Assembly (NCBI GenBank): GCA_015660865.1
Contig: JACTUA010000006.1
Span: 87,777-151,776, forward strand
DNA from: Methanomicrobiales archaeon
Lineage (GTDB): Archaea; Halobacteriota; Methanomicrobia; Methanomicrobiales; JACTUA01
Length of the DNA: 64,000 bases
Reading direction: 5' to 3'
The position numbers and the translations under genes were made by a program. Each line of letters begins with the position of its first letter. Within the stretch, counting starts at the first letter, position 1. The notes under the pieces were generated by a model. That model made no database searches. It had not been told where the DNA came from and saw only the letters and a program-made list of their open reading frames with translations. Positions 1 through 64,000 of the stretch are shown here, piece after piece.

Positions 1-1
1 G

Positions 2-124
2 ACGGATATCTACCACTTAAAAGAGCTCTTCATCTCAGAAGAGGCCATCTTTGTTCGGAGGATGGAGAGGCAGCGGCGGTTCCTCGCAAACCTGCTCCGC
101 ATCCTCCATGAAATCATTTCCTGA
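2..124 (+). CDS. 3' end of an unidentified CDS that starts upstream of the window
   Basis: Frame 2 is open from the window edge and reads ...TDIYHLKELFISEEAIFVRRMERQRRFLANLLRILHEIIS* with TGA at 122-124. It converges on the rhodanese gene. Confidence 0.3.
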   Translation, partial: TDIYHLKELFISEEAIFVRRMERQRRFLANLLRILHEIIS

Positions 125-130
125 AGAGAG

Positions 131-1024
131 CTACCGCGGGTTCTTCCCGGTCACGGTGGGATTGTCGGGGTACATGGACCATTCGGTGAAGGACCCCTCG
201 TAGATCTTCACCTTCGGGAACTTGAGGTAAAACTTGAAGAGGCAGAACTCGTTGGTCGCCTCCCTCCCTGTCCCGCAGGAGCAGATGATATTCTTGTCGG
301 GGGTGATCTTCTTCTCGGCAAGGATGGCCTGTATCTGGTCGTCGGGTTTCAGGAGCTTCTTGTTCCTGTCGTCCATGAGGCTCTTCCAGGGGAGGCTGAC
401 CGCGCCCGGGATATGCCCCGGCTTGATCCAGGGCCCCTGTCCCTCGTACACGGGCGAGGGCCGGGCATCCAGGAGGATGACGTCGGGCCGGTCCTTCATG
501 GCCTTCACCTCGCCGTAATCCGCGATGAATTCGGGTCTGAGCTGGACCCTGAAGTCCGATTCCACGACCTTCGGGAAGGTCTGCGAGAGCGGCCTCCCCT
601 CCTCCTGCCACTTATCGACACCGCCGTCAAGGATGTGGACCTTCCTGTGGCCGTACCGCGCCAGGGTGTAGGCAAGCATCGTCTGCTCGAGGCCGTCGCC
701 GATGAAGGTGGTGCAGGCCGAGAGGGGGCCGGAGCTCGAAGAGACCACCAACGGGAGATCGGGCCGGATGCCCAGCCTCCGGAAGAGGAGCTCGGCCATC
801 TCGGGAGGCAGGAAGATCCCGGGCCTCTCCTTTGCTATCCTGAAATGGTTCTCTTCGACGTAGAGGGCGCCCGGGATATGCCCCCTCAGGTAGTCGTGGA
901 TATTCGGCTGGGAATCGATGATCTGGAGGTTCCTGTCCTTCAGGTGATCCGCGAGCCATCCTGTGGAGACCCACTTCACCTCCCCGTCACCGGACGGGTA
1001 CGGGTATGTCTTTTCCTGCGGCAT
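131..1024 (-). CDS. Thiosulfate/3-mercaptopyruvate sulfurtransferase with tandem rhodanese domains
   Basis: 297 aa with two rhodanese-like halves. The active-site loop CSCGTGREAT lies in the C-terminal domain and HIPGA motifs occur in both halves. Confidence 0.85.
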   Translation of the reverse strand: MPQEKTYPYPSGDGEVKWVSTGWLADHLKDRNLQIIDSQPNIHDYLRGHIPGALYVEENHFRIAKERPGIFLPPEMAELLFRRLGIRPDLPLVVSSSSGPLSACTTFIGDGLEQTMLAYTLARYGHRKVHILDGGVDKWQEEGRPLSQTFPKVVESDFRVQLRPEFIADYGEVKAMKDRPDVILLDARPSPVYEGQGPWIKPGHIPGAVSLPWKSLMDDRNKKLLKPDDQIQAILAEKKITPDKNIICSCGTGREATNEFCLFKFYLKFPKVKIYEGSFTEWSMYPDNPTVTGKNPR

Positions 1025-1103
1025 GACAACTCCTCGTGAGAGGCTTCGGAGTCCGAAACCAGAGAGTGATGGGGGTGGGGGGCAATATGATTTTGGGTTG
1101 GGG

Positions 1104-1193
1104 AGGTTTCAATGAAACCGACCCTGAGCGACCGCAGTCGCGATACAGAGGTTTCAATGAAACCGACCCGGAGCGACCTCTGTCGCGATATGG
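1104..1193 (+). repeat. Two tandem 45-bp units, each with two short hairpins
   Basis: Unit 1 is aggtttcaatgaaaccgaccctgagcgaccgcagtcgcgatacag (1104-1148) and unit 2 is aggtttcaatgaaaccgacccggagcgacctctgtcgcgatatgg (1149-1193). The stems GGTTTC/GAAACC and GCGAC/GTCGC are kept while the second loop differs (cgca vs ctct). Confidence 0.9.
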
Positions 1194-1202
1194 GCCCCGA
1201 TC

Positions 1203-1223
1203 CGACCGGTTGGGAACCGGTCG
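1203..1223 (-). terminator. Perfect 9-bp stem hairpin just downstream of the Lon-like gene
   Basis: The sequence is cgaccggtt-ggg-aaccggtcg and starts about 20 nt after the minus-strand stop at 1242-1244. A terminator role is inferred only. Confidence 0.35.
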
Positions 1224-1241
1224 TGATCTGGCATCGGGTCC

Positions 1242-2174
1242 CTAGCCCGTTGCGGTGGCGATCCTCAGGACGTCATCGATGGTATCGACGTACTGGACCG
1301 GCACCCCGATATTTGCCTCGACATAGGTCTTCGCGTCCACGCTCTTCGGGACCTGCTGGATGACGGTGAAGCCGTAGAGCTGCCTGGTCTGCTGGGTGTA
1401 GAGGAGGAGGTTCGCGTTCGCCCGCGGGAGGAGGAAGAGGGCCTTCCCGGAGTCCTTTGCGGCCTGGGCCTTCTCGACGACCCCGCCGATGGCCCCGACA
1501 TTCCCGTCCTGGTCGATGGTCCCGGTGAGGGTCACGTCCTCACGGAGGGGCTTGTTTTCGACCGCGGAGATGACGAGCAGGGTCATGAGCGCACCTGCAC
1601 TCGGCCCGTCGACGGAAGGGACCTGGCCCGGTGCATTGATGGAGAAGATGACGTCGCTTCCCACGAGGGAGACCCCGGTCCTGTTCTGGGCGACGAAGAC
1701 CGCGGTGTTGGCCGCGTCCTGGAAGACGACCCCCATGAGAGGCTGCGTATCCACGAGGACCCGGCCCTTCCCGGGCTTCACCTCGGCCGTGATGTTCAGC
1801 ATGACCCCCGACTGGACGACCTGTCCCTGGGCATAGGGGCTGTTCCCGTTGTACTGGATCTGCTGGAGGACTGCCGGGCCCTGGAGGACCGCCGACCCGA
1901 CCGGCCCCGTCCCCGACGGGGATACGTTGATGAGGCCGGTCAGCTCCTGGAGCTGGAGCCGGTAGAGGCCGAGCTGGCTCTGGTACCCCCCGATGGTGGC
2001 ATTGTCCCTGTCCACCTGCATGGAGAGGCGTGCGTTCTCGGATTCAAGCATATTCATCTGGCCTGAAAAATCCGTGAGATTTGCCTGGCTTCCCTGTATC
2101 GGGAAGAATGCCAGGTACAGGTTCGCCGCGAGGGAGATGACGAGCAGGATCCCGAGAACCTGGATCGGTTTCAT
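1242..2174 (-). CDS. Membrane-anchored S16 peptidase (Lon C-terminal proteolytic domain)
   Basis: I place the start at the internal Met (MKPIQVLGILLVISLAANLYL, an N-terminal TM helix). It is followed by a coiled-coil-like stretch and then the Lon catalytic signature DGPSAG and GGVVEKAQAAK. The acidic N-terminal extension of the tracked ORF is antisense to mscL and implausible. Confidence 0.7.
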   Translation of the reverse strand: MKPIQVLGILLVISLAANLYLAFFPIQGSQANLTDFSGQMNMLESENARLSMQVDRDNATIGGYQSQLGLYRLQLQELTGLINVSPSGTGPVGSAVLQGPAVLQQIQYNGNSPYAQGQVVQSGVMLNITAEVKPGKGRVLVDTQPLMGVVFQDAANTAVFVAQNRTGVSLVGSDVIFSINAPGQVPSVDGPSAGALMTLLVISAVENKPLREDVTLTGTIDQDGNVGAIGGVVEKAQAAKDSGKALFLLPRANANLLLYTQQTRQLYGFTVIQQVPKSVDAKTYVEANIGVPVQYVDTIDDVLRIATATG

Positions 2175-2330
2175 GATACCAGCGTGAGCAGATGGATTAT
2201 ATACGCTTTCTCTCACCTTGCAAAAGATGAGGCAGAGAGGGCAGGCGCGGGATCGGCCCGTCGTTTCTCCCACCATTCCACAACGGATAAATAGGGGTTT
2301 TCTCCTTCCTTTGTCCGAGGTGTTTTCTGT

Positions 2331-2747
2331 ATGGGTATTGTCTCCGAGTTCAAGGCGTTCGCCATGCGGGGGAGTGTTGTCGACCTCGCCGTGGGTATCA
2401 TCATCGGTATCGCCTTCGGGCAGATCGTCACTTCCTTCGTGAACGATGTCATCATGCCTCCCATCGGTCTCCTGCTGGGGAAAGTGAACTTCTCTGACCT
2501 CTTTATCGATCTCTCGGGAAAGGGGTATGCCAGCCTCGCCGCTGCCAAGGTGGCAGGTGCACCCGTGATCGCCTACGGCGCCTTCATCAACACCATCATC
2601 AACTTCATCATCATCGCCCTCGTCGTCTTCCTCATTGTGCGGATGATTACCCACATGATGAAGAAAGAGGAGAAGGAGGCTCCACCGGCCCCGCCCAGCA
2701 AGGAAGTCCAGCTGCTGACCGAGATCAGGGACTCCCTGAAGAAATAG
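2331..2747 (+). CDS. mscL: Large-conductance mechanosensitive channel
   Basis: 138 aa. The N-terminus [40 protein letters not shown] is the canonical MscL sequence. A second TM helix and a charged C-terminal helix follow. Confidence 0.9.
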
Positions 2748-2879
2748 GAGATCAACCTTTTTCCTGCCGCCATGGAACCGACCCCATTCACCGGCGGGGA
2801 TCGAGAGGGGACCATCAGGTTTTTAACCCATCCCGTGCGTACCCTCCCCGACCATTGACCTGAAGAGGCAGGAGGAAAG

Positions 2880-3287
2880 ATGTCAGAAGAACTGGAGGCA
2901 CAACGCGAGCTCACAGAGGACCTGCTCGCCCGGCTCGTGGATCCGAGGGAGAATGTGCGGGAGACAGCGGCAGAGGCCCTTGCGGTGAGCACCGAGGATG
3001 AGGACTGGAGGCCGGACGACCTGATTCTCGGGGAGGGTATCGGGATCATCACCGACCTCCTCGGAGACAGAAATATTCACATCGTCCGATCGGCGATTGC
3101 GATCATCATCGCCATCGCAACCGCTGGAGAAGAAGAAGCCCTGGTCAGCCACGGGGTGATCGAAAGGCTCGACCGGATACAGGACCATAAAGATCCCCTG
3201 ATCCGGGAGAAGGTCCACGAGGCGCTCTGGCTCCTCACCCCCGAGGTCGAGGACGTGGTGGCGTCAAAGACCCAGGATGAATACTGA
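2880..3287 (+). CDS. HEAT-repeat (PBS-lyase-like) protein
   Basis: 135 aa and acidic. It has repeated D..xVRxxAAEAL-type helical motifs (DPRENVRETAAEALA, DPLIREKVHEALW). Confidence 0.6.
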   Translation: MSEELEAQRELTEDLLARLVDPRENVRETAAEALAVSTEDEDWRPDDLILGEGIGIITDLLGDRNIHIVRSAIAIIIAIATAGEEEALVSHGVIERLDRIQDHKDPLIREKVHEALWLLTPEVEDVVASKTQDEY

Positions 3288-3349
3288 ACCGGTGACGGCG
3301 GATCCCTGACCTTCCGGAGGGAGAAGTCAAAAATCCGGAACCCCCGGGA

Positions 3350-3619
3350 TCAGAGGGTGATCCCGAAGAAGGCGAGGATTATCAGGAGAATCGCCCCGGG
3401 CAGCCCGGCGAGGGCGCAGATGATGACCGTGATCCAGTCAATCCCGATATCGGGTTTCCCTAAATACTGCATCAGGTGGAAGTAGTTGACGGCAAAAAGG
3501 GTCAGGAGCCCGACGATGGAGTTGATCACCAGGTGGCCGATATTCCTGATGACAAAGTACACGACCGCCGCAAAGACAATGATGACCAGGAAGAGGACGA
3601 GAACACCGATCAGATCCAT
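3350..3619 (-). CDS. Small membrane protein of the BofA-like family
   Basis: 89 aa with three hydrophobic helices. The motifs INSIVGLLTLFAVN and ALAGLPGAILLIIL resemble the pro-sigmaK processing inhibitor BofA family. Confidence 0.55.
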   Translation of the reverse strand: MDLIGVLVLFLVIIVFAAVVYFVIRNIGHLVINSIVGLLTLFAVNYFHLMQYLGKPDIGIDWITVIICALAGLPGAILLIILAFFGITL

Positions 3620-3769
3620 AGCTAGCCATACTCTCTGGAGGGTAAAGAGGGTTTCGCTCTCCCTTTCACGATAGCGAAAAAGAAGCCCTTATTGAAAATA
3701 TTTCCTCCGCAATCCTGATATAATGGGTACATGGGGGGAGCCAGCCTGTTTCAGGGAGAAGGGATACGT

Positions 3770-4162
3770 TCACGCGTAGCCGGTGATATCGTAGTCGATC
3801 TCGGTGGACGTGCTGATGCAGTCCTTCCCGTGGACGAGGACCTCGTCCACCGTCCGCTTCAGGATCGCAGGATAGACCGCCCCGACGAGCTCGGTGACCG
3901 GGCGGCCCTGGCAGAAGAACTTAAAGGTCGGGGTACCTTTCACCCCGTAGCGCTCGCCCGTGAAGAGGTTCACCGAGACATCGACGCGGGCGAAGAGGAC
4001 CTTGTCCCGGTATTCCTGGGCGTACTGGGCATAGTAGGGCGCCATGGCACGGCAATGAACGCATGTCGGGGTATAGAACATCACCGCCACAGGCAGCTTC
4101 GCCTTCTCCACCTGGTCATGGAACGTGCGGTCATCGACCTCGATCACAGGGGAACCCTCCAC
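3770..4162 (-). CDS. Thioredoxin
   Basis: 130 aa with a GTG start. It has the CxxC redox motif (TPTCVHCRAM) in a thioredoxin-fold context, followed by GVKGTPTF. Confidence 0.8.
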   Translation of the reverse strand: MEGSPVIEVDDRTFHDQVEKAKLPVAVMFYTPTCVHCRAMAPYYAQYAQEYRDKVLFARVDVSVNLFTGERYGVKGTPTFKFFCQGRPVTELVGAVYPAILKRTVDEVLVHGKDCISTSTEIDYDITGYA

Positions 4163-4332
4163 TGCACCACCCCGGATTACTCCTTGATCCGCGGATCATG
4201 TTATAGTTTCTGGAACCCGGAGCAGACATCGGCCGCCCCGGAGAACAGATGACCCTTTCGGATATTTTTCCCCGGTACATCTTTGAGGACAGGCTCAAAT
4301 TGGTACCCCCGCACGTCAGCCGGTGCTCCGGT

Positions 4333-4401
4333 CTTATATATAGAATTGAGAGGTATAACTATATATATAGATATATATATACAGACAGATTGTTTATATA
4401 C
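4333..4401. promoter_or_regulatory. AT-rich divergent promoter region with an alternating-AT tract and TATA boxes
   Basis: The sequences cttatatatag, atatatatagatatatatata (4361-4381) and tttatatac (about 25 nt upstream of ATG 4423) lie between the minus-strand thioredoxin gene and a plus-strand orphan ORF. Confidence 0.4.
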
Positions 4402-4422
4402 TTTCTGTGTGATCTCTCTTTC

Positions 4423-4824
4423 ATGGTGAGGAACACAGGTTGTGAGAACTCGGATGGCTGCAGTGCTGCTGTCCTTGAGCGCATGGTGGTGGACCCGGGG
4501 CCGAAACGGAAGGACACCGGAGAGGGCACCCTCCTTCATTGGTTCGACAGGGAGGAGGATCATGAGTGTCTTCCTCCCGAAACTGGTCCAAAATCGGTAT
4601 CCGGTGAATCGGGAACCTACCCCAGTTTTCAGGTAGGCGGCTGGAAGTTCACTGTGAAGACCTGGGATCTCCATCTCATCGGAGATCTGAAGAACTACAT
4701 CGAGGATATCTCCCATTTCCCGCGGGCAGACGTGAAGTTCACCTCCAGGCTGGTCCGCTGCACCGAACAGGGCAGGCTCGGGGGATGGGCGTGGCAGAAG
4801 GAGCGGGTGCAGATCAGTTCATAA
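4423..4824 (+). CDS. Hypothetical protein (orphan)
   Basis: 133 aa counted from the internal ATG 4423 (MVRNTGCENSDGC...). A TATA-like tttatatac at about -25 suggests a leaderless transcript. Codon third positions are GC-biased like the neighbouring genes, and I recognise no motif. Confidence 0.35.
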   Translation: MVRNTGCENSDGCSAAVLERMVVDPGPKRKDTGEGTLLHWFDREEDHECLPPETGPKSVSGESGTYPSFQVGGWKFTVKTWDLHLIGDLKNYIEDISHFPRADVKFTSRLVRCTEQGRLGGWAWQKERVQISS

Positions 4825-5037
4825 GCATGGCCGGAAACGGGATTGCCATGATAAAGGGAGGTGATGCTGCTGCAGGGGGCGGGCAAAGGCCGCGCAGCTG
4901 GTGGGTCTTTCGCAGGTCCCGGAAGCATCGGCCAGGCAGGATGAGGAAGCCTGGTGAAACCGGGGCACACTGTGTTTTTATCTGGCTGAATGAGTACCTT
5001 CCCGGCGTTTGAGGATAGGGGAGTCCATTCCCCGTCA

Positions 5038-6072
5038 TCAGGTCCCGGGTCCCGTTGCAGGTTCGGGCATCCCCTCGGCCACAAGGTGGTTCATGGTGTT
5101 CTCGCAGATATCCTCGGTGTACTCCCCGATGCGCCGGATAGAGCTGATGACGGCAACGAGGGCAGTGGCGATCTCGCCCTTGTGGTGTTGGGCCATGGTC
5201 TCCATCCCGGCACACCGCTCCTCGAGGGGGGCGGTCATCCCGATGATACGGTGGGAGGCCTCGAGGTCAGCTGCAGAGAAGGCGTCCATGCCCCGGGAGA
5301 AGAGGTCGAGGGCGATATCCATGGACTCCGCGAGGGAGGTCTTCTCCGAGGTCTCGAGCCTCCGTTCCATGAGCTTCTCGGCGTTCTTTGCGATCCTGAC
5401 CCCGTGATCCCCGATCCGCTCGATGATCCGCGAGAGGACGTAGCAGGTCGATGCCGTGCCCGGGGTGATCTTCATGGACCGGCCGAGGTTCGGGTCCGAG
5501 AGGATCAGGTTGTACTGGCGGGCAACGAGCCAGTGGAGCCTGTCCACGTCGTTGTCCCGCTTGATGACATCGGCAGCAAGAGTTTCATTGGTGGCGATAA
5601 GAGCGTTTATGGCGTCCAGGTGCATGGAGCGGACGATGACCGCCATCCGGCTCAGGGTCCGGTCCAGGGGCATCTCCATGGGGTTGAGGAGGTCCTTGAT
5701 GGTGATGGAGGAATCTGTCTCCTCGGATACCTCCTGGCCTATCGTCATCTGGGTGAAATCCCTGACAGCGGTCCTGACAAAGGGCGGCAGCGTGGAGGCC
5801 GACCGGAGCCGGATGACGGAGTAGCCCGCGATATAGGTGGCGATGAGAAGCCTGAAGAGGTAGACCGGGTCCATGTCCCGGGGGACCTCGAAGGTGCGCT
5901 CCCTCCGCGCTTTCTCTTCCGTAAGCTTTGGAGATATGAGGAGGGTCCCGTCGGGCTGTACGAGCACCCCGATGGGGTCGTTCTTCTTGATCTTCTGGGC
6001 CCTGGCCCAGTCCTTGGGGAGGGAGATGATGTACGACGCCCCGCCCGTGACCTGAACCTTCCGCATCTCCAT
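5038..6072 (-). CDS. Phosphate uptake regulator, an AbrB/SpoVT-domain plus PhoU-domain fusion
   Basis: 344 aa. The N-terminus VQVTGGASYIISLPKDWARAQKIKKNDPIGV is an AbrB/SpoVT swapped-hairpin motif. Two PhoU-like helical repeats follow (RDNDVDRLH, ERIGDHGVRIAKN, RRIGEYTEDICEN). The gene is divergent from pstS. Confidence 0.8.
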   Translation of the reverse strand: MEMRKVQVTGGASYIISLPKDWARAQKIKKNDPIGVLVQPDGTLLISPKLTEEKARRERTFEVPRDMDPVYLFRLLIATYIAGYSVIRLRSASTLPPFVRTAVRDFTQMTIGQEVSEETDSSITIKDLLNPMEMPLDRTLSRMAVIVRSMHLDAINALIATNETLAADVIKRDNDVDRLHWLVARQYNLILSDPNLGRSMKITPGTASTCYVLSRIIERIGDHGVRIAKNAEKLMERRLETSEKTSLAESMDIALDLFSRGMDAFSAADLEASHRIIGMTAPLEERCAGMETMAQHHKGEIATALVAVISSIRRIGEYTEDICENTMNHLVAEGMPEPATGPGT

Positions 6073-6099
6073 GCCGACAGCTCCGGGAACTCTTTATAC

Positions 6100-6170
6100 C
6101 TCTATGTATCTATTGGAGATATATATAGATATAGATTTTACATCGGGCATCACTATATAACGAGCCCGCC
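6100..6170. promoter_or_regulatory. Divergent promoter region of the pst locus
   Basis: The AT-rich sequences tctttatacc, atatatatagatata (6119-6133) and cactatataac lie between the minus-strand AbrB-PhoU gene and plus-strand pstS. Confidence 0.4.
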
Positions 6171-6191
6171 GAGTACCTGAGCGGTGACGGA

Positions 6192-7196
6192 ATGGCACCT
6201 TTTCAGAAGCAGCATTGCATCGTAACCCTTCTCGTGGCGGGAGCCCTGCTCCTTGCCATTATTGCCGCGGGTTGCACCGGCGGCGGAGCACCGCAGACCA
6301 CCCCCCAGACGGTAGTGACCACCGGTGCACCGGCCCCGGCGACCACGGTTCCGGCCACAATTCCACCGGTTCAGCCGACGGGAACAATGACACCCTCCCC
6401 AACTGTCAGCCCTGCACCGTCGGGCACGTACGTCGTCCAGCAGATTGCGGGGAAGCTGAGTGTCACCGGTTCGACCACGCTCTTCCCCATCGCCCAGGCA
6501 GCAGCCGACGCCTATATGGAGAAGAACCCCAGGGCTGACATCCTGGTCTCCGGCGGAGGGTCGGGCGTAGGGGTGCAGGCCATCGGGGCGGGCACCACCG
6601 ATATCGGGATGTCCTCCCGGGATATCACCGGTGCCGAGATGGCCAAGTACCCGAGCCTTGTACCAACTGATGTTGCGACCGACGCCGTCGTCCTCATCGT
6701 CAACCCCTCCAACCCGGTGACAGCGCTGACCCTTGACCAGGTCCGGGGGATTTACAACGGCACCTTCCAGGGCTGGAACTCTGTGGGCGGCACCCTCACC
6801 TACCCGGTGGTCATCGGACGGGACAGCGCCTCAGGGACACGGGTCTACTTCAGCGATTTCGTGATGAAGGGCGAGAAGTACAGGTCCGACATGCGGGAGA
6901 TGAACTCGAACGGTGCAGTGGCGCAGACCGTGGCCCAGACCCCGGCGGCCATCGGCTACGTGGGGCTCGGCTTTGTCGATCCCAGCGTCAAGGCCCTGAA
7001 GCTCTACTCGAACGGCCAGGCGATCACCCCGACCGTCACGACAGTCCTCGCCCACCAGTATCCCATCTCCCGGCCCCTGTACATGATCACCCGGGGCCAG
7101 CCGACAGGGCTCGCGAAGGACTACATCGACTTCATCCTCTCCCCTGACGGGCAGAAGATCGTCCAGGACCAGGGCTTCGTGCCCCTCCAGTCCTGA
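6192..7196 (+). CDS. pstS: Phosphate ABC transporter substrate-binding protein
   Basis: 334 aa with a signal/lipobox-like LLAIIAAGCTGG and a Thr/Pro-rich linker. PstS motifs are present (GSTTLFPIAQAAADAYM, VSGGGSGVG, GRDSASGTRVYF, GYVGLGF). Confidence 0.9.
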   Translation: MAPFQKQHCIVTLLVAGALLLAIIAAGCTGGGAPQTTPQTVVTTGAPAPATTVPATIPPVQPTGTMTPSPTVSPAPSGTYVVQQIAGKLSVTGSTTLFPIAQAAADAYMEKNPRADILVSGGGSGVGVQAIGAGTTDIGMSSRDITGAEMAKYPSLVPTDVATDAVVLIVNPSNPVTALTLDQVRGIYNGTFQGWNSVGGTLTYPVVIGRDSASGTRVYFSDFVMKGEKYRSDMREMNSNGAVAQTVAQTPAAIGYVGLGFVDPSVKALKLYSNGQAITPTVTTVLAHQYPISRPLYMITRGQPTGLAKDYIDFILSPDGQKIVQDQGFVPLQS

Positions 7197-7234
7197 ACCT
7201 CACCCTTTCTCGGAGGGATGATCGGAGAGACAGA

Positions 7235-9298
7235 GTGAACCCCCCAGTGTTCATCGGGAGACAATCCACCGGGGATGTATCCCATCCCGGCCCGGATCTG
7301 CAGAGCCCCCAGGCCACCTGCTCTCCTCCCGCCCATCCGGCACCCCTCGGCATACCCGCGTTCCCGCGGCCTTTGAAGAAGGAGGGGGCGATCCAGGCGC
7401 TCCTCCTCCTTGCATCCCTCGCCGCCATCATCTCAGTACTCTTCATCCTCGCCTACCTCTTCCTCGAGGCTTCCCCCATCTTCCCGCTGGCGGGGATCTG
7501 GAACTTCATCACCGGAGGTACCTGGAATCCGACCGGGACCCCGCCGGAGTACGGCACCCTTCCCCTCATCGTTGGCACCATCCTCGTTACTCTCGGCGCC
7601 ATGGTCATCGCCATCCCCCTCTCGCTGGGATGCGCCGTCTTCACCGCCGAGATCGCCTCTTCCCGGATGAGAAGCGTCCTCAAGCCTGCCATCGAGCTCC
7701 TGGCAGGGATCCCGTCCGTTGTGTACGGTTTCTTCGGCCTGGTCATCCTGACAGAGGTCCTCCGGGTCACCTTCAGCCTGGAGTCGGGGCTTACCTGGCT
7801 CGCCGGTTCCATCCTCCTCGCCATCATGGCCCTCCCCACCATCACCTCCGTATCCGAGGATGCCATCAGGGCTGTTCCGCACGAGTTCCGGGAAGGCAGC
7901 CTGGCCGTAGGAGCCACCCGGTGGCAGACCATGAGCCGGGTGGTGATCCCCTCGGCCTTCTCGGGGATCACCGCGGCTGTCATCCTGGGCACGGGGAGAG
8001 CCCTCGGGGAGACGATGGCGGTGCTCATGGTCACGGGGAACGCAGCCATCATCCCCCGTCCCATCACGAACGTCTTCTCCCCCATCCGGACCCTCACCGG
8101 CACCCTGGGGATCGAGATGGGGGAAGTCTCCTCCGGGAGCGCGCATTACCATGCCCTCTTCGGGGTCGCCCTCCTCCTCCTCGCCATCACCCTCCTCGTG
8201 AACATGGTGGCGACGGTGGTCATCGGGAGGATCCGGAGCGGACCCGTGCCGGTTGCCAGGTGCGAGACCGGGAGGAGCGTCCCCTTCCGGAACAGGATCA
8301 CCCGCAGCCTGAGGGGTATCTTCTCATGGCTCCGGCTCCCGGCAACCGTTCTCCTGGGAGGCCTCGTGCTCTTCGCCATCGATCTCTCCGCCGGGCACCT
8401 GGCGGCTGCAGCCATCCTCGCTGCGACTGTCAGTTTCATCCTGCTCCGGAGGAAGGTATCGCCACGAATCGCCGAGAAGATCGCCTTCTCCCTCCTGACC
8501 TGCGCAACCCTCCTCGTGGTTCTCATCCTGGGGGTCATCCTCTGGAATATCGTCGCAAACGGCCTCCCTGCCATCTCCTGGGAATTCCTCACCGGAGTGC
8601 CACGGGACCTGGGGAGGAGCGGGGGGATCTTCCCGGCTATCGTGGGCACCGTGTACCTGGTGGCAGGGGCCATCGGCATGGCCCTTCCTGTCGGTATCGG
8701 TGCCGCCATCTACCTGGTCGAGTACACCCGGGAGGGGCGCCTGGTCAGGCTCGCGAGGACCGGTGTGGACCTCCTGAACGGGACACCCTCCATCGTCTTC
8801 GGCCTCTTCGGCTTCGCATTCCTCGTCCTCTACCTCCGCCTCGGGGTGTCCCTCCTCGCGGGGCAGGTCACCCTGGGGCTCATGGTCCTCCCGACTATCA
8901 TCCGGACCACCGAGGAGGCATTGAAGTGCGTCCCCCAGGGCCTCAGGGAAGGGAGCCTGGCACTCGGCGCAACCGGGTGGCAGACCGTGAGCCGGGTGGT
9001 GCTCCCCCCCGCAATGCCAGGGGTCCTCACCGGCGCCATCCTTGCCATCGGGAGGGCGGCGGGGGAGACCGCCCCCATCATGTTCACCGCGGTAGTGTTC
9101 TCCCAGCGGTTCCTCCCTGCATCCCTCCTCGACCCGGTCATGGCCCTCCCCTACCACCTTTTTATCCTTGCCACGAATGTGCCGGGTGCAAAGACGAACC
9201 AGTACGGCACCGCCCTTGTCCTCCTGGCCCTCGTCATCGGGATCTACAGCATGGCGATCCTCCTGCGGAACCATTACCAGAAGACCGTGAGGTGGTAA
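7235..9298 (+). CDS. pstCA: Phosphate ABC transporter permease with PstC and PstA fused in one ORF
   Basis: 687 aa with no stop between two permease halves. Each half carries the EAA-type loop ([25 protein letters not shown] and [25 protein letters not shown]). The start (GTG 7235) is uncertain. Confidence 0.85.
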
Positions 9299-9302
9299 AC
9301 CC

Positions 9303-10067
9303 ATGGAGAAGCGCCCATCTATCATCACGACAAAGAACCTGAACCTCTGGTACGCGGAGAAGCAGGCCCTTGCCGATATCACCATGGACGTCGAGAGGAA
9401 CCGGGTTACGGCGCTTATCGGCCCCTCGGGGTGCGGGAAGTCCACCCTCATCCGCGTCTTCAACCGGATGAACGACCTGATCGATACCTGCAGGGTCGAG
9501 GGCAGCGTCCTCATCGATGGTGAGGATATCTACAGCCCCTCGGCCGATGTCGTGACCATCAGGAAGAGGGTGGGTATGGTCTTCCAGAAGCCCAACCCGT
9601 TCCCCAAGTCCATCTACGACAACGTCGCCTATGGCCCGAGGATCCATGGGATCACGGAGAAGAAGGAGCTGGACCGGATCGTGGAGGAGAGCCTGCACAA
9701 CGCGGCCCTCTGGAACGAGGTGAAGGACCGGCTCCATGATCCGGCGACCGGGCTCTCGGGCGGGCAGCAGCAGCGGCTCTGCATCGCCCGCTGCCTTGCG
9801 GTCGAGCCCGAGATCATCCTCATGGACGAGCCCTGCTCGGCCCTCGATCCCATCGCAACCGCAAAGATCGAGAACCTCATCGATATCCTCAAGCGGAGTT
9901 ACACCGTGGTCATCGTCACCCACAACATGCAGCAGGCGGCCAGGGTCTCGGACTTCACCGGGTTCATGTACCTCGGAAAGCTCATTGAGTTTGGAGAGAC
10001 AACTCAGATCTTCGAGAACCCCAGAGAAGAGCTCACTGCGAACTACGTGACAGGCCGGTTCGGGTAG
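9303..10067 (+). CDS. pstB: Phosphate import ATP-binding protein
   Basis: 254 aa with Walker [13 protein letters not shown] signature LSGGQQQR, Walker [12 protein letters not shown], and a PstB-type N-terminus. Confidence 0.95.
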
Positions 10068-10075
10068 GTGACAGA

Positions 10076-10726
10076 ATGGTCGAGAAGTTCCATCTTGAAC
10101 TGGACATGATGAAGGAGCACACCCTTGAGATGGGTTTCCTCTCGCGGACCATGCTCAAGATAGCGGTCCGCGCATTGAAGAACCGGGACCTGGAGTGTGC
10201 AGCCTGGGTGCTGAACCGGAGAGAGGATCTCACCCGGTGGGATGACTCCATCGAGGAGGAGGCCCTCAGGCTCATGGCCCTCTACCAGCCCATGGCATCG
10301 GACCTCCGCACCATCGCTTGTACCCTGAAGATGATCACCTACCTCACCCGGATCGGGATCTACGGCAGGGACATCGTGGTGGGCCTGAACAAGGTCTCGG
10401 AGATGCCACCCGTTCCCGGCCTCTTCTCCATCCCCCGTATGACCGAGATCGTCACGAGCATGGTCGAGGCAGGCCTCAAGGCATACGCGACCGACAGCAT
10501 CTCCCCCATAGAGTCCATCGGGAAGCGGGACGACGAGGTCGATGCCCTCTTCTTTTCAACCTTCCAGGAGTGCATCGCAGCGATGACCGGGGATCCGGAG
10601 AAGATCCCCATCTGTACGAACTACATACTTGTCGCCCGCTACCTGGAGCGCTGCGGGGACCATGCCTGCAAGATGGCCGAGAAGGTCCACTACATGGTCA
10701 CCGGCGAGCGGATCACCATCGAGTGA
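10076..10726 (+). CDS. phoU: Phosphate transport system regulator PhoU
   Basis: 216 aa. It has two PhoU repeats with an E/D..D-type metal-site context (RREDLTRWDDSIEEE, KRDDEVDALF, LERCGDHACKMAEK). Confidence 0.9.
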   Translation: MVEKFHLELDMMKEHTLEMGFLSRTMLKIAVRALKNRDLECAAWVLNRREDLTRWDDSIEEEALRLMALYQPMASDLRTIACTLKMITYLTRIGIYGRDIVVGLNKVSEMPPVPGLFSIPRMTEIVTSMVEAGLKAYATDSISPIESIGKRDDEVDALFFSTFQECIAAMTGDPEKIPICTNYILVARYLERCGDHACKMAEKVHYMVTGERITIE

Positions 10727-10729
10727 TAC

Positions 10730-10754
10730 CGGGTCTCATCGGGATGGAGACCCG
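10730..10754 (+). terminator. Hairpin directly after the phoU stop
   Basis: cgggtctc-atcgggatg-gagacccg forms an 8-bp stem beginning 4 nt after TGA 10724-10726. The function is inferred. Confidence 0.3.
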
Positions 10755-10949
10755 CCTGCTCCCGCCGGCGCAGGGTTCCGGCCCCGCGATAGAATGAAAT
10801 AACGGGATTCCCATACTACATCATGGACACCGGGAGGGTGTGTCAGGTATTTCAGCTCTTCTGCCACCGATGCAATTGACACAGGTACGATCCCTTCGCC
10901 ATGATCCCTCTCCCTGGGCAGGAGTCATGGATAGCCCCCCGGGGGATGG

Positions 10950-11654
10950 ATGCCCGTTCTGCGAGATCCCTTTCAGGAAGAACCCCTCGCATACCCGGGG
11001 GGATCTCCTCTGATAAAGAACACGGGCAGGCTTCTCCGGCGGGACCTCATCCACGAGAGGGTGCGGGGCGGCCTCACCTACATCATCAGCGAGGATTACT
11101 CGTACAAGACGGAGGCCTACTACCGGATCCTCACCCTCGAGATGGAAGGCAAGGAGACCGTCCCCTCCACCCGGGATCTCCTCGAGGCGTATGTGGTGCC
11201 GGTCTGCCTCACCCGCGCGAAAGGGGCCGGTATCCCTGTCTGCGAGTGGGGTATCTCTGACGAGCGCGTGCCCGTCCCCTCTATCCTCTACGGGATCTCC
11301 TACTTCGCGGATCCCTCGGAGTACAGCCTGGTGCGGGACCTCGAGACCGCTGATCCGGTCATCAAGTATATCACCGGCAACGGGAAGTACCCCTTCTGCT
11401 ACCAGCCTGTCCCCGAGTCCGCAGAGATAGTACCCTGCGTCGCCGTCTTCGGGCGGACAGCAGATGCCCCGGAGCCCCTCGCGGACCTTGCAGCCCGGGC
11501 GTACCGGCTCTTCAGGATCCCCCTCATGGAGGTCATCTCGGTCTTCACCGATACCTACCGGCTCTCGTCCATCACCCCGGTCCGCTACTCCAAGCTCTCC
11601 CGCGGCGAGAAGGGTATCCTCGAGGAGATCCTTGCAGGTGAGTGCAATGGGTAG
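10950..11654 (+). CDS. RLAN-like protein (stand-alone RimK-like ATP-grasp N-terminal domain)
   Basis: 234 aa. The segment YIISEDYSYKTEAYYRILTLEMEGKETVPSTRDLL matches my memory of the RLAN pattern (Y.Y...YY..L.aE..G....PS). Its stop overlaps the start of the ATP-grasp gene by 8 nt. Confidence 0.5.
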   Translation: MPVLRDPFQEEPLAYPGGSPLIKNTGRLLRRDLIHERVRGGLTYIISEDYSYKTEAYYRILTLEMEGKETVPSTRDLLEAYVVPVCLTRAKGAGIPVCEWGISDERVPVPSILYGISYFADPSEYSLVRDLETADPVIKYITGNGKYPFCYQPVPESAEIVPCVAVFGRTADAPEPLADLAARAYRLFRIPLMEVISVFTDTYRLSSITPVRYSKLSRGEKGILEEILAGECNG

Positions 11655-12552
11655 GCTCGGGCTCTTTGTTGACCGGCAGACGCTGGGGAACTCGGAGCAG
11701 CTCACGGCCCTGATAAAGCTCAGGGACTCTGCCGAGTCGATGGGGCACACGGTCTACTTCATCTTTCCTGTCGAGATCGCAAAGATCGGGAAGGTCGACG
11801 GACTCTTCATCAGGAGCCGGACGGACCCGATGAACATCAGCTTCGTGGCCGCGAAGATGGCGGAGCTCAGGGGCATCCCGGTCATCGATGACCCGGCATC
11901 CATCCAGATCTGCTCGGACAAGGTGAACATGTACCTCCACCTCATGCAGGAGGGGGTGAGGATCCCCGAGACCGTCTTCGTCAGGAAGGGGGAGCTGACC
12001 GAGAAGGACGCAGGGGACCTCTTTTCAGAGCTGGGATCGCCCCTCATCCTCAAGGAACCCTCCACCTCATTCTCCCTCAGGGTCGAGAAGGTGCACACCG
12101 TCCCCGAGTTCCTGAAGACGGCGAAGAGGTTCATCAAGATGTCGGACTGGATCGTGGCCCAGAGGTTCATCGAGAGTGATTTCGACTGGAGGGTAGGGGT
12201 GCTCGGCGGGGAGCCCCTCTATGCCTGTCAGTACATCATCCCCCAGGAGACCTTCAAGATCCAGGCCACGGTGAACGGCCATGTCGTGTACTGCGCGGTG
12301 AAGAGCGCCCCCCTCGGCGAGGTTCCCTTACCCATCCTCGATACCGCCGTCCAGGCCGCGAACGCCATCGGGGGAGGCTTCTATGGGGTCGATATCAAGG
12401 ATAAAGACGGCACCCCCTTTGTCATCGAGGTGAACGACAACCCTTCCCTCGAGGCGGGGGAGGACGAGCACTCGCCCGGCCTCTACAGGAAGATCATCGG
12501 CCACCTCCTCGGCGACGGGGAGGCTCCCGCAGGGTCCGGCCCTGTCCGATGA
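11647..12552 (+). CDS. RimK-family ATP-grasp ligase
   Basis: 301 aa from ATG 11647 (MGRLGLFVD...). The ATP-grasp core is present (CSDKVNMYLHLMQEGVRIPET, PLILKEPSTSFSLRVEKV, WIVAQRFI, GVDIKDKDGTPFVIEVNDNPSL). Confidence 0.8.
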   Translation: MGRLGLFVDRQTLGNSEQLTALIKLRDSAESMGHTVYFIFPVEIAKIGKVDGLFIRSRTDPMNISFVAAKMAELRGIPVIDDPASIQICSDKVNMYLHLMQEGVRIPETVFVRKGELTEKDAGDLFSELGSPLILKEPSTSFSLRVEKVHTVPEFLKTAKRFIKMSDWIVAQRFIESDFDWRVGVLGGEPLYACQYIIPQETFKIQATVNGHVVYCAVKSAPLGEVPLPILDTAVQAANAIGGGFYGVDIKDKDGTPFVIEVNDNPSLEAGEDEHSPGLYRKIIGHLLGDGEAPAGSGPVR

Positions 12553-12558
12553 GATCCC

Positions 12559-13809
12559 ATGGCGTTTGCACCGGCCATCCCCGTCATCGTCCTGGTCCTC
12601 GTCTTTCTCGGGATCGCGATCCGCAGGATCGGGAGGTTCACCCTCAAGATCTGGCAGATCATGCTCATCGGCGCGGTGGCCGTTCTCGTCACCGGCCAGA
12701 TATCGCCCGCATCGGCCGTCGGGGCAATCAACCCGGACGTCATGATCTTCCTCTTCGGGATGTTCGTGGTGGGGGTGGCGCTCCACGAGAGCGGCTACCT
12801 CCTGCATCTCTCCAGCCGGATCTTCCGCAGGGCGAAGAGCCCCGACCAGCTCATCCTCCTTCTCATCTTCTCCTTCGGGATCCTCTCGGCCCTCCTGATG
12901 AACGATACCCTTGCCATCATCGGGACACCTCTCGCCCTCTATTTCGCCCGCGCAAACCGGATCTCCCCCAGGCTCCTCCTCCTGGCCCTCGCCTTCTCCA
13001 TCACCACGGGGAGCGTCATGAGCCCGATAGGGAACCCCCAGAACCTCCTCGTCGCCCTCCATGGCTCTGTCGGGAACCCCTTCATCACCTTTGCACGGTT
13101 CCTTGCTATCCCTACGGTGATCAGCCTCGTCCTTATCTATCTCTTCCTCAGGCTCGTGTTCCGGAAGGAGCCCTGGGGGAAGGAGCTCGAGTTCAGCCAT
13201 GAGCCGGTGAAGGACGAGAGGCTCGCACTCCTCTCCCGGGTCTCCCTCGGGGTCCTCGTTACCCTCATCCTCGTCAAGATCGGGGGATTCTTCGTCGGCC
13301 TGGATACCTGGGTCTCCCTTTCGGCCATCGCCCTCCTCTCAGCGTTCCCGATCCTCGCCCTCTCGGGAAGGCGGGTCGAGATCGTGAGGAAGGTCGACTG
13401 GGAGACCCTGGTCTTCTTTGCCGCCATGTTCGTCCTCATGGAGAGCGTCTGGGAGTCGGGGTTCTTCCAGTCCTTCATCCTGCTCATCGGCGGGGAGATC
13501 TCTCGCGTCCCCGTAATTCTCGGGCTCTCCGTTGTGGTCAGCCAGTTCATCTCCAATGTACCCTGGGTCGCCCTCTACCTCCCCGCCATCACGAGGTCAG
13601 GGCAATCCATGGCTGGCCTCATGGCCCTTGCGGCTGGGAGCACCATCGCGGGGAACCTATCAATTCTCGGGGCGGCCTCCAATGTCATCATCATCCAGAA
13701 CGCCGAGAAGGAGGGCGAGACCCTATCCTTCCTGGAGTTCGTGAAGATCGGGCTTCCCCTCACCGTGCTCCAGGCCCTCATCTACTGGTTCTTCCTGGGC
13801 ATAGGGTAA
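12559..13809 (+). CDS. Anion permease of the ArsB/NhaD/CitMHS superfamily
   Basis: 416 aa and polytopic. It has the motifs SALLMNDT and GSVMSPIGNPQNLLVA and an internal repeat, typical of this transporter superfamily. Confidence 0.7.
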   Translation: MAFAPAIPVIVLVLVFLGIAIRRIGRFTLKIWQIMLIGAVAVLVTGQISPASAVGAINPDVMIFLFGMFVVGVALHESGYLLHLSSRIFRRAKSPDQLILLLIFSFGILSALLMNDTLAIIGTPLALYFARANRISPRLLLLALAFSITTGSVMSPIGNPQNLLVALHGSVGNPFITFARFLAIPTVISLVLIYLFLRLVFRKEPWGKELEFSHEPVKDERLALLSRVSLGVLVTLILVKIGGFFVGLDTWVSLSAIALLSAFPILALSGRRVEIVRKVDWETLVFFAAMFVLMESVWESGFFQSFILLIGGEISRVPVILGLSVVVSQFISNVPWVALYLPAITRSGQSMAGLMALAAGSTIAGNLSILGAASNVIIIQNAEKEGETLSFLEFVKIGLPLTVLQALIYWFFLGIG

Positions 13810-13857
13810 GAACAGACGGGGATGCTTATCCCGAGGACCGCCAACCAAATGGGGTGC

Positions 13858-14673
13858 CTACTTCACCCCCATCCCCTTGAAGAAGGTATAACAGAACGTC
13901 CCGTCGGGTTCGCAGGTCCGGTAAAGATCCCTGATCCCCTGGTTCCATTCCTCTCTGCTGGCCAGGCCCTGTCCCAAGGCCTCATCCTGGACGCCCTCTA
14001 CCATCGCGGTGAAGGTCTGCTTCGTGAACCCTTCGACCAGCTCCGGGTGCGAGGCATCCACGTACACCATCCGGGGAGAGACGGCGACATCCCGGAACCC
14101 TGCCTCGGAGAGGAGCGGGTAGACTTCCCGGCCGATCAGGGCGTTCCCGCCCTTCTCCCGCTGGAGGGCAACAAGGCAGGATATGGCCTTCCTTGCCGCC
14201 TCGCTGTCCGGGGAGAAATATGCTGATCCATGGTCACCCTCGATGACCGTGATGGTACCGCCGGGTTTCAGGACCCGTCTGAGGCAGGTAAGGGCAGAAA
14301 CCGGGTCGGGGAGGTGTTCGAGGACGAAGCAGACAAAGACGTGATCAAAGGTCCCGTCTGCGAACGGCAGGGCGCAGATATCAGCCTGCAGGAATCTGAC
14401 GTTTCTGCTTCCCGACGCATTCACCCGGGCTTCTGCCTGGGCAAGGGAGGGTTCCGAGAGATCGATGGAGGTGATCACGGCCCCCGGGCTCTTCCCAGCA
14501 AGGGTGACTGTCTGGGCACCGATTCCGCAGCCTGCTTCCAGCACCTGGCTTCCCGCCGGATACCCGGTGTCGCGGTGGAGGAGACGGGTGAGTGCCCCTG
14601 CCTGGTCCAGGAGGCGTTTCGATTCGCGCCGTGTGTAACCATGGACATAGGCGCGGCCGGGGCCGGGGATCAT
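13858..14673 (-). CDS. Class I SAM-dependent methyltransferase
   Basis: 271 aa with motif I VLEAGCGIGAQT, post-I DLS, and motif II/III FDHVFVCFVLEHL and LKPGGTITV. Confidence 0.8.
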   Translation of the reverse strand: MIPGPGRAYVHGYTRRESKRLLDQAGALTRLLHRDTGYPAGSQVLEAGCGIGAQTVTLAGKSPGAVITSIDLSEPSLAQAEARVNASGSRNVRFLQADICALPFADGTFDHVFVCFVLEHLPDPVSALTCLRRVLKPGGTITVIEGDHGSAYFSPDSEAARKAISCLVALQREKGGNALIGREVYPLLSEAGFRDVAVSPRMVYVDASHPELVEGFTKQTFTAMVEGVQDEALGQGLASREEWNQGIRDLYRTCEPDGTFCYTFFKGMGVK

Positions 14674-14698
14674 CGCTCGGGCATCTTTTCGGATCCCG

Positions 14699-15184
14699 TT
14701 ACATGTTCTGAAGGGCCACGATGTCGGTCACGCCGGTGAGGCGCCAGAGGATGGATCGCTCCTCGGCGGCTATCGTCTCGATGGGTTCCTGGGGCAGGAT
14801 GCCGAGGGCGGCAAGGATATTCTTCGAGAGCTTCTTCAACTTGATCATGTTCACGAACTTCCCCCGGATCTTCTTCTTCTCGATGGCATCCTCGACCTCC
14901 TCGAGCCTCCCCTGGAGGGTGACGAACATGTAGCAGGACAGGTCCTGGCTGTAGCGCTCGACCTCCACCGAGACATAGGGGTTGGACCGGAAGTACCGGA
15001 TCTTCTTCCCGTAGCGGGTGGAGAGGAAATACATGAAGTTGCCGTCGAAGACATAGAGGAATGGCGCGATGTAGGGGTACTTCTCGCCCAAGAATGCGAT
15101 CCTCGAGACATAGCCTTCGGTGATAAGCGCGTCGTAATCCTGCTTCTCCATCCTGGGGATTTTGACGATCTCCATGGCGACCAA
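14699..15184 (-). CDS. Pyridoxamine 5'-phosphate oxidase-family FMN-binding protein
   Basis: 161 aa. The pattern VSRIAFLGEKYPYIAPFLYVFDGNFMYFLSTRYGKKIRYFRSNPYVSVEV is typical of the split-barrel family. Confidence 0.65.
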   Translation of the reverse strand: MVAMEIVKIPRMEKQDYDALITEGYVSRIAFLGEKYPYIAPFLYVFDGNFMYFLSTRYGKKIRYFRSNPYVSVEVERYSQDLSCYMFVTLQGRLEEVEDAIEKKKIRGKFVNMIKLKKLSKNILAALGILPQEPIETIAAEERSILWRLTGVTDIVALQNM

Positions 15185-15359
15185 CAGCTTGAATACCGCA
15201 TCCCGTTTTATAAAGGTTCTGATGCGTCACCGGGAGATCCAGAGCGGGTCTCACCTGCATACTCCTTGAACTCACCCAGCGGGGAAGGAGAGCACGAGAC
15301 CGTATCGGTCGCTGCTCCCCTATTTATCCCATAAGGGTTCCCATGCTGAAGAGACAGAG

Positions 15360-16283
15360 ATGGATCGGGAGAGGGATATCCAGCGGGAATTATCAGCCAT
15401 GGAGGAGTCCATCAGGGCCCGCTACCGGAGCGACGGTCTCACCACCGGCCTTGTCCGGCTTTTCCAGAAATTTCTGATGCTCTTCTATAACTCCTGTGGC
15501 AGGGATCTCCCGTGGCGAAGAACGACCGATCCCTACCGGATCCTCGTCTCGGAGTTCATGCTCCAGCAGACACAGGTGGAGCGGGTCCTTGTAAAGTATC
15601 CGGAATTCCTCGGACGTTTCCCCGACATCGAGGTGCTCGCCCGCGCCCCGAGGCACGAGGTGCTCCTCGCCTGGCAGGGCCTCGGCTACAACCGGCGGGC
15701 CCTTTCCCTCCACGAGACGGCCCGGAGGGTCGTGGACGAGTACCATGGATCGGTCCCGCTCGACCGGACCCTCCTCGACTCTCTCCCCGGTATCGGGGGG
15801 GCGACCGCGGGGGCAATCGTGGTGTTTTCCACGAACCGGCCGGAGATCTTCATCGAGACAAACATCCGGCGTGTGTATATCCACCTCTTCTTCCCCGATG
15901 CCGTAAAGGTCCATGACCGTGAGATTGAACCGATCCTCGGGAAGACGATGATAAAGAAACAACCCCGGGAGTTCTATTACGCCCTGATGGACTACGGGTC
16001 TGCCCTCAAAAAGGGCATAGGGGACCCGAACGGATCGCTCCTGAAGAGAGGAGCCATGAACCCGAACACGAGGAGCGCCTCCTACTCGAGGCAGAGCACG
16101 TTCCAGGGGTCGGATCGCCAGGTGCGGGGGATCCTCCTCCGCCATCTCCTGGCAGGAAACGGAGCCCGTGAAGAGGAACTGAGAGACCTCGCACGCGTCG
16201 AGCCCGGACGGCTGGAACGAATCCTCAAGGGACTGGAAAGGGATGGGTTCATAGAACGGTCAGGGGGCAGGATCCGATGTTAG
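15360..16283 (+). CDS. HhH-GPD base-excision DNA glycosylase (MutY/EndoIII-like)
   Basis: 307 aa with LPWR..DPYRILVSEFMLQQTQV, GLGYNRRA, and helix-hairpin-helix LPGIGGATAGAI. No C-x6-C-x2-C-x5-C cluster motif is visible, and the C-terminal ~60 aa look like a winged helix. Confidence 0.75.
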   Translation: MDRERDIQRELSAMEESIRARYRSDGLTTGLVRLFQKFLMLFYNSCGRDLPWRRTTDPYRILVSEFMLQQTQVERVLVKYPEFLGRFPDIEVLARAPRHEVLLAWQGLGYNRRALSLHETARRVVDEYHGSVPLDRTLLDSLPGIGGATAGAIVVFSTNRPEIFIETNIRRVYIHLFFPDAVKVHDREIEPILGKTMIKKQPREFYYALMDYGSALKKGIGDPNGSLLKRGAMNPNTRSASYSRQSTFQGSDRQVRGILLRHLLAGNGAREEELRDLARVEPGRLERILKGLERDGFIERSGGRIRC

Positions 16284-16504
16284 CGACCCTCGTGAGAGTG
16301 AAGGGTTGCACCGCATGACTTCGATGTCATGCCCGGGATCAAGGAAAAGGAGAAGAGTGCTCAGGCGATCGGGGTTACAGATGAGTGTCCCAGGCTCGTT
16401 CAGGGGGATCCCGAGAAACGGCCTTCCAGATCCCTGAAAGAGAAAGGTTCTTTTGAGCCATTATGCTATTCACGTACCATGGAGAAGGGAGAGAACGAGG
16501 GGGA

Positions 16505-17440
16505 ATGATGAAGTTTCTTGTGACCGGCGGGGCGGGCTTCATCGGTTCGCATCTGACACGTGAGCTCGCGAACCTGGGCGAGGTGACCGTCCTTGACGAT
16601 CTCTCCTCAGGGCAGACAGGGCGCATCCTGGACATCCTTGACCATGGGAAGGTGCAGTTGGTCCGCGGGAGCATCCTGCACAGGAACCTTCTTCTTGACC
16701 TTTGCAGGGAGGTCGACTGCATCTTCCATCTTGCCGCAGATGTCTCCGTGAGCCATTCCATGGAACGACCGCTGGAGGTTCATGAAGTGAATGCTACCGG
16801 GACCCTCTCGGTCCTCGCAGCAGCCAGGGAGTCCGGGGTGAAAAAGCTGGTCTTCTCATCATCGGCAGCTGTCTATGGAGCCAGCCCGGTCTCCCCGAGA
16901 TCAGAGAGTACTTACCCCGAACCCCTCTCCCCATATGCTGCCTCGAAACTCGCCGGAGAGTTCTACTGCGATGTGTACCGGCGTTCTTACGGCCTCCCGA
17001 CAGCCTCGCTCCGCTGCTTCAATGTCTACGGCCCTGCCCAGGATCCCCGCGGCGAGTGTGCAGCGGTTATACCCAGTTTCATCATGAATGTCCTCAGGAG
17101 AAGGCCGCCCGTCATATTCGGGGACGGGAACCAGGTCCGGGACTTTATTTCGGTGAAGGATGTCGTCAGGGCGAACATACTTGCCATGCAGCGGGACGCG
17201 GTAGGCACCTTCAATATCGGGACCGGAGACGGGGTGACTATACGAGATCTCGCGAGGGTCATCACGGAGATCGGAGGGCTGTCGCGCGAACCGGTCTTCG
17301 AGAAGCCCCGTCCGGGAGATATCCGGGAATCGGTAGCCGACATCTCCCGGGCAAGGGACGTGATGGGCTACCGGCCCAGGGTTCACCTCGTTGACGGACT
17401 TCGTGAGACCATGGAATGGTTCAGGGACCATCTGTTCTGA
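16505..17440 (+). CDS. NAD-dependent epimerase/dehydratase (UDP-glucose 4-epimerase-like)
   Basis: The start is placed at MMKFLVTGGAGFIGSHL (Rossmann GxxGxxG). The SDR catalytic YAASK motif is present. Confidence 0.85.
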   Translation: MMKFLVTGGAGFIGSHLTRELANLGEVTVLDDLSSGQTGRILDILDHGKVQLVRGSILHRNLLLDLCREVDCIFHLAADVSVSHSMERPLEVHEVNATGTLSVLAAARESGVKKLVFSSSAAVYGASPVSPRSESTYPEPLSPYAASKLAGEFYCDVYRRSYGLPTASLRCFNVYGPAQDPRGECAAVIPSFIMNVLRRRPPVIFGDGNQVRDFISVKDVVRANILAMQRDAVGTFNIGTGDGVTIRDLARVITEIGGLSREPVFEKPRPGDIRESVADISRARDVMGYRPRVHLVDGLRETMEWFRDHLF

Positions 17441-17581
17441 CATCTTCAAGGGGAAAGCCACCCCTCCAACGTTATGCCCCCTTTCACACCCCTCGCAGGG
17501 AAAAGAGCCGGGCCCCAGGGAACCCGCGTAGGAGAGCAGGGTAAGCCTGAGTCCCGTTTCACCTGGACGGGAGTGCAGAAT

Positions 17582-17716
17582 GGATCCGGGCACCGTGGGG
17601 TGCTGTAGGGGATCCGGGCACCGTGGGGTGCTGAGGGAATCCGGGCACCGTGGGGGTGATGAAGGGGATCCGGGCTACCGGAGGGTGCTGAGGGAATCCG
17701 GGCACCGGGCGAACGG
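17582..17716. repeat. About 4.5 tandem copies of a 28-29 bp hairpin-containing repeat
   Basis: The units gatccgggcaccgtggggtgctg(t/-)aggg repeat head to tail at about 17583, 17611, 17639, 17668 and 17696 (the last partial). Each contains GCACC-gtgg-GGTGC. There are no spacers. Confidence 0.9.
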
Positions 17717-17759
17717 TTTGTTTATCTCTCTCCATTCATAACTCATAGTAAGGAGAGAG

Positions 17760-18401
17760 ATGGAAACGCAGGACTCGATGAAGGAGTTCAACCGGCTCTA
17801 CCGTGCGACCATCCGGAGGATAGACGAGGTGGATGTGCCGGCGATGAAGTTCCTGATGGTGGACGGGTCCTGCAACGGGAGCAATTTCGATGAGTTCCGG
17901 CTCGGGATCGAAGGCCTCTTCGCCCTCTCCCACGCGATGAAAGCCGCCATTGCGAGGATACACATCGGGTTCGAGTATACCGTCATGCCCCTTGAATGCC
18001 TCTGGTGGGTGAGAGGCACGGGTGAGTACACCCCCGATAACCGGGATGAATGGAGATGGATCCTCATGGTGGTCCAGCCCAATTACGTCACGAGCGCCCT
18101 GGCACGGGAGGCCCTCAGCACCATGGACCGGGAAAAGTTCCTTCCCGGCATCTCGAAGGTCCGCTACGGGGTCTTCACCGAAGGGCTCTCGGTCCAGACC
18201 CTCCACAACGGGCCGAGGGCCGAGAAATGGACCACCATCAACCGGCTCCGGGCCTTCATCGAGAAGAAGGGCTACCAAGTCAGGGGCAGACACCATGAGA
18301 TCTATATCTCTGACCCGAGAACCCTGAGTCCCGAGAAGATGAAGATGATCATCCGCCTCCCGATCCGGTTCCCCGAACACGATGAGAGAGCCCGTCAGTG
18401 A
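17760..18401 (+). CDS. GyrI-like small-molecule-binding domain protein
   Basis: 213 aa with VPAMKFLMVDG, PLECLWW, RWILMVVQPNYVT, EGLSVQTLHNGP and RGRHHEIYISDPR, which match the GyrI-like/YdeE family pattern. Confidence 0.75.
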   Translation: METQDSMKEFNRLYRATIRRIDEVDVPAMKFLMVDGSCNGSNFDEFRLGIEGLFALSHAMKAAIARIHIGFEYTVMPLECLWWVRGTGEYTPDNRDEWRWILMVVQPNYVTSALAREALSTMDREKFLPGISKVRYGVFTEGLSVQTLHNGPRAEKWTTINRLRAFIEKKGYQVRGRHHEIYISDPRTLSPEKMKMIIRLPIRFPEHDERARQ

Positions 18402-18420
18402 GGAATGGTAAGGGGGAGGG

Positions 18421-19389
18421 ATGCCAGGCTGCTCGGTCATCACGGCAGATCTCTTCTCGGTCCATGATATGCCGGGTCACCCCGAGTGCAACGCACGCCT
18501 GATCGGGGCCCTCTCCGGGGTTCCCCGTGATATTCCCCGTTATCAGCCGGTGAAAGCCCTGCGCGAGGACGTTGAGAGGATTCACATCCCCGAGTACGTG
18601 AGCGGGCTCGAAGAGGCATGTGCCGGCACCCGGACCTTCACCATGCTGGATCCGGACACCTACGTCACCCATTCCTCGTTCGACGTGGCGCTCTATGCTG
18701 CCGGGGGCGCCATCGGGGCCGCGGATCGGGCGCTCTCGGGGGAGCACTGTTTCGCGCTCGTCAGGCCACCCGGCCACCATGCCGAGAGAGATCGTGCGAT
18801 GGGATTCTGCCTGCTCAACAACGTGGCTATCGCCGCGGCCAGGGCCCTCGGGAAGGTCGAGCGGGTTGCCATCGTGGACTGGGATGTGCACCATGGGAAC
18901 GGCACCCAGCAGGCATTCTATGCATCCGACCGGGTCCTCTACTGCTCCGTCCACAGGGGTCACTATTATCCCTACTCGGGCAGGACAGATGAACGGGGAT
19001 CCGGTGCGGGTCAGGGTTTCAACCTGAACGCCCCTCTTGAAGCCGGATCGACCATCGCAGATTACGATGCAGTCTTCGAGGAGGTCTTTGTTCCGGCCAT
19101 CCGCAAATTCCGCCCCGAGCTGCTCCTCGTCTCGGCAGGCCAGGATATCCTCTCTGATGATCCCCTCGGGGGGATGGAGCTGTACCCCGCCGACCTCGGC
19201 CTCCTCACCTTGCGGCTCATGAAGGCCGGCGGACTCCCCCTGGCCCTGGTCCTCGAAGGCGGTTACGGCCCCTCCCACGGGGCTGCCATCGGCGAGATCT
19301 TCCGCGTTCTGGGCGGCGGAATACCGGAGAAGAAGGAAGGGACTCCCCAGGAAAGCACCGAGCGGGTCATCGAGGCGCTGAAGGGGTGA
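18421..19389 (+). CDS. Histone deacetylase-family deacetylase (AcuC/AphA-like)
   Basis: 322 aa with RPPGHHAERDRAMGFCLLNNVAIAA, DWDVHHGNGTQ and EGGY, the class I/II HDAC active-site motifs. Confidence 0.85.
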   Translation: MPGCSVITADLFSVHDMPGHPECNARLIGALSGVPRDIPRYQPVKALREDVERIHIPEYVSGLEEACAGTRTFTMLDPDTYVTHSSFDVALYAAGGAIGAADRALSGEHCFALVRPPGHHAERDRAMGFCLLNNVAIAAARALGKVERVAIVDWDVHHGNGTQQAFYASDRVLYCSVHRGHYYPYSGRTDERGSGAGQGFNLNAPLEAGSTIADYDAVFEEVFVPAIRKFRPELLLVSAGQDILSDDPLGGMELYPADLGLLTLRLMKAGGLPLALVLEGGYGPSHGAAIGEIFRVLGGGIPEKKEGTPQESTERVIEALKG

Positions 19390-19494
19390 GAATATAGGGC
19401 ACGTCGTCAACGTCTCCCTTCCACACATCGGTGTCCGGGAGGGCCACTCTCCATGATTATAGGGATGAATGACCAAACTCTCTTAAGGGACACT

Positions 19495-19791
19495 ATGAAG
19501 ACCATCCACCTCATCATCTCAATCCTCCTCGGCATGACGCTCATTGTGGCAGGCTGTACTCAGCAATCGACGGGACCAGGGCCAGCTGCGGGCGAGACCA
19601 CCCCCTCCGTCACAACGAGTTCAGCCCTGGCGAACCCGGCGGCCAAGTTCTGCGAGGAAAAGAACTACCGGTACGAGATACGGACGAACCCCGACGGGAG
19701 CGAGTACGGGGTCTGCATCTTCCCCGACAAGACCGAGTGCGAGGAGTGGGCCTTCTACCGGGGGACGTGCAACGAGACGACGGCGAGGTAA
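19495..19791 (+). CDS. DUF333-family small secreted lipoprotein
   Basis: The start is placed at MKTIHLIISILLGMTLIVAGC (signal plus lipobox). The C-terminus NPAAKFCEEKNY...GSEYGVCIFPDKTECEEWAFYRGTC is the DUF333 cysteine pattern. Confidence 0.65.
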   Translation: MKTIHLIISILLGMTLIVAGCTQQSTGPGPAAGETTPSVTTSSALANPAAKFCEEKNYRYEIRTNPDGSEYGVCIFPDKTECEEWAFYRGTCNETTAR

Positions 19792-19948
19792 AGAGAGGAG
19801 AAAAAGAAGGACTAGCAAAAGATCTTCTGGTCAGCTGCCTTACCTTCGGGTCGGCTCTCACTTCACTCCCAGGAGGATCCGGAGATCTGGGAATGCCGGT
19901 ATTGTTATGCTATTTTTCCGGCTGAATCCTACGATTAGGGGTAATTAA

Positions 19949-21058
19949 TTATTTGGCGATTATTTGATTCTCCTCAATCCAATTATCGATTAAATTTGGA
20001 ATGTCTTTCGAAATATTCTTTGAATCGAATTCTTTGTAGAGTTTTCCGATAATATCAGTTGGATAAATTTGATTTTTAATTCTATTATCTTTTAAGATGC
20101 ACACTTTTTTATTTAAACCAAACATGAGGCCAACTTCTAATACTATATTCGGATCAATTTCAACCTCACTCGATGACATACTTGGTGGATCAATAACGGC
20201 GATACCAAATTTAGAACCATATAGATAAGTTATTATATTATTATATACATCACCGTTAAAAACCCGATAATCAGCACGTATTCCTATCAAATTATGTTTT
20301 TTTAATACTTCGTTTATTCTAAGAAATATTTCATCGTTATGAGGATTTTTATCGAATCTCATCATTATAAATGCAATTATTTCAGGATTTTTGAACTCTT
20401 CTTTGAATAATGATAAACTATCTTGAATTTCTTTAGGAATTATTTGGAGATAAGAATCAGAAGTCAGAATGGGTTTTGGTGGTTTTACTTCAATCCCTCC
20501 CACTCCAGTTCCAATCTTTTTTGCGAAGTCGATTGACCCGTAATTAATAAAATTAACCCTTGAATGGGGTAAATCAGGACTTTTTCCAAATCTCATGATC
20601 TTCCAATAATAAATTGATTTAATTGAAATTTCAATTAAAAGTCCGTCGAATTCATTTAATTTATGTAATGAGACGAATATATTAATTTCAAATGGTAAAT
20701 CATCTGTAGTAATGCTTATTTCGTCTAAATATTTGTCACTTGCTTTTTTTCGAACCCCTCTATTTACTAATCGGTCTAAAAATGTTGAGGGGTCATCGAA
20801 ATAAAGATTTGGATGAAATTTTTTGTGGTGAAACGTTAACGATAGCTGTAAGTTTACAAAAGGATTCTCATTTTCCAAGTAATATCCATTTGAATCCAAT
20901 TCGGATTTAACTCTTCGAATGATATTTTCAATTTGTTCTACAGGTGATTTAAGTTGAAGAAAGTATTCTCCTTTAACAATAAAGTGTTCTGGTCCGTATA
21001 GCATTATGATACTATTAGAAGAAGGGAGATTTAATTTATATCCTCGGATGATCACCAA
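19949..21058 (-). CDS. AT-rich orphan protein with an unknown N-terminal region and a C-terminal nucleoside 2-deoxyribosyltransferase/TIR-like Rossmann domain (tentative)
   Basis: This long ORF sits in a block of roughly 22-38% G+C (hand counts of sampled 60-nt lines), against about 68% in the flank. The likely real start is ATG 21004, with gatataaatta about 27 nt upstream. The C-terminal motifs are IAFIMMRF, GIRADY, FGIAVID and PNIVLEVGLMFGLNKKVCIL. Confidence 0.65.
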   Translation of the reverse strand: MVIIRGYKLNLPSSNSIIMLYGPEHFIVKGEYFLQLKSPVEQIENIIRRVKSELDSNGYYLENENPFVNLQLSLTFHHKKFHPNLYFDDPSTFLDRLVNRGVRKKASDKYLDEISITTDDLPFEINIFVSLHKLNEFDGLLIEISIKSIYYWKIMRFGKSPDLPHSRVNFINYGSIDFAKKIGTGVGGIEVKPPKPILTSDSYLQIIPKEIQDSLSLFKEEFKNPEIIAFIMMRFDKNPHNDEIFLRINEVLKKHNLIGIRADYRVFNGDVYNNIITYLYGSKFGIAVIDPPSMSSSEVEIDPNIVLEVGLMFGLNKKVCILKDNRIKNQIYPTDIIGKLYKEFDSKNISKDIPNLIDNWIEENQIIAK

Positions 21059-21177
21059 CCGTTAATCGATATTGGCACTCTCAAACCTAGCATAGAGCTG
21101 GACTATGTCCAAGTTGACACTTGCGATCTACTCGAATAATATCGATATATAATGGCGAACAAAGAAAAATATCCCGG

Positions 21178-21257
21178 TCACCCCATCCCCCACTGCGCCA
21201 ACGTCGTGCGGGACGGGTCCACGTCGTGCCAGTCCCACTCGAGGGCCTTGATGATCC
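21178..21257 (-). repeat. polB 3'-end copy D (most distal)
   Basis: The minus strand reads ...IIKALEWDWHDVDPSRTTLAQWGMG-TGA. It matches copy C at 74/82 positions by hand alignment. It contains the 9-mer acgtcgtgc twice (21201-21209 and 21221-21229). Confidence 0.9.
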
Positions 21258-21322
21258 AGGAATGGTCCCCAGCAGGAGCAACAATCCAATATCACCGGGA
21301 TAATTCACAACTTCGCCGTGAC

Positions 21323-21487
21323 TCATCGCCGGGGCACATTCGCGAGGAGGATTTTTTCAATCTCCTTTAAATCCTCTTTCTTTTGCAGGACCCGGTTCTT
21401 CATGACAAGGGAAATCCGGGAAAGAACCTCGGGATCCCCTTCCTCCACCTTCTGGATGATGAGCTGGATGATATCCTCGGGAGTCAT
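21323..21487 (-). CDS. Possible 54-aa ORF, the only candidate gene in the third cassette
   Basis: The sequence is MTPEDIIQLIIQKVEEGDPEVLSRISLVMKNRVLQKKEDLKEIEKILLANVPRR*. It is below the ORF-track size cutoff and higher in G+C than the AT-rich sequence around it. No motif is recognised, and it may be a gene fragment. Confidence 0.25.
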   Translation of the reverse strand: MTPEDIIQLIIQKVEEGDPEVLSRISLVMKNRVLQKKEDLKEIEKILLANVPRR

Positions 21488-21815
21488 TCGCGAAGGGCAG
21501 CTACGTGGAACTCATGCCAAAAATGTCCCGCGTCAGCCGTATTTCACCCCTTGAAATATCTCTCGTGTATTTATGTTTTTCATCTTAATAATATATATAA
21601 CATTCTATCATTGTTAATCTCTAAAAAACGTTTAATCATCTTTTTAAGCATTTATATCGTTAATTGACGTTTAAAGATATTTTCCAGACCACCCCTCACT
21701 TTAGCCATTACCCCGCCAAGCCTTCCACTTCATCCCCCCTTATCCTGATGATATCATTGAAGGAGACTTGTCGGTTCATTCTTTAACGGTTAACGGGGCA
21801 CAATTCCGTTGTACG

Positions 21816-21899
21816 TTTTACCCCATCCCCCACTGCGCGAGCGTCGTCCGGGACGGGGCCACGTCGTGCCAGTCCCACCCGAGGGCCTCGATGATCCGG
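21816..21899 (-). repeat. polB 3'-end copy C
   Basis: The minus strand reads ...RIIEALGWDWHDVAPSRTTLAQWGMG-TAA. It matches the genic copy at 75/82 positions by hand alignment, and 2 further nt past the stop also match. Confidence 0.9.
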
Positions 21900-21989
21900 G
21901 AAATCAGGTTATTCGACATTCGAATGAAATGCATGCTGCCGACGACTTTCCTGTGATGGGATCTTTTCCCATAAAAAGATCGATATTGG

Positions 21990-22898
21990 TTATTGCCCCT
22001 TAGAATCCTGTTGACTCTTCAACATGAACTGCTGCCATTTGGCGCTCGAGAGATCCGGAAAATATCCTTCTCCTGCCTTAAAGTTTCCGGCGATGAAATG
22101 CCCACCATGACTTGGGGCGATCACGGAATCAAAAAAGTAGTCTTCGTAGTAGTTCCATCTCCAAGTATCATAGCCGTCAAGCCATCCGTTCTGGACTTGA
22201 ATTCGAAGCAGAATAGAGACCGAATCCTGGGTGCCCGGATAGTACCCATGATCCCCCGTTAAATCCGCATAGATCCAGGTAAATTGCATGCTTGAAGTAT
22301 TCGTGTATTTCTTCAATTCTGAGCCCTGCCATGCGGTCGTTTCCTCAACTGGGCTGGGTGGGGAAAAAGAAAACTTTGGAAGGATGATGGATTCATTGCC
22401 AACAGGATAAAGCGTATTTGCGTAATAAGACGGTGATTGAAGGTTATGCGCATTATCGTGTAGCTCGACTCGGTAGGTCTCATTCGGCCAGGAATCTGCA
22501 TGAATGCGGACAAACCAGAGTTCATTAGGGTTGGAAAAGATTTGCTTCCCATTTATATAGCTCAAATTCCATTCAGGAGGGGACGTGGTGAAAGAAATTA
22601 ATAATCCCTCTTTCTCGAAGTCTTCGGGCACGATCGACCGGTTTCCTATCATAGGTCTGCCATTCTTCACCGGGAGCGGAATATAAAAAGTGGCATTTTG
22701 AAGGGGACCATAGTTCTGAATATACAGATCGTATTCAAAACCCTTGGATAGAAATTCAGGAAATACCTCATTGCTTGGCAACAGTGGCATGAGGACGAAG
22801 AATGCGTAACCAAAAATCACGGAGGAGAGGATCCAAAGGATGAGTACAAGGAGGACTGCCGCAAGAATGGCTAATATGACGTTCCTTGAGGAAGACAC
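21990..22898 (-). CDS. Cassette ORF X: signal-anchored extracytoplasmic protein of unknown function
   Basis: 302 aa with a GTG start. The N-terminus has positive charge followed by a TM helix (RNVILAILAAVLLVLILWILSSVIFGYAFFVL). The remainder is aromatic-rich and carries six N-x-S/T sequons (NAT, NRS, NLS, NET, NES, NTS). G+C is clearly below the core genes. Confidence 0.6.
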   Translation of the reverse strand: MSSSRNVILAILAAVLLVLILWILSSVIFGYAFFVLMPLLPSNEVFPEFLSKGFEYDLYIQNYGPLQNATFYIPLPVKNGRPMIGNRSIVPEDFEKEGLLISFTTSPPEWNLSYINGKQIFSNPNELWFVRIHADSWPNETYRVELHDNAHNLQSPSYYANTLYPVGNESIILPKFSFSPPSPVEETTAWQGSELKKYTNTSSMQFTWIYADLTGDHGYYPGTQDSVSILLRIQVQNGWLDGYDTWRWNYYEDYFFDSVIAPSHGGHFIAGNFKAGEGYFPDLSSAKWQQFMLKSQQDSKGQ

Positions 22899-22969
22899 AA
22901 TGAACCACTGGGTCGGGTTTTCAGGTACACTTTCAATATGCTATTATGCTCGGGCCGCCTTGAATCTGT

Positions 22970-23009
22970 CTATCCCATCCCCCACTGCGCGAGCGTCGTC
23001 TGCGACGGG
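22970..23009 (-). repeat. polB 3'-end copy B (short)
   Basis: The minus strand reads ...PSQTTLAQWGMG-TAG. It matches copy C at 36/40 positions, and homology ends after about 40 nt. Confidence 0.85.
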
Positions 23010-23043
23010 TATGCGGATTGCGAGTCCGCTCCAGAATTACTCC

Positions 23044-23967
23044 TTATGAAGGTTCGATCCCCTGCAAAGGTGTTGCCACAGATCTCCCTATGTATTCCTT
23101 GACAGCCGCGAAATTCTCTTCGGTGCAGATAAGGAGGATAATCGGCGATATGGATTTGCTTATTGGCGTGAGCCACGGTTCCGTTCCGATCCGTATTGTC
23201 AGAGAATCGGGGTGAACCTCTACAGCCCTGATAGCACTCCATGGGATGTGGGTGGACTCCCTGGTGAGAAATGCCAGCGAATCAGACATCTCCCCCCAGG
23301 CCATCAGGTAAAGGCCCCACTGCTGGGCTACCGTTAGGAAATTCCTGAAGGATACCCCATCTTCGTCCACCCAGTATTCCGCGAGGCCGGATCCATCGGC
23401 AGCCTCCCTGATGGTGTAGAACATCCTGCCTGCGTTCAACATGTAGGCGACGAGAACTCCCAGGCATACCGCAAGCCCCCAGTCTTTCATTTCCTGATCA
23501 ACCGCGCTTATCGCGATGAGATACATAATAGTCCCAACGAGGCCGGCACTGAGAAGAATCGGAATCCCCAGGCCGAATATCACCACGAGGGACGAGGGGA
23601 TCATCGCTATTCGCCACCTGATGGCGTTACTCTTCCTGTTCCATCCCCGTATTGAGGGAGCATCAGGTTGAACAGGGGCCGGTATGGTCCACCCCTTCAT
23701 GTCGGTGAGCGAGTGCTTCGTGGTTATTGCTACTCCCGCTCCCCCGATAGCATCCATGGCGAGCCTCTTCTTCCACCCCCGATGCAGAAGGTAGATTGCA
23801 GCACCGAAAACGAACAGAAGACCCAGGAGGGGATTGAAGAACAAACCGTCTCCGGTCAACAATTCAGGCCCGGCAAGAAGGAAGGTCAATAGGATTGTGA
23901 TGAGAAGGATCCCGACGATGGCGAGTATCTCGATTTTTTCAGGGGTTTTCCAGCCTGGCATGCTCAT
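23044..23967 (-). CDS. Cassette ORF Y: polytopic membrane protein with a C-terminal soluble domain, function unknown
   Basis: 307 aa with about five hydrophobic segments by eye, followed by a ~110-aa soluble tail (IPWSAIRAVEVHPDSLTIRIG...LLICTEENFAAVKEYI). An attttataa TATA box lies about 25 nt upstream of the ATG. Confidence 0.6.
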   Translation of the reverse strand: MSMPGWKTPEKIEILAIVGILLITILLTFLLAGPELLTGDGLFFNPLLGLLFVFGAAIYLLHRGWKKRLAMDAIGGAGVAITTKHSLTDMKGWTIPAPVQPDAPSIRGWNRKSNAIRWRIAMIPSSLVVIFGLGIPILLSAGLVGTIMYLIAISAVDQEMKDWGLAVCLGVLVAYMLNAGRMFYTIREAADGSGLAEYWVDEDGVSFRNFLTVAQQWGLYLMAWGEMSDSLAFLTRESTHIPWSAIRAVEVHPDSLTIRIGTEPWLTPISKSISPIILLICTEENFAAVKEYIGRSVATPLQGIEPS

Positions 23968-24031
23968 GGGAAGATGGGATGGGTCACGTTATAAAATATC
24001 TATCAGGAGATCCCGGAGGCGGAGATCTCTC

Positions 24032-24115
24032 TTTTACCCCATCCCGAACTGCGCGAGCGTCGTCCGGGACGGGTCAACGTCGTGCCAGTCCCATCCCAGT
24101 GCCTCGATGATCCGG
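24032..24115 (-). repeat. polB 3'-end copy A (functional gene terminus and candidate attachment site)
   Basis: This is the last 27 codons plus the TAA of polB (...SRIIEALGWDWHDVDPSRTTLAQFGMG*). It is the reference for copies B, C and D. Confidence 0.9.
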
Positions 24116-26478
24116 CTGATGGGCTGCCGGATTGTCTTCTCGAGCATCGTCTCCCAGTCGACGACGAACTCGGGGGGCACCTGGTCGCCGTACTCGAAGC
24201 AGAGGACATCGGTCTTCGGGTATTTGGCTTTCACGTTCCTGATGTAGATACGCTTCGGCTTGGACCCTTTTTTGAAGTCTGCTTTGAGGTGCATGTTCGC
24301 GTACTCGGCACCCCGCCTGTGGGCATCGTTCGTCTCGTACTGGTCGAGGGCCTTCTGGATCCCGCCGGGGATTCCCACCTCGTCAAGGCTGTACTTCCCA
24401 GCCCGGAATTTCGTGATGATAGCCCCAAGGTACGCCTTCACCTCGGGGAGGCCTTCTCCCTTCAGGATCTTCTCGATGACGGTCCGCTGGACCTCTTTCG
24501 TGATCTGCGGGTAGTCTGAGCGTCTGAGCTCGAAGCCAACAATATCGATCTCGTCCACGTCCTTCCCCTCCTTCCAGACGAGGTGCCCGGCGTAGCGCTT
24601 CTTCTTCCCCGCCTGGAAGAACCGCCGGTAGATCTTCTCAAACTTGATGGAGAAGTAGTGGGAGTCGGCGGAAAGTGTCTTCTTCGCGAACTCACAATAG
24701 CTCGCGTTCAGCGCGGCCTCGATCTTCCGGGCAGTCTCGATGGTCAGGGCCTCCTCCATCGGGGGAATCTGGACCATGCAGGAGTCGGTGTCGCCGTAGA
24801 TGACATGGTAGCCCAGGGACTCGATGACCGTTCTCGTGTGCTCGATGATGGCCCGCCCCACCGAGGTGACCGCTGCCCCGATTTCCCGGTCATAGAGCCT
24901 GAACCGGGCATAGCCCGAGACCCCGTAGTAGGTGTTCATGATGACCTTCAGGACGTTCTGCTGGAGGTCGTAGAGGATGAAATCAGGGGACCCGAACGGG
25001 TATCCGTTGCGGAGAGTCTTCTTCTGCTCCCGCTCCTTCAGGAGCTCGGCGATGATGGACCGGGTGAGCCCGTCGGGCTCGCGCCGGAAGCGGACCCCGT
25101 TCGGGGCCCGGAACTCCCCGTTCGGGTCCTTGGTCTCGGGCGAGGCGTTGATGGTCATCATCGCCATGGGGTACAGGGACTTCAGGTCAAGAACGACGAC
25201 GTTCTCCTTCACCCCCTTCGACGGGTCAAAGACCGTCGCTCCCTCGAACTCCTCGGCGGCGGCGAAGCCCTTCGACGGGAGGACAAACCGGCCGAAGGCC
25301 TTCCGGAGGATGTAGATGTCTATCACCTGGGAGGAGTTGAGGGTGCGGTCCAGGGGGCACCCGACGTAGCGGGCGATCTCCCGGTAGAACTCGATGATGT
25401 GGTTCTTCCGGTTGATGGCCACGCAGAGCTCCACGTCCTTCCTGTTGTAGTCCACGAGCCGGGCCGGGTCCTCCCTCCAGAGGGAGGAGAGGGTCCCCGT
25501 GAACCGGATCTTTGTCTCCCCGACCTCCTCCTCGGCTACGGCGTCCAGCCGGTAGGACTCCCGCTGGCTCCCGTGCATCTTCTTGTACGCGTCCAGGAGG
25601 TCGAAGAGGGCGCGTCCACGAAGCGCGGTCCGCTCGGTCCGCTCCTCCAGCCGCGCGAGGCAGGTCGGGTTCACCCCGAGGCGCTCCATCCGGGCGATGA
25701 TGTACGGGATATCGAATTCGAGGAAGTTCCAGCCCGAAAGGACGTCGGGGTCGCGTTCCCTCATGTAGCGGGCGAGGCCGAGGAGCATCTCCTTCTCGTC
25801 CTTGAACACCTCGACCGTGATCCTCTCGTCTGCTGGGGAAATGACCGGGACCGTGCCGGAGGCCGCAAGGAGGAAGCTCGTGTAATCGTCCTGGAAGGAG
25901 TCCCAGCATGTGATGGCGATGATCTTATCCCGCTCCGGCTCGGGGAACCCGCGCTCGTCCTCGCATTCGATGTCCATCATGCAGGTGCGGGCCGGTGCGT
26001 TCACCTCGGCCGCGCGGAGGGTGTGGTAATCTGCCTGGAGGGACGGGGCTTCGACGCCACCGGTAAGCCCATTGTCGATGAGGAACCGTGTCGCAAACGG
26101 GATATCGGCCTCGTAGTGCCTGTATCGTTCACGGTAATCCCTGACGTCGGTCGGTCTCCTGGTATAGAGCCTGCAGAGGGTCTCGCCCCGGATCGAGCGG
26201 TATGCATGGTCCGGATCGACCTCGACCCCGGAAGGGATGGGTGTCGCCGTGACCTGCTCCGCGGGGGCATAGAAGTACGGGCGGAAACCGGTCACCTCGA
26301 GGTGGACCGCCGAGCCGTTCCCGTCCCTCCCGAAGATGTGGATGACCGGCCCCTGGGGGCTGTTCGTGTACTCCACCTGGTTGATGGCGATGCGGATGCC
26401 GGAGTAATCGGCAAGGGTGCGGGTTATGGTACGCTTCTCAAAGCCCGGAACGACGGTCAGAGCCGCTCCCTCACCCAT
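24034..26478 (-). CDS. polB: Family B DNA polymerase
   Basis: The start is placed at MGEGAALTVV (ATG 26476-26478, overlapping the mdh stop). Exo motifs are DIECE and NFLEFDIPY. Polymerase motifs are SLYPMAMM, KVIMNTYYG and YGDTDS. Confidence 0.95.
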   Translation of the reverse strand: MGEGAALTVVPGFEKRTITRTLADYSGIRIAINQVEYTNSPQGPVIHIFGRDGNGSAVHLEVTGFRPYFYAPAEQVTATPIPSGVEVDPDHAYRSIRGETLCRLYTRRPTDVRDYRERYRHYEADIPFATRFLIDNGLTGGVEAPSLQADYHTLRAAEVNAPARTCMMDIECEDERGFPEPERDKIIAITCWDSFQDDYTSFLLAASGTVPVISPADERITVEVFKDEKEMLLGLARYMRERDPDVLSGWNFLEFDIPYIIARMERLGVNPTCLARLEERTERTALRGRALFDLLDAYKKMHGSQRESYRLDAVAEEEVGETKIRFTGTLSSLWREDPARLVDYNRKDVELCVAINRKNHIIEFYREIARYVGCPLDRTLNSSQVIDIYILRKAFGRFVLPSKGFAAAEEFEGATVFDPSKGVKENVVVLDLKSLYPMAMMTINASPETKDPNGEFRAPNGVRFRREPDGLTRSIIAELLKEREQKKTLRNGYPFGSPDFILYDLQQNVLKVIMNTYYGVSGYARFRLYDREIGAAVTSVGRAIIEHTRTVIESLGYHVIYGDTDSCMVQIPPMEEALTIETARKIEAALNASYCEFAKKTLSADSHYFSIKFEKIYRRFFQAGKKKRYAGHLVWKEGKDVDEIDIVGFELRRSDYPQITKEVQRTVIEKILKGEGLPEVKAYLGAIITKFRAGKYSLDEVGIPGGIQKALDQYETNDAHRRGAEYANMHLKADFKKGSKPKRIYIRNVKAKYPKTDVLCFEYGDQVPPEFVVDWETMLEKTIRQPISRIIEALGWDWHDVDPSRTTLAQFGMG

Positions 26479-27337
26479 TGAGCCCCCGGGAGAGATCGGC
26501 GAGGAATGCGGCGGCCTCACGGAGATGGGCCTCCTCCCAGGAGTCCAGGGGCCATTCCTCGATCCTCACGATCCCCTCCCTCCCGAGGCGTGCCGGAACC
26601 CCCAGGGAACACCCCGAGAGGTCGTACTCTCCGTCGAGCATGCAGGAACAGGGAACGGGTTCCTTCCCTCCTTTGAGGATCGCCTTCACGAGCCGGGTCA
26701 GGTGCCAGGCCGGCCCGAAGATGGTACCCCCCTTCCCTTTTATGATCTCCATGGAGGCACCCCTGAGGGTAGTGAGGATATTCTCCCTGGCCGGTGTGTC
26801 AACGGGATTCCTGAGGGGGTGGAAAAGGGGGACCTGGTGCTCGCCATGCTCCCCCAGGACATATGCGGAACCGGTGATCCCGCTCTCGTGGAGGATGCGC
26901 CTGAACCTTGCGCTGTCCAGCTGCCCGCCGAAACCGATGCACCGCTCCCTGGGAATCCCGGCCTTCTTCGCAAAGAAGTAGTTCATCAGGTCCATGGGGT
27001 TTGCCACCGTGACAAGGATACCCGAGAACCCCTTGAGGAGCGGAAGGCAGGATTCGGCAATGGGGAGGTTCACCCCGAGCAGGTCTGCCCGTGTCTTGAC
27101 GGTGGGGCTCCGGGAGATCCCTGCCGCATAGATGCAGATATCGGCATCCCGGATGGCTGCCGCATCGGCGGAGACGCTGATATCGAGGCCGCAGTCCTGG
27201 ATATCGAGGACCTGGGCCGCGAGGAGGGGGAGGTTCACGTCGTAGAGGACCAGGTCGTCCACGAGCCCCTCGATTGCCGAGACAAATGCGATCTCCCCAC
27301 CGATCCTGCCAACCCCGATGACCGCGACGCTGCTCAT
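26471..27337 (-). CDS. mdh: Malate (L-2-hydroxyacid) dehydrogenase of the LDH-like family
   Basis: 288 aa with an N-terminal Rossmann VAVIGVGRIGG, VTVANPMD, GGQLDSARFR and catalytic LGEHG. Confidence 0.9.
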   Translation of the reverse strand: MSSVAVIGVGRIGGEIAFVSAIEGLVDDLVLYDVNLPLLAAQVLDIQDCGLDISVSADAAAIRDADICIYAAGISRSPTVKTRADLLGVNLPIAESCLPLLKGFSGILVTVANPMDLMNYFFAKKAGIPRERCIGFGGQLDSARFRRILHESGITGSAYVLGEHGEHQVPLFHPLRNPVDTPARENILTTLRGASMEIIKGKGGTIFGPAWHLTRLVKAILKGGKEPVPCSCMLDGEYDLSGCSLGVPARLGREGIVRIEEWPLDSWEEAHLREAAAFLADLSRGLNG

Positions 27338-27387
27338 CTGCTACACTATGGGTATCCTAATAATAAATAACTGCAGAATCTCTTCGG

Positions 27388-28275
27388 ATGATCAGGTCAC
27401 CGGCCGGGCCAGTCAGCATAGGGGGGGTCGAACTCAGGAATCACCTCGTGCTCGCGGCTGGCATCCTCGGGACAACCGGTGCCTCCCTCGCGCGGATCCT
27501 CAATTCCGGCGCTGGCGGGGTGGTGACCAAGTCCATCGGCCCCGGGCCCCTCGACGGCCACCCGGGCCCCTGCCTGGTAGTCCTGGATGACGGGGTGCTG
27601 AATGCCATGGGCCTCCCGAACCCGTCCCGCGACTTCGTGCAGGAGCTCGCGCCCCTCTCGGGAGAGCCCGTCGTGGTGAGTATCTTCGGCGGGGATCCCG
27701 ATGAGTTCGCCGAGGTGGCATCCTGGTTCGCGGGGAGTGCCGCGGGCTTCGAGCTGAACCTCTCCTGCCCCCATGCAGAGGGGTTCGGATCGGCCCTCGG
27801 TACCGACCCCGCCCTGGTCGAGGAGTGCACCCGGGCGGTGAAGGCGCTGGGGAGGCCAACCTGGGTGAAGGTCACCCCGAACGTGACCGATATCACCGAG
27901 ATCGGCGCCGCGGCCGAGCGCGGGGGTGCAGATGCCATCGTTGCCATCAACACGGTGAAGGCCATGCGCATCTCGGTGCCGATGGGCAGGCCGGTCCTCG
28001 GGAACCGGTTCGGGGGCCTGTCGGGGAAGGCCATCTTCCCGATCGCGATCCGCTGCGTGTACGAGCTCTACGAGGCAAGCGAGGTGCCCGTCATCGGGTG
28101 CGGCGGCATCTCCACCGCGGAGGACGTGGTGGAGATGATGATGGCCGGCGCGAGTGCCGTGGAGATAGGGAGCGCTGTTCTTGAGGATATCGGAATCTTC
28201 GCGAAGATCTCCCGCGATCTCTACTCGCCGGATGGAAGAGAGCCCGATGAGATCGTGGGGTGCGCCCATGGATGA
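27388..28275 (+). CDS. pyrD: Dihydroorotate dehydrogenase, catalytic subunit (class 1B)
   Basis: 295 aa with NHLVLAAG, NAMGLPN, ELNLSCPH, KVTPNVTDI and GGLSGKAIFPIA. Confidence 0.9.
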   Translation: MIRSPAGPVSIGGVELRNHLVLAAGILGTTGASLARILNSGAGGVVTKSIGPGPLDGHPGPCLVVLDDGVLNAMGLPNPSRDFVQELAPLSGEPVVVSIFGGDPDEFAEVASWFAGSAAGFELNLSCPHAEGFGSALGTDPALVEECTRAVKALGRPTWVKVTPNVTDITEIGAAAERGGADAIVAINTVKAMRISVPMGRPVLGNRFGGLSGKAIFPIAIRCVYELYEASEVPVIGCGGISTAEDVVEMMMAGASAVEIGSAVLEDIGIFAKISRDLYSPDGREPDEIVGCAHG

Positions 28276-29035
28276 GGGGCTTCCCCGGACCGTCTCCATC
28301 AGGGGGATCGTGAGAGAGACCCCGAAGATCCGCACGTTCAGCTTCTCGGAGGCGTTCAGCTTCACACCCGGGCAGTTTGTCATGGTCTGGGTGCCCGGGG
28401 TGGACGAGATCCCCATGGCCCTCTCGGGGGAGAACTCCATCTCGGTCCAGGAGGTGGGGGATGCAACCTCCGCCATGTTCTCCCTGAAGAGAGGCGACCT
28501 CCTGGGGATACGGGGTCCCTACGGCGAGGGGTTCACGGTTCGGGGGAGAGTACTCGCCGTGGCTGGCGGGATCGGCGCTGTTCCCCTCCTCCCTCTCGCA
28601 ATGGGGGGGAAGGTCAAGGTCTTCCTCCTGGGGGCGGGAACAGAAAAGGATCTCCCTTTCCGGAAGGCTCTTTCAGGGAAAACAGATTTGAGGATCGCGA
28701 CCGATGATGGTTCCTCGGGAATCCACGGACCCGTCACGGCTCACCTGAAGGATCTGGATATCCGGGCCTTCGATCATATCTGCGTCTGTGGGCCTGAGCC
28801 GATGATGCGGGCGGTGCTCAAACACCTTCACGATGCAGGGATCGCGGAAAGAGGGCTCTTCTCCCTCCACCGGTACATGAAGTGCGGCGTCGGGCTCTGC
28901 GGATCATGCGCCATCGACCCCGACGGTATCCGGGTATGCCGGGAGGGACCGGTCATCCGGGGTGACCGGCTCACCGGGAGCGAGTTCGGTGCGTATTCGA
29001 GGGACGGAAGCGGCCGGCGAAGGCCCGTCCCCTGA
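28268..29035 (+). CDS. pyrK: Dihydroorotate dehydrogenase electron-transfer subunit
   Basis: The start is placed at ATG 28268 (MDEGLPRTV), overlapping the pyrD stop by 8 nt. It has an FAD/NAD-binding fold (GQFVMVWVPG, AGGIGAVPL) and a C-terminal 2Fe-2S motif CGVGLCGSC...C. Confidence 0.85.
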   Translation: MDEGLPRTVSIRGIVRETPKIRTFSFSEAFSFTPGQFVMVWVPGVDEIPMALSGENSISVQEVGDATSAMFSLKRGDLLGIRGPYGEGFTVRGRVLAVAGGIGAVPLLPLAMGGKVKVFLLGAGTEKDLPFRKALSGKTDLRIATDDGSSGIHGPVTAHLKDLDIRAFDHICVCGPEPMMRAVLKHLHDAGIAERGLFSLHRYMKCGVGLCGSCAIDPDGIRVCREGPVIRGDRLTGSEFGAYSRDGSGRRRPVP

Positions 29036-29125
29036 TGCCCGGATGGGCAGGAAAATCCCCGAATAGACTTTCCGAATGCTTTTTATGGCCATTCTGGGTC
29101 AGAATCTTTATCTGCGCGGGAGCTG

Positions 29126-31489
29126 ATGCTCAGTCAGCCGCGAATGAAACTGAAGGTCACCATCGACGAGCTCATCACGGACCGGCTGAGGGCAAAGGGC
29201 GTCGAGTTCAACGTCGGGAGGGTCATCGAGTCCTGGGACGAGGAACCGGGCCCCACCCCGATGCCCGGCATCGCGACCCTCCGGTCCTGGGACCGTGCCC
29301 TCCTCTCGAAGTACCACCCGTTCTACCTCCCTTTCTGCGACCTCTGCTGCCTCTGCACCATGGGGAAATGCGACCTCTCGGGGGGTAAGAGGGGGGCCTG
29401 CGGGATCGACATGGCCGCGCAGCAGTCCCGGATCGTCCTCCTCGCCTGTACCATGGGGGCCGCCACCCATACCGGCCACATGCGCCACCTCCTCACCGAG
29501 CTCATCGGCTCCTTCGGCCGGGATCATCCCATCGATGTCGGCTCGTCGGTCCTCCTCGAGGCCCCCCATGCCAGGCTGGTGACCGGGATAAAGCCGAAGA
29601 CCCTCGGGGATCTCGAGGACGTGGTCGAGTACTGCGAACAGGAGATCACCCAGCTCCTCTCCTGCTGCCATACCGGCCAGGAGGGGGATCCCCTCGACCT
29701 TGAGTCAAAGGTCCTCCATGCCGGTATGATCGACCACGTCGCCCTCGAGGGGAGCGACATCGCCCAGATCTCTGCCTACTCGTTCCCGAAAGGGGACCCG
29801 GAGGCATGCCTTATTGACTGCGGGGCAGGATGCATCGATCCGGGGAAGCCGGTCATCCTCGTCATCGGCCACAACGTCCCGCCCGCCATCGCCATCGCCG
29901 ACACCATGCATGACCTGGGCCTCGACGATAAGATCGAGGTCGCCGGGATCTGCTGCACGGCCCTCGACCTCACCCGGTACAATGCGGGTGCACGGATCGT
30001 GGGTGCACTCTCCCACCAGCTCAGGTTCATCCGATCCGGCATGGCTGACGTCATCGTGGTCGATGAGCAGTGCATCCGCTCCGATGTCCTCCACGAGGCG
30101 ATGAAGACCCACGCCCCCCTTATCGTGACCAATGCCAAGAACCTCCAGGGGCTCCCTGACAGGACCGGCGACGATCCTGACGAGATCGTCCGGTCTCTCG
30201 TAGAAGGCCAGGAGGCCGGGGCGGCCATCCTGGACCCTGATAAGGTCGGGGAGGTGGCTGTGCGGGTGGCCATGGAGCTCTCCCCGAAGAGGAGGAAGTT
30301 CAGGAACCTCCCGGACCAGGCCTCCATCATCGAAGCTGCCGGAGCATGTACAGGCTGTTTCAGCTGCATGCGGGCCTGCCCGAATAACCGTGAGATAACC
30401 GCCGCCATGAACGCTGCCTCCACGGGGGATCTCGCACCTCTCGCTGCCCTCTATGACTCGTGCATCGGCTGTGCCAGGTGCGAGGATGCCTGCCCCTCCG
30501 GCCTCTCTCCCCATGATCTGATCGCCGGGGCCTCCCGCGCCCTCTGCCCTCCCGAAAGATACCATATCAGGGCCGGGCGGGGCCCCATCCAGGACACCGA
30601 GATCCGGGCGGTGGGCGGGCCGATCGTCATGGGGGAGATCCCCGGGGTTGTTGCCACCATAGGATGCTCCAACTACCCGGGGAGCTGGAACGATGTCGGT
30701 TCGATGGCCGAGGAGTTCCTGAAGCGGCGCTACATTGTGGTGACCTCAGGGTGCACCGCCATCTCCATCGGGATGTACAAAAACGAGAACGGGGAGGGCC
30801 TCTACGACATCTACCCGGGCCGGTTCGATGCAGGCGGCCTCGTCAACTGCGGGTCCTGTGTCTCCAATGCCCACATCTCCGGCGCAGCGGTGAAGATCGC
30901 AAGCATCTTTGCGAAGAGGAAGCTCAACTCGAACTACGAGGAGATAGCCGACTATGTCCACCACCGGGTCGGGGCGGTCGGTATCGCCTGGGGCGCCATG
31001 TCCCAGAAGGCCGCGGCCATCGCCGCCGGGTTCTGGAGGCTCGGCATCCCGGTCATCGCCGGCCCCCACGGCGCAAAGTACCGGCGCATGCTCCTCGGGA
31101 GAAAGGACCGGGAGGAGGACTGGTATGTCCTGGATGCCCGGAGCGGCGAGCGGGTCTACGCGGGCCCCGTCCCCGAGCACCTCTTCACCGTCGCAGAGAC
31201 GAGGGAGGAAGCCATGGTGCTCGTGCCCAAGCTCTGCATGAGGCCGAACGACACGGCCAGAGGGAGATCGATCAAGTTGAACCATTACATCGACCTCCAC
31301 CGGAAGTTCTTCGGGGGGATGCCGGATGATCTCCCGCTTCTTGTCAGGACGAGGGCGGATATCCCCATCACCATGAAAGACGAGGTGGTCAGGTTCCTTG
31401 CTGCGCATGGCTGGAAAGAGAACGAGCTGCCCATCCCCGATCCCACCATGCTTCCCAGGCTCGCGAAGAGGGGGGAGAACCCCCCGTGA
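29126..31489 (+). CDS. cdhA: CO dehydrogenase/acetyl-CoA synthase complex, alpha (CODH catalytic) subunit
   Basis: 787 aa with FCDLCCLCTMGKCDL, GACGID, two ferredoxin-type CxxCxxCxxxCP motifs (CTGCFSCMRACP, CIGCARCEDACP) and C-cluster region GCSNY...GSCVSNAH. An alternative start is ATG 29144. Confidence 0.95.
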   Translation: MLSQPRMKLKVTIDELITDRLRAKGVEFNVGRVIESWDEEPGPTPMPGIATLRSWDRALLSKYHPFYLPFCDLCCLCTMGKCDLSGGKRGACGIDMAAQQSRIVLLACTMGAATHTGHMRHLLTELIGSFGRDHPIDVGSSVLLEAPHARLVTGIKPKTLGDLEDVVEYCEQEITQLLSCCHTGQEGDPLDLESKVLHAGMIDHVALEGSDIAQISAYSFPKGDPEACLIDCGAGCIDPGKPVILVIGHNVPPAIAIADTMHDLGLDDKIEVAGICCTALDLTRYNAGARIVGALSHQLRFIRSGMADVIVVDEQCIRSDVLHEAMKTHAPLIVTNAKNLQGLPDRTGDDPDEIVRSLVEGQEAGAAILDPDKVGEVAVRVAMELSPKRRKFRNLPDQASIIEAAGACTGCFSCMRACPNNREITAAMNAASTGDLAPLAALYDSCIGCARCEDACPSGLSPHDLIAGASRALCPPERYHIRAGRGPIQDTEIRAVGGPIVMGEIPGVVATIGCSNYPGSWNDVGSMAEEFLKRRYIVVTSGCTAISIGMYKNENGEGLYDIYPGRFDAGGLVNCGSCVSNAHISGAAVKIASIFAKRKLNSNYEEIADYVHHRVGAVGIAWGAMSQKAAAIAAGFWRLGIPVIAGPHGAKYRRMLLGRKDREEDWYVLDARSGERVYAGPVPEHLFTVAETREEAMVLVPKLCMRPNDTARGRSIKLNHYIDLHRKFFGGMPDDLPLLVRTRADIPITMKDEVVRFLAAHGWKENELPIPDPTMLPRLAKRGENPP

Positions 31490-32022
31490 AGGGCGAGGCC
31501 TGGCTGCGGGCAGAGACCCCTGCGATCGTCAGGGCAACTCTCATCGAGAAGCCGGGGGTGGCCGCAAAGCTCCTGAAGAGGGCGAAGAGCCCGGTCATCG
31601 TCGTCGGCCACGAGGTCGCGGAGGGAGAAGGATCCGGGATCCTGGACCCGATTGCCCGGATCGCCCGGGCGACCGGCGCACCCGTCGTTGCTACCGGGGG
31701 AGTCTCCGCGGAATTCGGGAGGAGGAGATTCGCCCCGGTGATCGTGATGTCAGCCATGGAGGCGGGGGATCGCCTCCTGGACCCGGCATGGCGGCCGGCC
31801 CCTGATCGCAGCCCGCCGGATTATGCATTTATCCTCGGCGTGCCCTTTGCCATCGCCTCGGTCATCGAGGCAGGCCTCGCGTCCTTTGCCCGGGACCACC
31901 TGAAGATCATCTCCCTGGACCGGCTCTACCATCCGCACTGCGATCTCTCCCTCCCGAACCAGTCCCGGGAGGAGTGGGAGAAGAACCTCGAGACCATCGC
32001 CCGGGAGGTGGAGAAGACATGA
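31486..32022 (+). CDS. cdhB: CODH/ACS complex, epsilon subunit
   Basis: 178 aa with a GTG start overlapping the cdhA stop. Its position and size match cdhB, and the PVIVVGHEV/GAPVVATGG pattern fits. Confidence 0.85.
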   Translation: MKGEAWLRAETPAIVRATLIEKPGVAAKLLKRAKSPVIVVGHEVAEGEGSGILDPIARIARATGAPVVATGGVSAEFGRRRFAPVIVMSAMEAGDRLLDPAWRPAPDRSPPDYAFILGVPFAIASVIEAGLASFARDHLKIISLDRLYHPHCDLSLPNQSREEWEKNLETIAREVEKT

Positions 32023-33407
32023 CGGGCGAGGGGATGTTCGCGGATATCCCCGTCGAGGTCGGGGTCGTCTTCGAGGGCGAGCGGATCCGGAAGCAGCAGA
32101 TGCATGCCGAGCTGGGCGGCCCGAACGTGGAGGAGAAGTTCGAGATCCTGGAGGTGAAGGGACCCGGGGAGGTGGAGGACGGGAAGATCAAGATCATCGG
32201 CCCTGACCTTCCCCAGATGCCAGAGGGCTCGAGCCATCCCTTCGGCACCGAGATCGCCGTCGCAGGGAAAGGGATCGAGCCCGACATGGCCGGGGTGATG
32301 GAGCGGCGGGTCCACGACTTCTCCAACTGGATCGAGGGATACATGCACCTGAACCAGCGGGATGCCATCTGGCTCCGGGTCGACAAGAGATCGGTGAAGA
32401 AGGGGCTCACGCTCAGGCACATCGGCGTTGTCCTCGCCCGGCTGCTCAGGAGCGCCATTCCCCTCATCGAGGCCGTCGAGGTGACCTTCATCACCGATCC
32501 GGAGGAGGTCCACCGCCGGATCGGGAGGGTGCAGGGGATCTTCGAGGAGCGGGATGCCCGCACCCGGGGCATGACCGACAGTGACGTGGATGTCTTCTTC
32601 GGCTGCACCCTCTGCCAGTCCTTCGCCCCCTCCCACGTCTGTGTCATCACGCCCCAGCGGTACGCGAACTGCGGGGCCATCTCCTGGATGGACGGGAGGG
32701 CTGCCTCCCGGGTCGACCCGAAGGGGCCCATCTTCGAGATCGCGAAGGGTGAGTGCCTGGACGCAGGCACCGGGGAGTACACGGGGGTGAACGCTGTCGT
32801 GAAGGAGAAGTCCCTGGGGAACGTCGAGCGGGTGCAGCTCTACTCGGCCTTCGGGTACCCCCACACCTCCTGCGGCTGCTTCGAGTGCACCACCTTCTAC
32901 GTCCCCGAGTGCGACGGCCTCGGCATCGTCCACCGCGACTATAAGGGGAAAACCCCCACCGGCCTCTCCTTCGGCGCCATCGCCGATTCGACGGCGGGAG
33001 GGAGGCAGGTCGACGGGTTCCACGGCCTCGCCTTCGAGTACATGAGGTCCCCGAGGTTTCTCTCGGCGAGCGGCGGGTGGAAGCGGGTCGTCTGGGTCCC
33101 GTCTGAGGTGAAGGAGAGGATGAAGGACCAGATCCCCCCCGAGCTCAAGGATGCCATCGCGACCGAGAAGGACGTGACGACTGTCGATGCCCTCGTCGCC
33201 TTCCTTCGGGAGCACCACCACCCGATCATGGATCGGATAAAAGCGCCGGAACCCGTTCCTGCGGCTGAGAATCCCGGGACGGAGGTCAGGCGGCCCCAGA
33301 CGGCCTCCCAGAACACGGTGACCATCCCGGGAGGAAGCGTCAGCCTCACCCTGAAGAACGTGAAGATCCATGCCGAACGGATGATCATCCGGAAGAAACA
33401 GGAGTGA
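32019..33407 (+). CDS. cdhC: CODH/ACS complex, beta subunit (acetyl-CoA synthase, A-cluster)
   Basis: The start is placed at ATG 32019 (an ATGA overlap with cdhB). A-cluster cysteines are present (FFGCTLCQSFAPSHVCVITP, CGAISW, HTSCGCFEC). Confidence 0.95.
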   Translation: MTGEGMFADIPVEVGVVFEGERIRKQQMHAELGGPNVEEKFEILEVKGPGEVEDGKIKIIGPDLPQMPEGSSHPFGTEIAVAGKGIEPDMAGVMERRVHDFSNWIEGYMHLNQRDAIWLRVDKRSVKKGLTLRHIGVVLARLLRSAIPLIEAVEVTFITDPEEVHRRIGRVQGIFEERDARTRGMTDSDVDVFFGCTLCQSFAPSHVCVITPQRYANCGAISWMDGRAASRVDPKGPIFEIAKGECLDAGTGEYTGVNAVVKEKSLGNVERVQLYSAFGYPHTSCGCFECTTFYVPECDGLGIVHRDYKGKTPTGLSFGAIADSTAGGRQVDGFHGLAFEYMRSPRFLSASGGWKRVVWVPSEVKERMKDQIPPELKDAIATEKDVTTVDALVAFLREHHHPIMDRIKAPEPVPAAENPGTEVRRPQTASQNTVTIPGGSVSLTLKNVKIHAERMIIRKKQE

Positions 33408-33414
33408 GACGCGT

Positions 33415-34590
33415 ATGGGAGAGGACGACGGGGACCTGGTGAGGATCCTCCTGGAGCTGATCTCTGCCTCGGGGGAGGTCGAGCTCCAGGATATCGCGAT
33501 CGCCGCGGAGGAGCTCACCGTGACCTTCGAGGGAAAGGCCGCCCTCTCGCGCCTCCTTGCCGAGGAGCTCGCCGTCGTCTCCCCCGAGACCCTCCTCGAG
33601 GCCGAGTACCATCCACCGGTCCGCACCTACCCGGGCTCCATCGTGGAGGTGACCCTCGGGGCCGGTCGTGCAGAGGGAGGGACCCGGAGGCATCCGGTCA
33701 CCATCGGGGGCGAGAGAGCCCCTGCCTTCCATACTTTCCAGGAGATCCCCCTTCACCCGCCGGTCATCGCGGGATCGATCTTCGACAGTGCACCCCCTCT
33801 CCCTGCCCCGGTGAGGGCCTTCTTCGGCGACGCCCTCCAGGACCCGTGCGAGTGGGCCCGCCTCTGGGTGAACAAGTTCGGCGCCGACCTCGTCGACCTC
33901 GACCTGACGAGCACCGATCCCTACATCAAGGATACCCCCGTGCAGGATGCGGCGCGGCTCGTCGAAGACCTCCTCCAGGCGGTGGACGTCCCGATCATCA
34001 TCGGGGGCTCGGGGAACCCCCAGAAGGACGCCCAGGTCCTCCCGAAGATCGCCGAGGTCTGCGAGGGTGAACGGGTGCTCCTCTCCTCGGCGACCCTGGA
34101 CATGTGGAAGCCCGTCGCAGAGGCGGCCAAGAGGCACGGGCAGGTGGTCCTCGCCTGGTCGCCCATCGATATCAACCAGGCCAAGGAGCTGAACCGGAAC
34201 CTCACCGGCTACATCACCCCCGCCCAGATCATCATGGACCCGACCTCTGCAGCCCTCGGGTATGGCCTCGAGTACGCCTACTCGGTCATCGAGCGCATAC
34301 GGCATGCCGCCCTCATGGGCGATAAGGAGCTCCAGTCCCCCCAGGCGGCAGGGACCGCGAACTCCTGGGGCGCACGGGAGGCCTGGAAAACGGATCCCAC
34401 ACTCGGTCCGAGGGAGCTTCGCGGCCCCATGTGGGAGCTGACCGGGAGCCTCGCCTACCTCCTCGCCGGTGTCGACCTCTTCATCATGCTCCACCCGGGC
34501 GCGGCGCGTACGGTGAAGGACATCGTGGGATGGCTCTCCGGGGGATCGGCACCGCCGACCTTCAGGGAACTCATCGGGGTGGGGAAGTGA
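33415..34590 (+). CDS. cdhD: CODH/ACS complex, delta subunit (corrinoid/Fe-S protein small subunit)
   Basis: 391 aa at the operon position after cdhC. It has TIM-barrel-like corrinoid protein motifs (ADLVDLDLTSTDP, PIIIGGSGNP). Confidence 0.9.
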   Translation: MGEDDGDLVRILLELISASGEVELQDIAIAAEELTVTFEGKAALSRLLAEELAVVSPETLLEAEYHPPVRTYPGSIVEVTLGAGRAEGGTRRHPVTIGGERAPAFHTFQEIPLHPPVIAGSIFDSAPPLPAPVRAFFGDALQDPCEWARLWVNKFGADLVDLDLTSTDPYIKDTPVQDAARLVEDLLQAVDVPIIIGGSGNPQKDAQVLPKIAEVCEGERVLLSSATLDMWKPVAEAAKRHGQVVLAWSPIDINQAKELNRNLTGYITPAQIIMDPTSAALGYGLEYAYSVIERIRHAALMGDKELQSPQAAGTANSWGAREAWKTDPTLGPRELRGPMWELTGSLAYLLAGVDLFIMLHPGAARTVKDIVGWLSGGSAPPTFRELIGVGK

Positions 34591-34597
34591 GGGCGGG

Positions 34598-36022
34598 ATG
34601 AAGCAGATCGGCCCGATGAAGGTCTACCCGCTCCTCCCCAAGACGAACTGCGGGGTCTGCGAGCCGAAGACCTGCATGGGTTTTGCGGTCCAGCTCTGCG
34701 AGCGGAATTTCACCGTCGATGAGTGCCCCCCCCTCCTCGAAGAGAAGTACCGGGAGAACCTAGTAAGGCTCAGGGAGATCTTTACCCCGCCTATACGGGA
34801 GGTGGTGATCGGGAGCGGCGACCATAAGGTGACCATCGGCGGTGCCCTTGTCCTCATGCGCCACGAGCTCCGGTATACGAACCCGCCCGCCATCGCGGTC
34901 GTCGTCGACGACAGCATGACGGACGAGACCGTGACAAAAAGGGTGCAGGAGACGAACTACTTCCACTACAAGTACATCGGGAAGATCCTCACCCTCGATG
35001 CCATCGCCATCCGGTCGGCGAACGAACACCCCGAGAGATACGCGCGGCTCGTCGAGATCGTGGCAAAGTCGACCCAGCTCCCGCTCATCCTCTGGTCCCA
35101 CAACCCCGCGGTCATCGAGGCGGGGGTGAAGGTCGTCCATGCCCGGAGGCCGCTCCTCTATGCGGCGACCCGGGAGAACTGGAAGCAGATGGGCGAGCTC
35201 GCCCTCCACTACCGCTGCCCCCTCGGTGTCTACGACCACGAGATCCGTATGCTCAGGTCCATCGTGAAGACCCTGAGGGTCATGGGCGTCGACGACCTGG
35301 TGCTCGACCCCGGTTGCGGGTTCCGCGGCGACCTCATGGAGACCGTGAGCGCCCTCACCCAGATCCGGATCGCGGCCATCCGGGACGAGGACGACCTCCT
35401 CGGCTACCCCCTGGCGGGTGCCCCGGCAACCCTCTGGGAGAAGCTCTACGCAGAAGGGAAGGACGTCGTCAGGTGGAAGGAGGCATGCCTCTCCGCGATG
35501 ATGGTCGTGCGATACGTGGACCTCCTGATGGTCTCCTCGGCCTCGAAGTGGTCAACCCTGCCCCTCGTCGTGCTCAGGAACAACATCTACAATGATCCGA
35601 GGAAACCCGTGAGCGTGGAGCCGGGCCTGAGGACCTTCGGGGAACCGGATCCGAAGGAAGCCCCCGTATTCATCACCTCGAACTTCGCCCTCACCTACTA
35701 CACGGTACTCTCGGACATCGAGAAGCTCGACTGCCACCTCCTCGTGGTGGACACCGAGGGGATGAGTGTCGACTCGGCTGTCGCGGGGAGGAAGTTCACG
35801 GGCGCGAAGGTCGCCGAGGTGGTGGCATCCTCGGGGATCGCGGAGAAGGTCTCCCACCGCACCCTGATCATCCCCGGGCTCGCGGCACGCCTGAAGGGCG
35901 ATATCGAGGACGCGACCGGCTGGGACGTCGTCGTCGGGCCGAGGGACTCCTCGTCGATACCCGGGTACGTCAAGGCGAAGTGGTACGGGCAGGACCACAC
36001 CCCCGGGTGGTCGGCCCGGTAG
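34598..36022 (+). CDS. cdhE: CODH/ACS complex, gamma subunit (corrinoid/Fe-S protein large subunit)
   Basis: 474 aa. The N-terminal 4Fe-4S motif is LPKTNCGVCEPKTCMGFA...C, followed by a pterin-binding-like domain. Confidence 0.9.
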   Translation: MKQIGPMKVYPLLPKTNCGVCEPKTCMGFAVQLCERNFTVDECPPLLEEKYRENLVRLREIFTPPIREVVIGSGDHKVTIGGALVLMRHELRYTNPPAIAVVVDDSMTDETVTKRVQETNYFHYKYIGKILTLDAIAIRSANEHPERYARLVEIVAKSTQLPLILWSHNPAVIEAGVKVVHARRPLLYAATRENWKQMGELALHYRCPLGVYDHEIRMLRSIVKTLRVMGVDDLVLDPGCGFRGDLMETVSALTQIRIAAIRDEDDLLGYPLAGAPATLWEKLYAEGKDVVRWKEACLSAMMVVRYVDLLMVSSASKWSTLPLVVLRNNIYNDPRKPVSVEPGLRTFGEPDPKEAPVFITSNFALTYYTVLSDIEKLDCHLLVVDTEGMSVDSAVAGRKFTGAKVAEVVASSGIAEKVSHRTLIIPGLAARLKGDIEDATGWDVVVGPRDSSSIPGYVKAKWYGQDHTPGWSAR

Positions 36023-36038
36023 GGGGAACAGGTCCGGC

Positions 36039-36689
36039 ATGGAGACTGCAGATCCGAAGGAGATCCTCTCCATCCTCCTCGATTTCAAGGGGGAGCGGGT
36101 GAAGGAGTTCTGCGAGAGAAGGATCAGGGACAGGATCACCCCGCATGGGATCTTCGCGGAGCTCTCGGCAGGTCTCGACGAGATAGGAAGGGGATTCGAG
36201 GGGAAGGGCGGGACCCGGTACTTCACCTCCGATCTCATCGTCTCGGGCCGGAACATGAAGCGGGCGCTTGCGATCCTCAGGCCCCATTTCCCGAAGGGCG
36301 GGAAGGGTCGGGGGCTCGTCATCCTGGGGACCGTGAAGGGAGATGTCCATGACATCGGGAAGATGATCTTCTCCGTGACGCTCGAGTCAAATGGCTTCTC
36401 CTGCATCGACCTCGGCGTGGACGTGGACCGGGCCATCTTCGCCGGGAGTGTGGCCAGCCAGAGGCCGGATATCCTCTCACTCTCGGCTCTCCTCTCCTCC
36501 ACCCTCCCTGCGATGGGGGAGGTGATCGAGGAGCTGAAACGCCGCGGGCTCCGCGAGGATGTGAAGGTCATCGTCGGAGGCCACGCCGTCACAGAGGAGT
36601 TCGCCCGCGAGATCGGGGCAGATGCGTATGGCAGGGACGCCATCGACGGGCTGAAGAAGTGCCTTGCCTTCGTCGGGGCGGGTACATGA
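36039..36689 (+). CDS. Cobalamin-binding (corrinoid) protein of the MtxC-like family
   Basis: 216 aa with an N-terminal helical cap and a B12-binding Rossmann domain carrying the DxHxxG motif (GDVHDIGKMI), then SALLSST and GG(H)AV. Confidence 0.8.
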   Translation: METADPKEILSILLDFKGERVKEFCERRIRDRITPHGIFAELSAGLDEIGRGFEGKGGTRYFTSDLIVSGRNMKRALAILRPHFPKGGKGRGLVILGTVKGDVHDIGKMIFSVTLESNGFSCIDLGVDVDRAIFAGSVASQRPDILSLSALLSSTLPAMGEVIEELKRRGLREDVKVIVGGHAVTEEFAREIGADAYGRDAIDGLKKCLAFVGAGT

Positions 36690-37627
36690 GGATCGGTATC
36701 CTCTACGCCGGCCCATTCGGCGAGCAGATGATCAACCACATCTCCCTCTCGGGTTTCGGCGATCGGATTGTGGCCGTGTACGAGCTCACGCCGGAGAAGG
36801 TTCCCGGGGGAGGGCGGTCGGGAGACATCTGGGAGAGCCCGGAAGAGTTCCTTCCCGCAGATCTGCCGGAGGCCCGATGTGACCTCCTCCTCGTCCTGGG
36901 AGTCCAGGGATCGCTGGGGGTGCTTGTTCCGGGAGTTGCGAAACGCTGGGGGGCCCGTGCGGTTGTCTTTGCCATCGATGATCGGGGAATGGTCCCCGAT
37001 GCAAGGAGATCCATAGAAGACGAGCTCTGCGAAGTCGGGATCCACGTCGAGTTCCCGGAGCCGTTCTGCGTCCTTGCCGGGAGCAGGAATGGCCTCGTCA
37101 GGGAATTTGCCGGGAGGTTTGGAAGGCCGCACTTCCGGGCAATGGTCGATCCATCCTCGCACCGCATCACGGCGATCACGGTCCTGCGCGATACCCCCTG
37201 CGGCACCGGTTCCTCCACGGCGAAGAAGCTCGAAGGACTCCCCTGTGATCCTGACCTCATCCTCCGGCGATGCTACGAGGAGCATCACAACGAGGGAGCA
37301 GATCACTGCTGCCTCGCAGAGATGGATCCCCTCTATCCGGTCATGCAGGAGGCAGGCGATCTCCTGAAGGATGCGGTCTTCTCTGCCTGCGGCCTCCCAA
37401 CGACGAGGGATCTCATCCTCGGCATCCTGGCCGATGACGGGGAGATCACCGTCGAGGACCTGAAGGCGAGGGTCGTCTCGACACAAGCCCGGCGGCAAGG
37501 GGAGGAGACGGGATGCACTGCCGGGCGGACCGTGGACCTCTACCTGGATGAGCTCGCCGAGGAAGGTAAGGTGGAGAGGACTGGGGGTGGGAGAGTGAGG
37601 ACTAAAATAAACAAAAAGCCTTGCTGA
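36686..37627 (+). CDS. DUF166-family protein with a C-terminal winged-helix-like extension
   Basis: The start is placed at ATG 36686 (an ATGA overlap with the corrinoid protein). MRIGILYAGPFGEQMINH, FPEPFCVL and VLRDTPCGTGSSTAKKLEG match my memory of DUF166/COG1810. The tail DDGEITVEDLKARV...LDELAEEGKVER looks like a wHTH. Confidence 0.55.
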   Translation: MRIGILYAGPFGEQMINHISLSGFGDRIVAVYELTPEKVPGGGRSGDIWESPEEFLPADLPEARCDLLLVLGVQGSLGVLVPGVAKRWGARAVVFAIDDRGMVPDARRSIEDELCEVGIHVEFPEPFCVLAGSRNGLVREFAGRFGRPHFRAMVDPSSHRITAITVLRDTPCGTGSSTAKKLEGLPCDPDLILRRCYEEHHNEGADHCCLAEMDPLYPVMQEAGDLLKDAVFSACGLPTTRDLILGILADDGEITVEDLKARVVSTQARRQGEETGCTAGRTVDLYLDELAEEGKVERTGGGRVRTKINKKPC

Positions 37628-37629
37628 AC

Positions 37630-37841
37630 GCTCTTGGGGGCTTCGCCCCCGCCGCTCTGGCATCCCCCATTGCGATAGCCTGTTCAACCTCGCTTCGAAT
37701 GGATTGATCTCCCCGAGAATACCCCCTTATCCTGCTCGGGGTGCCCTTCAAGAGGCAGAAGATCCTGTGGAAAAACCGCCTGCACATGCCCCGGTACACG
37801 ACGGGGGGTGCCCGCGGCGGGGGCGGAAGTCCCCCGAGAGC
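37630..37841. mobile_element. 212-bp MITE-like element with ~40-bp imperfect terminal inverted repeats (copy E1)
   Basis: The left end is gctcttgggggcttcgcccccgccgctctggcatccccc. The reverse complement of the right end is gctctcgggggacttccgcccccgccgcgggcacccccc. E1 begins 3 nt after the DUF166 stop and is homologous along its length to 54881-55093. Confidence 0.55.
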
Positions 37842-37892
37842 CCAACAGTATTCGAATTCGAAGATGAGTCTCGTAAATGGTTTTTTACCTAT

Positions 37893-39527
37893 TTATTCCG
37901 CGGCGGGATGCCCATTTTTCCGATACTCCGTGAAGCAGAGCTCCTCCACGAAAAGGTCCTGGAAGCCCGGGTCCTGCTCGAGGCTCACGTGGCTGATCTC
38001 TCCGGCCAGCTCCCCGGCCCGCCTGCGGCACTCGCGCGAGAGAAGGGTCAGGGCGGCCCCCTCGATTGAAGCATTTCCCACCTTCTCAACCCTTTCGGGA
38101 GGGATACCGGGGAGCATCCCGATCCTCCCCGCATTGACCACGTCTATGTAGGTCCCGAAAGCTCCCGCGAGGAAGAGGCGGGAGAGTTCCCCTGCCTCGA
38201 TCCCCGCCCTCTCAAGGAGGACCCGGGCACCTGCCGCTACCGCTGCCTTGGCGAGCTTCAGGTTATCGAGATCGCTCCCGTCGAGGTATACGCCCCTCTC
38301 CCCTTCTACCACGGAGAACCGCCCGATCCCGCCGGTGAACTTCCCGGTCCAGTCGACGATGCCATGCTCCAGGAGCTCCGCGAGCACGTCGATGAGCCCG
38401 GATCCGCAGATCCCGATGGGCGGGACATCTCCGATGGTCTCATACGCGATCCGTCCACCGGGTTCTATGGCCAGGCGCTGGATCGCCCCCTCCACCGATC
38501 CGGTGCCGCATCCGATCCCGGATCCCTCGAAGGCCGGGCCCGAGGCGCAGGAGGCGACCATGATGCCATCACGGTTCCCGATCGCGATCTCTGTATTCGT
38601 CCCGATATCGATGGCCATGGTCACCTCCTTTCTCGCGTGCATTTCGGTCGCAAGGATCATGGCCAGGGTGTCGGCCCCGACGAAATGGCCGATGAGGGGG
38701 AGGGCATGGATATTCCCCGCCGGATTGATGGCGATCCCGAGCTCGGATGCTCCGGTGTCCACCGCGCCCGTGGAGACCGGTTCAAAGGGGAACGCACCCA
38801 GCCCTTCCACCTGCCGCCCGAGGAAGAGGTCCCGCATCACGCTGTTCCCCGCAACCGTCATCTCGTAGATATGATCCGGGCGGACCGCACCGCAGGAGAG
38901 GAGGTTGTTGACGGCGCCGATGACCGCATTCTGGAGGTGTTGTGCCCCCCGGCGAGTCTTCATCGCATACCGGATGCGGTCGATGACATTGTCCCCGAAC
39001 CTTATCTGGGGGTTCAGGACCGATGCCGAGAACCTGTCGGGGTTCTGCCCGTCCTCAAGATCCAGCCAGCGCATGGCGAGGGTGGTTGTCCCTATATCGA
39101 GAGCCACCCCGAAGATCTCCCCCTCATAGGGGCCGAGGACCCTGCCACCCCAGGAGACCCTGAAGGGACCCTCCTTCCCTGCCCGCTTCACGAGGGGGGA
39201 GATCGGAACTGCAGGGCGCACCCCTTTTTCAACGATGGAGTACCTCGGGTACAGGGGAAGTTCCACCCTGAGAATCCCGTCTGCCCTCGTGATGGTCGCC
39301 TGGCACGCGAGGCGCAGCAGGGGATCGCCCAGGAGGGACTCTTCCGCCCCGGTCTTCGGGGAGAGGAGATCCGGCCTGTCGATTCGGATCGCACAGGCAC
39401 GGCACTCTCCCCTGCCCCCGCAGTGGGCTGTCAGGGGGGATCCCGTCTGCATGAGGTGGTGGAGGATCGTCCTTCCCGTCTCCAGTGGAATCCTTCTCCC
39501 ATCGGGGAGGATGATCATCTCACCCAT
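37893..39527 (-). CDS. Reductive activator of corrinoid proteins (RACo-like; 2Fe-2S ferredoxin plus ASKHA ATPase)
   Basis: 544 aa with an N-terminal plant-type ferredoxin motif CGGRGECRAC...C and then ASKHA phosphate motifs (ALDIGTTT, AIDIGTNTE, GSGL). Confidence 0.75.
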   Translation of the reverse strand: MGEMIILPDGRRIPLETGRTILHHLMQTGSPLTAHCGGRGECRACAIRIDRPDLLSPKTGAEESLLGDPLLRLACQATITRADGILRVELPLYPRYSIVEKGVRPAVPISPLVKRAGKEGPFRVSWGGRVLGPYEGEIFGVALDIGTTTLAMRWLDLEDGQNPDRFSASVLNPQIRFGDNVIDRIRYAMKTRRGAQHLQNAVIGAVNNLLSCGAVRPDHIYEMTVAGNSVMRDLFLGRQVEGLGAFPFEPVSTGAVDTGASELGIAINPAGNIHALPLIGHFVGADTLAMILATEMHARKEVTMAIDIGTNTEIAIGNRDGIMVASCASGPAFEGSGIGCGTGSVEGAIQRLAIEPGGRIAYETIGDVPPIGICGSGLIDVLAELLEHGIVDWTGKFTGGIGRFSVVEGERGVYLDGSDLDNLKLAKAAVAAGARVLLERAGIEAGELSRLFLAGAFGTYIDVVNAGRIGMLPGIPPERVEKVGNASIEGAALTLLSRECRRRAGELAGEISHVSLEQDPGFQDLFVEELCFTEYRKNGHPAAE

Positions 39528-39641
39528 CCGGTTCTCCGAAGAACGGCCACCACCGGACGAGGCCGATTCTGCCCCGGGGCCGGCCGGGCCGTGGATACCT
39601 TGAATTTATATCCGAGGCTCATCATGGTATGGGATAAAAGG

Positions 39642-40463
39642 ATGGCCAAGATCGCGGTTACCGGGAAGGGAGGGGTCGGGAAGACCACCATCGCAGCGGG
39701 CCTTGCCCGGACCTTCGGTTCCCGGGGCTACCGGGTCATCGCCCTTGACATGGACCCTTCCCCGAACCTGGCATCCTCCCTCTCCTGCAAACCTGCGGAG
39801 GCGGCAGCTATCACCCCGCTCGTGGAGATGGAGGACCTCATCCTGGAGAGGACCGGCGCCCCGCCGGAGGGCGGAGGTATGGTCTTCAAGATCAACCCGA
39901 AGGTGGATGATATCCCCGGCCGGTTCGGCATCAGCTGCCGTGACGGCGTGCGCCTCCTGGTCCTCGGGTCCATCCGCACGGGTGGAGGCGGCTGCTTCTG
40001 CCCCGCAAACGCCCTCGCCCGGAGGCTCGTGGACCATCTCTCGGGCACGACCGATCTCCTCATCATGGACATGGAGGCCGGTGTGGAGCACTTGGGGCGC
40101 GGAACGACGCGGACCGTCGAAGCACTTCTCGTGATCGCCGAACCAACTGTGAAATCGGTGGATGCAGCCGGCCAGATCGCGAGGCTTGCCCATGACCTGG
40201 GGATCACCCGCATCTTCGGGGTAGTAAACAAGGTGACGGACGGGAAGGGGGAGCCTTTCCTCTCCCGGCTCGCAACCCTCGGAGTGTCGCCCCTTGGGAT
40301 CATCTCCTTCGACCCCGCTGTCCAGCAGGCAGATGAGGAGGGTGCGCCGGTCTACGACCTTCCCGGAGGCGAGGGGATCCGGGCACGGATCGGCGAAATT
40401 GCGACCGCGCTCGAGGAACGCCTGGGTCTCTTCGGGAAGAAGGAAGTCAGACGAGGATCCTGA
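39642..40463 (+). CDS. cooC: CooC/AcsF-type nickel-insertion ATPase (CODH maturation factor)
   Basis: The start is placed at ATG 39642 (MAKIAVTGKGGVGKTT, a deviant Walker A). The CxC metal motif GGGCFCPAN is present. An alternative ATG is at 39624. Confidence 0.85.
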   Translation: MAKIAVTGKGGVGKTTIAAGLARTFGSRGYRVIALDMDPSPNLASSLSCKPAEAAAITPLVEMEDLILERTGAPPEGGGMVFKINPKVDDIPGRFGISCRDGVRLLVLGSIRTGGGGCFCPANALARRLVDHLSGTTDLLIMDMEAGVEHLGRGTTRTVEALLVIAEPTVKSVDAAGQIARLAHDLGITRIFGVVNKVTDGKGEPFLSRLATLGVSPLGIISFDPAVQQADEEGAPVYDLPGGEGIRARIGEIATALEERLGLFGKKEVRRGS

Positions 40464-40514
40464 GGTACCGTTCCACCCGCACCTTCATCCCCCGGGCCTG
40501 CAAACAGGTCCAGC

Positions 40515-41087
40515 ATGAAGCAATCACTCGGGGCCCGCACGCTCCTCTACACCCACCCGGTGGTTGTCATCGGGACATATGACCGGGACGGGAAGCCAAA
40601 CGTTATGACGGCCGCCTGGGCAGGGATCTGCTGCTCGAGCCCCCCCTGCGTCGCCGTCTCACTCCAGAAACCGAGATACACCTACGGGAACATCATGGAG
40701 AAGAAGGCCTTCACGGTGAATATCCCCTCTGAAGACTACGTAGGAGAGGCCGATTACTTCGGGATGGTCTCGGGAAAGGATACCGACAAGTTTGCCGCAT
40801 CCGGGCTCACCCCGGTGAAAGGGACGTTTGTGAACGCCCCGTACGTGAAGCAGTTCCCGGTGGTTCTTGAATGCCGGCTCCTCAAGAGTTTCGAGATCGG
40901 CGTCCACACCCAGTTCGTCGGCGAGATCCTGGACGTGAAGGTGGACGAGGGCGTCCTCAGCCCTGACGGGAGGCCGGATATGGCGAGGGTCCGGCCATTC
41001 ATCTACGACTCGGCGAAACAGGAGTACTACGCCATCGGGAGGTCCATCGGGAAGGCCTTCTCCATCGGGCGGGACCTGAAAGGCTGA
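40515..41087 (+). CDS. Flavin reductase-like (flavoredoxin) FMN-binding protein
   Basis: 190 aa. PVVVIGTYDRDGKPNVMTAAWAG...PP.VAVSL and TQFVGEIL are typical of the flavin reductase-like domain. Confidence 0.75.
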   Translation: MKQSLGARTLLYTHPVVVIGTYDRDGKPNVMTAAWAGICCSSPPCVAVSLQKPRYTYGNIMEKKAFTVNIPSEDYVGEADYFGMVSGKDTDKFAASGLTPVKGTFVNAPYVKQFPVVLECRLLKSFEIGVHTQFVGEILDVKVDEGVLSPDGRPDMARVRPFIYDSAKQEYYAIGRSIGKAFSIGRDLKG

Positions 41088-41121
41088 CGGATTTCGAGAC
41101 CTGTAAGGAGTGGAAGGCGCG

Positions 41122-41982
41122 ATGAAGATCTCTGATTCGGTCTCCTCCCTCAAGATCCCCTTCCGGATCCCGGCCGCCGGTGGACGGTTCCTGGACCGAT
41201 CCGTGAACGCCTTCATGGTCGCGGACAAAGGGATCTGTCTCGTCGACGCTTGTGTAGCCGGATCCGCAGGTCCCGTCTTTGCCATGGTGAGGGATACGGG
41301 AAGGGACCCGGGTGAGGTCTCATTCCTGATCCTCACCCACTCCCACCCGGACCATATCGGCGGGGCATCGGCGATCCAGGGGGCCACAGAATGCATTGTC
41401 GCCGCTCACCCGGCCGAGAGGGCATGGATAGAGGATACGGATCTCCAGGCGCGAGAGAGACCGATCCCCGGCTTCTCAACCCTGGTGGAGGGGGCGGTGC
41501 GGATCGACAGGCTCCTTTCAGACGGCGACCGGATCGGGATCGGCGGAGGCCGTTCCCTCGCTGTCGTCCATACGCCCGGCCACTCCCCGGGCTCGATCTC
41601 CCTCTTCCTCGAGGATGAGGGTGTCCTCATCTCCGGCGACGCTATCCCCGTAAAAGGAGAGATCCCGGTATACGACGATCCCTTCGCCTCCATCAGGTCC
41701 ATCGAGAAGCTGGAAAGACTATCGGGGGTGAAGGTCCTCCTTTCCTCGTGGGACAGCCCGAAGAGGGGCGGGGAGATCCCAAAGGCCATGGCAGACGGGA
41801 AGGAGATCATCCACACAATTCACGCTGCCGTGGTCAAGGCCGCGAAGAGTGATCCTGACCCGGCCAGCGTCACCCGCCGTGTCGTGGAAACCCTCGGGCT
41901 CCCCGAGGCGGCACTGCCGGTGATATCGAGGACGGTGATGGGGCACCTGAGGGCAATTGATCGGAAGAAGGAGTTCAGCTGA
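41122..41982 (+). CDS. MBL-fold metallo-hydrolase
   Basis: HxHxDH motif (LTHSHPDHIGG) and downstream HTPGHSPGS and GD. The tracked start GTG 41110 is also possible. Confidence 0.8.
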   Translation: MKISDSVSSLKIPFRIPAAGGRFLDRSVNAFMVADKGICLVDACVAGSAGPVFAMVRDTGRDPGEVSFLILTHSHPDHIGGASAIQGATECIVAAHPAERAWIEDTDLQARERPIPGFSTLVEGAVRIDRLLSDGDRIGIGGGRSLAVVHTPGHSPGSISLFLEDEGVLISGDAIPVKGEIPVYDDPFASIRSIEKLERLSGVKVLLSSWDSPKRGGEIPKAMADGKEIIHTIHAAVVKAAKSDPDPASVTRRVVETLGLPEAALPVISRTVMGHLRAIDRKKEFS

Positions 41983-42034
41983 CTGAAGCACATTGAACCG
42001 AAGATTGAGAAGGTTCACATTCCCGGGTCCTGCT

Positions 42035-42628
42035 TCACCCCCGCTTCATCCTCTCCAGCTCCTCGATCTTGTTCACATTCGTGAAGGTCTTCAAGTCCGG
42101 GTCCAGCCTTCTCAGCTCGTCGATCTCCACGAAACGGACCCGCATGGACCCCACCATCTCGTGGAGCGAGTCATGCTCGGGCTGCTCCAGGTACGCGAGG
42201 AGGGCCGACCGCCGGTAAATCGCATGGAGCGGCTCGATCATACCCGGCTTCCACGACGGGATGACCGCGTCGTACTCGTCCATGAAGGTGAAGAGGTGCT
42301 CGATAACCCGGGGGTTGATGCAGGGCATGTCGCAGGCGACCACGACAACGAGGTTACCCCGGACCTCGAGGACCCCGGCGTGAAGCCCGCCCATCGGCCC
42401 GATCCCCTTCCGGATGTCCGAGACGCACTTCACACCCGCGAGGTGGCTGAACCGCTCGCACTGGGCCGGGTCCTTCGCCGCAAGGACGATCTCGTCCACC
42501 ACCTCCCGAAGGGCGTCGAGGATATGCTCGATGAAGGGCTTCCCATCATACCTGAAGAAGTACTTCTCCTGCCCTCCTGCCCGCCTGGCCTCACCCCCGA
42601 CGAGGACGATGGCCGACCTCATGCACAT
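42035..42628 (-). CDS. mobA: Molybdenum cofactor guanylyltransferase-like NTP transferase
   Basis: 197 aa with AIVLVGGEARR.GG.K, then a GP.GG loop (GIGPMGGLHAG) and ACDMP. Confidence 0.75.
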   Translation of the reverse strand: MCMRSAIVLVGGEARRAGGQEKYFFRYDGKPFIEHILDALREVVDEIVLAAKDPAQCERFSHLAGVKCVSDIRKGIGPMGGLHAGVLEVRGNLVVVVACDMPCINPRVIEHLFTFMDEYDAVIPSWKPGMIEPLHAIYRRSALLAYLEQPEHDSLHEMVGSMRVRFVEIDELRRLDPDLKTFTNVNKIEELERMKRG

Positions 42629-42744
42629 TCCCCCGCGAGGTCCCCGGGCCTGGCGGGGTGGAGATCCCTGATGGAACCTCGGTTTTCGGCGACAGGGCGG
42701 AGGGTGATCATGAGTTCCCTGATGTATCAGGTGTTTTTTTCAGG

Positions 42745-43200
42745 TTAAATTCTTCCCTTTCTCCCGCTGCAGACAGCCCGCTCCATCGCGAGGAGGTCCT
42801 TCTTGATCTCGATCGGCGGGGTGAACCCCCCGATCCCGTGCTTCGAGACGATCCGGTGGCACGGGATGACGAGGGGGGTCGGGTTCCGCGCCATGGCCTG
42901 GCCGACGGCCCTCGGGGCGGTCCCCACCGTCTCCGCGATCTCCCCGTAGGTGGCCACCTCGCCGTACCCGACCTTCCGCACGGCGCGGTAGATGGCCGCA
43001 GTCTTCCCATCACCCTCATCGGCAGGGGAGGCAATGCCCGTGAGGTCCACCTCCTGGCCCATGAGATACCTGCGTATCAGGGGATGAATGGGCCCGGACG
43101 GGCCCGTCCTCCCGAAATGAACCCGGTACACGGCATCGCCCTGCCAGCTCACCGTCACCACCCAGAGCCCGAACGGGTGGGATCCGGTTATCACCGCCAT
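42745..43200 (-). CDS. ogt: Methylated-DNA-protein-cysteine methyltransferase
   Basis: 151 aa with active site IPCHRIV preceded by YGEIA...PRAVG.A...NP. The start overlaps the helicase stop. Confidence 0.85.
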   Translation of the reverse strand: MAVITGSHPFGLWVVTVSWQGDAVYRVHFGRTGPSGPIHPLIRRYLMGQEVDLTGIASPADEGDGKTAAIYRAVRKVGYGEVATYGEIAETVGTAPRAVGQAMARNPTPLVIPCHRIVSKHGIGGFTPPIEIKKDLLAMERAVCSGRKGRI

Positions 43201-45197
43201 CTCTTCACCAGCTCCCCGAACCCTTCCAGCCCGGTCTCCATTATCTCCTCACGGATCCAGGCGGGGAGAGCCCTTCGGATCTGCGGATCAAGAAACCTCT
43301 GCTCGCAGAGAACAAGGAACCCACGGTCCTCGGGGGACCGGATCACCCTCCCCAGGGCCTGCAGCGCACGGTTCATCGCCGGGAGCGTATAGGAGAGGAA
43401 CTCCCCCTCGTCCCCGAACTTCCTCCTGAAGTAATCAATGACCATGGCCCGGACCCGGGTGTAAGGCGCGAGAGGGAGGCCCACCACCATGGCGCCGGTC
43501 AGGAGCTCCCCGCGGTAGTCGAGCCCCTCGCTCCACTTGCCCCCGCAGACGGCGAAGATCACGCCGGCCTTGCCCTGTTCGGGCAGCCGGAGGAAGGCGC
43601 GGAGCGCGGCAGATGCGTCCACCGAGTCCCTGGGTTCGACGATGACCTCCTTGCCCCTGATCGCCCCCGCGCACCGGTCCGCGAAGGAGGAGAGGACCTG
43701 GTACGAGGGGAAGTAGACGGCAAGGTTCCCCGGAAGGCGGGCGAACTCCTTGATATAGCGATCGATCTTCTGGATGTTCCCCGCCTGGTCCCGCATGCTG
43801 TACAGGGTTGTCACGTCTTTTGCACCAACGACCATCCGGCGATCCTTCGGGAATGCATTCGGGAGGGTGAGGGTCGAGACCTTCTCTTCCCCGAAGTAGA
43901 GGCGCCGGAAGGATTCCACGGGGGAGAGTGTCCCGCTGATGAGGACGGTGCATGCGTGGGAGCGGGCCAGCTCCAGGATCTTCTCCTGGGGGTCGATGTT
44001 CCGGACCTCAAGGATCACCTCTTCGTCGTCCCGTCTGTACACGGTCAGGTAGGCGGGATCATGGGCAGAGAGGAAGATCCGGTAGAGGAAGGTCGTGAGC
44101 CGTTCTACGGCGCTCTCCCGGAACTCACCGGCCTTCATGTTCCTCTCACGGACGGCCTCGGAGACCGAGAGTATGTCGTCGACGATGGCTTCCATGTTCG
44201 CGTACAGGGACCCCTGGACCACCATCCGCTCGAAGATGGCGGGGTCGAACCAGTCCTCGCCCTCCCGGGATGCCCTGAGGAGCTCCATGAAGCGCCGCAC
44301 CTGGGGGAAGACTCTCCCCACGGCCTCGACGGCGGGGACCTTGCCCCTGAGCCTGAGGAGCTCTGATTCTGCGCCCTCCAGGTCCCTGTAGCCGAGGGAG
44401 ACCGACTGGACGGACTGGACCGCGTCCCCGAGGTTGTGGGCCTCGTCTATGAGGAGGAGGACCTCCGCAGCCTCGATGCCGAGCTGGAGGTAGAGCTGCT
44501 CGCGGATGCTCGAGTCAAAGACATGGTAGAAGTTCAGGAGGATGACATCCGCCCCCCGTGCGGCATGGAGCATCACCTCGTACGGGCAGCAGTCCCCCGA
44601 GGCGGCCGGGAGGTCCTCGGGCCAGACCGTCTCCCGGCTCACCCGTTCGGCCCGGGTGCGGAGATAGGCCGACGGGATCATCCGGAGGCCGGCCCCCTCC
44701 TCGGAGGAGAAGGCCCGGCTGTGGATGAAGGCGGGGCAGATGAGGGCATGTTCCGCCGCGGCCTTCCTGATCTGCTGCCTGATAAACCGGTCCTTGGACG
44801 GGACGAGGCATCCCGCCTCGGCGCGTTCCCGCATGAGGGCGGTGGAGAGGGACTTCAGCCCCTCGCACCGCCGGTAGATATCCCCCCCGCCCCCGAGCCT
44901 GCACATCTGGCCCTTGCCGATGAGGTAGGCGAACCTGAGGTCGGGCTGGCGTTTCCTGACGAGGGTGAGCTCGCGCACGAAGGTGGCGAGCTGGCTCACG
45001 GTCCGTACGGCGATGACGACGGTCCGCCCCCTCCGCTCGGCAAGGAGCGCCGATACGACGCTCGATTTGCCGCTCCCCGTCGGGGCGTCGATCATTGCGA
45101 TCCCGCCATTCCTCGCCGTTTCTGCGACGGCATCGAGCATCTGCCGCTGGTAGGGGCGGTAGGTCTCGTACGGGAAGTAGGCGGAGATGGCGTCCAT
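43191..45197 (-). CDS. XPD/Rad3-family (DinG-like) ATP-dependent DNA helicase
   Basis: 668 aa with Walker A DAPTGSGKS, DEAHNL, cysteines consistent with an Fe-S domain (C...C...CP...CCPYE), and C-terminal motifs GGKWSEGLDY and QALGRVIR. Confidence 0.85.
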   Translation of the reverse strand: MDAISAYFPYETYRPYQRQMLDAVAETARNGGIAMIDAPTGSGKSSVVSALLAERRGRTVVIAVRTVSQLATFVRELTLVRKRQPDLRFAYLIGKGQMCRLGGGGDIYRRCEGLKSLSTALMRERAEAGCLVPSKDRFIRQQIRKAAAEHALICPAFIHSRAFSSEEGAGLRMIPSAYLRTRAERVSRETVWPEDLPAASGDCCPYEVMLHAARGADVILLNFYHVFDSSIREQLYLQLGIEAAEVLLLIDEAHNLGDAVQSVQSVSLGYRDLEGAESELLRLRGKVPAVEAVGRVFPQVRRFMELLRASREGEDWFDPAIFERMVVQGSLYANMEAIVDDILSVSEAVRERNMKAGEFRESAVERLTTFLYRIFLSAHDPAYLTVYRRDDEEVILEVRNIDPQEKILELARSHACTVLISGTLSPVESFRRLYFGEEKVSTLTLPNAFPKDRRMVVGAKDVTTLYSMRDQAGNIQKIDRYIKEFARLPGNLAVYFPSYQVLSSFADRCAGAIRGKEVIVEPRDSVDASAALRAFLRLPEQGKAGVIFAVCGGKWSEGLDYRGELLTGAMVVGLPLAPYTRVRAMVIDYFRRKFGDEGEFLSYTLPAMNRALQALGRVIRSPEDRGFLVLCEQRFLDPQIRRALPAWIREEIMETGLEGFGELVKRWR

Positions 45198-45254
45198 GTA
45201 CAGCTATTCTTTCGACCCCAACTCCTTTTTACTCTTGCAGGATCACACCTCTTC

Positions 45255-46598
45255 ATGGCGATCCACCCCATCGACTCGCGCTACGGGACCCCGGAGATGC
45301 GCGCGGTCTGGACCGAGGAGCACCGTTTCTCATGTATCGTCCTCGCAGAGGTTTCCCTTGCGAGGGCCGAGGCCGCGTGCGGGCTCATCCCCGGGGAGGA
45401 TGCGAAGAAGATAGCAAGGGGGGCGAAGCGGGCATCCCTCGGGCGGGCGAAGGAGATCGAGGGCGAGATCCACCATGACATGATGGCGGTGGTGAAGGCC
45501 CTCTCCGAGGTCTCCGGCGAGGCCGGCCGGTGGGTCCACTTCGGAGCGACCTCGAACGACATCCTGGACACGGCCACCGGTCTCCAGCTGAAGGAGAGCC
45601 TCGCCCTCCTCGAGGCGAAGCTCGTCCGCCTCCTCTCCGTCCTCCTCCGGAGGGCAGGGGAGACCCGGGGCCTGGTCTGCGCAGCCCGTACGCATGGCCA
45701 GATTGGGATCCCCACCACCTACGGGATGCGGTTCGCCCTATGGGCGTCGGAGGTGGCACGACACCTTGAGCGGCTCCGAGAGATCCGCCCCAGGGTGGAG
45801 GTGGGGAAGCTCACAGGAGCGGTGGGAACAATGGCCGCGCTCGGGAAGGACGGGTTCGCCGTGCAGGAGAGGCTGATGGAGGATCTCGGCCTCTGCACCG
45901 TCGACATCACCAACCAGATCGTGCCGAGAGACCGGTACGCCGAGTATTTCATGTTCCTCGCCGGCCTCGCGACGACCCTCGATCGCATCGCCATAGTGAT
46001 CCGGACACTCCAGAGGACCGAGATCGGGGAGCTGGAGGAGCCCTTTGGATCGAAACAGGTGGGTTCGAGCACCATGCCCCACAAGAGGAACCCGATCAAG
46101 TCGGAGCAGGTCTCGGGTCTCGCGCGCATCGTCCGCACCGCGGTGGAGCCTGCCCTCCAGAACAATACCCTCTGGGACGAGAGGGATCTCACCAACTCCT
46201 CCTGCGAGCGGGTCATCTTTCCCGAGGCGACCATCCTCACCGACCATATCCTCCAGGTGATGACCTGGGTGCTCGACGGGCTCACCATCAACAGGGAGAA
46301 CGTCAGGAAGAACCTCACCATCCTGGACGGCATCCCCATGTCTGAATCCGTCATGGTGGAGCTGACGAAGCGGGGGATGAGCCGGCAGGACGCCCACGAG
46401 GCGGTGCGGGTGGCGAGCATGGAGGCCATCCGGAAGAAGGAGGACCTTGCCATCATCCTCGCAGGGAACCCGCAGGTGAAGAGGTTCCTCACCCGCAGGG
46501 AACTCGCGAGCCTCCTCGACCCCTCGAAGTATATCGGCACCGCCCCTGAGCAGGTGGATCGGGTCATTCTCCTACTCTCGCCCCTATGCGTCTCCTAG
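45255..46598 (+). CDS. purB: Adenylosuccinate lyase
   Basis: The start is placed at ATG 45255 (MAIHPIDSRYGTPEM). It has the fumarate-lyase signature GSSTMPHKRNP and the motifs HFGATSNDI and TYGMRFA. Confidence 0.9.
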   Translation: MAIHPIDSRYGTPEMRAVWTEEHRFSCIVLAEVSLARAEAACGLIPGEDAKKIARGAKRASLGRAKEIEGEIHHDMMAVVKALSEVSGEAGRWVHFGATSNDILDTATGLQLKESLALLEAKLVRLLSVLLRRAGETRGLVCAARTHGQIGIPTTYGMRFALWASEVARHLERLREIRPRVEVGKLTGAVGTMAALGKDGFAVQERLMEDLGLCTVDITNQIVPRDRYAEYFMFLAGLATTLDRIAIVIRTLQRTEIGELEEPFGSKQVGSSTMPHKRNPIKSEQVSGLARIVRTAVEPALQNNTLWDERDLTNSSCERVIFPEATILTDHILQVMTWVLDGLTINRENVRKNLTILDGIPMSESVMVELTKRGMSRQDAHEAVRVASMEAIRKKEDLAIILAGNPQVKRFLTRRELASLLDPSKYIGTAPEQVDRVILLLSPLCVS

Positions 46599-47584
46599 GC
46601 TGGGTAGAGTCGGGTGGGAAGAGACTCATCAGCCCCGAGATAGAAGGAATTATCGGCGAGGACCCGCGAAAGGTCGCTCGCTTCGGGGGCGAGTTCTCCC
46701 TCTCGTGGAACGGCTGCACGGCAACCGATCGCCTCGGCGTCCTCGGCCTTCCGGGACCTCACGGGGTCATCACCTGCCGAGGAAAGGTTGTCGGGGAGGT
46801 CAACCCGGATCCACCGGTCCTCGGCCTCGAAGAAGCCATACGCACCGCGGTCAGGCTCAGGGCAGACGAGGGGGCAGTCGCCCTCTCGGGCGGTGTGGAC
46901 TCCGCCCTCATCGCCTCACTCGCAGGGCTCCCGTGCGTAACCGTGGGGATGGCAGAGTCCCGCGACCTGGAGAGAGGATCGGAGGTGGCTCGTACCCTTG
47001 GTCTCTCCTGGGAGGGAGTGATCGTCACCTCCGATGACGTGGAGACCGCCCTCCCGCAGGTGATATCGGCGATCCCGAGGGCGACGCCTCTGGACGTTGC
47101 CGTCGCAACCGGCCTCTTCTTTGTGGCCCGATGGGCCGGGGAGGAGGGGCATCGGCGTATCCTCGTCGGCCAGGGAGCGGACGAGCTCTTCGGGGGATAC
47201 GCCCGGCACCGCATGGCCATTGACCTCCCCCCGATGCTCGCCAGGGACTTTGCGGGCCTCAGGGACCAGGCCCTGCGGGACCAGGCGGTTGCACGGATCC
47301 ACGGGACCTGTTTCTCCCTCCCCTACCTGGACCTGCGGGTGGTGCGCGCTGCCCGGTCCCTACCGGCAGAGGGTCTGGTATCGGCCGATACCGGGAAGAT
47401 CCCGCTGAGGGAGGTGGCAGCGCGTATCCTCCCGCCGGATATTGCCTTCGCCCCGAAGAAGGCGATGCAGTACGGGAGCGGGATCGCGGGAGCCATCCGC
47501 GGGCTCGCACGTAAAAACGGTTATAAAAGGTCGGTGCAAGGGTACATAATCCAGATTTCCGGGGGCAGAGATGGTCTCACCTGA
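46586..47584 (+). CDS. Asparagine synthase-like PP-loop ATPase lacking the N-terminal glutaminase domain
   Basis: 332 aa with PP-loop ALSGGVDSALIA and GQGADELFGGY, as in the AsnB C-terminal domain. Only about 95 aa precede the PP-loop and there is no Cys2. It overlaps the purB end and the gatC start. Confidence 0.65.
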   Translation: MRLLGWVESGGKRLISPEIEGIIGEDPRKVARFGGEFSLSWNGCTATDRLGVLGLPGPHGVITCRGKVVGEVNPDPPVLGLEEAIRTAVRLRADEGAVALSGGVDSALIASLAGLPCVTVGMAESRDLERGSEVARTLGLSWEGVIVTSDDVETALPQVISAIPRATPLDVAVATGLFFVARWAGEEGHRRILVGQGADELFGGYARHRMAIDLPPMLARDFAGLRDQALRDQAVARIHGTCFSLPYLDLRVVRAARSLPAEGLVSADTGKIPLREVAARILPPDIAFAPKKAMQYGSGIAGAIRGLARKNGYKRSVQGYIIQISGGRDGLT

Positions 47585-47843
47585 CGACGTGGAGAAGATC
47601 GCGAACCTTGCGGATATCCGACTTTCCGGGGATCGGCTCGGCGAGTTCACCCGGGAGTTCAACGCCATCCTCGAGTACTTCGACATCCTGGACACCGTCG
47701 CTGAGGAGGCAGGAGAGAAGAGGGGTGAGTTCAATATCATGCGCGAAGACGAGGTCACCCCGTCCCTCCCCCAGGGCGAGGTCCTCGCCCTCCCCCGGGA
47801 TTCCGAGGAAGGATTCATCAGGGCACCGAGGGTGATGGAGTGA
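47571..47843 (+). CDS. gatC: Asp/Glu-tRNA amidotransferase subunit C
   Basis: 90 aa. VEKIANLADIRLSGDRLGEFTREFNAILEYFD is the GatC pattern, and the gene directly precedes gatA. Confidence 0.85.
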   Translation: MVSPDDVEKIANLADIRLSGDRLGEFTREFNAILEYFDILDTVAEEAGEKRGEFNIMREDEVTPSLPQGEVLALPRDSEEGFIRAPRVME

Positions 47844-49141
47844 AGGCCCAGGGCCCTGTCACCGGGGAAGACCCGTTCAACGCCTTCATCACGCGCTGCG
47901 AATGGAAACCCGGCGGGAAGGGAATGCTCGCGGGGATCATGGTCGCGGTGAAGGACAACATCTCCACCCGCGGGATCCCCACGTCCTGCGGCTCGAGGAT
48001 CCTCGAGGGCTATACTCCCCCGTACAACGCCCATGTCGTGGATCTCATCCTCCGCGAGGGAGCCGGGATCGCCGGGAAGACCAATATGGACGAGTTCGGC
48101 ATGGGCTCCTCCACCGAGAACAGCGCCTTTGGCCCCACGAAGAACCCTGCCGATCCCTCACGGGTTCCCGGGGGATCCTCGGGGGGCTCGGCAGCCGCCG
48201 TCGCCGCGGGGATGGTCCCCATGGCCCTCGGGTCCGACACCGGCGGGTCCATCCGGTGCCCGGCCGCCTTCTGCGGGATCGTCGGCCTGAAACCCAGCTA
48301 TGGCCGGGTCTCACGGTACGGGCTCGTCGCCTATGCCAACTCCCTGGAGCAGATCGGTCCGCTCGCGAGGACAGTTCGCGAGGTCTCCCTCCTCATGGAG
48401 GTGATCAGCCGGTATGACCCCCGGGACAGTACCATGGGGGACCGGCCTTTTACACCCCGGCTCACCGGTGAGGTGAAGGGTCTCCGGATCGGGGCCCCTG
48501 CCGAGTTCTTCGGGGCCGGTGTGGACCCTGCTGTCGGGGAGAGTGTGCGGGAGGCAATCGGGCTTCTGGAGCAGTCGGGAGCATGCGTGGTCCCCTGCTC
48601 GATGCCCTCGATGGCGTATGCCCTCGCGGCGTACTATGTCACCTGCACGAGCGAGGCATCCTCGAACCTCGCACGGTTCGACGGGGTCCGCTACGGGACT
48701 CCTGACGATATCCGGAAGCCCTGGCACGATGCCTTCCGGGAGGTCCGGGCAAAGGGGTTCGGCGAGGAGGTCCGCCGGAGGATCCTCCTCGGGACCTTCG
48801 CCCTCTCGGCAGGCTATTACGGGAAGTACTATGCAAAGGCCCAGGCTGCGCGGAGGAACGTCAGCGCGGACTTCGCACGCATCTTCCGGGATGTGGACGT
48901 CATCGCAGGGCCCACTATGCCCACGGTTGCCTTCCGGATCGGGGAGAAGACCGATCCCCTCTCCATGTACCTCTCCGACATCCTGACCGTTCCCGCGAAT
49001 CTCGCGGGCATCCCTGCCGTGTCGGTCCCGTGCGGGAAGGTGAACGGCCTCCCCGTCGGCCTCCAGATCATGGGGAAGCCACTCGAAGACGAGCGGGTTC
49101 TCGATGTGGCTTATGCCTACGAGCAGGGGGCGGGGCGATGA
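47840..49141 (+). CDS. gatA: Asp/Glu-tRNA amidotransferase subunit A
   Basis: 433 aa with the amidase signature GGSSGGSAAAVAAG and catalytic KDNI and GSDTGGSIR. The GTG start overlaps the gatC stop. Confidence 0.95.
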   Translation: MKAQGPVTGEDPFNAFITRCEWKPGGKGMLAGIMVAVKDNISTRGIPTSCGSRILEGYTPPYNAHVVDLILREGAGIAGKTNMDEFGMGSSTENSAFGPTKNPADPSRVPGGSSGGSAAAVAAGMVPMALGSDTGGSIRCPAAFCGIVGLKPSYGRVSRYGLVAYANSLEQIGPLARTVREVSLLMEVISRYDPRDSTMGDRPFTPRLTGEVKGLRIGAPAEFFGAGVDPAVGESVREAIGLLEQSGACVVPCSMPSMAYALAAYYVTCTSEASSNLARFDGVRYGTPDDIRKPWHDAFREVRAKGFGEEVRRRILLGTFALSAGYYGKYYAKAQAARRNVSADFARIFRDVDVIAGPTMPTVAFRIGEKTDPLSMYLSDILTVPANLAGIPAVSVPCGKVNGLPVGLQIMGKPLEDERVLDVAYAYEQGAGR

Positions 49142-50568
49142 CGGTCATCATCGGGCTCGAGATCCACTGCCAGCTCACCACGAGGACGAAGCTCTTCTGC
49201 GGCTGCTCCACCGATTACCGGAACGATCCCCCGAACACCCACACCTGCCCCATCTGCCTTGGCCTCCCCGGCACCCTCCCATGCCTCAACCGGAAGGCAG
49301 TCGAATACGCTCTGAGGGTGGCAAAGGCCCTCAACTGCACCGTCCTCGAGGAGGCCGAGTTCGCGCGGAAGAACTACTTCTACCCCGACCTCCCCAAGGG
49401 GTTCCAGATCACCATGTACGACCGGCCCCTCGCCGTGGACGGGCACCTGGAGATCGAGGCAGACAACGGCACCGAGAAGAGGATCCGCATCACCCGGGTC
49501 CATATGGAAGAGGACCCGGGCAGGCTCGTCCACGTCGGGAGCGGGGACCGTCCACGGTACTCCCTCGTGGATTACAACCGGAGCGGCATCCCTCTCATCG
49601 AGATCGTGACCGACCCCGACCTCCGGTCCCCGAAGGAGGCCAGGCGGTTCATCAACACCCTGCGCACGACCCTCGAGTACCTCGGGGTGTTCGACGGCGA
49701 TCGGGAGGGGGGCCTCAGGGTGGATGCCAACATCTCCATGGAGAGGGGATCCCGGGTGGAGGTGAAGAACATCTCGTCTTACAAGGGTGTTGAGAAGGCC
49801 CTCACTTTCGAGATCACGAGGCAGCGGAACGTTATCCGGCGGGGCCTCTCGGTCGAGCGCGAGACCCGCCACTTCCTGGAGGCACGGGGGGTCACGACCT
49901 CTGCAAGATCCAAGGAGGAGGAGCATGACTACCGCTACTTCCCCGAACCCGATCTCCGGCCCCTCAGGGTCAGGGAGTGGTGCGATGCCATCGTGCTCCC
50001 CGAGCTCCCCGCTGCACGGCGGGTGCGCTTTGCAGACTCTTTCGGCGTCTCGCCATCTCATGCCCGCACCCTGTGCGGAGACCTGAAGCTCGCAGACTTC
50101 TTCGAGGAGGTGGTCGTCTGCGGGGATCCGATCCTCGCTGCCACCTGGGTCGCAGACACCCTCCTCGGGGAGGTGTACTACCGGGATATGGAGATCGCGC
50201 GGGTTCCGGCCGGTCACTTCGTGGAGCTCCTCCGGCTCCTGAAGAAGAAAGAGATCACGGACAAAGGAGGGGTAGAGGTGCTGAGGGCCATCCTCGACCA
50301 GAGTGCCAGGGGCGAGGTCCCCGAGACCCCTGCAACGATCGTCGCCCGGCTGAACCTCGGGAAGGCTGCCGGGGATGCCTTCGGGCCGGTCATCCGCGAG
50401 GTGGTCGAGTCCTGCCCTGCGGCGGTCCAGGACTTCAGGAACGGGAAGCCCGAGGCCCTCAACTACCTGGTGGGCCAGGCCATGAAGCGTACCCGGGGCA
50501 GGGCTGACCCGAAGGAGCTCGCCCGGATGATCCGGGAGGCCATCGGGGGTTCGGGGGTGACGGGGTGA
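49138..50568 (+). CDS. gatB: Asp/Glu-tRNA amidotransferase subunit B
   Basis: The start is placed at ATG 49138 (an ATGA overlap). MTVIIGLEIHCQL...KLFCGC, VHMEEDPG, NRSGIPLIEIV and a C-terminal YqeY-like tail are present. Confidence 0.95.
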   Translation: MTVIIGLEIHCQLTTRTKLFCGCSTDYRNDPPNTHTCPICLGLPGTLPCLNRKAVEYALRVAKALNCTVLEEAEFARKNYFYPDLPKGFQITMYDRPLAVDGHLEIEADNGTEKRIRITRVHMEEDPGRLVHVGSGDRPRYSLVDYNRSGIPLIEIVTDPDLRSPKEARRFINTLRTTLEYLGVFDGDREGGLRVDANISMERGSRVEVKNISSYKGVEKALTFEITRQRNVIRRGLSVERETRHFLEARGVTTSARSKEEEHDYRYFPEPDLRPLRVREWCDAIVLPELPAARRVRFADSFGVSPSHARTLCGDLKLADFFEEVVVCGDPILAATWVADTLLGEVYYRDMEIARVPAGHFVELLRLLKKKEITDKGGVEVLRAILDQSARGEVPETPATIVARLNLGKAAGDAFGPVIREVVESCPAAVQDFRNGKPEALNYLVGQAMKRTRGRADPKELARMIREAIGGSGVTG

Positions 50569-50570
50569 AC

Positions 50571-53375
50571 ATGATCGTCGCCGAGAAGAACATCTCGGCG
50601 GAGAGGATCGCGCATATCCTCGCAGGGAAGGGGAAGGTCGCGACCAGGAGAGAGACCGGGATCTCCACCTACTCTTTCGACGACACCGTGGTCGTGGGCC
50701 TGAAGGGGCACGTGGTGGAGGTGGACTTCGTCCCTGGCTATGACGACTGGAGGAGCGAGGAGCACACCCCCCGGTCCCTCATCGATGCAGGAACCCGGAA
50801 GATCCCCACCGAGAAGAAGATCATCGCCACCCTCCAGCGGCTGGCAAAGAAGGCCCGGGAGGTCATCATCGCCACCGACTTCGATACCGAGGGAGAGCTC
50901 ATCGGCAAGGAGGCCGTGGACCTGATCAGGGAGGTGAACCACCAGGTTCCGGTGAAGAGGGCCAGGTTCTCTGCCATCACCCCCCAGGAGATCCACGGGG
51001 CATTCTCTGACCTGAAGGAGCTCGACGTCGCGCTCGCCGCGGCAGGCGAGGCCCGCCAGGTGATCGACCTCGTCTGGGGTGCGTCCCTGACAAGGTTCAT
51101 CTCCATCGCCGCACGCCGCGGGGGCAAGAACATCCTCTCGGTGGGAAGGGTCCAGTCCCCGACCCTTGCCATGATCGTGGACAGGGAGAAGGAGATCGAG
51201 GCATTCGTCCCCGAGAAGTACTGGACCCTGGAGGTGACTTCCGAGAAGGCAGGTGAGGCGTTCACTGCCCGGCATACGACGGCAAGGTTCACAGACGAGG
51301 AAGCGGCGGAGGCCGCACGGGACAGGACACGCCCGCCCCTCGTCGTCCTCGATGTGAAGGAGGGGGAGAAGGTGGACCGGCCCCCTGCCCCCTTCGACAC
51401 CACCGGGTTCATCGTGGCCGCCGGGAGGCTCGGGTACTCGGCGTCGAACGCGATGCGTATCGCCGAGGACCTCTACATGCACGGTTTCATCTCCTACCCG
51501 AGGACCGACAACACCGTGTACCCGAAGAGCCTCTCCCTCGAGTCCATCCTCGCGGTGCTCCAGGGATCCCCGTTCGGGAGAGAAGCAGCGTGGGTGAGGG
51601 AGAACCGCCGGAAGGAGCCGACCCGGGGGAAGAAGGTCTCCACCGACCACCCCCCGATCCATCCCACCGGGTCCGCGACCCGGGAGCTGCTCAGCGAGGA
51701 GCGGTGGAGGGTCTACGAACTGGTGGTCCGGCGGTTCCTCGCGACCCTCTCGCCGGACGCTGTCTGGAAGACCGTGCGGTGCACCCTTGAGGCAGGCGGT
51801 GAACCCTACGTGGCGAACGGCGCGCGGCTCGTCAGCCCCGGCTGGCGGAAGGTCTACACCTACCAGGAAGCCGAGGACCACGTCCTCCCTCCGCTTACGG
51901 TGGGAGACCGCCTGCCCGTGAACGAGGTGCTCCTCCAGGAGAAGGAGACCCAGCCCCCGTCCCGCTACACCCAGTCGAAGCTCATCCAGCGGATGGAGGA
52001 GCTCGGCCTCGGGACGAAGAGCACCCGGCACGAGGTGATCGCAAAGCTCATGGGGCGGCGCTATGTGGAGGGGAACCCGCTCAGGCCCACCCCCGTTGGG
52101 AGGGGGGTCATCGAGTCCCTCGAGGACCATGCCGATGCCATCACCAAGCCCGAGATGACCCGGACCCTCGAGGCCGATATGCAGGAGATCAAGGTCCGGA
52201 ACCGGACCCGGGACTTCGTCATCGGCGAGTCCAGGGAGATGCTCCATAAGGTCTTCGACGCGCTGGAGGTCCACGGGGAGGAGATCGGGAGGGAGATCAT
52301 GGAACGGGCCGACGAGGAGAGGGTCATCGGGCCCTGCCCGGCCTGCGGTGCTGACCTCAGGATCCGGACCGGCGGCCAGAGCCAGTTCATCGGGTGCAGC
52401 CGCTATCCCGAATGCACATTTAACATCAACCTCCCTTCAGCACAGTGGGGGAAGGCAATAAAAACCGAGACATGCTGCCCGGACCATAACCTGAGGCACA
52501 TCCGCCTTATCAGGAAGGGAGCCCGGCCGTGGGACATCGGCTGCCCCTTCTGCTCCCACATCAAGGCGAGCGAGGAGTCCATGGGCCTCATACGGTCGAT
52601 AACCCCGGAGATCATGAAGCGGCTCCGGGACCACCACATCTACACGGTATTCGAATTAGCCGAACGGGAGCCGGAGAGCCTTGCCGGTATCCTGGGGGTT
52701 CCCGTTCAGGACGCGCAGCGTCTCCTTGCAGGGGCAGGGGATGCCCTTGCCCTCCTCCGCAGGAGATCCGAGCTCCGCAGGTTCTTGAGAGCCCACCTCC
52801 CGCCCAGGAAGGGCCGGAGCCGGGCAGAGCTGATGAAGCGCCTGGCAGAGCTGGGGGTAGAGGACCTCCCCTCCATCTCCCGGGCTGATGCCGCGACCCT
52901 GGAGAAGGCCGGTATCGGGCCAAAGGAATCGGCAGCCCTCCTCACCGAGGCCCGGTCCACCATGGACACCCGGATCCTCCGTGATGCCGGGATCCCCGCC
53001 GCGAGCCTGAAGCGGTACCAGGAGGCCGGGTTCGCACGGCCCGAGGACTTCTGCTTCCTCCACCCCGTCTTTCTCGCAGATAAAACCGGCCTGTCCCTGG
53101 AGACGGTGTACCGGCACGTGACCCAGGTCTGCGAGGCCATGGGTGCACGGGTGCCGGAGAAGGTCCAGAGGGCCCGGGTCGAGAAGGGGCGGCAGGAGCT
53201 CATGGCCCTCCCGGGTCTCGGGGAGGCGACCCTTGAGAAGCTCCACCGCGCCGGGATACTTGACCGCGACAGCCTCTCTGTCGCCGACCCGGACCAGCTC
53301 GCAAAGAAGACCGGTATCCCCGCCGGGGACATCCGCCGGTTCGTGGGCCACTTCGCGAAGAAAGGAAAGAGATAA
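50571..53375 (+). CDS. topA: DNA topoisomerase I (type IA) with Zn ribbons and a C-terminal helix-hairpin-helix repeat tail
   Basis: Toprim domain (IATDFDTEGELIG) and active-site region ISYPRTDN. Zn ribbons are CPACG...CSRYPEC and C...CPFC. About four HhH-like repeats follow in the last ~290 aa. GTG 50565 is an alternative start. Confidence 0.95.
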   Translation: MIVAEKNISAERIAHILAGKGKVATRRETGISTYSFDDTVVVGLKGHVVEVDFVPGYDDWRSEEHTPRSLIDAGTRKIPTEKKIIATLQRLAKKAREVIIATDFDTEGELIGKEAVDLIREVNHQVPVKRARFSAITPQEIHGAFSDLKELDVALAAAGEARQVIDLVWGASLTRFISIAARRGGKNILSVGRVQSPTLAMIVDREKEIEAFVPEKYWTLEVTSEKAGEAFTARHTTARFTDEEAAEAARDRTRPPLVVLDVKEGEKVDRPPAPFDTTGFIVAAGRLGYSASNAMRIAEDLYMHGFISYPRTDNTVYPKSLSLESILAVLQGSPFGREAAWVRENRRKEPTRGKKVSTDHPPIHPTGSATRELLSEERWRVYELVVRRFLATLSPDAVWKTVRCTLEAGGEPYVANGARLVSPGWRKVYTYQEAEDHVLPPLTVGDRLPVNEVLLQEKETQPPSRYTQSKLIQRMEELGLGTKSTRHEVIAKLMGRRYVEGNPLRPTPVGRGVIESLEDHADAITKPEMTRTLEADMQEIKVRNRTRDFVIGESREMLHKVFDALEVHGEEIGREIMERADEERVIGPCPACGADLRIRTGGQSQFIGCSRYPECTFNINLPSAQWGKAIKTETCCPDHNLRHIRLIRKGARPWDIGCPFCSHIKASEESMGLIRSITPEIMKRLRDHHIYTVFELAEREPESLAGILGVPVQDAQRLLAGAGDALALLRRRSELRRFLRAHLPPRKGRSRAELMKRLAELGVEDLPSISRADAATLEKAGIGPKESAALLTEARSTMDTRILRDAGIPAASLKRYQEAGFARPEDFCFLHPVFLADKTGLSLETVYRHVTQVCEAMGARVPEKVQRARVEKGRQELMALPGLGEATLEKLHRAGILDRDSLSVADPDQLAKKTGIPAGDIRRFVGHFAKKGKR

Positions 53376-53404
53376 CCCTCCCCAGGAGAACCTACTGAAG
53401 AAGC

Positions 53405-54091
53405 ATGCAGCCTCCCTGGAGATCCTGGGTCCATGTGACCAAGCTCGACCCCGACCGGCCCTTCACCCCCGAACTGGTGGAAGGGGTCGTGAAGAGTGGC
53501 ACAGATGCTCTCATGCTCTCTGGTACCCTGAACGTCACCCAGGAGAACCTGAGCCGGCTTCTCTCGACGGTGAAGGACCACGGCCTCCCCCTTGTCGTCG
53601 AGCCGGCGGGTCCGGAGGCGGTCCGGTTCGAGGGGATCGACCTCCTCTTCGTCCCCTCGGTGCTGAACAGCAGGGATACGCAATGGATCGTCGGGAAGCA
53701 CCATGACTGGGTGATGAAGCAGCAGGTGCGGTGGGAGAAGGTCGTCCCCGAGGCGTACATCGTCCTCAACCCGGACTCCGCGGTGGGGAAGGTCACCCGT
53801 GCGGACTGCGGGATAGGCCCCAGAGAGGTGGCGGCCTATGCCATCTGCGCCGAGCGGTACTTCCGATTCCCCATCATCTACATCGAGTACAGCGGCATGT
53901 ATGGCAACCCCTCGGTGGTGAAGGCCTGCTCGGAGGCCCTCCAGGACGCCATCCTCTACTACGGCGGCGGGATCGACTCGGGGAAACGGGCCGCCGAGAT
54001 GGCGCAGTACGCCGATACTATCGTCGTGGGAAACGCGGTGTACGATCGCGGGATCGGCGTGCTGAAAGAGACCGTGGACGCCGTCCAGTAA
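53405..54091 (+). CDS. Geranylgeranylglyceryl phosphate synthase
   Basis: 228 aa with HVTKLDPD, a TIM-barrel PcrB/GGGPS pattern, YIEYSG and YYGGGIDS...VVGNAVY. Confidence 0.85.
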   Translation: MQPPWRSWVHVTKLDPDRPFTPELVEGVVKSGTDALMLSGTLNVTQENLSRLLSTVKDHGLPLVVEPAGPEAVRFEGIDLLFVPSVLNSRDTQWIVGKHHDWVMKQQVRWEKVVPEAYIVLNPDSAVGKVTRADCGIGPREVAAYAICAERYFRFPIIYIEYSGMYGNPSVVKACSEALQDAILYYGGGIDSGKRAAEMAQYADTIVVGNAVYDRGIGVLKETVDAVQ

Positions 54092-54109
54092 CCTGCCGGC
54101 GGCATCCTG

Positions 54110-54835
54110 ATGCCCGAGATCGCAATCGTCCTCGTCGAGCCCCTCCACGAGGGAAACGTGGGCTTCGCCGCCCGGGTGATGAAGAACTTCGGGTTCTCCG
54201 ACCTCGTCCTCGTGGACCCCTGTCCTCTGGGAGACCTTGCCCTGGCATGCGCCATGCATGCCTCGGACGTGCTGGAGAATGCGCGAAACCTGACCATGGA
54301 GGAGGTGTTCTCCGAATACCAGCTCATCGTCGCAGCTACCGGCGCGTACTCCAAGTCCGTATGCCGATCAACGCGGATGCCCTACTACTCCCCCAGGGAG
54401 ATCAGGGAACAGATCCGGACTGTCGATGGCAGGGTTGCCATCCTCTTCGGCCGGGAGAACAGGGGGCTCTCCAACGAGGAAGTCAGGAGGTGTGACCTCA
54501 TCTGCACCATCCCCGCATCTCCTGACTATCCTATCCTGAATATCTCCCATGCCGTGGGGATCGTCTGCTACGAACTCGCGGATCTTCCCCGTGGGCTCTA
54601 CCAGCTCGCGGAACGCGAGGAGATGGAACGCCTCTACGAGCACCTCGATACGTTCCTGGACCGGATCGATCACCCCGATTTCAAGCGGAGGAATACCCTC
54701 CTCATGGCCAGGAGGATCCTGGGGAGGACGCGCCTCACCACCCGGGAGGTCTCCACCATTCACGGGATACTCAGAAGGGCGGAGTGGCATATGGAGGAGG
54801 AGAATCCGGAGGAGAAGAAGGGGGTGGAGGAGTAA
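54110..54835 (+). CDS. SpoU/TrmJ-type RNA 2'-O-methyltransferase
   Basis: 241 aa with VLVEPLHEGNVGFAARVMKNFG, FGRENRGLSNEE and LNISHAVGIVCYEL, the SPOUT class motifs. Confidence 0.8.
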   Translation: MPEIAIVLVEPLHEGNVGFAARVMKNFGFSDLVLVDPCPLGDLALACAMHASDVLENARNLTMEEVFSEYQLIVAATGAYSKSVCRSTRMPYYSPREIREQIRTVDGRVAILFGRENRGLSNEEVRRCDLICTIPASPDYPILNISHAVGIVCYELADLPRGLYQLAEREEMERLYEHLDTFLDRIDHPDFKRRNTLLMARRILGRTRLTTREVSTIHGILRRAEWHMEEENPEEKKGVEE

Positions 54836-54838
54836 ATA

Positions 54839-54845
54839 TTTTTTT
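54839..54845 (+). terminator. Oligo-T tract after the SpoU-family gene
   Basis: A ttttttt run lies 4 nt after TAA 54833-54835. Archaeal intrinsic termination typically uses oligo-T runs. Confidence 0.5.
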
Positions 54846-54880
54846 ATTCCTTTAGAAGAGGATCTTAAGGATTCCACAAC

Positions 54881-55093
54881 GCTCCTGGGGGACTCGCTCT
54901 GCTCGCCCCCGCCGCTGCGGCGTCCCCCGCGTGGGGATAGGCCTGTCCGGGAGCCTGGCAGTTCCTAGTGGGATCTCGAAAACCTCGTGCACAAACCCCA
55001 TACTCCGGGGGATGCCCGTGCGGCGGGGTGGCGTAGCCTCGCAACTTCGTCGCTCGAGGTCGGTTTTTTACGAAACCTCCCTCCCCCAAGAGC
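54881..55093. mobile_element. 213-bp MITE-like element (copy E2) carrying an embedded 45-bp-module homolog
   Basis: The termini gctcctggggga...tcccccaagagc form an inverted pair. The internal blocks gcccccgccgctgcggcgtccccc and gggggatgcccgtgcggcgggg are also inverted. Positions 55031-55079 are the reverse complement of a homolog of the 1104-1193 unit. Confidence 0.55.
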
Positions 55094-55229
55094 ACACCAT
55101 GACGAGGATTAGGGGAATGGAATGACGTTTCTCGCTCTTGTGTGAACCTTAAGAAGTATCTGGTGCACAAGTATGTGGAATGCCGTGCTCATCCCATTTC
55201 AGACCATATAGAGGGGGGGTCGATCCCTC

Positions 55230-55784
55230 GTGATTCTCGTCGACTGGCAGATCCGCGAGGCCATATCATCAGGCCACATCGGTGTGAAACCGTACGATCA
55301 GAAGTTCGTCCAGCCCAACTCCCTGGACATCCGCCTCGGGGACCACTTCGTCTGGTACGAGGAAGGAGACGAGGTCATCGACCCGTACGACCGGAAGAGC
55401 ATCACCGCGAGGGTGGGTGAGATCCATGCGGAGTCCTTCGTCATCGGGCCGGGCCGCTTCATCCTCGCAGAGACCCTGGAGGAGATCACACTCCCCGACG
55501 ATATTGTCGCCTCCATCGAGGGGAAGTCCTCCATCGCCCGCCTCGGGATTGAGCTCCACCAGACCGGGGGGTGGATCGACGCGGGCTTCTCGGGGACCAT
55601 CACCCTTGAGATGTGCAACGTGAACCAGCGGCCGGTCCGCGTGTACGCCGCGATGCCAATCGGACAGCTCGTATTCTACACCACCGAACATGCCGAGGAG
55701 CCTTACAATATCAGGAAGGCTGCCAAGTACCTCCACCAGCACCAGGCGACCCTCTCCCGGTACCACGAGAACCCGAAGCGGTGA
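55230..55784 (+). CDS. dcd: dCTP deaminase family (possibly bifunctional dCTP deaminase/dUTPase)
   Basis: 184 aa with [31 protein letters not shown] and a conserved tail. The start is GTG. Confidence 0.9.
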
Positions 55785-55937
55785 CCGGCTCCGCCGTCAC
55801 TCTTCAGGTTCCGCGGGAACTCGAAGGAGTGACCCGGCCCCAGCCGACACTCATTCGGTTCCATGGAACCCGAAGGGGTGATATATAAGCCGGCAGCGCG
55901 AACACTGGTAGCATTCCAGTGAAAAGGGAGCCAGAAG

Positions 55938-57773
55938 ATGCGCCTTCTCCTCATCCATTCCGATCACATCGATTACGAGGCAAAGAAACCCACCTCCATG
56001 GCCGAGGACAGGGAGATCCTCAAGGACTCCATGGACGAGGCCCTCGTCGCCTTCTGTGCCGTTGAAGCGGCCGACGAGGATGACATGGGGGACGTGGTGG
56101 CACGGGCGATCGCGGATATCGCGAAGACCGCGTCCCAGCTCGACGTGGCAAGGGTCATGGTCTATCCCTACGCCCACCTCGCGAGCGACCTCGCCACGCC
56201 GGCCGCTGCGGTCGGGGCCCTCGAAGCACTCCGCGAGGGCCTGGCGGGGCTGGGCCTCGAGGTGAAGAGGGCCCCCTTCGGGTGGTACAAGGCCTTCACC
56301 CTCACCTGCAAGGGCCACCCCCTCTCCGAGCTCTCCCGTTCCATCGTCCCCGGCGGCGAGAGGGAGGAAGCGGCCCCCGAGAAGAAGACGGTTGAGCACG
56401 AGTGGTTCGTCCTAACCCCCGAGGGGAAGCGCAAGGATGTCCAGGAGTTCATGGACGACTCCCCCTTCGGGTGCCTGGTGAAGAAGGAGCTCGGGGTCCC
56501 TGTCGCTGCGGCCGGCGAGCCCCCCCACGTGGAACTGATGCGCTCCAAGGAGCTCGTCGATTACGAGCCCGCAAGCGACGTCGGGCACCTGAGGTGGATG
56601 CCGAAAGGGAAGCTCCTTCGCGATCTCATCGCCGATTACGTCCTCTCCCTGGTCCTCCCCTACGGCGCCATGCCCGTCGAGACGCCGGTTATGTACGACC
56701 TGGACAACAAGGCCATCTGCGAGCATGCCGCCAAGTTCGGGGAGCGGCAGTACCGGTTCAGGAGCGGCAACCGGTCCATGATGCTCCGGTTCGCCGCCTG
56801 CTTCGGCATGTTCTCCTTCATGAGCGGGATGCACATCTCACCGAACACCCTCCCGATGAAGATGTACGAGCTCTCCACCTACTCCTTCCGGCACGAACAG
56901 AAGGGGGAGGTCATCGGGTTAAAGCGCCTCCGGGCATTCACCATGCCCGACATGCACACCCTCTGCACCGACATGGACGAGGCCCTCCGCTGCTTCGAGG
57001 AGCAGCTCGTGATGGGACAGAAGAGCGGGACCGACCTCGCGGTGAGGTATTACTCGGCCTTCAGGTGCACCCGGGACTTCTACCAGGAGCACGAGGGGTG
57101 GGTGAAGAAGGTCGTTGGCATCATCGGCGAGCCCTGCCTGATCGAGATCCTCTCCGAGCGGGTCCACTACTGGGTGGCGAAGATCGACCTCGCGGCCATC
57201 GACGCCCAGGGGCGGCCCATCGAGAACCCGACGGTCCAGATCGATGTCGAGTCCTCCACCCGGTTCGGGATCCGGTACCATTTGGATGGAAAGGAGGTCC
57301 ATCCGCCGATCCTCCATTGTTCACCCACCGGCTCGGTGGAGCGGGTCATCTGCGCCATGCTTGAGACTATGGCAGGCGAGGAGGTCCCCCAGTTCCCGAC
57401 CTGGCTCTCGGCAACCCAGGTCCGGGTCATCCCTGTCGCGGATCGCCACCAGGACTCGGCAAAAGCCCTCTGCACACGACTGAACGAGCAGGGGATCAGG
57501 GCCGACATGGACGACCGTGAGGAGAGCATGAACAAGAAGGTCCGGGCGGCCGGGATGGAGTGGGTGCCCTATATTGTTGTGATCGGGGACCAGGAGATCA
57601 CGAGCGGGGATCTCACCGTCACCATCCGGCGCCTCTCTACACCCGAGAAGCTCCACCGCGAGAAGATGAAGGAGGCGGCCCTCATTGCCGCAGTCAGGGA
57701 AGAGACAGCCGGAAAGCCCTTCCGGCCCCTCTACACCTCCCGCCTCCTCTCGGTGAGACCTAGGTTCGTCTGA
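55938..57773 (+). CDS. thrS: Threonyl-tRNA synthetase, archaeal type with N-terminal editing domain
   Basis: 611 aa. [18 protein letters not shown] is the archaeal ThrRS editing domain start. Class II motifs ([22 protein letters not shown]) and a C-terminal anticodon-binding domain are present. Confidence 0.95.
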
Positions 57774-57848
57774 ATCCGAAGCCTCCGGACGGGAAGATCC
57801 CCTCATCTCCGAAGGGCGGGAGAGGCTCCCCGGTGGGAGTGGTCGGCC

Positions 57849-59156
57849 ATGGGTGCGAAGATACCCCTCAAACGTGAACTCGGGCTCTTCGAGGTGACCC
57901 TCTCGGGGATCGGGATCATCATCGGGGCGGGGATCTACGCCCTCATCGGGAGAGGGGCCGGCCTCGCGGGGAATGCCCTCTGGCTCTCCTTTGCCATCTC
58001 TGCCGCGATCGCGATCTTTACGGGCCTCTCGTACGCCGAGCTCTCCGCCATGTTCCCCAGGGCAGGGGCCGAGTACGAGTACGTGAAAGGCTCCCTTGGG
58101 AGGCGGCCGGCTTTTGTCATCGGCTGGCTCATCATCCTCTCGGGGGTCATCGGGGCCTCCACGGTCGCCCTTGGTTTCGCGGGCTATGCCTCGGCCCTCT
58201 CGGGGATCGACCGTGCGGTCCTCTCTCTAGGCCTCATCATCGGCCTCACCCTCCTTCTCACGAGGGGAATCAAGCTATCGGCCCTCTTTGCCATCCTCTT
58301 CACCCTCATTGAGGTGGCGGGGCTCGTCCTCATCATCCTCATCGGGATCCCCTCCTATGGCAGGGTGGATTACCTGGAGATGCCTCTTGGCCTGTCAGGG
58401 GTTCTCACCGCCGCATCCCTCGTCTTCTTCGCGTACATCGGGTTCGAGGGCGTGGTGAAGCTCGCCGAGGAGACAAGGGAACCGGAGAGGAACATCCCAA
58501 GGGGCCTCCTTGCGGCGATGGCCGTCTCCATCGTCCTCTACATTCTCGTCTCGATCTCAGCGGTCTCGGTGATCGGCTGGGAGGCCCTGGCCGCCTCGGA
58601 AGCCCCCTTTGCCGCCGTCGCGGGCCGGGCCCTCGGGGGCGGCGCATCCCTCCTCCTCTCGGCGATAGCCCTCTTCGCCACGGCGAACACGGTCCTCCTT
58701 ATGCTCCTTGCCTCCTCGAGGATCAGCTATGGGATGGCGGATGCAGGGCACCTCCCCGCCATCCTCGGGTACGTGCACGAGACACAGGGAACACCCGTCT
58801 GGGCCACCCTCGTCATCGGGGCAGGTGCCTGCATCTTCACCCTCTTCGGGGACATCGGCTTTGCAGCCGAACTCACGAACTTCACCCTCTTCCTCACCTT
58901 CTTGGTGATCAATGCCTCGGTGATCCTCCTCAGGATCAGGCATCCCTGCGTCCATCGCCCCTTCAGGGTGCCGGGCTCCCTCCGGGGAATCCCCCTCCTC
59001 CCTGTCGCAGGAGTGGCCGCATCGGTGGCCCTTCTCACCAGGCTCGACCCGGTGGTCATCGGGCTCGGAATGGCCCTCGTCGTGATCGGATCCGGATATG
59101 CCATCCTGAAGGTCCCGGCGAAGAATGGGAAGGACGACGACCGGGCGAGCAGCTGA
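57849..59156 (+). CDS. APC-superfamily amino acid permease
   Basis: 435 aa with about 12 TM segments. The N-terminal motif GIGIIIGAGIYALIG and the sequence FAYIGFE are present. Confidence 0.85.
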   Translation: MGAKIPLKRELGLFEVTLSGIGIIIGAGIYALIGRGAGLAGNALWLSFAISAAIAIFTGLSYAELSAMFPRAGAEYEYVKGSLGRRPAFVIGWLIILSGVIGASTVALGFAGYASALSGIDRAVLSLGLIIGLTLLLTRGIKLSALFAILFTLIEVAGLVLIILIGIPSYGRVDYLEMPLGLSGVLTAASLVFFAYIGFEGVVKLAEETREPERNIPRGLLAAMAVSIVLYILVSISAVSVIGWEALAASEAPFAAVAGRALGGGASLLLSAIALFATANTVLLMLLASSRISYGMADAGHLPAILGYVHETQGTPVWATLVIGAGACIFTLFGDIGFAAELTNFTLFLTFLVINASVILLRIRHPCVHRPFRVPGSLRGIPLLPVAGVAASVALLTRLDPVVIGLGMALVVIGSGYAILKVPAKNGKDDDRASS

Positions 59157-59303
59157 TCCCATCCCGCCCCCGCGGACAGGGATCGCCTTTCAAGTTCCAG
59201 GACTGGTGCATCTGGAGTGTTCCCCGTCCCACCCTTCGTTCGAATCTCACCACCGGCTGTATAGAAAACCTTAACACAATCGGGAAGAAGAGTTTTTACA
59301 CCG

Positions 59304-60800
59304 ATGCCTGCCCGTTTTTTGGACCGTTTCCTCAAGCCCAAACCCCATATTGTCGAGAGTCCCCGCCCCCCCTCCATCGCCCACGGGGCAGGGATGAACA
59401 TCCCCGAGTACCGGGTCAAGCCCTACTTCATCTGCGCCTCGGTGGAGATGGGGAATACCACGACCAAGTGCATCCTCACGGGAACGAACCTCGAAACGGG
59501 CTTCGCCTATATCATCAACAAGACGGTGCGGATGAGCAGGGACATACGGAAGCCGAAGCCCGGAGAGGAGATCTTCGGCGAGACCATTGACGGGACCCAG
59601 ATCACCCGCCAGTCGGTGACCGAGCTCGTCCGGGACATCATCATCGAGTGCCATCGGGAGGTCCACCTGGACATCAGCTGCGACCTCGACTTCGTGGTCA
59701 GGTCGACGGGCGTCGTGGCGGAGATGGAGTCCCCCGACCAGGTGGGGGATTTCGTCATCGCCCTTGCAAACGGCTGCCTGATCGCCGGTGTCCCCCCCCG
59801 GAAGATGACACCCCCGATGGCGAAGGAGAACCTCTCCCCCAAGCTCCAGCCGTTCAGCTTCACCGACAAGGTGGTCTTTGTCGGGGCGGTTGCCGGAGTG
59901 CTGCCGCCTCTCGGGTCCACGGGGGTGGAAATGGTGGCAAACGAGATGGAGGGGGAGCTCGCCATGGCCGGGATCAAGGAGGGGGCAAAGTGGACGCCGG
60001 TAGACTTCAGGAACCCCTGCATCACCATCGACTTCGGGACCACCCTCGACGGGAGGATCACGAGCGATGTCCCCCGGGATGCTGAGAACCCCTTCGCGAA
60101 GACGATCGGGAACTTCTGTGGCCTCGCGGGTGCCATCCCTGATGCCCTGGTGCGGGGGACCGGCCTCGTCGACCCGAGGACGGGCTGCGCCCTGGACGTC
60201 TTTGGCGAGGCCTCCTCCACCGGGATATTCCGGGTCAGGGAGTCCTCGGTTGTCGAGGACTACGTGGAGCGGTCCCGCAGGCATGTCGACATCCGGATGG
60301 TTCCCCCGGACCGGAGGCGCTTCGGGAGGGTGCCGGTCTATGCCGATGTCGCGGCGAAGTCCGGGGTTGCCCTCATCGGGTGCGACTGCGGGGAGAACGG
60401 GAGCGACATCCCGAAGCTCGTTGAGATCGGGGCCGAGATCTACGAGAATCACGGGCTCTCCACGATAAATGAGGTGGTGGACCGGGTCTGTGCAGAGATG
60501 GCCCTCCGGCTCGTTGACACCGCCGTGCACGAGAACCTGGTCCCGCCCAACTCATCCATCGGGTTCACCGGGCGTGCCGCCATCTCGGGGAATAAACCAT
60601 ACCTGATCGTCGACGGGATAACCGAGAGGGGGATCTACGACGATCCCATCGACCACCTGGTCTTCGTCGATGACGGCCTCGGCCGGGGGGCGGCCCTCAT
60701 GGGCCGGTGCATGTGCTCCCTGGGGAAGCCGAGGAATCCCCTCGGCGGCGTCCGGGGAGGGCCATGTATTATGAAGAGAAGGATGAAGATAGGAAAATAA
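59304..60800 (+). CDS. Putative methanogenesis marker protein 14 (ASKHA-like), tentative
   Basis: 498 aa. PYFICASVEMGNTTTKCILTGTN and ITIDFGTTLDG resemble my memory of the marker-14 family. ATG 59394 (MNIPEYRVKPYF) is an alternative start. Confidence 0.5.
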   Translation: MPARFLDRFLKPKPHIVESPRPPSIAHGAGMNIPEYRVKPYFICASVEMGNTTTKCILTGTNLETGFAYIINKTVRMSRDIRKPKPGEEIFGETIDGTQITRQSVTELVRDIIIECHREVHLDISCDLDFVVRSTGVVAEMESPDQVGDFVIALANGCLIAGVPPRKMTPPMAKENLSPKLQPFSFTDKVVFVGAVAGVLPPLGSTGVEMVANEMEGELAMAGIKEGAKWTPVDFRNPCITIDFGTTLDGRITSDVPRDAENPFAKTIGNFCGLAGAIPDALVRGTGLVDPRTGCALDVFGEASSTGIFRVRESSVVEDYVERSRRHVDIRMVPPDRRRFGRVPVYADVAAKSGVALIGCDCGENGSDIPKLVEIGAEIYENHGLSTINEVVDRVCAEMALRLVDTAVHENLVPPNSSIGFTGRAAISGNKPYLIVDGITERGIYDDPIDHLVFVDDGLGRGAALMGRCMCSLGKPRNPLGGVRGGPCIMKRRMKIGK

Positions 60801-60815
60801 CGGTTGAGGTTTGCC

Positions 60816-61100
60816 ATGGCAGAAGAGGAGCTGTTCGACGTGATCATCCCGCCCGGGATGCCGAAGACCATCATCATCGATATCATGAAGAAGTTCGATG
60901 TCCAGATCGTGGAGCGGAAGATGCCCCTCCACTTCGCGAACATGGACGGGACCGAGCGGGAGATCCTCGCCTTCCGGGGGAAGCGCGGGGTCGTGGAGGA
61001 GGTGGAGAAGTACATGAAGGCGGAGCTCACAAAGTTCATCGATGCCGGGGGGTTCATGCCGCGCCCGGAGAAGGGCTCGGAAAAGGGGACGGAGAAATAG
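60816..61100 (+). CDS. Small hypothetical protein
   Basis: 94 aa from ATG 60816 (MAEEELFDVIIPPGMPKTIIIDIMKKF...), 16 nt after the preceding stop. No motif is recognised. Confidence 0.4.
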   Translation: MAEEELFDVIIPPGMPKTIIIDIMKKFDVQIVERKMPLHFANMDGTEREILAFRGKRGVVEEVEKYMKAELTKFIDAGGFMPRPEKGSEKGTEK

Positions 61101-61106
61101 GATCCC

Positions 61107-62015
61107 CTAACCGAGGAGGGTTGCGAGGAGGGCCTTCTCGGTATGGAGCCGGTTCTCTGCCTGGTCCCAGACGATGCTCTGGGGTCCTTCCAGGACCTCG
61201 TCGGTGATCTCCTCCCCCCGGTGGGCGGGGAGGCAGTGGAGCACGATGGCATCGGGAGAGGCGAGGGAGAGGAGGCTCGCATCGATGGTGTAGCCCCGGA
61301 AGGCCGCGAGCCGCTCCGCCCGCTCTGCCTCCTCCCCCATGGAGACCCAGACGTCGGTGTAGAGGGCATCGGCATCGCGTGCGGCTTCCCGGGGATCGCC
61401 GATCACCCGGATCTTCGCCCCCGCAGCCCGTGCAGCCTCGACGATCCCACGATCCGGCCGGTAACGCGCCGGTGAGGCAACGGCGAGATCCACCCCTGCC
61501 ATGGCCGCCGCGAGGATGAGGGAGTGGCAGACGTTGTTCCCATCCCCGATCCAGGCCACCGAGAGACCGTCTGTGGAGCCGAAGTGCTCCCGGAGGGTGA
61601 GGAGGTCGCCAAGGGTCTGGCAGGGGTGCTCCCGGTCCGAGAGGCCGTTGATCACAGGGATCGTGGAGTACCGGGCGAACTCCTCAATGGTCCCGTGTTT
61701 GAAGGCACGGATCATGACGGCGGCCGCGTACCGTGACAGCACTCTCGCCGTGTCCCGGATCTCCTCGCCGCGTCCAAGCTGCAGGTCATTCGGGTTGAGG
61801 AAGATGGCATGCCCGCCGAGCTCCTCCATCCCGACCTCGAAGGAGACCCGCGTCCGGGTCGAGGCCTTCTCAAAGACCATGGCGAGGCATTTTCCTGCAA
61901 GGATGCGGCGATCGCCTGCCTCTCCCCTCGCCCGTTTCATCCGGGCCGCACTGTCGAGGAGGAGGGTGAGGTCATGGGGATCGGCATCCAGCACCGAGAT
62001 AAAGTCTCTTCTCAT
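61107..62015 (-). CDS. argF: Ornithine carbamoyltransferase
   Basis: 302 aa with the motifs STRTR, HPCQ, DVWVSMG and [10 protein letters not shown]. Confidence 0.9.
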
Positions 62016-63304
62016 CGGATGGCCTCCATGTGGGCAGAGCGTCTTGCAAGGAGTTCCCGGGTGCCGATGTCCCGGCGGTGGTACACCCGGCCCTTCACCG
62101 AGGCGGCGGCACCCTCTGCCATCCCCTCCGCCAGCTCAAGGGTATCGGCGATGCCGACGAAAGCGAGGGTTCGGGAGGTCTGGGTTGCAAGCGACCCGTC
62201 CCGCTCCTCGACGTTTGCGTAATAGAGTCGCGCCATGCCAGTATCGCCCACGGCGATGGATTCGCCGCTCCGGGGCCTCTCGGGATAGCCCTCGGGGACC
62301 ACATACTTGCACACCGTCGCCTTCTTCCCGAACCCGGCCTTCGCCCCGGAGAGTGTGCCCTCGACGATACTGCAGACCACGTCCGCGAGGCTTGTCGTCA
62401 TGATCGGGAGGACGTTCATCGCCTCGGGGTCCCCGAACCGGGCATTGAACTCCACCACCCGGGGGCCCTCCCTCGTGTTCATGAACTGGCCGTAGAGGAT
62501 CCCCCGGTAGGGGAAGCCGTCCCTCGCTAGGGCACGGATCGCATCTTCCATGATCCGGAGGGCCTTCTGGTAGTCCTCCTCCGAGACGAAAGGCAGGCGG
62601 TGATCGGGCATGGAGTAGGAGCCCATCCCCCCGGTATTCGGGCCGGTATCCCCCTCAAAGGCCCGTTTATGGTCCTGGACAAGGGGGGCGGGGACCAGGT
62701 GGGAACCGTCCACAAAGGCCTGGAGGGTGAACTCCTCGCCGATGAGCCGCTCTTCCAGCACGACGTTCCCCGAGAGGGATCTCACGTACGCGATCGCCCC
62801 ATTCCGGTCGACCTGCTCTCCCATGACCCTGACCCCTTTCCCTCCCGTGAGACCGATGGGCTTCACCGCGAGGTCCCCGTCGGATTCCTCGATAAAGGCA
62901 ACCGCCTCACCGGTATCGTGGAAGACCCGGTATCTCGGGCACCCGGCTATGCCATGGGCTGCCATCATGTCCCGGCAGAAGGCCTTGTCGGTCTCCAGGC
63001 GTGCTGCAGCCCGGGTCGGGCCGGCACACGGTATCCCTGACTCCTCCAGGAGATCGACGATCCCGGCCTCCAGGGGTGCTTCAGGGCCGACGATGGCATA
63101 GTCCACCCCTTCCTTGACCGCGAAGTCCCGGACCTTCTTCGCGTCGGTCTCTCTCCCGAGGAGGATGCCCTTTGCCACCCGGGCGATGCCAGGGTTCTTC
63201 CTGGCCATAAAGGCGTAGAGGGAGACCTCCCCCTCCCGGGTGATCGCCTCTGCCATGGCATGCTCCCTTCCCCCGCTTCCGACCAGGAGGATCTTCATCA
63301 CCAT
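62012..63304 (-). CDS. purD: Phosphoribosylamine-glycine ligase
   Basis: 430 aa with [17 protein letters not shown]-grasp core and [11 protein letters not shown]. The stop overlaps the argF start (ATGA-type). Confidence 0.95.
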
Positions 63305-63329
63305 CGTATCGTCCTCGCTTTTTAAAAGG

Positions 63330-63845
63330 TTAGTCCTCGCCCAGGAGCTCTTTTAACGTGACGAGGGCGATGAGGTTCACTCCCTCGGCTGCAAGGGATC
63401 CCGCCGCCCCCTCCTCCCTGTCCACGATCGTGATCACCGTCTCCACCTTCGCCCCGGCCTCCCTGAGGATTCTCACCGCCGAGAGGACCGAGCCGCCGGC
63501 GGTGGTGACGTCCTCCACGAGGAGCGTCGGGAGCCCAGCCACCTCGCCGATGATCCTGCCCCCGGTCCCATGCCCCTTCTCCTCCCTTCTCACGATGGCA
63601 TAGGGCTTCCCCGCCGCGAGGGACACCGCGACCGCGATGGGAATTCCACCGACGGCGACCCCGGCCACCGTCTCGAAGCTGCACCGCCCGGCGATCTCGA
63701 GGGCGATGGCCGAGAGTACCCCGGGATCGGTCAGGGCAGACTTTATATCGACGTATACATTCGACCGGATGCCGGAGGCGAGGAGGAAATCCCCGCGCCG
63801 GACCGCCCCGTGTACCGCGAGGAGGCTCGCGAGGATCTTCACCAT
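63330..63845 (-). CDS. pyrE: Orotate phosphoribosyltransferase
   Basis: The start is placed at ATG 63845 (MVKILASLL...). The PRPP-binding motif [12 protein letters not shown] and the sequence [15 protein letters not shown] are present. Confidence 0.9.
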
Positions 63846-64000
63846 GGGACCCGCTTCACCCCCATACGGTGCCCCGCGATATTCGTGACCCGGTGAAGAA
63901 CGGGCGTGAGCACCAGGATCCAGATGAGGACGGGGAGGGTGATATTCTGGAGGAGCCACCAGGGTGCGAGGAGGGCCGTGAGGAGAAAGGCCCCGGCGAC
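63839..64000 (-). CDS. 3' end of a membrane-protein CDS that starts beyond the window
   Basis: The minus-strand frame is open from 64000 and reads [53 protein letters not shown]. The stop overlaps the pyrE start (ATGGTGA). Confidence 0.3.
   Translation of the reverse strand, partial: VAGAFLLTALLAPWWLLQNITLPVLIWILVLTPVLHRVTNIAGHRMGVKRVPW

Follow-up and report, generated by a model that had tools for sequence, protein, structure and literature searches.

The repeats described below resemble four kinds of known element: (i) REP/REPIN/BIME repeats, (ii) MITEs derived from DDE transposons, (iii) the non-coding ends of IS30- and IS21-family elements of Bacteroidales, and (iv) archaeal PATEs. REP- and MITE-type repeats are normally lineage-specific, and repeats of the REP/REPIN type, with their long persistence by vertical descent, are seen as a feature of bacteria. 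REP families consist of hairpin units that occupy intergenic positions as head-to-head heterodimers or as solos and that persist (PMC3733652). RAYTs are not known in Archaea, in which only IS200-type TnpA has been seen (PMC6006769). DDE-derived MITEs are small, non-coding, multicopy elements with inverted ends and presence/absence polymorphism, and PATEs, derived from IS200-IS605, are small hairpin-bearing non-autonomous repeats of Archaea that are presumed to act as single-stranded DNA.

The window analyzed here, a 64,000-nt stretch of contig JACTUA010000006.1 from a Methanomicrobiales archaeon, contains two elements, E1 (37630-37841, 212 nt) and E2 (54881-55093, 213 nt), whose sequences match their earlier description. 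Both belong to a previously undescribed archaeal palindromic intergenic repeat family. They are probably two old copies of a non-autonomous, non-coding family of Methanomicrobiales that resembles MITEs, REPINs, and BIMEs, acts at the DNA level, and is mobilized in trans. The first-pass annotation had proposed a non-autonomous MITE/REP-like family, and the proposal is supported by the existence of more than two copies, by arm-free sites in relatives, and by significant similarity.

Genes assigned by Pfam in the window include those for an archaeal ThrRS editing domain, PcrB, RACo, corrinoid proteins, and DUF166, and the best protein matches are to Methanomicrobiales MAGs at 85-91% identity, which assigns the window to an uncultured methanogen of this order. 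E1 lies between convergent genes encoding a DUF166 protein (36659-37627, plus strand; PF02593) and a RACo-type corrinoid activase (37893-39527, minus strand; Pfam RACo_C_ter, Raco_middle, and Fer2). E2 lies between co-oriented genes for a SpoU-family methyltransferase (54110-54835, plus strand; Pfam) and a dCTP deaminase (dcd; 55230-55784, plus strand; Pfam). Only short spurious ORFs overlap the elements, which at sizes of 212-300 bp have no coding capacity.

Elsewhere in the window, a low-GC island (19949-24115; 38-50% GC versus ~64% elsewhere) adjoins a family-B DNA polymerase gene (24034-26520, minus strand) at the gene's 3′ end. The island holds four direct 84-nt repeats (21176, 21816, 22968, and 24032) that are 63-92% identical, the last being the polB 3′ end itself, and looks like the product of serial integration at that end. 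One of its ORFs (19949-21058) has a CAP12/Pycsar-type TIR domain, and two further ORFs are without a Pfam match. A separate ~28-31-nt repeat, GGGGTGCTGAGGGAATCCGGGCACCGTGGGG, occurs in four copies spaced 27-57 nt apart at 17570-17712, between epimerase and GyrI-like genes.

In both E1 and E2, a poorly conserved core is framed by two inverted arms, each a copy of one ~50-nt module. The arm reads (G)AC-GCTCYT-GGGGG-(variable hairpin tip)-CCCCC-GCCGC-NNN-GGCAUCCCCC. As a unit of ~50-85 bp, it comprises a short conserved leader, GCTCYT, the G5/C5 hairpin, and GCCGC-NNN-GGCATCCCCC; a GNGATAG box often comes next, and the hairpin tip varies from 3 to >200 nt among arms. A covariance model of the arm (CM R1), trained on 91 arms that all come from other genomes, matches exactly four arms in the 64-kb window, the next best match having an E value of 0.53. 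The 91-arm alignment contains 19 invariant positions, and its variation is confined to the hairpin tip and the 3-nt linker. Two subtypes are distinguished: alpha arms, which have the linker and the GNGATAG box, and beta arms, in which a GACTWCC tip is followed by GTCGTGTACCGG. E1 and the related loci L054 and L034 are alpha+beta heterodimers.

The outer left flank of E1 (37612-37629, plus strand) is a AAAAGCCTTGCTGAAC-like sequence whose homologue in other arms is the conserved stretch of 15-25 nt ahead of GCTC. This flank overlaps the final codons of the DUF166 ORF. The left arm (37626-37671, plus strand; alpha; CM R1 64.9 bits, E 3e-11) reads AAC-GCTCTT-GGGGGC-TTC-GCCCCC-GCCGC-TCT-GGCATCCCCC and is followed by a GCGATAG box. 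The variable core (37672-37799), which has a GCGATAGCC box in its left part and GGAAAAACC...TGCACA in its right part, contains an insertion when compared with its L054 orthologue. The right arm (37800-37845, minus strand; beta; CM R1 42.4 bits, E 1e-6) reads GG-GCTCTC-GGGGGAC-TTCC-GCCCCC-GCCGC-GGGCACCCCCC-GTCGTGTACCGG and is nearly identical to beta arms in L054, L034, L098, and L010. Its outer flank, TTTACGAGACTCATCTTC[GAATTCGAA]TACTGTTGG on the minus strand (37846-37880), matches the outer part of other beta arms, for example, GTAAAGGATTCATCTTCCTATTGG in L010. A T6 run just beyond E1 (37881-37886, plus strand) could serve, judged by its sequence, as an archaeal terminator signal for transcripts from the plus strand. 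The neighboring DUF166 ORF is 10-14 aa longer than its 308-312-aa orthologues and ends in an AT-rich tail (..TKINKKPC*; 37588-37627) that these orthologues are missing; its stop codon appears to be displaced into the E1 flank.

E2 is enclosed by an outer inverted repeat, whose left copy, CTTAAGGATTCCACAAC (54864-54880, plus strand), is homologous to outer parts in L010, L117, and L118, and whose right copy, TTGTGTGAACCTTAAG (55138-55153, minus strand), lies 40 nt from the arm. The left arm (54877-54931, plus strand; alpha; CM R1 47.6 bits, E 1e-7) is followed by a GGGGATAGGCCTGTCC box, and the variable core (54932-55003) has a GATAGG box and then GAAAACC..TGCACA. The right arm (55004-55097, minus strand; CM R1 37.4 bits, E 1e-5) contains a 54-nt hairpin-tip insertion (55029-55082; ~55 nt in the CM alignment) with a T6 run inside it (55064-55069). 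The sequence of this insert is found in the right arm in L117 but in the left, opposite arm in L118 and L119. A CCTTAAGAAG box within the right outer repeat (55138-55153) is kept upstream of dcd in L117 and L118, and a box of the form GAACCTTAA(A/G)A(A/G)G lies ~75 nt before dcd in three element-bearing genomes (window 55138-55230; L117:2900-3000; L118:2900-3000). The right end of E2, with its CCTTAAGAAG box, may thus be a candidate dcd promoter.

The similarity of these two GC-rich elements, asserted by the first-pass annotation, holds statistically. Their mean column identity is 70% (MAFFT), their local alignment scores 42 against 18.9 ± 2.5 in 500 dinucleotide shuffles (maximum 31; z = 9.2), and the four arm matches to the covariance model have E values from 3e-11 to 1e-5. 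The ~40-bp terminal inverted repeats (TIRs) described at that stage stand as inverted ends but not as a simple TIR, each end being a hairpin-bearing ~50-nt composite module. Similarly, the near-identical length of 212 and 213 nt, once read as the sign of a discrete element, is a coincidence, as orthologous and paralogous copies measure 160-250 nt. The original boundaries at GCTC...GAGC must also be moved: comparison of arm flanks reveals conservation that continues ~12-40 nt beyond them, which places the true elements at ~37612-37880 (E1) and ~54864-55153 (E2). At these extended boundaries, the elements occupy nearly the entire intergenic spacers. The earlier failure to find a clear target-site duplication (TSD) at the E1 and E2 flanks is repeated here, as none is definable at any boundary tried for E1, E2, or other doublets, in which the palindrome fades out and the exact termini are not definable from flank comparison. 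Nor is a TSD derivable by setting E1 and E2 against empty sites, because the flanks are too diverged. At only ~70% likeness, E1 and E2 give no sign of recent movement in this genome.

Both elements fold into a very long hairpin, with energies of -111 kcal/mol for E1 (z -6.4) and -108 kcal/mol for E2 (z -3.8), and 0 of 200 shuffles reach the stability of either fold. Two head-to-head arms with a fast-evolving core between them form the near-perfect hairpin or cruciform of 200-300 bp in the window. No one fold was obtained for all subfamilies, the G5 and C5 tracts pairing promiscuously. Resemblances to HDV-like and other ribozymes, a tRNA-like minihelix, attC, and a CRISPR-repeat mimic were considered and rejected, as none fits an insert of variable length or has tool support. 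The search for tRNA and tmRNA returned none.

An exact-pattern scan for GCTCYTGGGGG N3-25 GCCCCCGCCGC, with one genome per species, recovers at least 116 loci. The matches listed come mostly from Methanoregula, Methanoregulaceae, and Methanomicrobiales MAGs, with several per genome (at least 10 in CAVRIL01), and at least 110 distinct arms were extracted among them. The initial annotation was to fall if only two copies existed and relatives had no empty sites; instead, dozens of Methanomicrobiales genomes contain at least 110 distinct arms between them, and both window sites have arm-free counterparts in relatives. Among the matches listed, convergent spacers are favored over divergent ones (23 versus 10), and copies sit in unrelated housekeeping contexts in either orientation relative to their neighbors. 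The scan of IMG/VR gave 2 matches only, so the family is not virus-associated; PLSDB plasmids searched by BLAST with the bacterial module gave no match, and the literature on the motif strings and on MITEs in Methanoregula held nothing relevant.

The module occurs in three architectures: (i) inverted doublets of 160-250 bp (L003, L018, L034, L054, L082, L088, L117, L118, and L130), (ii) solo arms (L010 and L098), and (iii) Methanoregulaceae MITEs of 170-530 bp with 16-bp TIRs, GGCTYTGTWGAAAYC, in which the module is carried as cargo, 35 nt in from one end. The lineage closest to the window has doublets of the E1 and E2 kind. Three of the six TIR-bounded sister copies inspected have 8-bp TSDs (GAAATACC, CTTTCTTC, and GTCCCGC). 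ISL3-family elements have ends of the type GGCTCTTCG and an 8-bp direct repeat (PMC6305408, Table 3). The resemblance of GGCTYTGTWGAAAYC to these ends, together with the shared 8-bp duplication, may offer a lead to the ISL3 family. The family as a whole is like DDE-derived MITEs in its small, non-coding, multicopy elements with inverted ends and presence/absence polymorphism, and its TIR-bounded subfamilies add ISL3-like TIRs and TSDs. In contrast, E1, E2, and the other doublets have neither the outer GGCTYTGTWGAAAYC TIRs nor a detectable TSD, no parent IS was found for them in the loci examined, and in the TIR-bounded subfamilies the module is cargo and not terminus. A typical Methanoregulaceae TIR-bounded copy is also present in L009 (contig CAYUDX010000039.1, labeled Spirochaetia), probably an archaeal contig that was mis-binned.

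For both E1 and E2, filled and arm-free orthologous counterparts exist. Around E2, the gene order Topo-PcrB-SpoU-dcd-ThrRS is kept, and the length of the SpoU-dcd spacer differs among relatives. With the window dcd as reference, the spacer measures 394 nt in the window, where it holds E2; 390 nt in L117 (dcd identity 90%), with an orthologous element; 506 nt in L118 (87%), with an element present; 443 nt in L121 (78%), with variant arms; and 5 nt in L124 and L125 (77%), with no element. L118 and L119, both metagenome contigs, have identical dcd proteins, yet a 55-nt indel separates them within the hairpin-tip insertion of an arm (L118:2440-3000 versus L119:400-880), which shows recent length instability of hairpin tips. 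In L121 (3579-4533; also L122 and L123), flavin reductase and MatE genes lie between dcd and thrS with at least three further arms around them, which suggests arm-associated gene rearrangement.

At the E1 site, the window, L054 (DUF166 identity 85%), and L130 and L131 (81%) all have arms. L128 (83%), L129 (80%), and L132 and L133 (76%) are arm-free, with DUF166|RACo spacers of 32-81 nt. The arm covariance model gives no match at the arm-free E1-site and E2-site loci. A GATAG-box remnant is kept at the “empty” E1 sites of L128 and L132, so loss as well as gain is possible there. The core differs by large indels even between orthologous copies such as those of E1 and L054.

A mobilizing partner was sought around the copies. 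The first-pass annotation had reported no transposase in the window, which is borne out, and none stands beside other copies either: no transposase or other partner gene was found in the window or within 2.5 kb of ~85 archaeal copies. Clustering of ORFs within 3 kb of the module returns only TPR, PAS-kinase, and ABC families and bacterial IS genes, with no protein that recurs beside the module, and a Pfam scan of 150 neighboring ORFs, in a summary that conceals singletons, returns housekeeping genes. With IS30, IS21, and IS110 proteins as phmmer queries, the single archaeal match is an IS110 gene in L040, and no IS30 or IS21 gene is found in the archaeal loci. No parent autonomous IS with the same ends was found in the 133 loci or the window. 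No tnpA or tnpB recurs near the copies examined, nor does a Y1 family recur near arms in 8-kb blocks around pattern matches, although the Pfam summary would conceal single ones. The family resembles the archaeal PATEs as a set of small hairpin-bearing non-autonomous repeats but differs from them in that the ends of IS200/IS605 elements have directly oriented hairpins and no TIRs, whereas the arms here are inverted and have no tnpA or tnpB nearby.

The same module is found in Bacteria. In Bacteroidales it scores 46-59 bits with the arm model and includes the GGCATCCCC extension, which is absent from the search pattern. Within IS30-family elements (NCBIfam NF033563) of three diverged lineages (L061/L115, L008, and L079), it is located between IRL TGAAGATTCCAAATCGAAGTGCAAAAC and the transposase gene, and in L031 it directly follows istB of an IS21-family element. 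These elements share with the archaeal repeats the same ~50-75-nt module, and the E2 outer repeat TTAAGGATTCCACAAC resembles the Bacteroidales IS30-type inverted repeat TGAAGATTCCAAATCG at 13 of 16 positions by eye, with no TSD and no IS30 ORF in the archaeal loci. Unlike the archaeal doublets, they carry a single module copy inside an autonomous IS, in opposite orientation to the nearest terminus. The module is also found next to a zincin-like (ArdC-type) gene on a Terracidiphilus (Acidobacteria) contig (42 bits) and next to a DNA methyltransferase gene in Paraburkholderia tropica (54 bits). Pattern matches in Streptomyces and other GC-rich bacteria fail the arm model and were discarded as chance.

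Also in Bacteroidales, IS110-family genes stand beside the module in L021, L047, and L064. Genes for RNA-guided transposases of this family lie 70-230 nt from it in L040:746-2305, L047:317-1430, and L064:6388-7711; the distance is 230 nt in the archaeal L040, a Methanoregula MAG. IS621 and ISPpu9 target REPs, and by analogy IS110-family elements may target the module or the elements in which it resides.

The near-identity of the arm in Archaea and Bacteria is unlike normal REP or MITE repeats and counts against the explanation preferred here. A more far-reaching reading is that the ~50-75-nt arm is a self-contained cross-domain cassette, in which a G5/C5 hairpin of free tip length is clamped by invariant single-stranded GCUCUU and GCCGC..GGCAUCCCC. 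It would be read by a trans-acting enzyme or by a universal one (RNase P, given a minihelix-like fold) and would have been embedded repeatedly in unrelated bacterial (IS30, IS21, and ICE-like regions) and archaeal (ISL3-like MITEs and REPIN-like doublets) elements. We regard this reading as possible but doubtful; if true, the arm would represent a hitch-hiking element or mobile-element accessory module of a new class, beyond the end of one transposon family.

In the explanation that we favor, the arm would be a cis-acting recognition module, most likely read as folded single-stranded DNA. The GCTCTT and GCCGC motifs stay adjacent at any tip length, which argues for recognition of a folded single strand and not of duplex DNA. 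Recognition would fall to a transposase or nuclease whose gene lies elsewhere in the genome and which would copy arms or doublets into intergenic DNA, where inserted copies would persist vertically and then decay. As a side effect, operons can be split; E2, for example, stands between SpoU and dcd, genes whose spacer in a relative is 5 nt. The elements may also provide transcript-end hairpins, T-runs, and possibly a new promoter.

Whether the elements act as DNA or RNA bears directly on this explanation. E1 and E2 might instead be genes or cis-elements of a structured RNA (a 3′-UTR stabilizer, a terminator hairpin, or a small RNA), kept for their RNA fold, with the repeats forming a paralogous RNA family. 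Their extremely stable folds (z -6.4 and -3.8) and the preference of copies for gene 3′ ends agree with such a role, as do AT-rich boxes upstream and T6 runs in or after the elements. The distal arm-hairpin stems, moreover, covary strongly across copies (CGG/CCG, CAUGC/GCAUG, and GGCA/UGCC), and the U before the first hairpin G and the GCC after the hairpin loosely resemble an RNase P minihelix substrate. Yet in the best-conserved subfamily, compensatory change affects only 2 of 34 pairs and the covariation term (+1.3) is unfavorable. G·U pairs number 14 and 15 on the two strands, of ~650 pairs, with no asymmetry; doublets fold equally well on either strand; and copies take both orientations relative to neighboring genes. 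Large core indels divide orthologous copies, and the AT-rich boxes lie at inconsistent distances from the arm, for which reason a promoter for an arm RNA was dropped. Rfam at gathering thresholds has no match in the window, in either element, or in 14 related loci, and at E up to 10 its only matches are at chance level. The G·U symmetry, the equal folding of the two strands, the scant covariation, and the unconserved core together favor a DNA-level, trans-mobilized element. The structured transcript-end RNA that the initial annotation had offered as its alternative therefore has no positive support from strand asymmetry, covariation, or core conservation between orthologues, and a structured RNA is, in our judgment, unlikely.

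At the DNA level, the REP/REPIN system supplies a sub-case of the favored explanation with a named enzyme, namely, a single-copy HUH tyrosine transposase (RAYT-like or IS200-type TnpA) that would spread arms and doublets via a single-stranded hairpin and a 5′ tag. Shared with REPs are a short GC-rich hairpin unit whose unpaired flanks are conserved, long hairpins formed by two different subtypes head to head, solo units, strictly intergenic copies near gene 3′ ends and enriched in convergent spacers, vertical inheritance with long persistence at orthologous sites, and adjoining IS110-family elements. In contrast, the tag here is (G)AC-GCTCYT and not GTAG or CGTC, and the G5/C5 stem is unlike those of the described CGTC families, which have 8-9-bp AT-started stems (PMC3733652). 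Arms are longer (50-85 nt) with highly variable tips, doublets measure 160-300 bp versus ~100 bp, and the arm is common to both domains, unlike the lineage-specific REPs. The host here belongs to the Archaea, in which only IS200-type TnpA and no RAYT class has been seen (PMC6006769), and no Y1 gene turned up near arms in a Pfam summary that conceals single ones. Finally, the TIRs and 8-bp TSDs of the sister subfamilies indicate a DDE enzyme, and together these points make a REP/REPIN system quite unlikely. Present mobility could also be lacking altogether, if the elements were relics, or palindromes that had grown locally, and owed their retention to a role as safe landing pads or sites of recombination for other mobile elements (e.g., the IS110 family) or for genome rearrangement. 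In accord with this, the module has an IS110-family transposase gene as its neighbor in Muribaculaceae (L047 and L064) and in the Methanoregula MAG (L040), several arms of L121 flank extra genes that separate dcd from thrS, and E1 and E2 are old, mutually diverged copies. IS110 adjacency is confined to a few loci, however, the sister subfamilies have TSDs, and a multicopy, dispersed family with a conserved consensus in many genomes needs a spreading process, all of which leaves this last reading very improbable.

As probable old copies of a trans-mobilized palindromic family, E1 and E2 extend to methanogenic archaea without a known RAYT an analogous system of arms, heterodimers, solos, stable orthologous copies, and gain and loss. 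The near-identity of the module to that in the IS30 and IS21 ends of gut Bacteroidales hints at a cis-acting function conserved across very different mobile elements, and the protein that reads the arm could reveal a new mechanism of mobilization or regulation. The family also splits operons (SpoU-dcd) and breaks assemblies, and it is worth masking and annotating in Methanomicrobiales MAGs.
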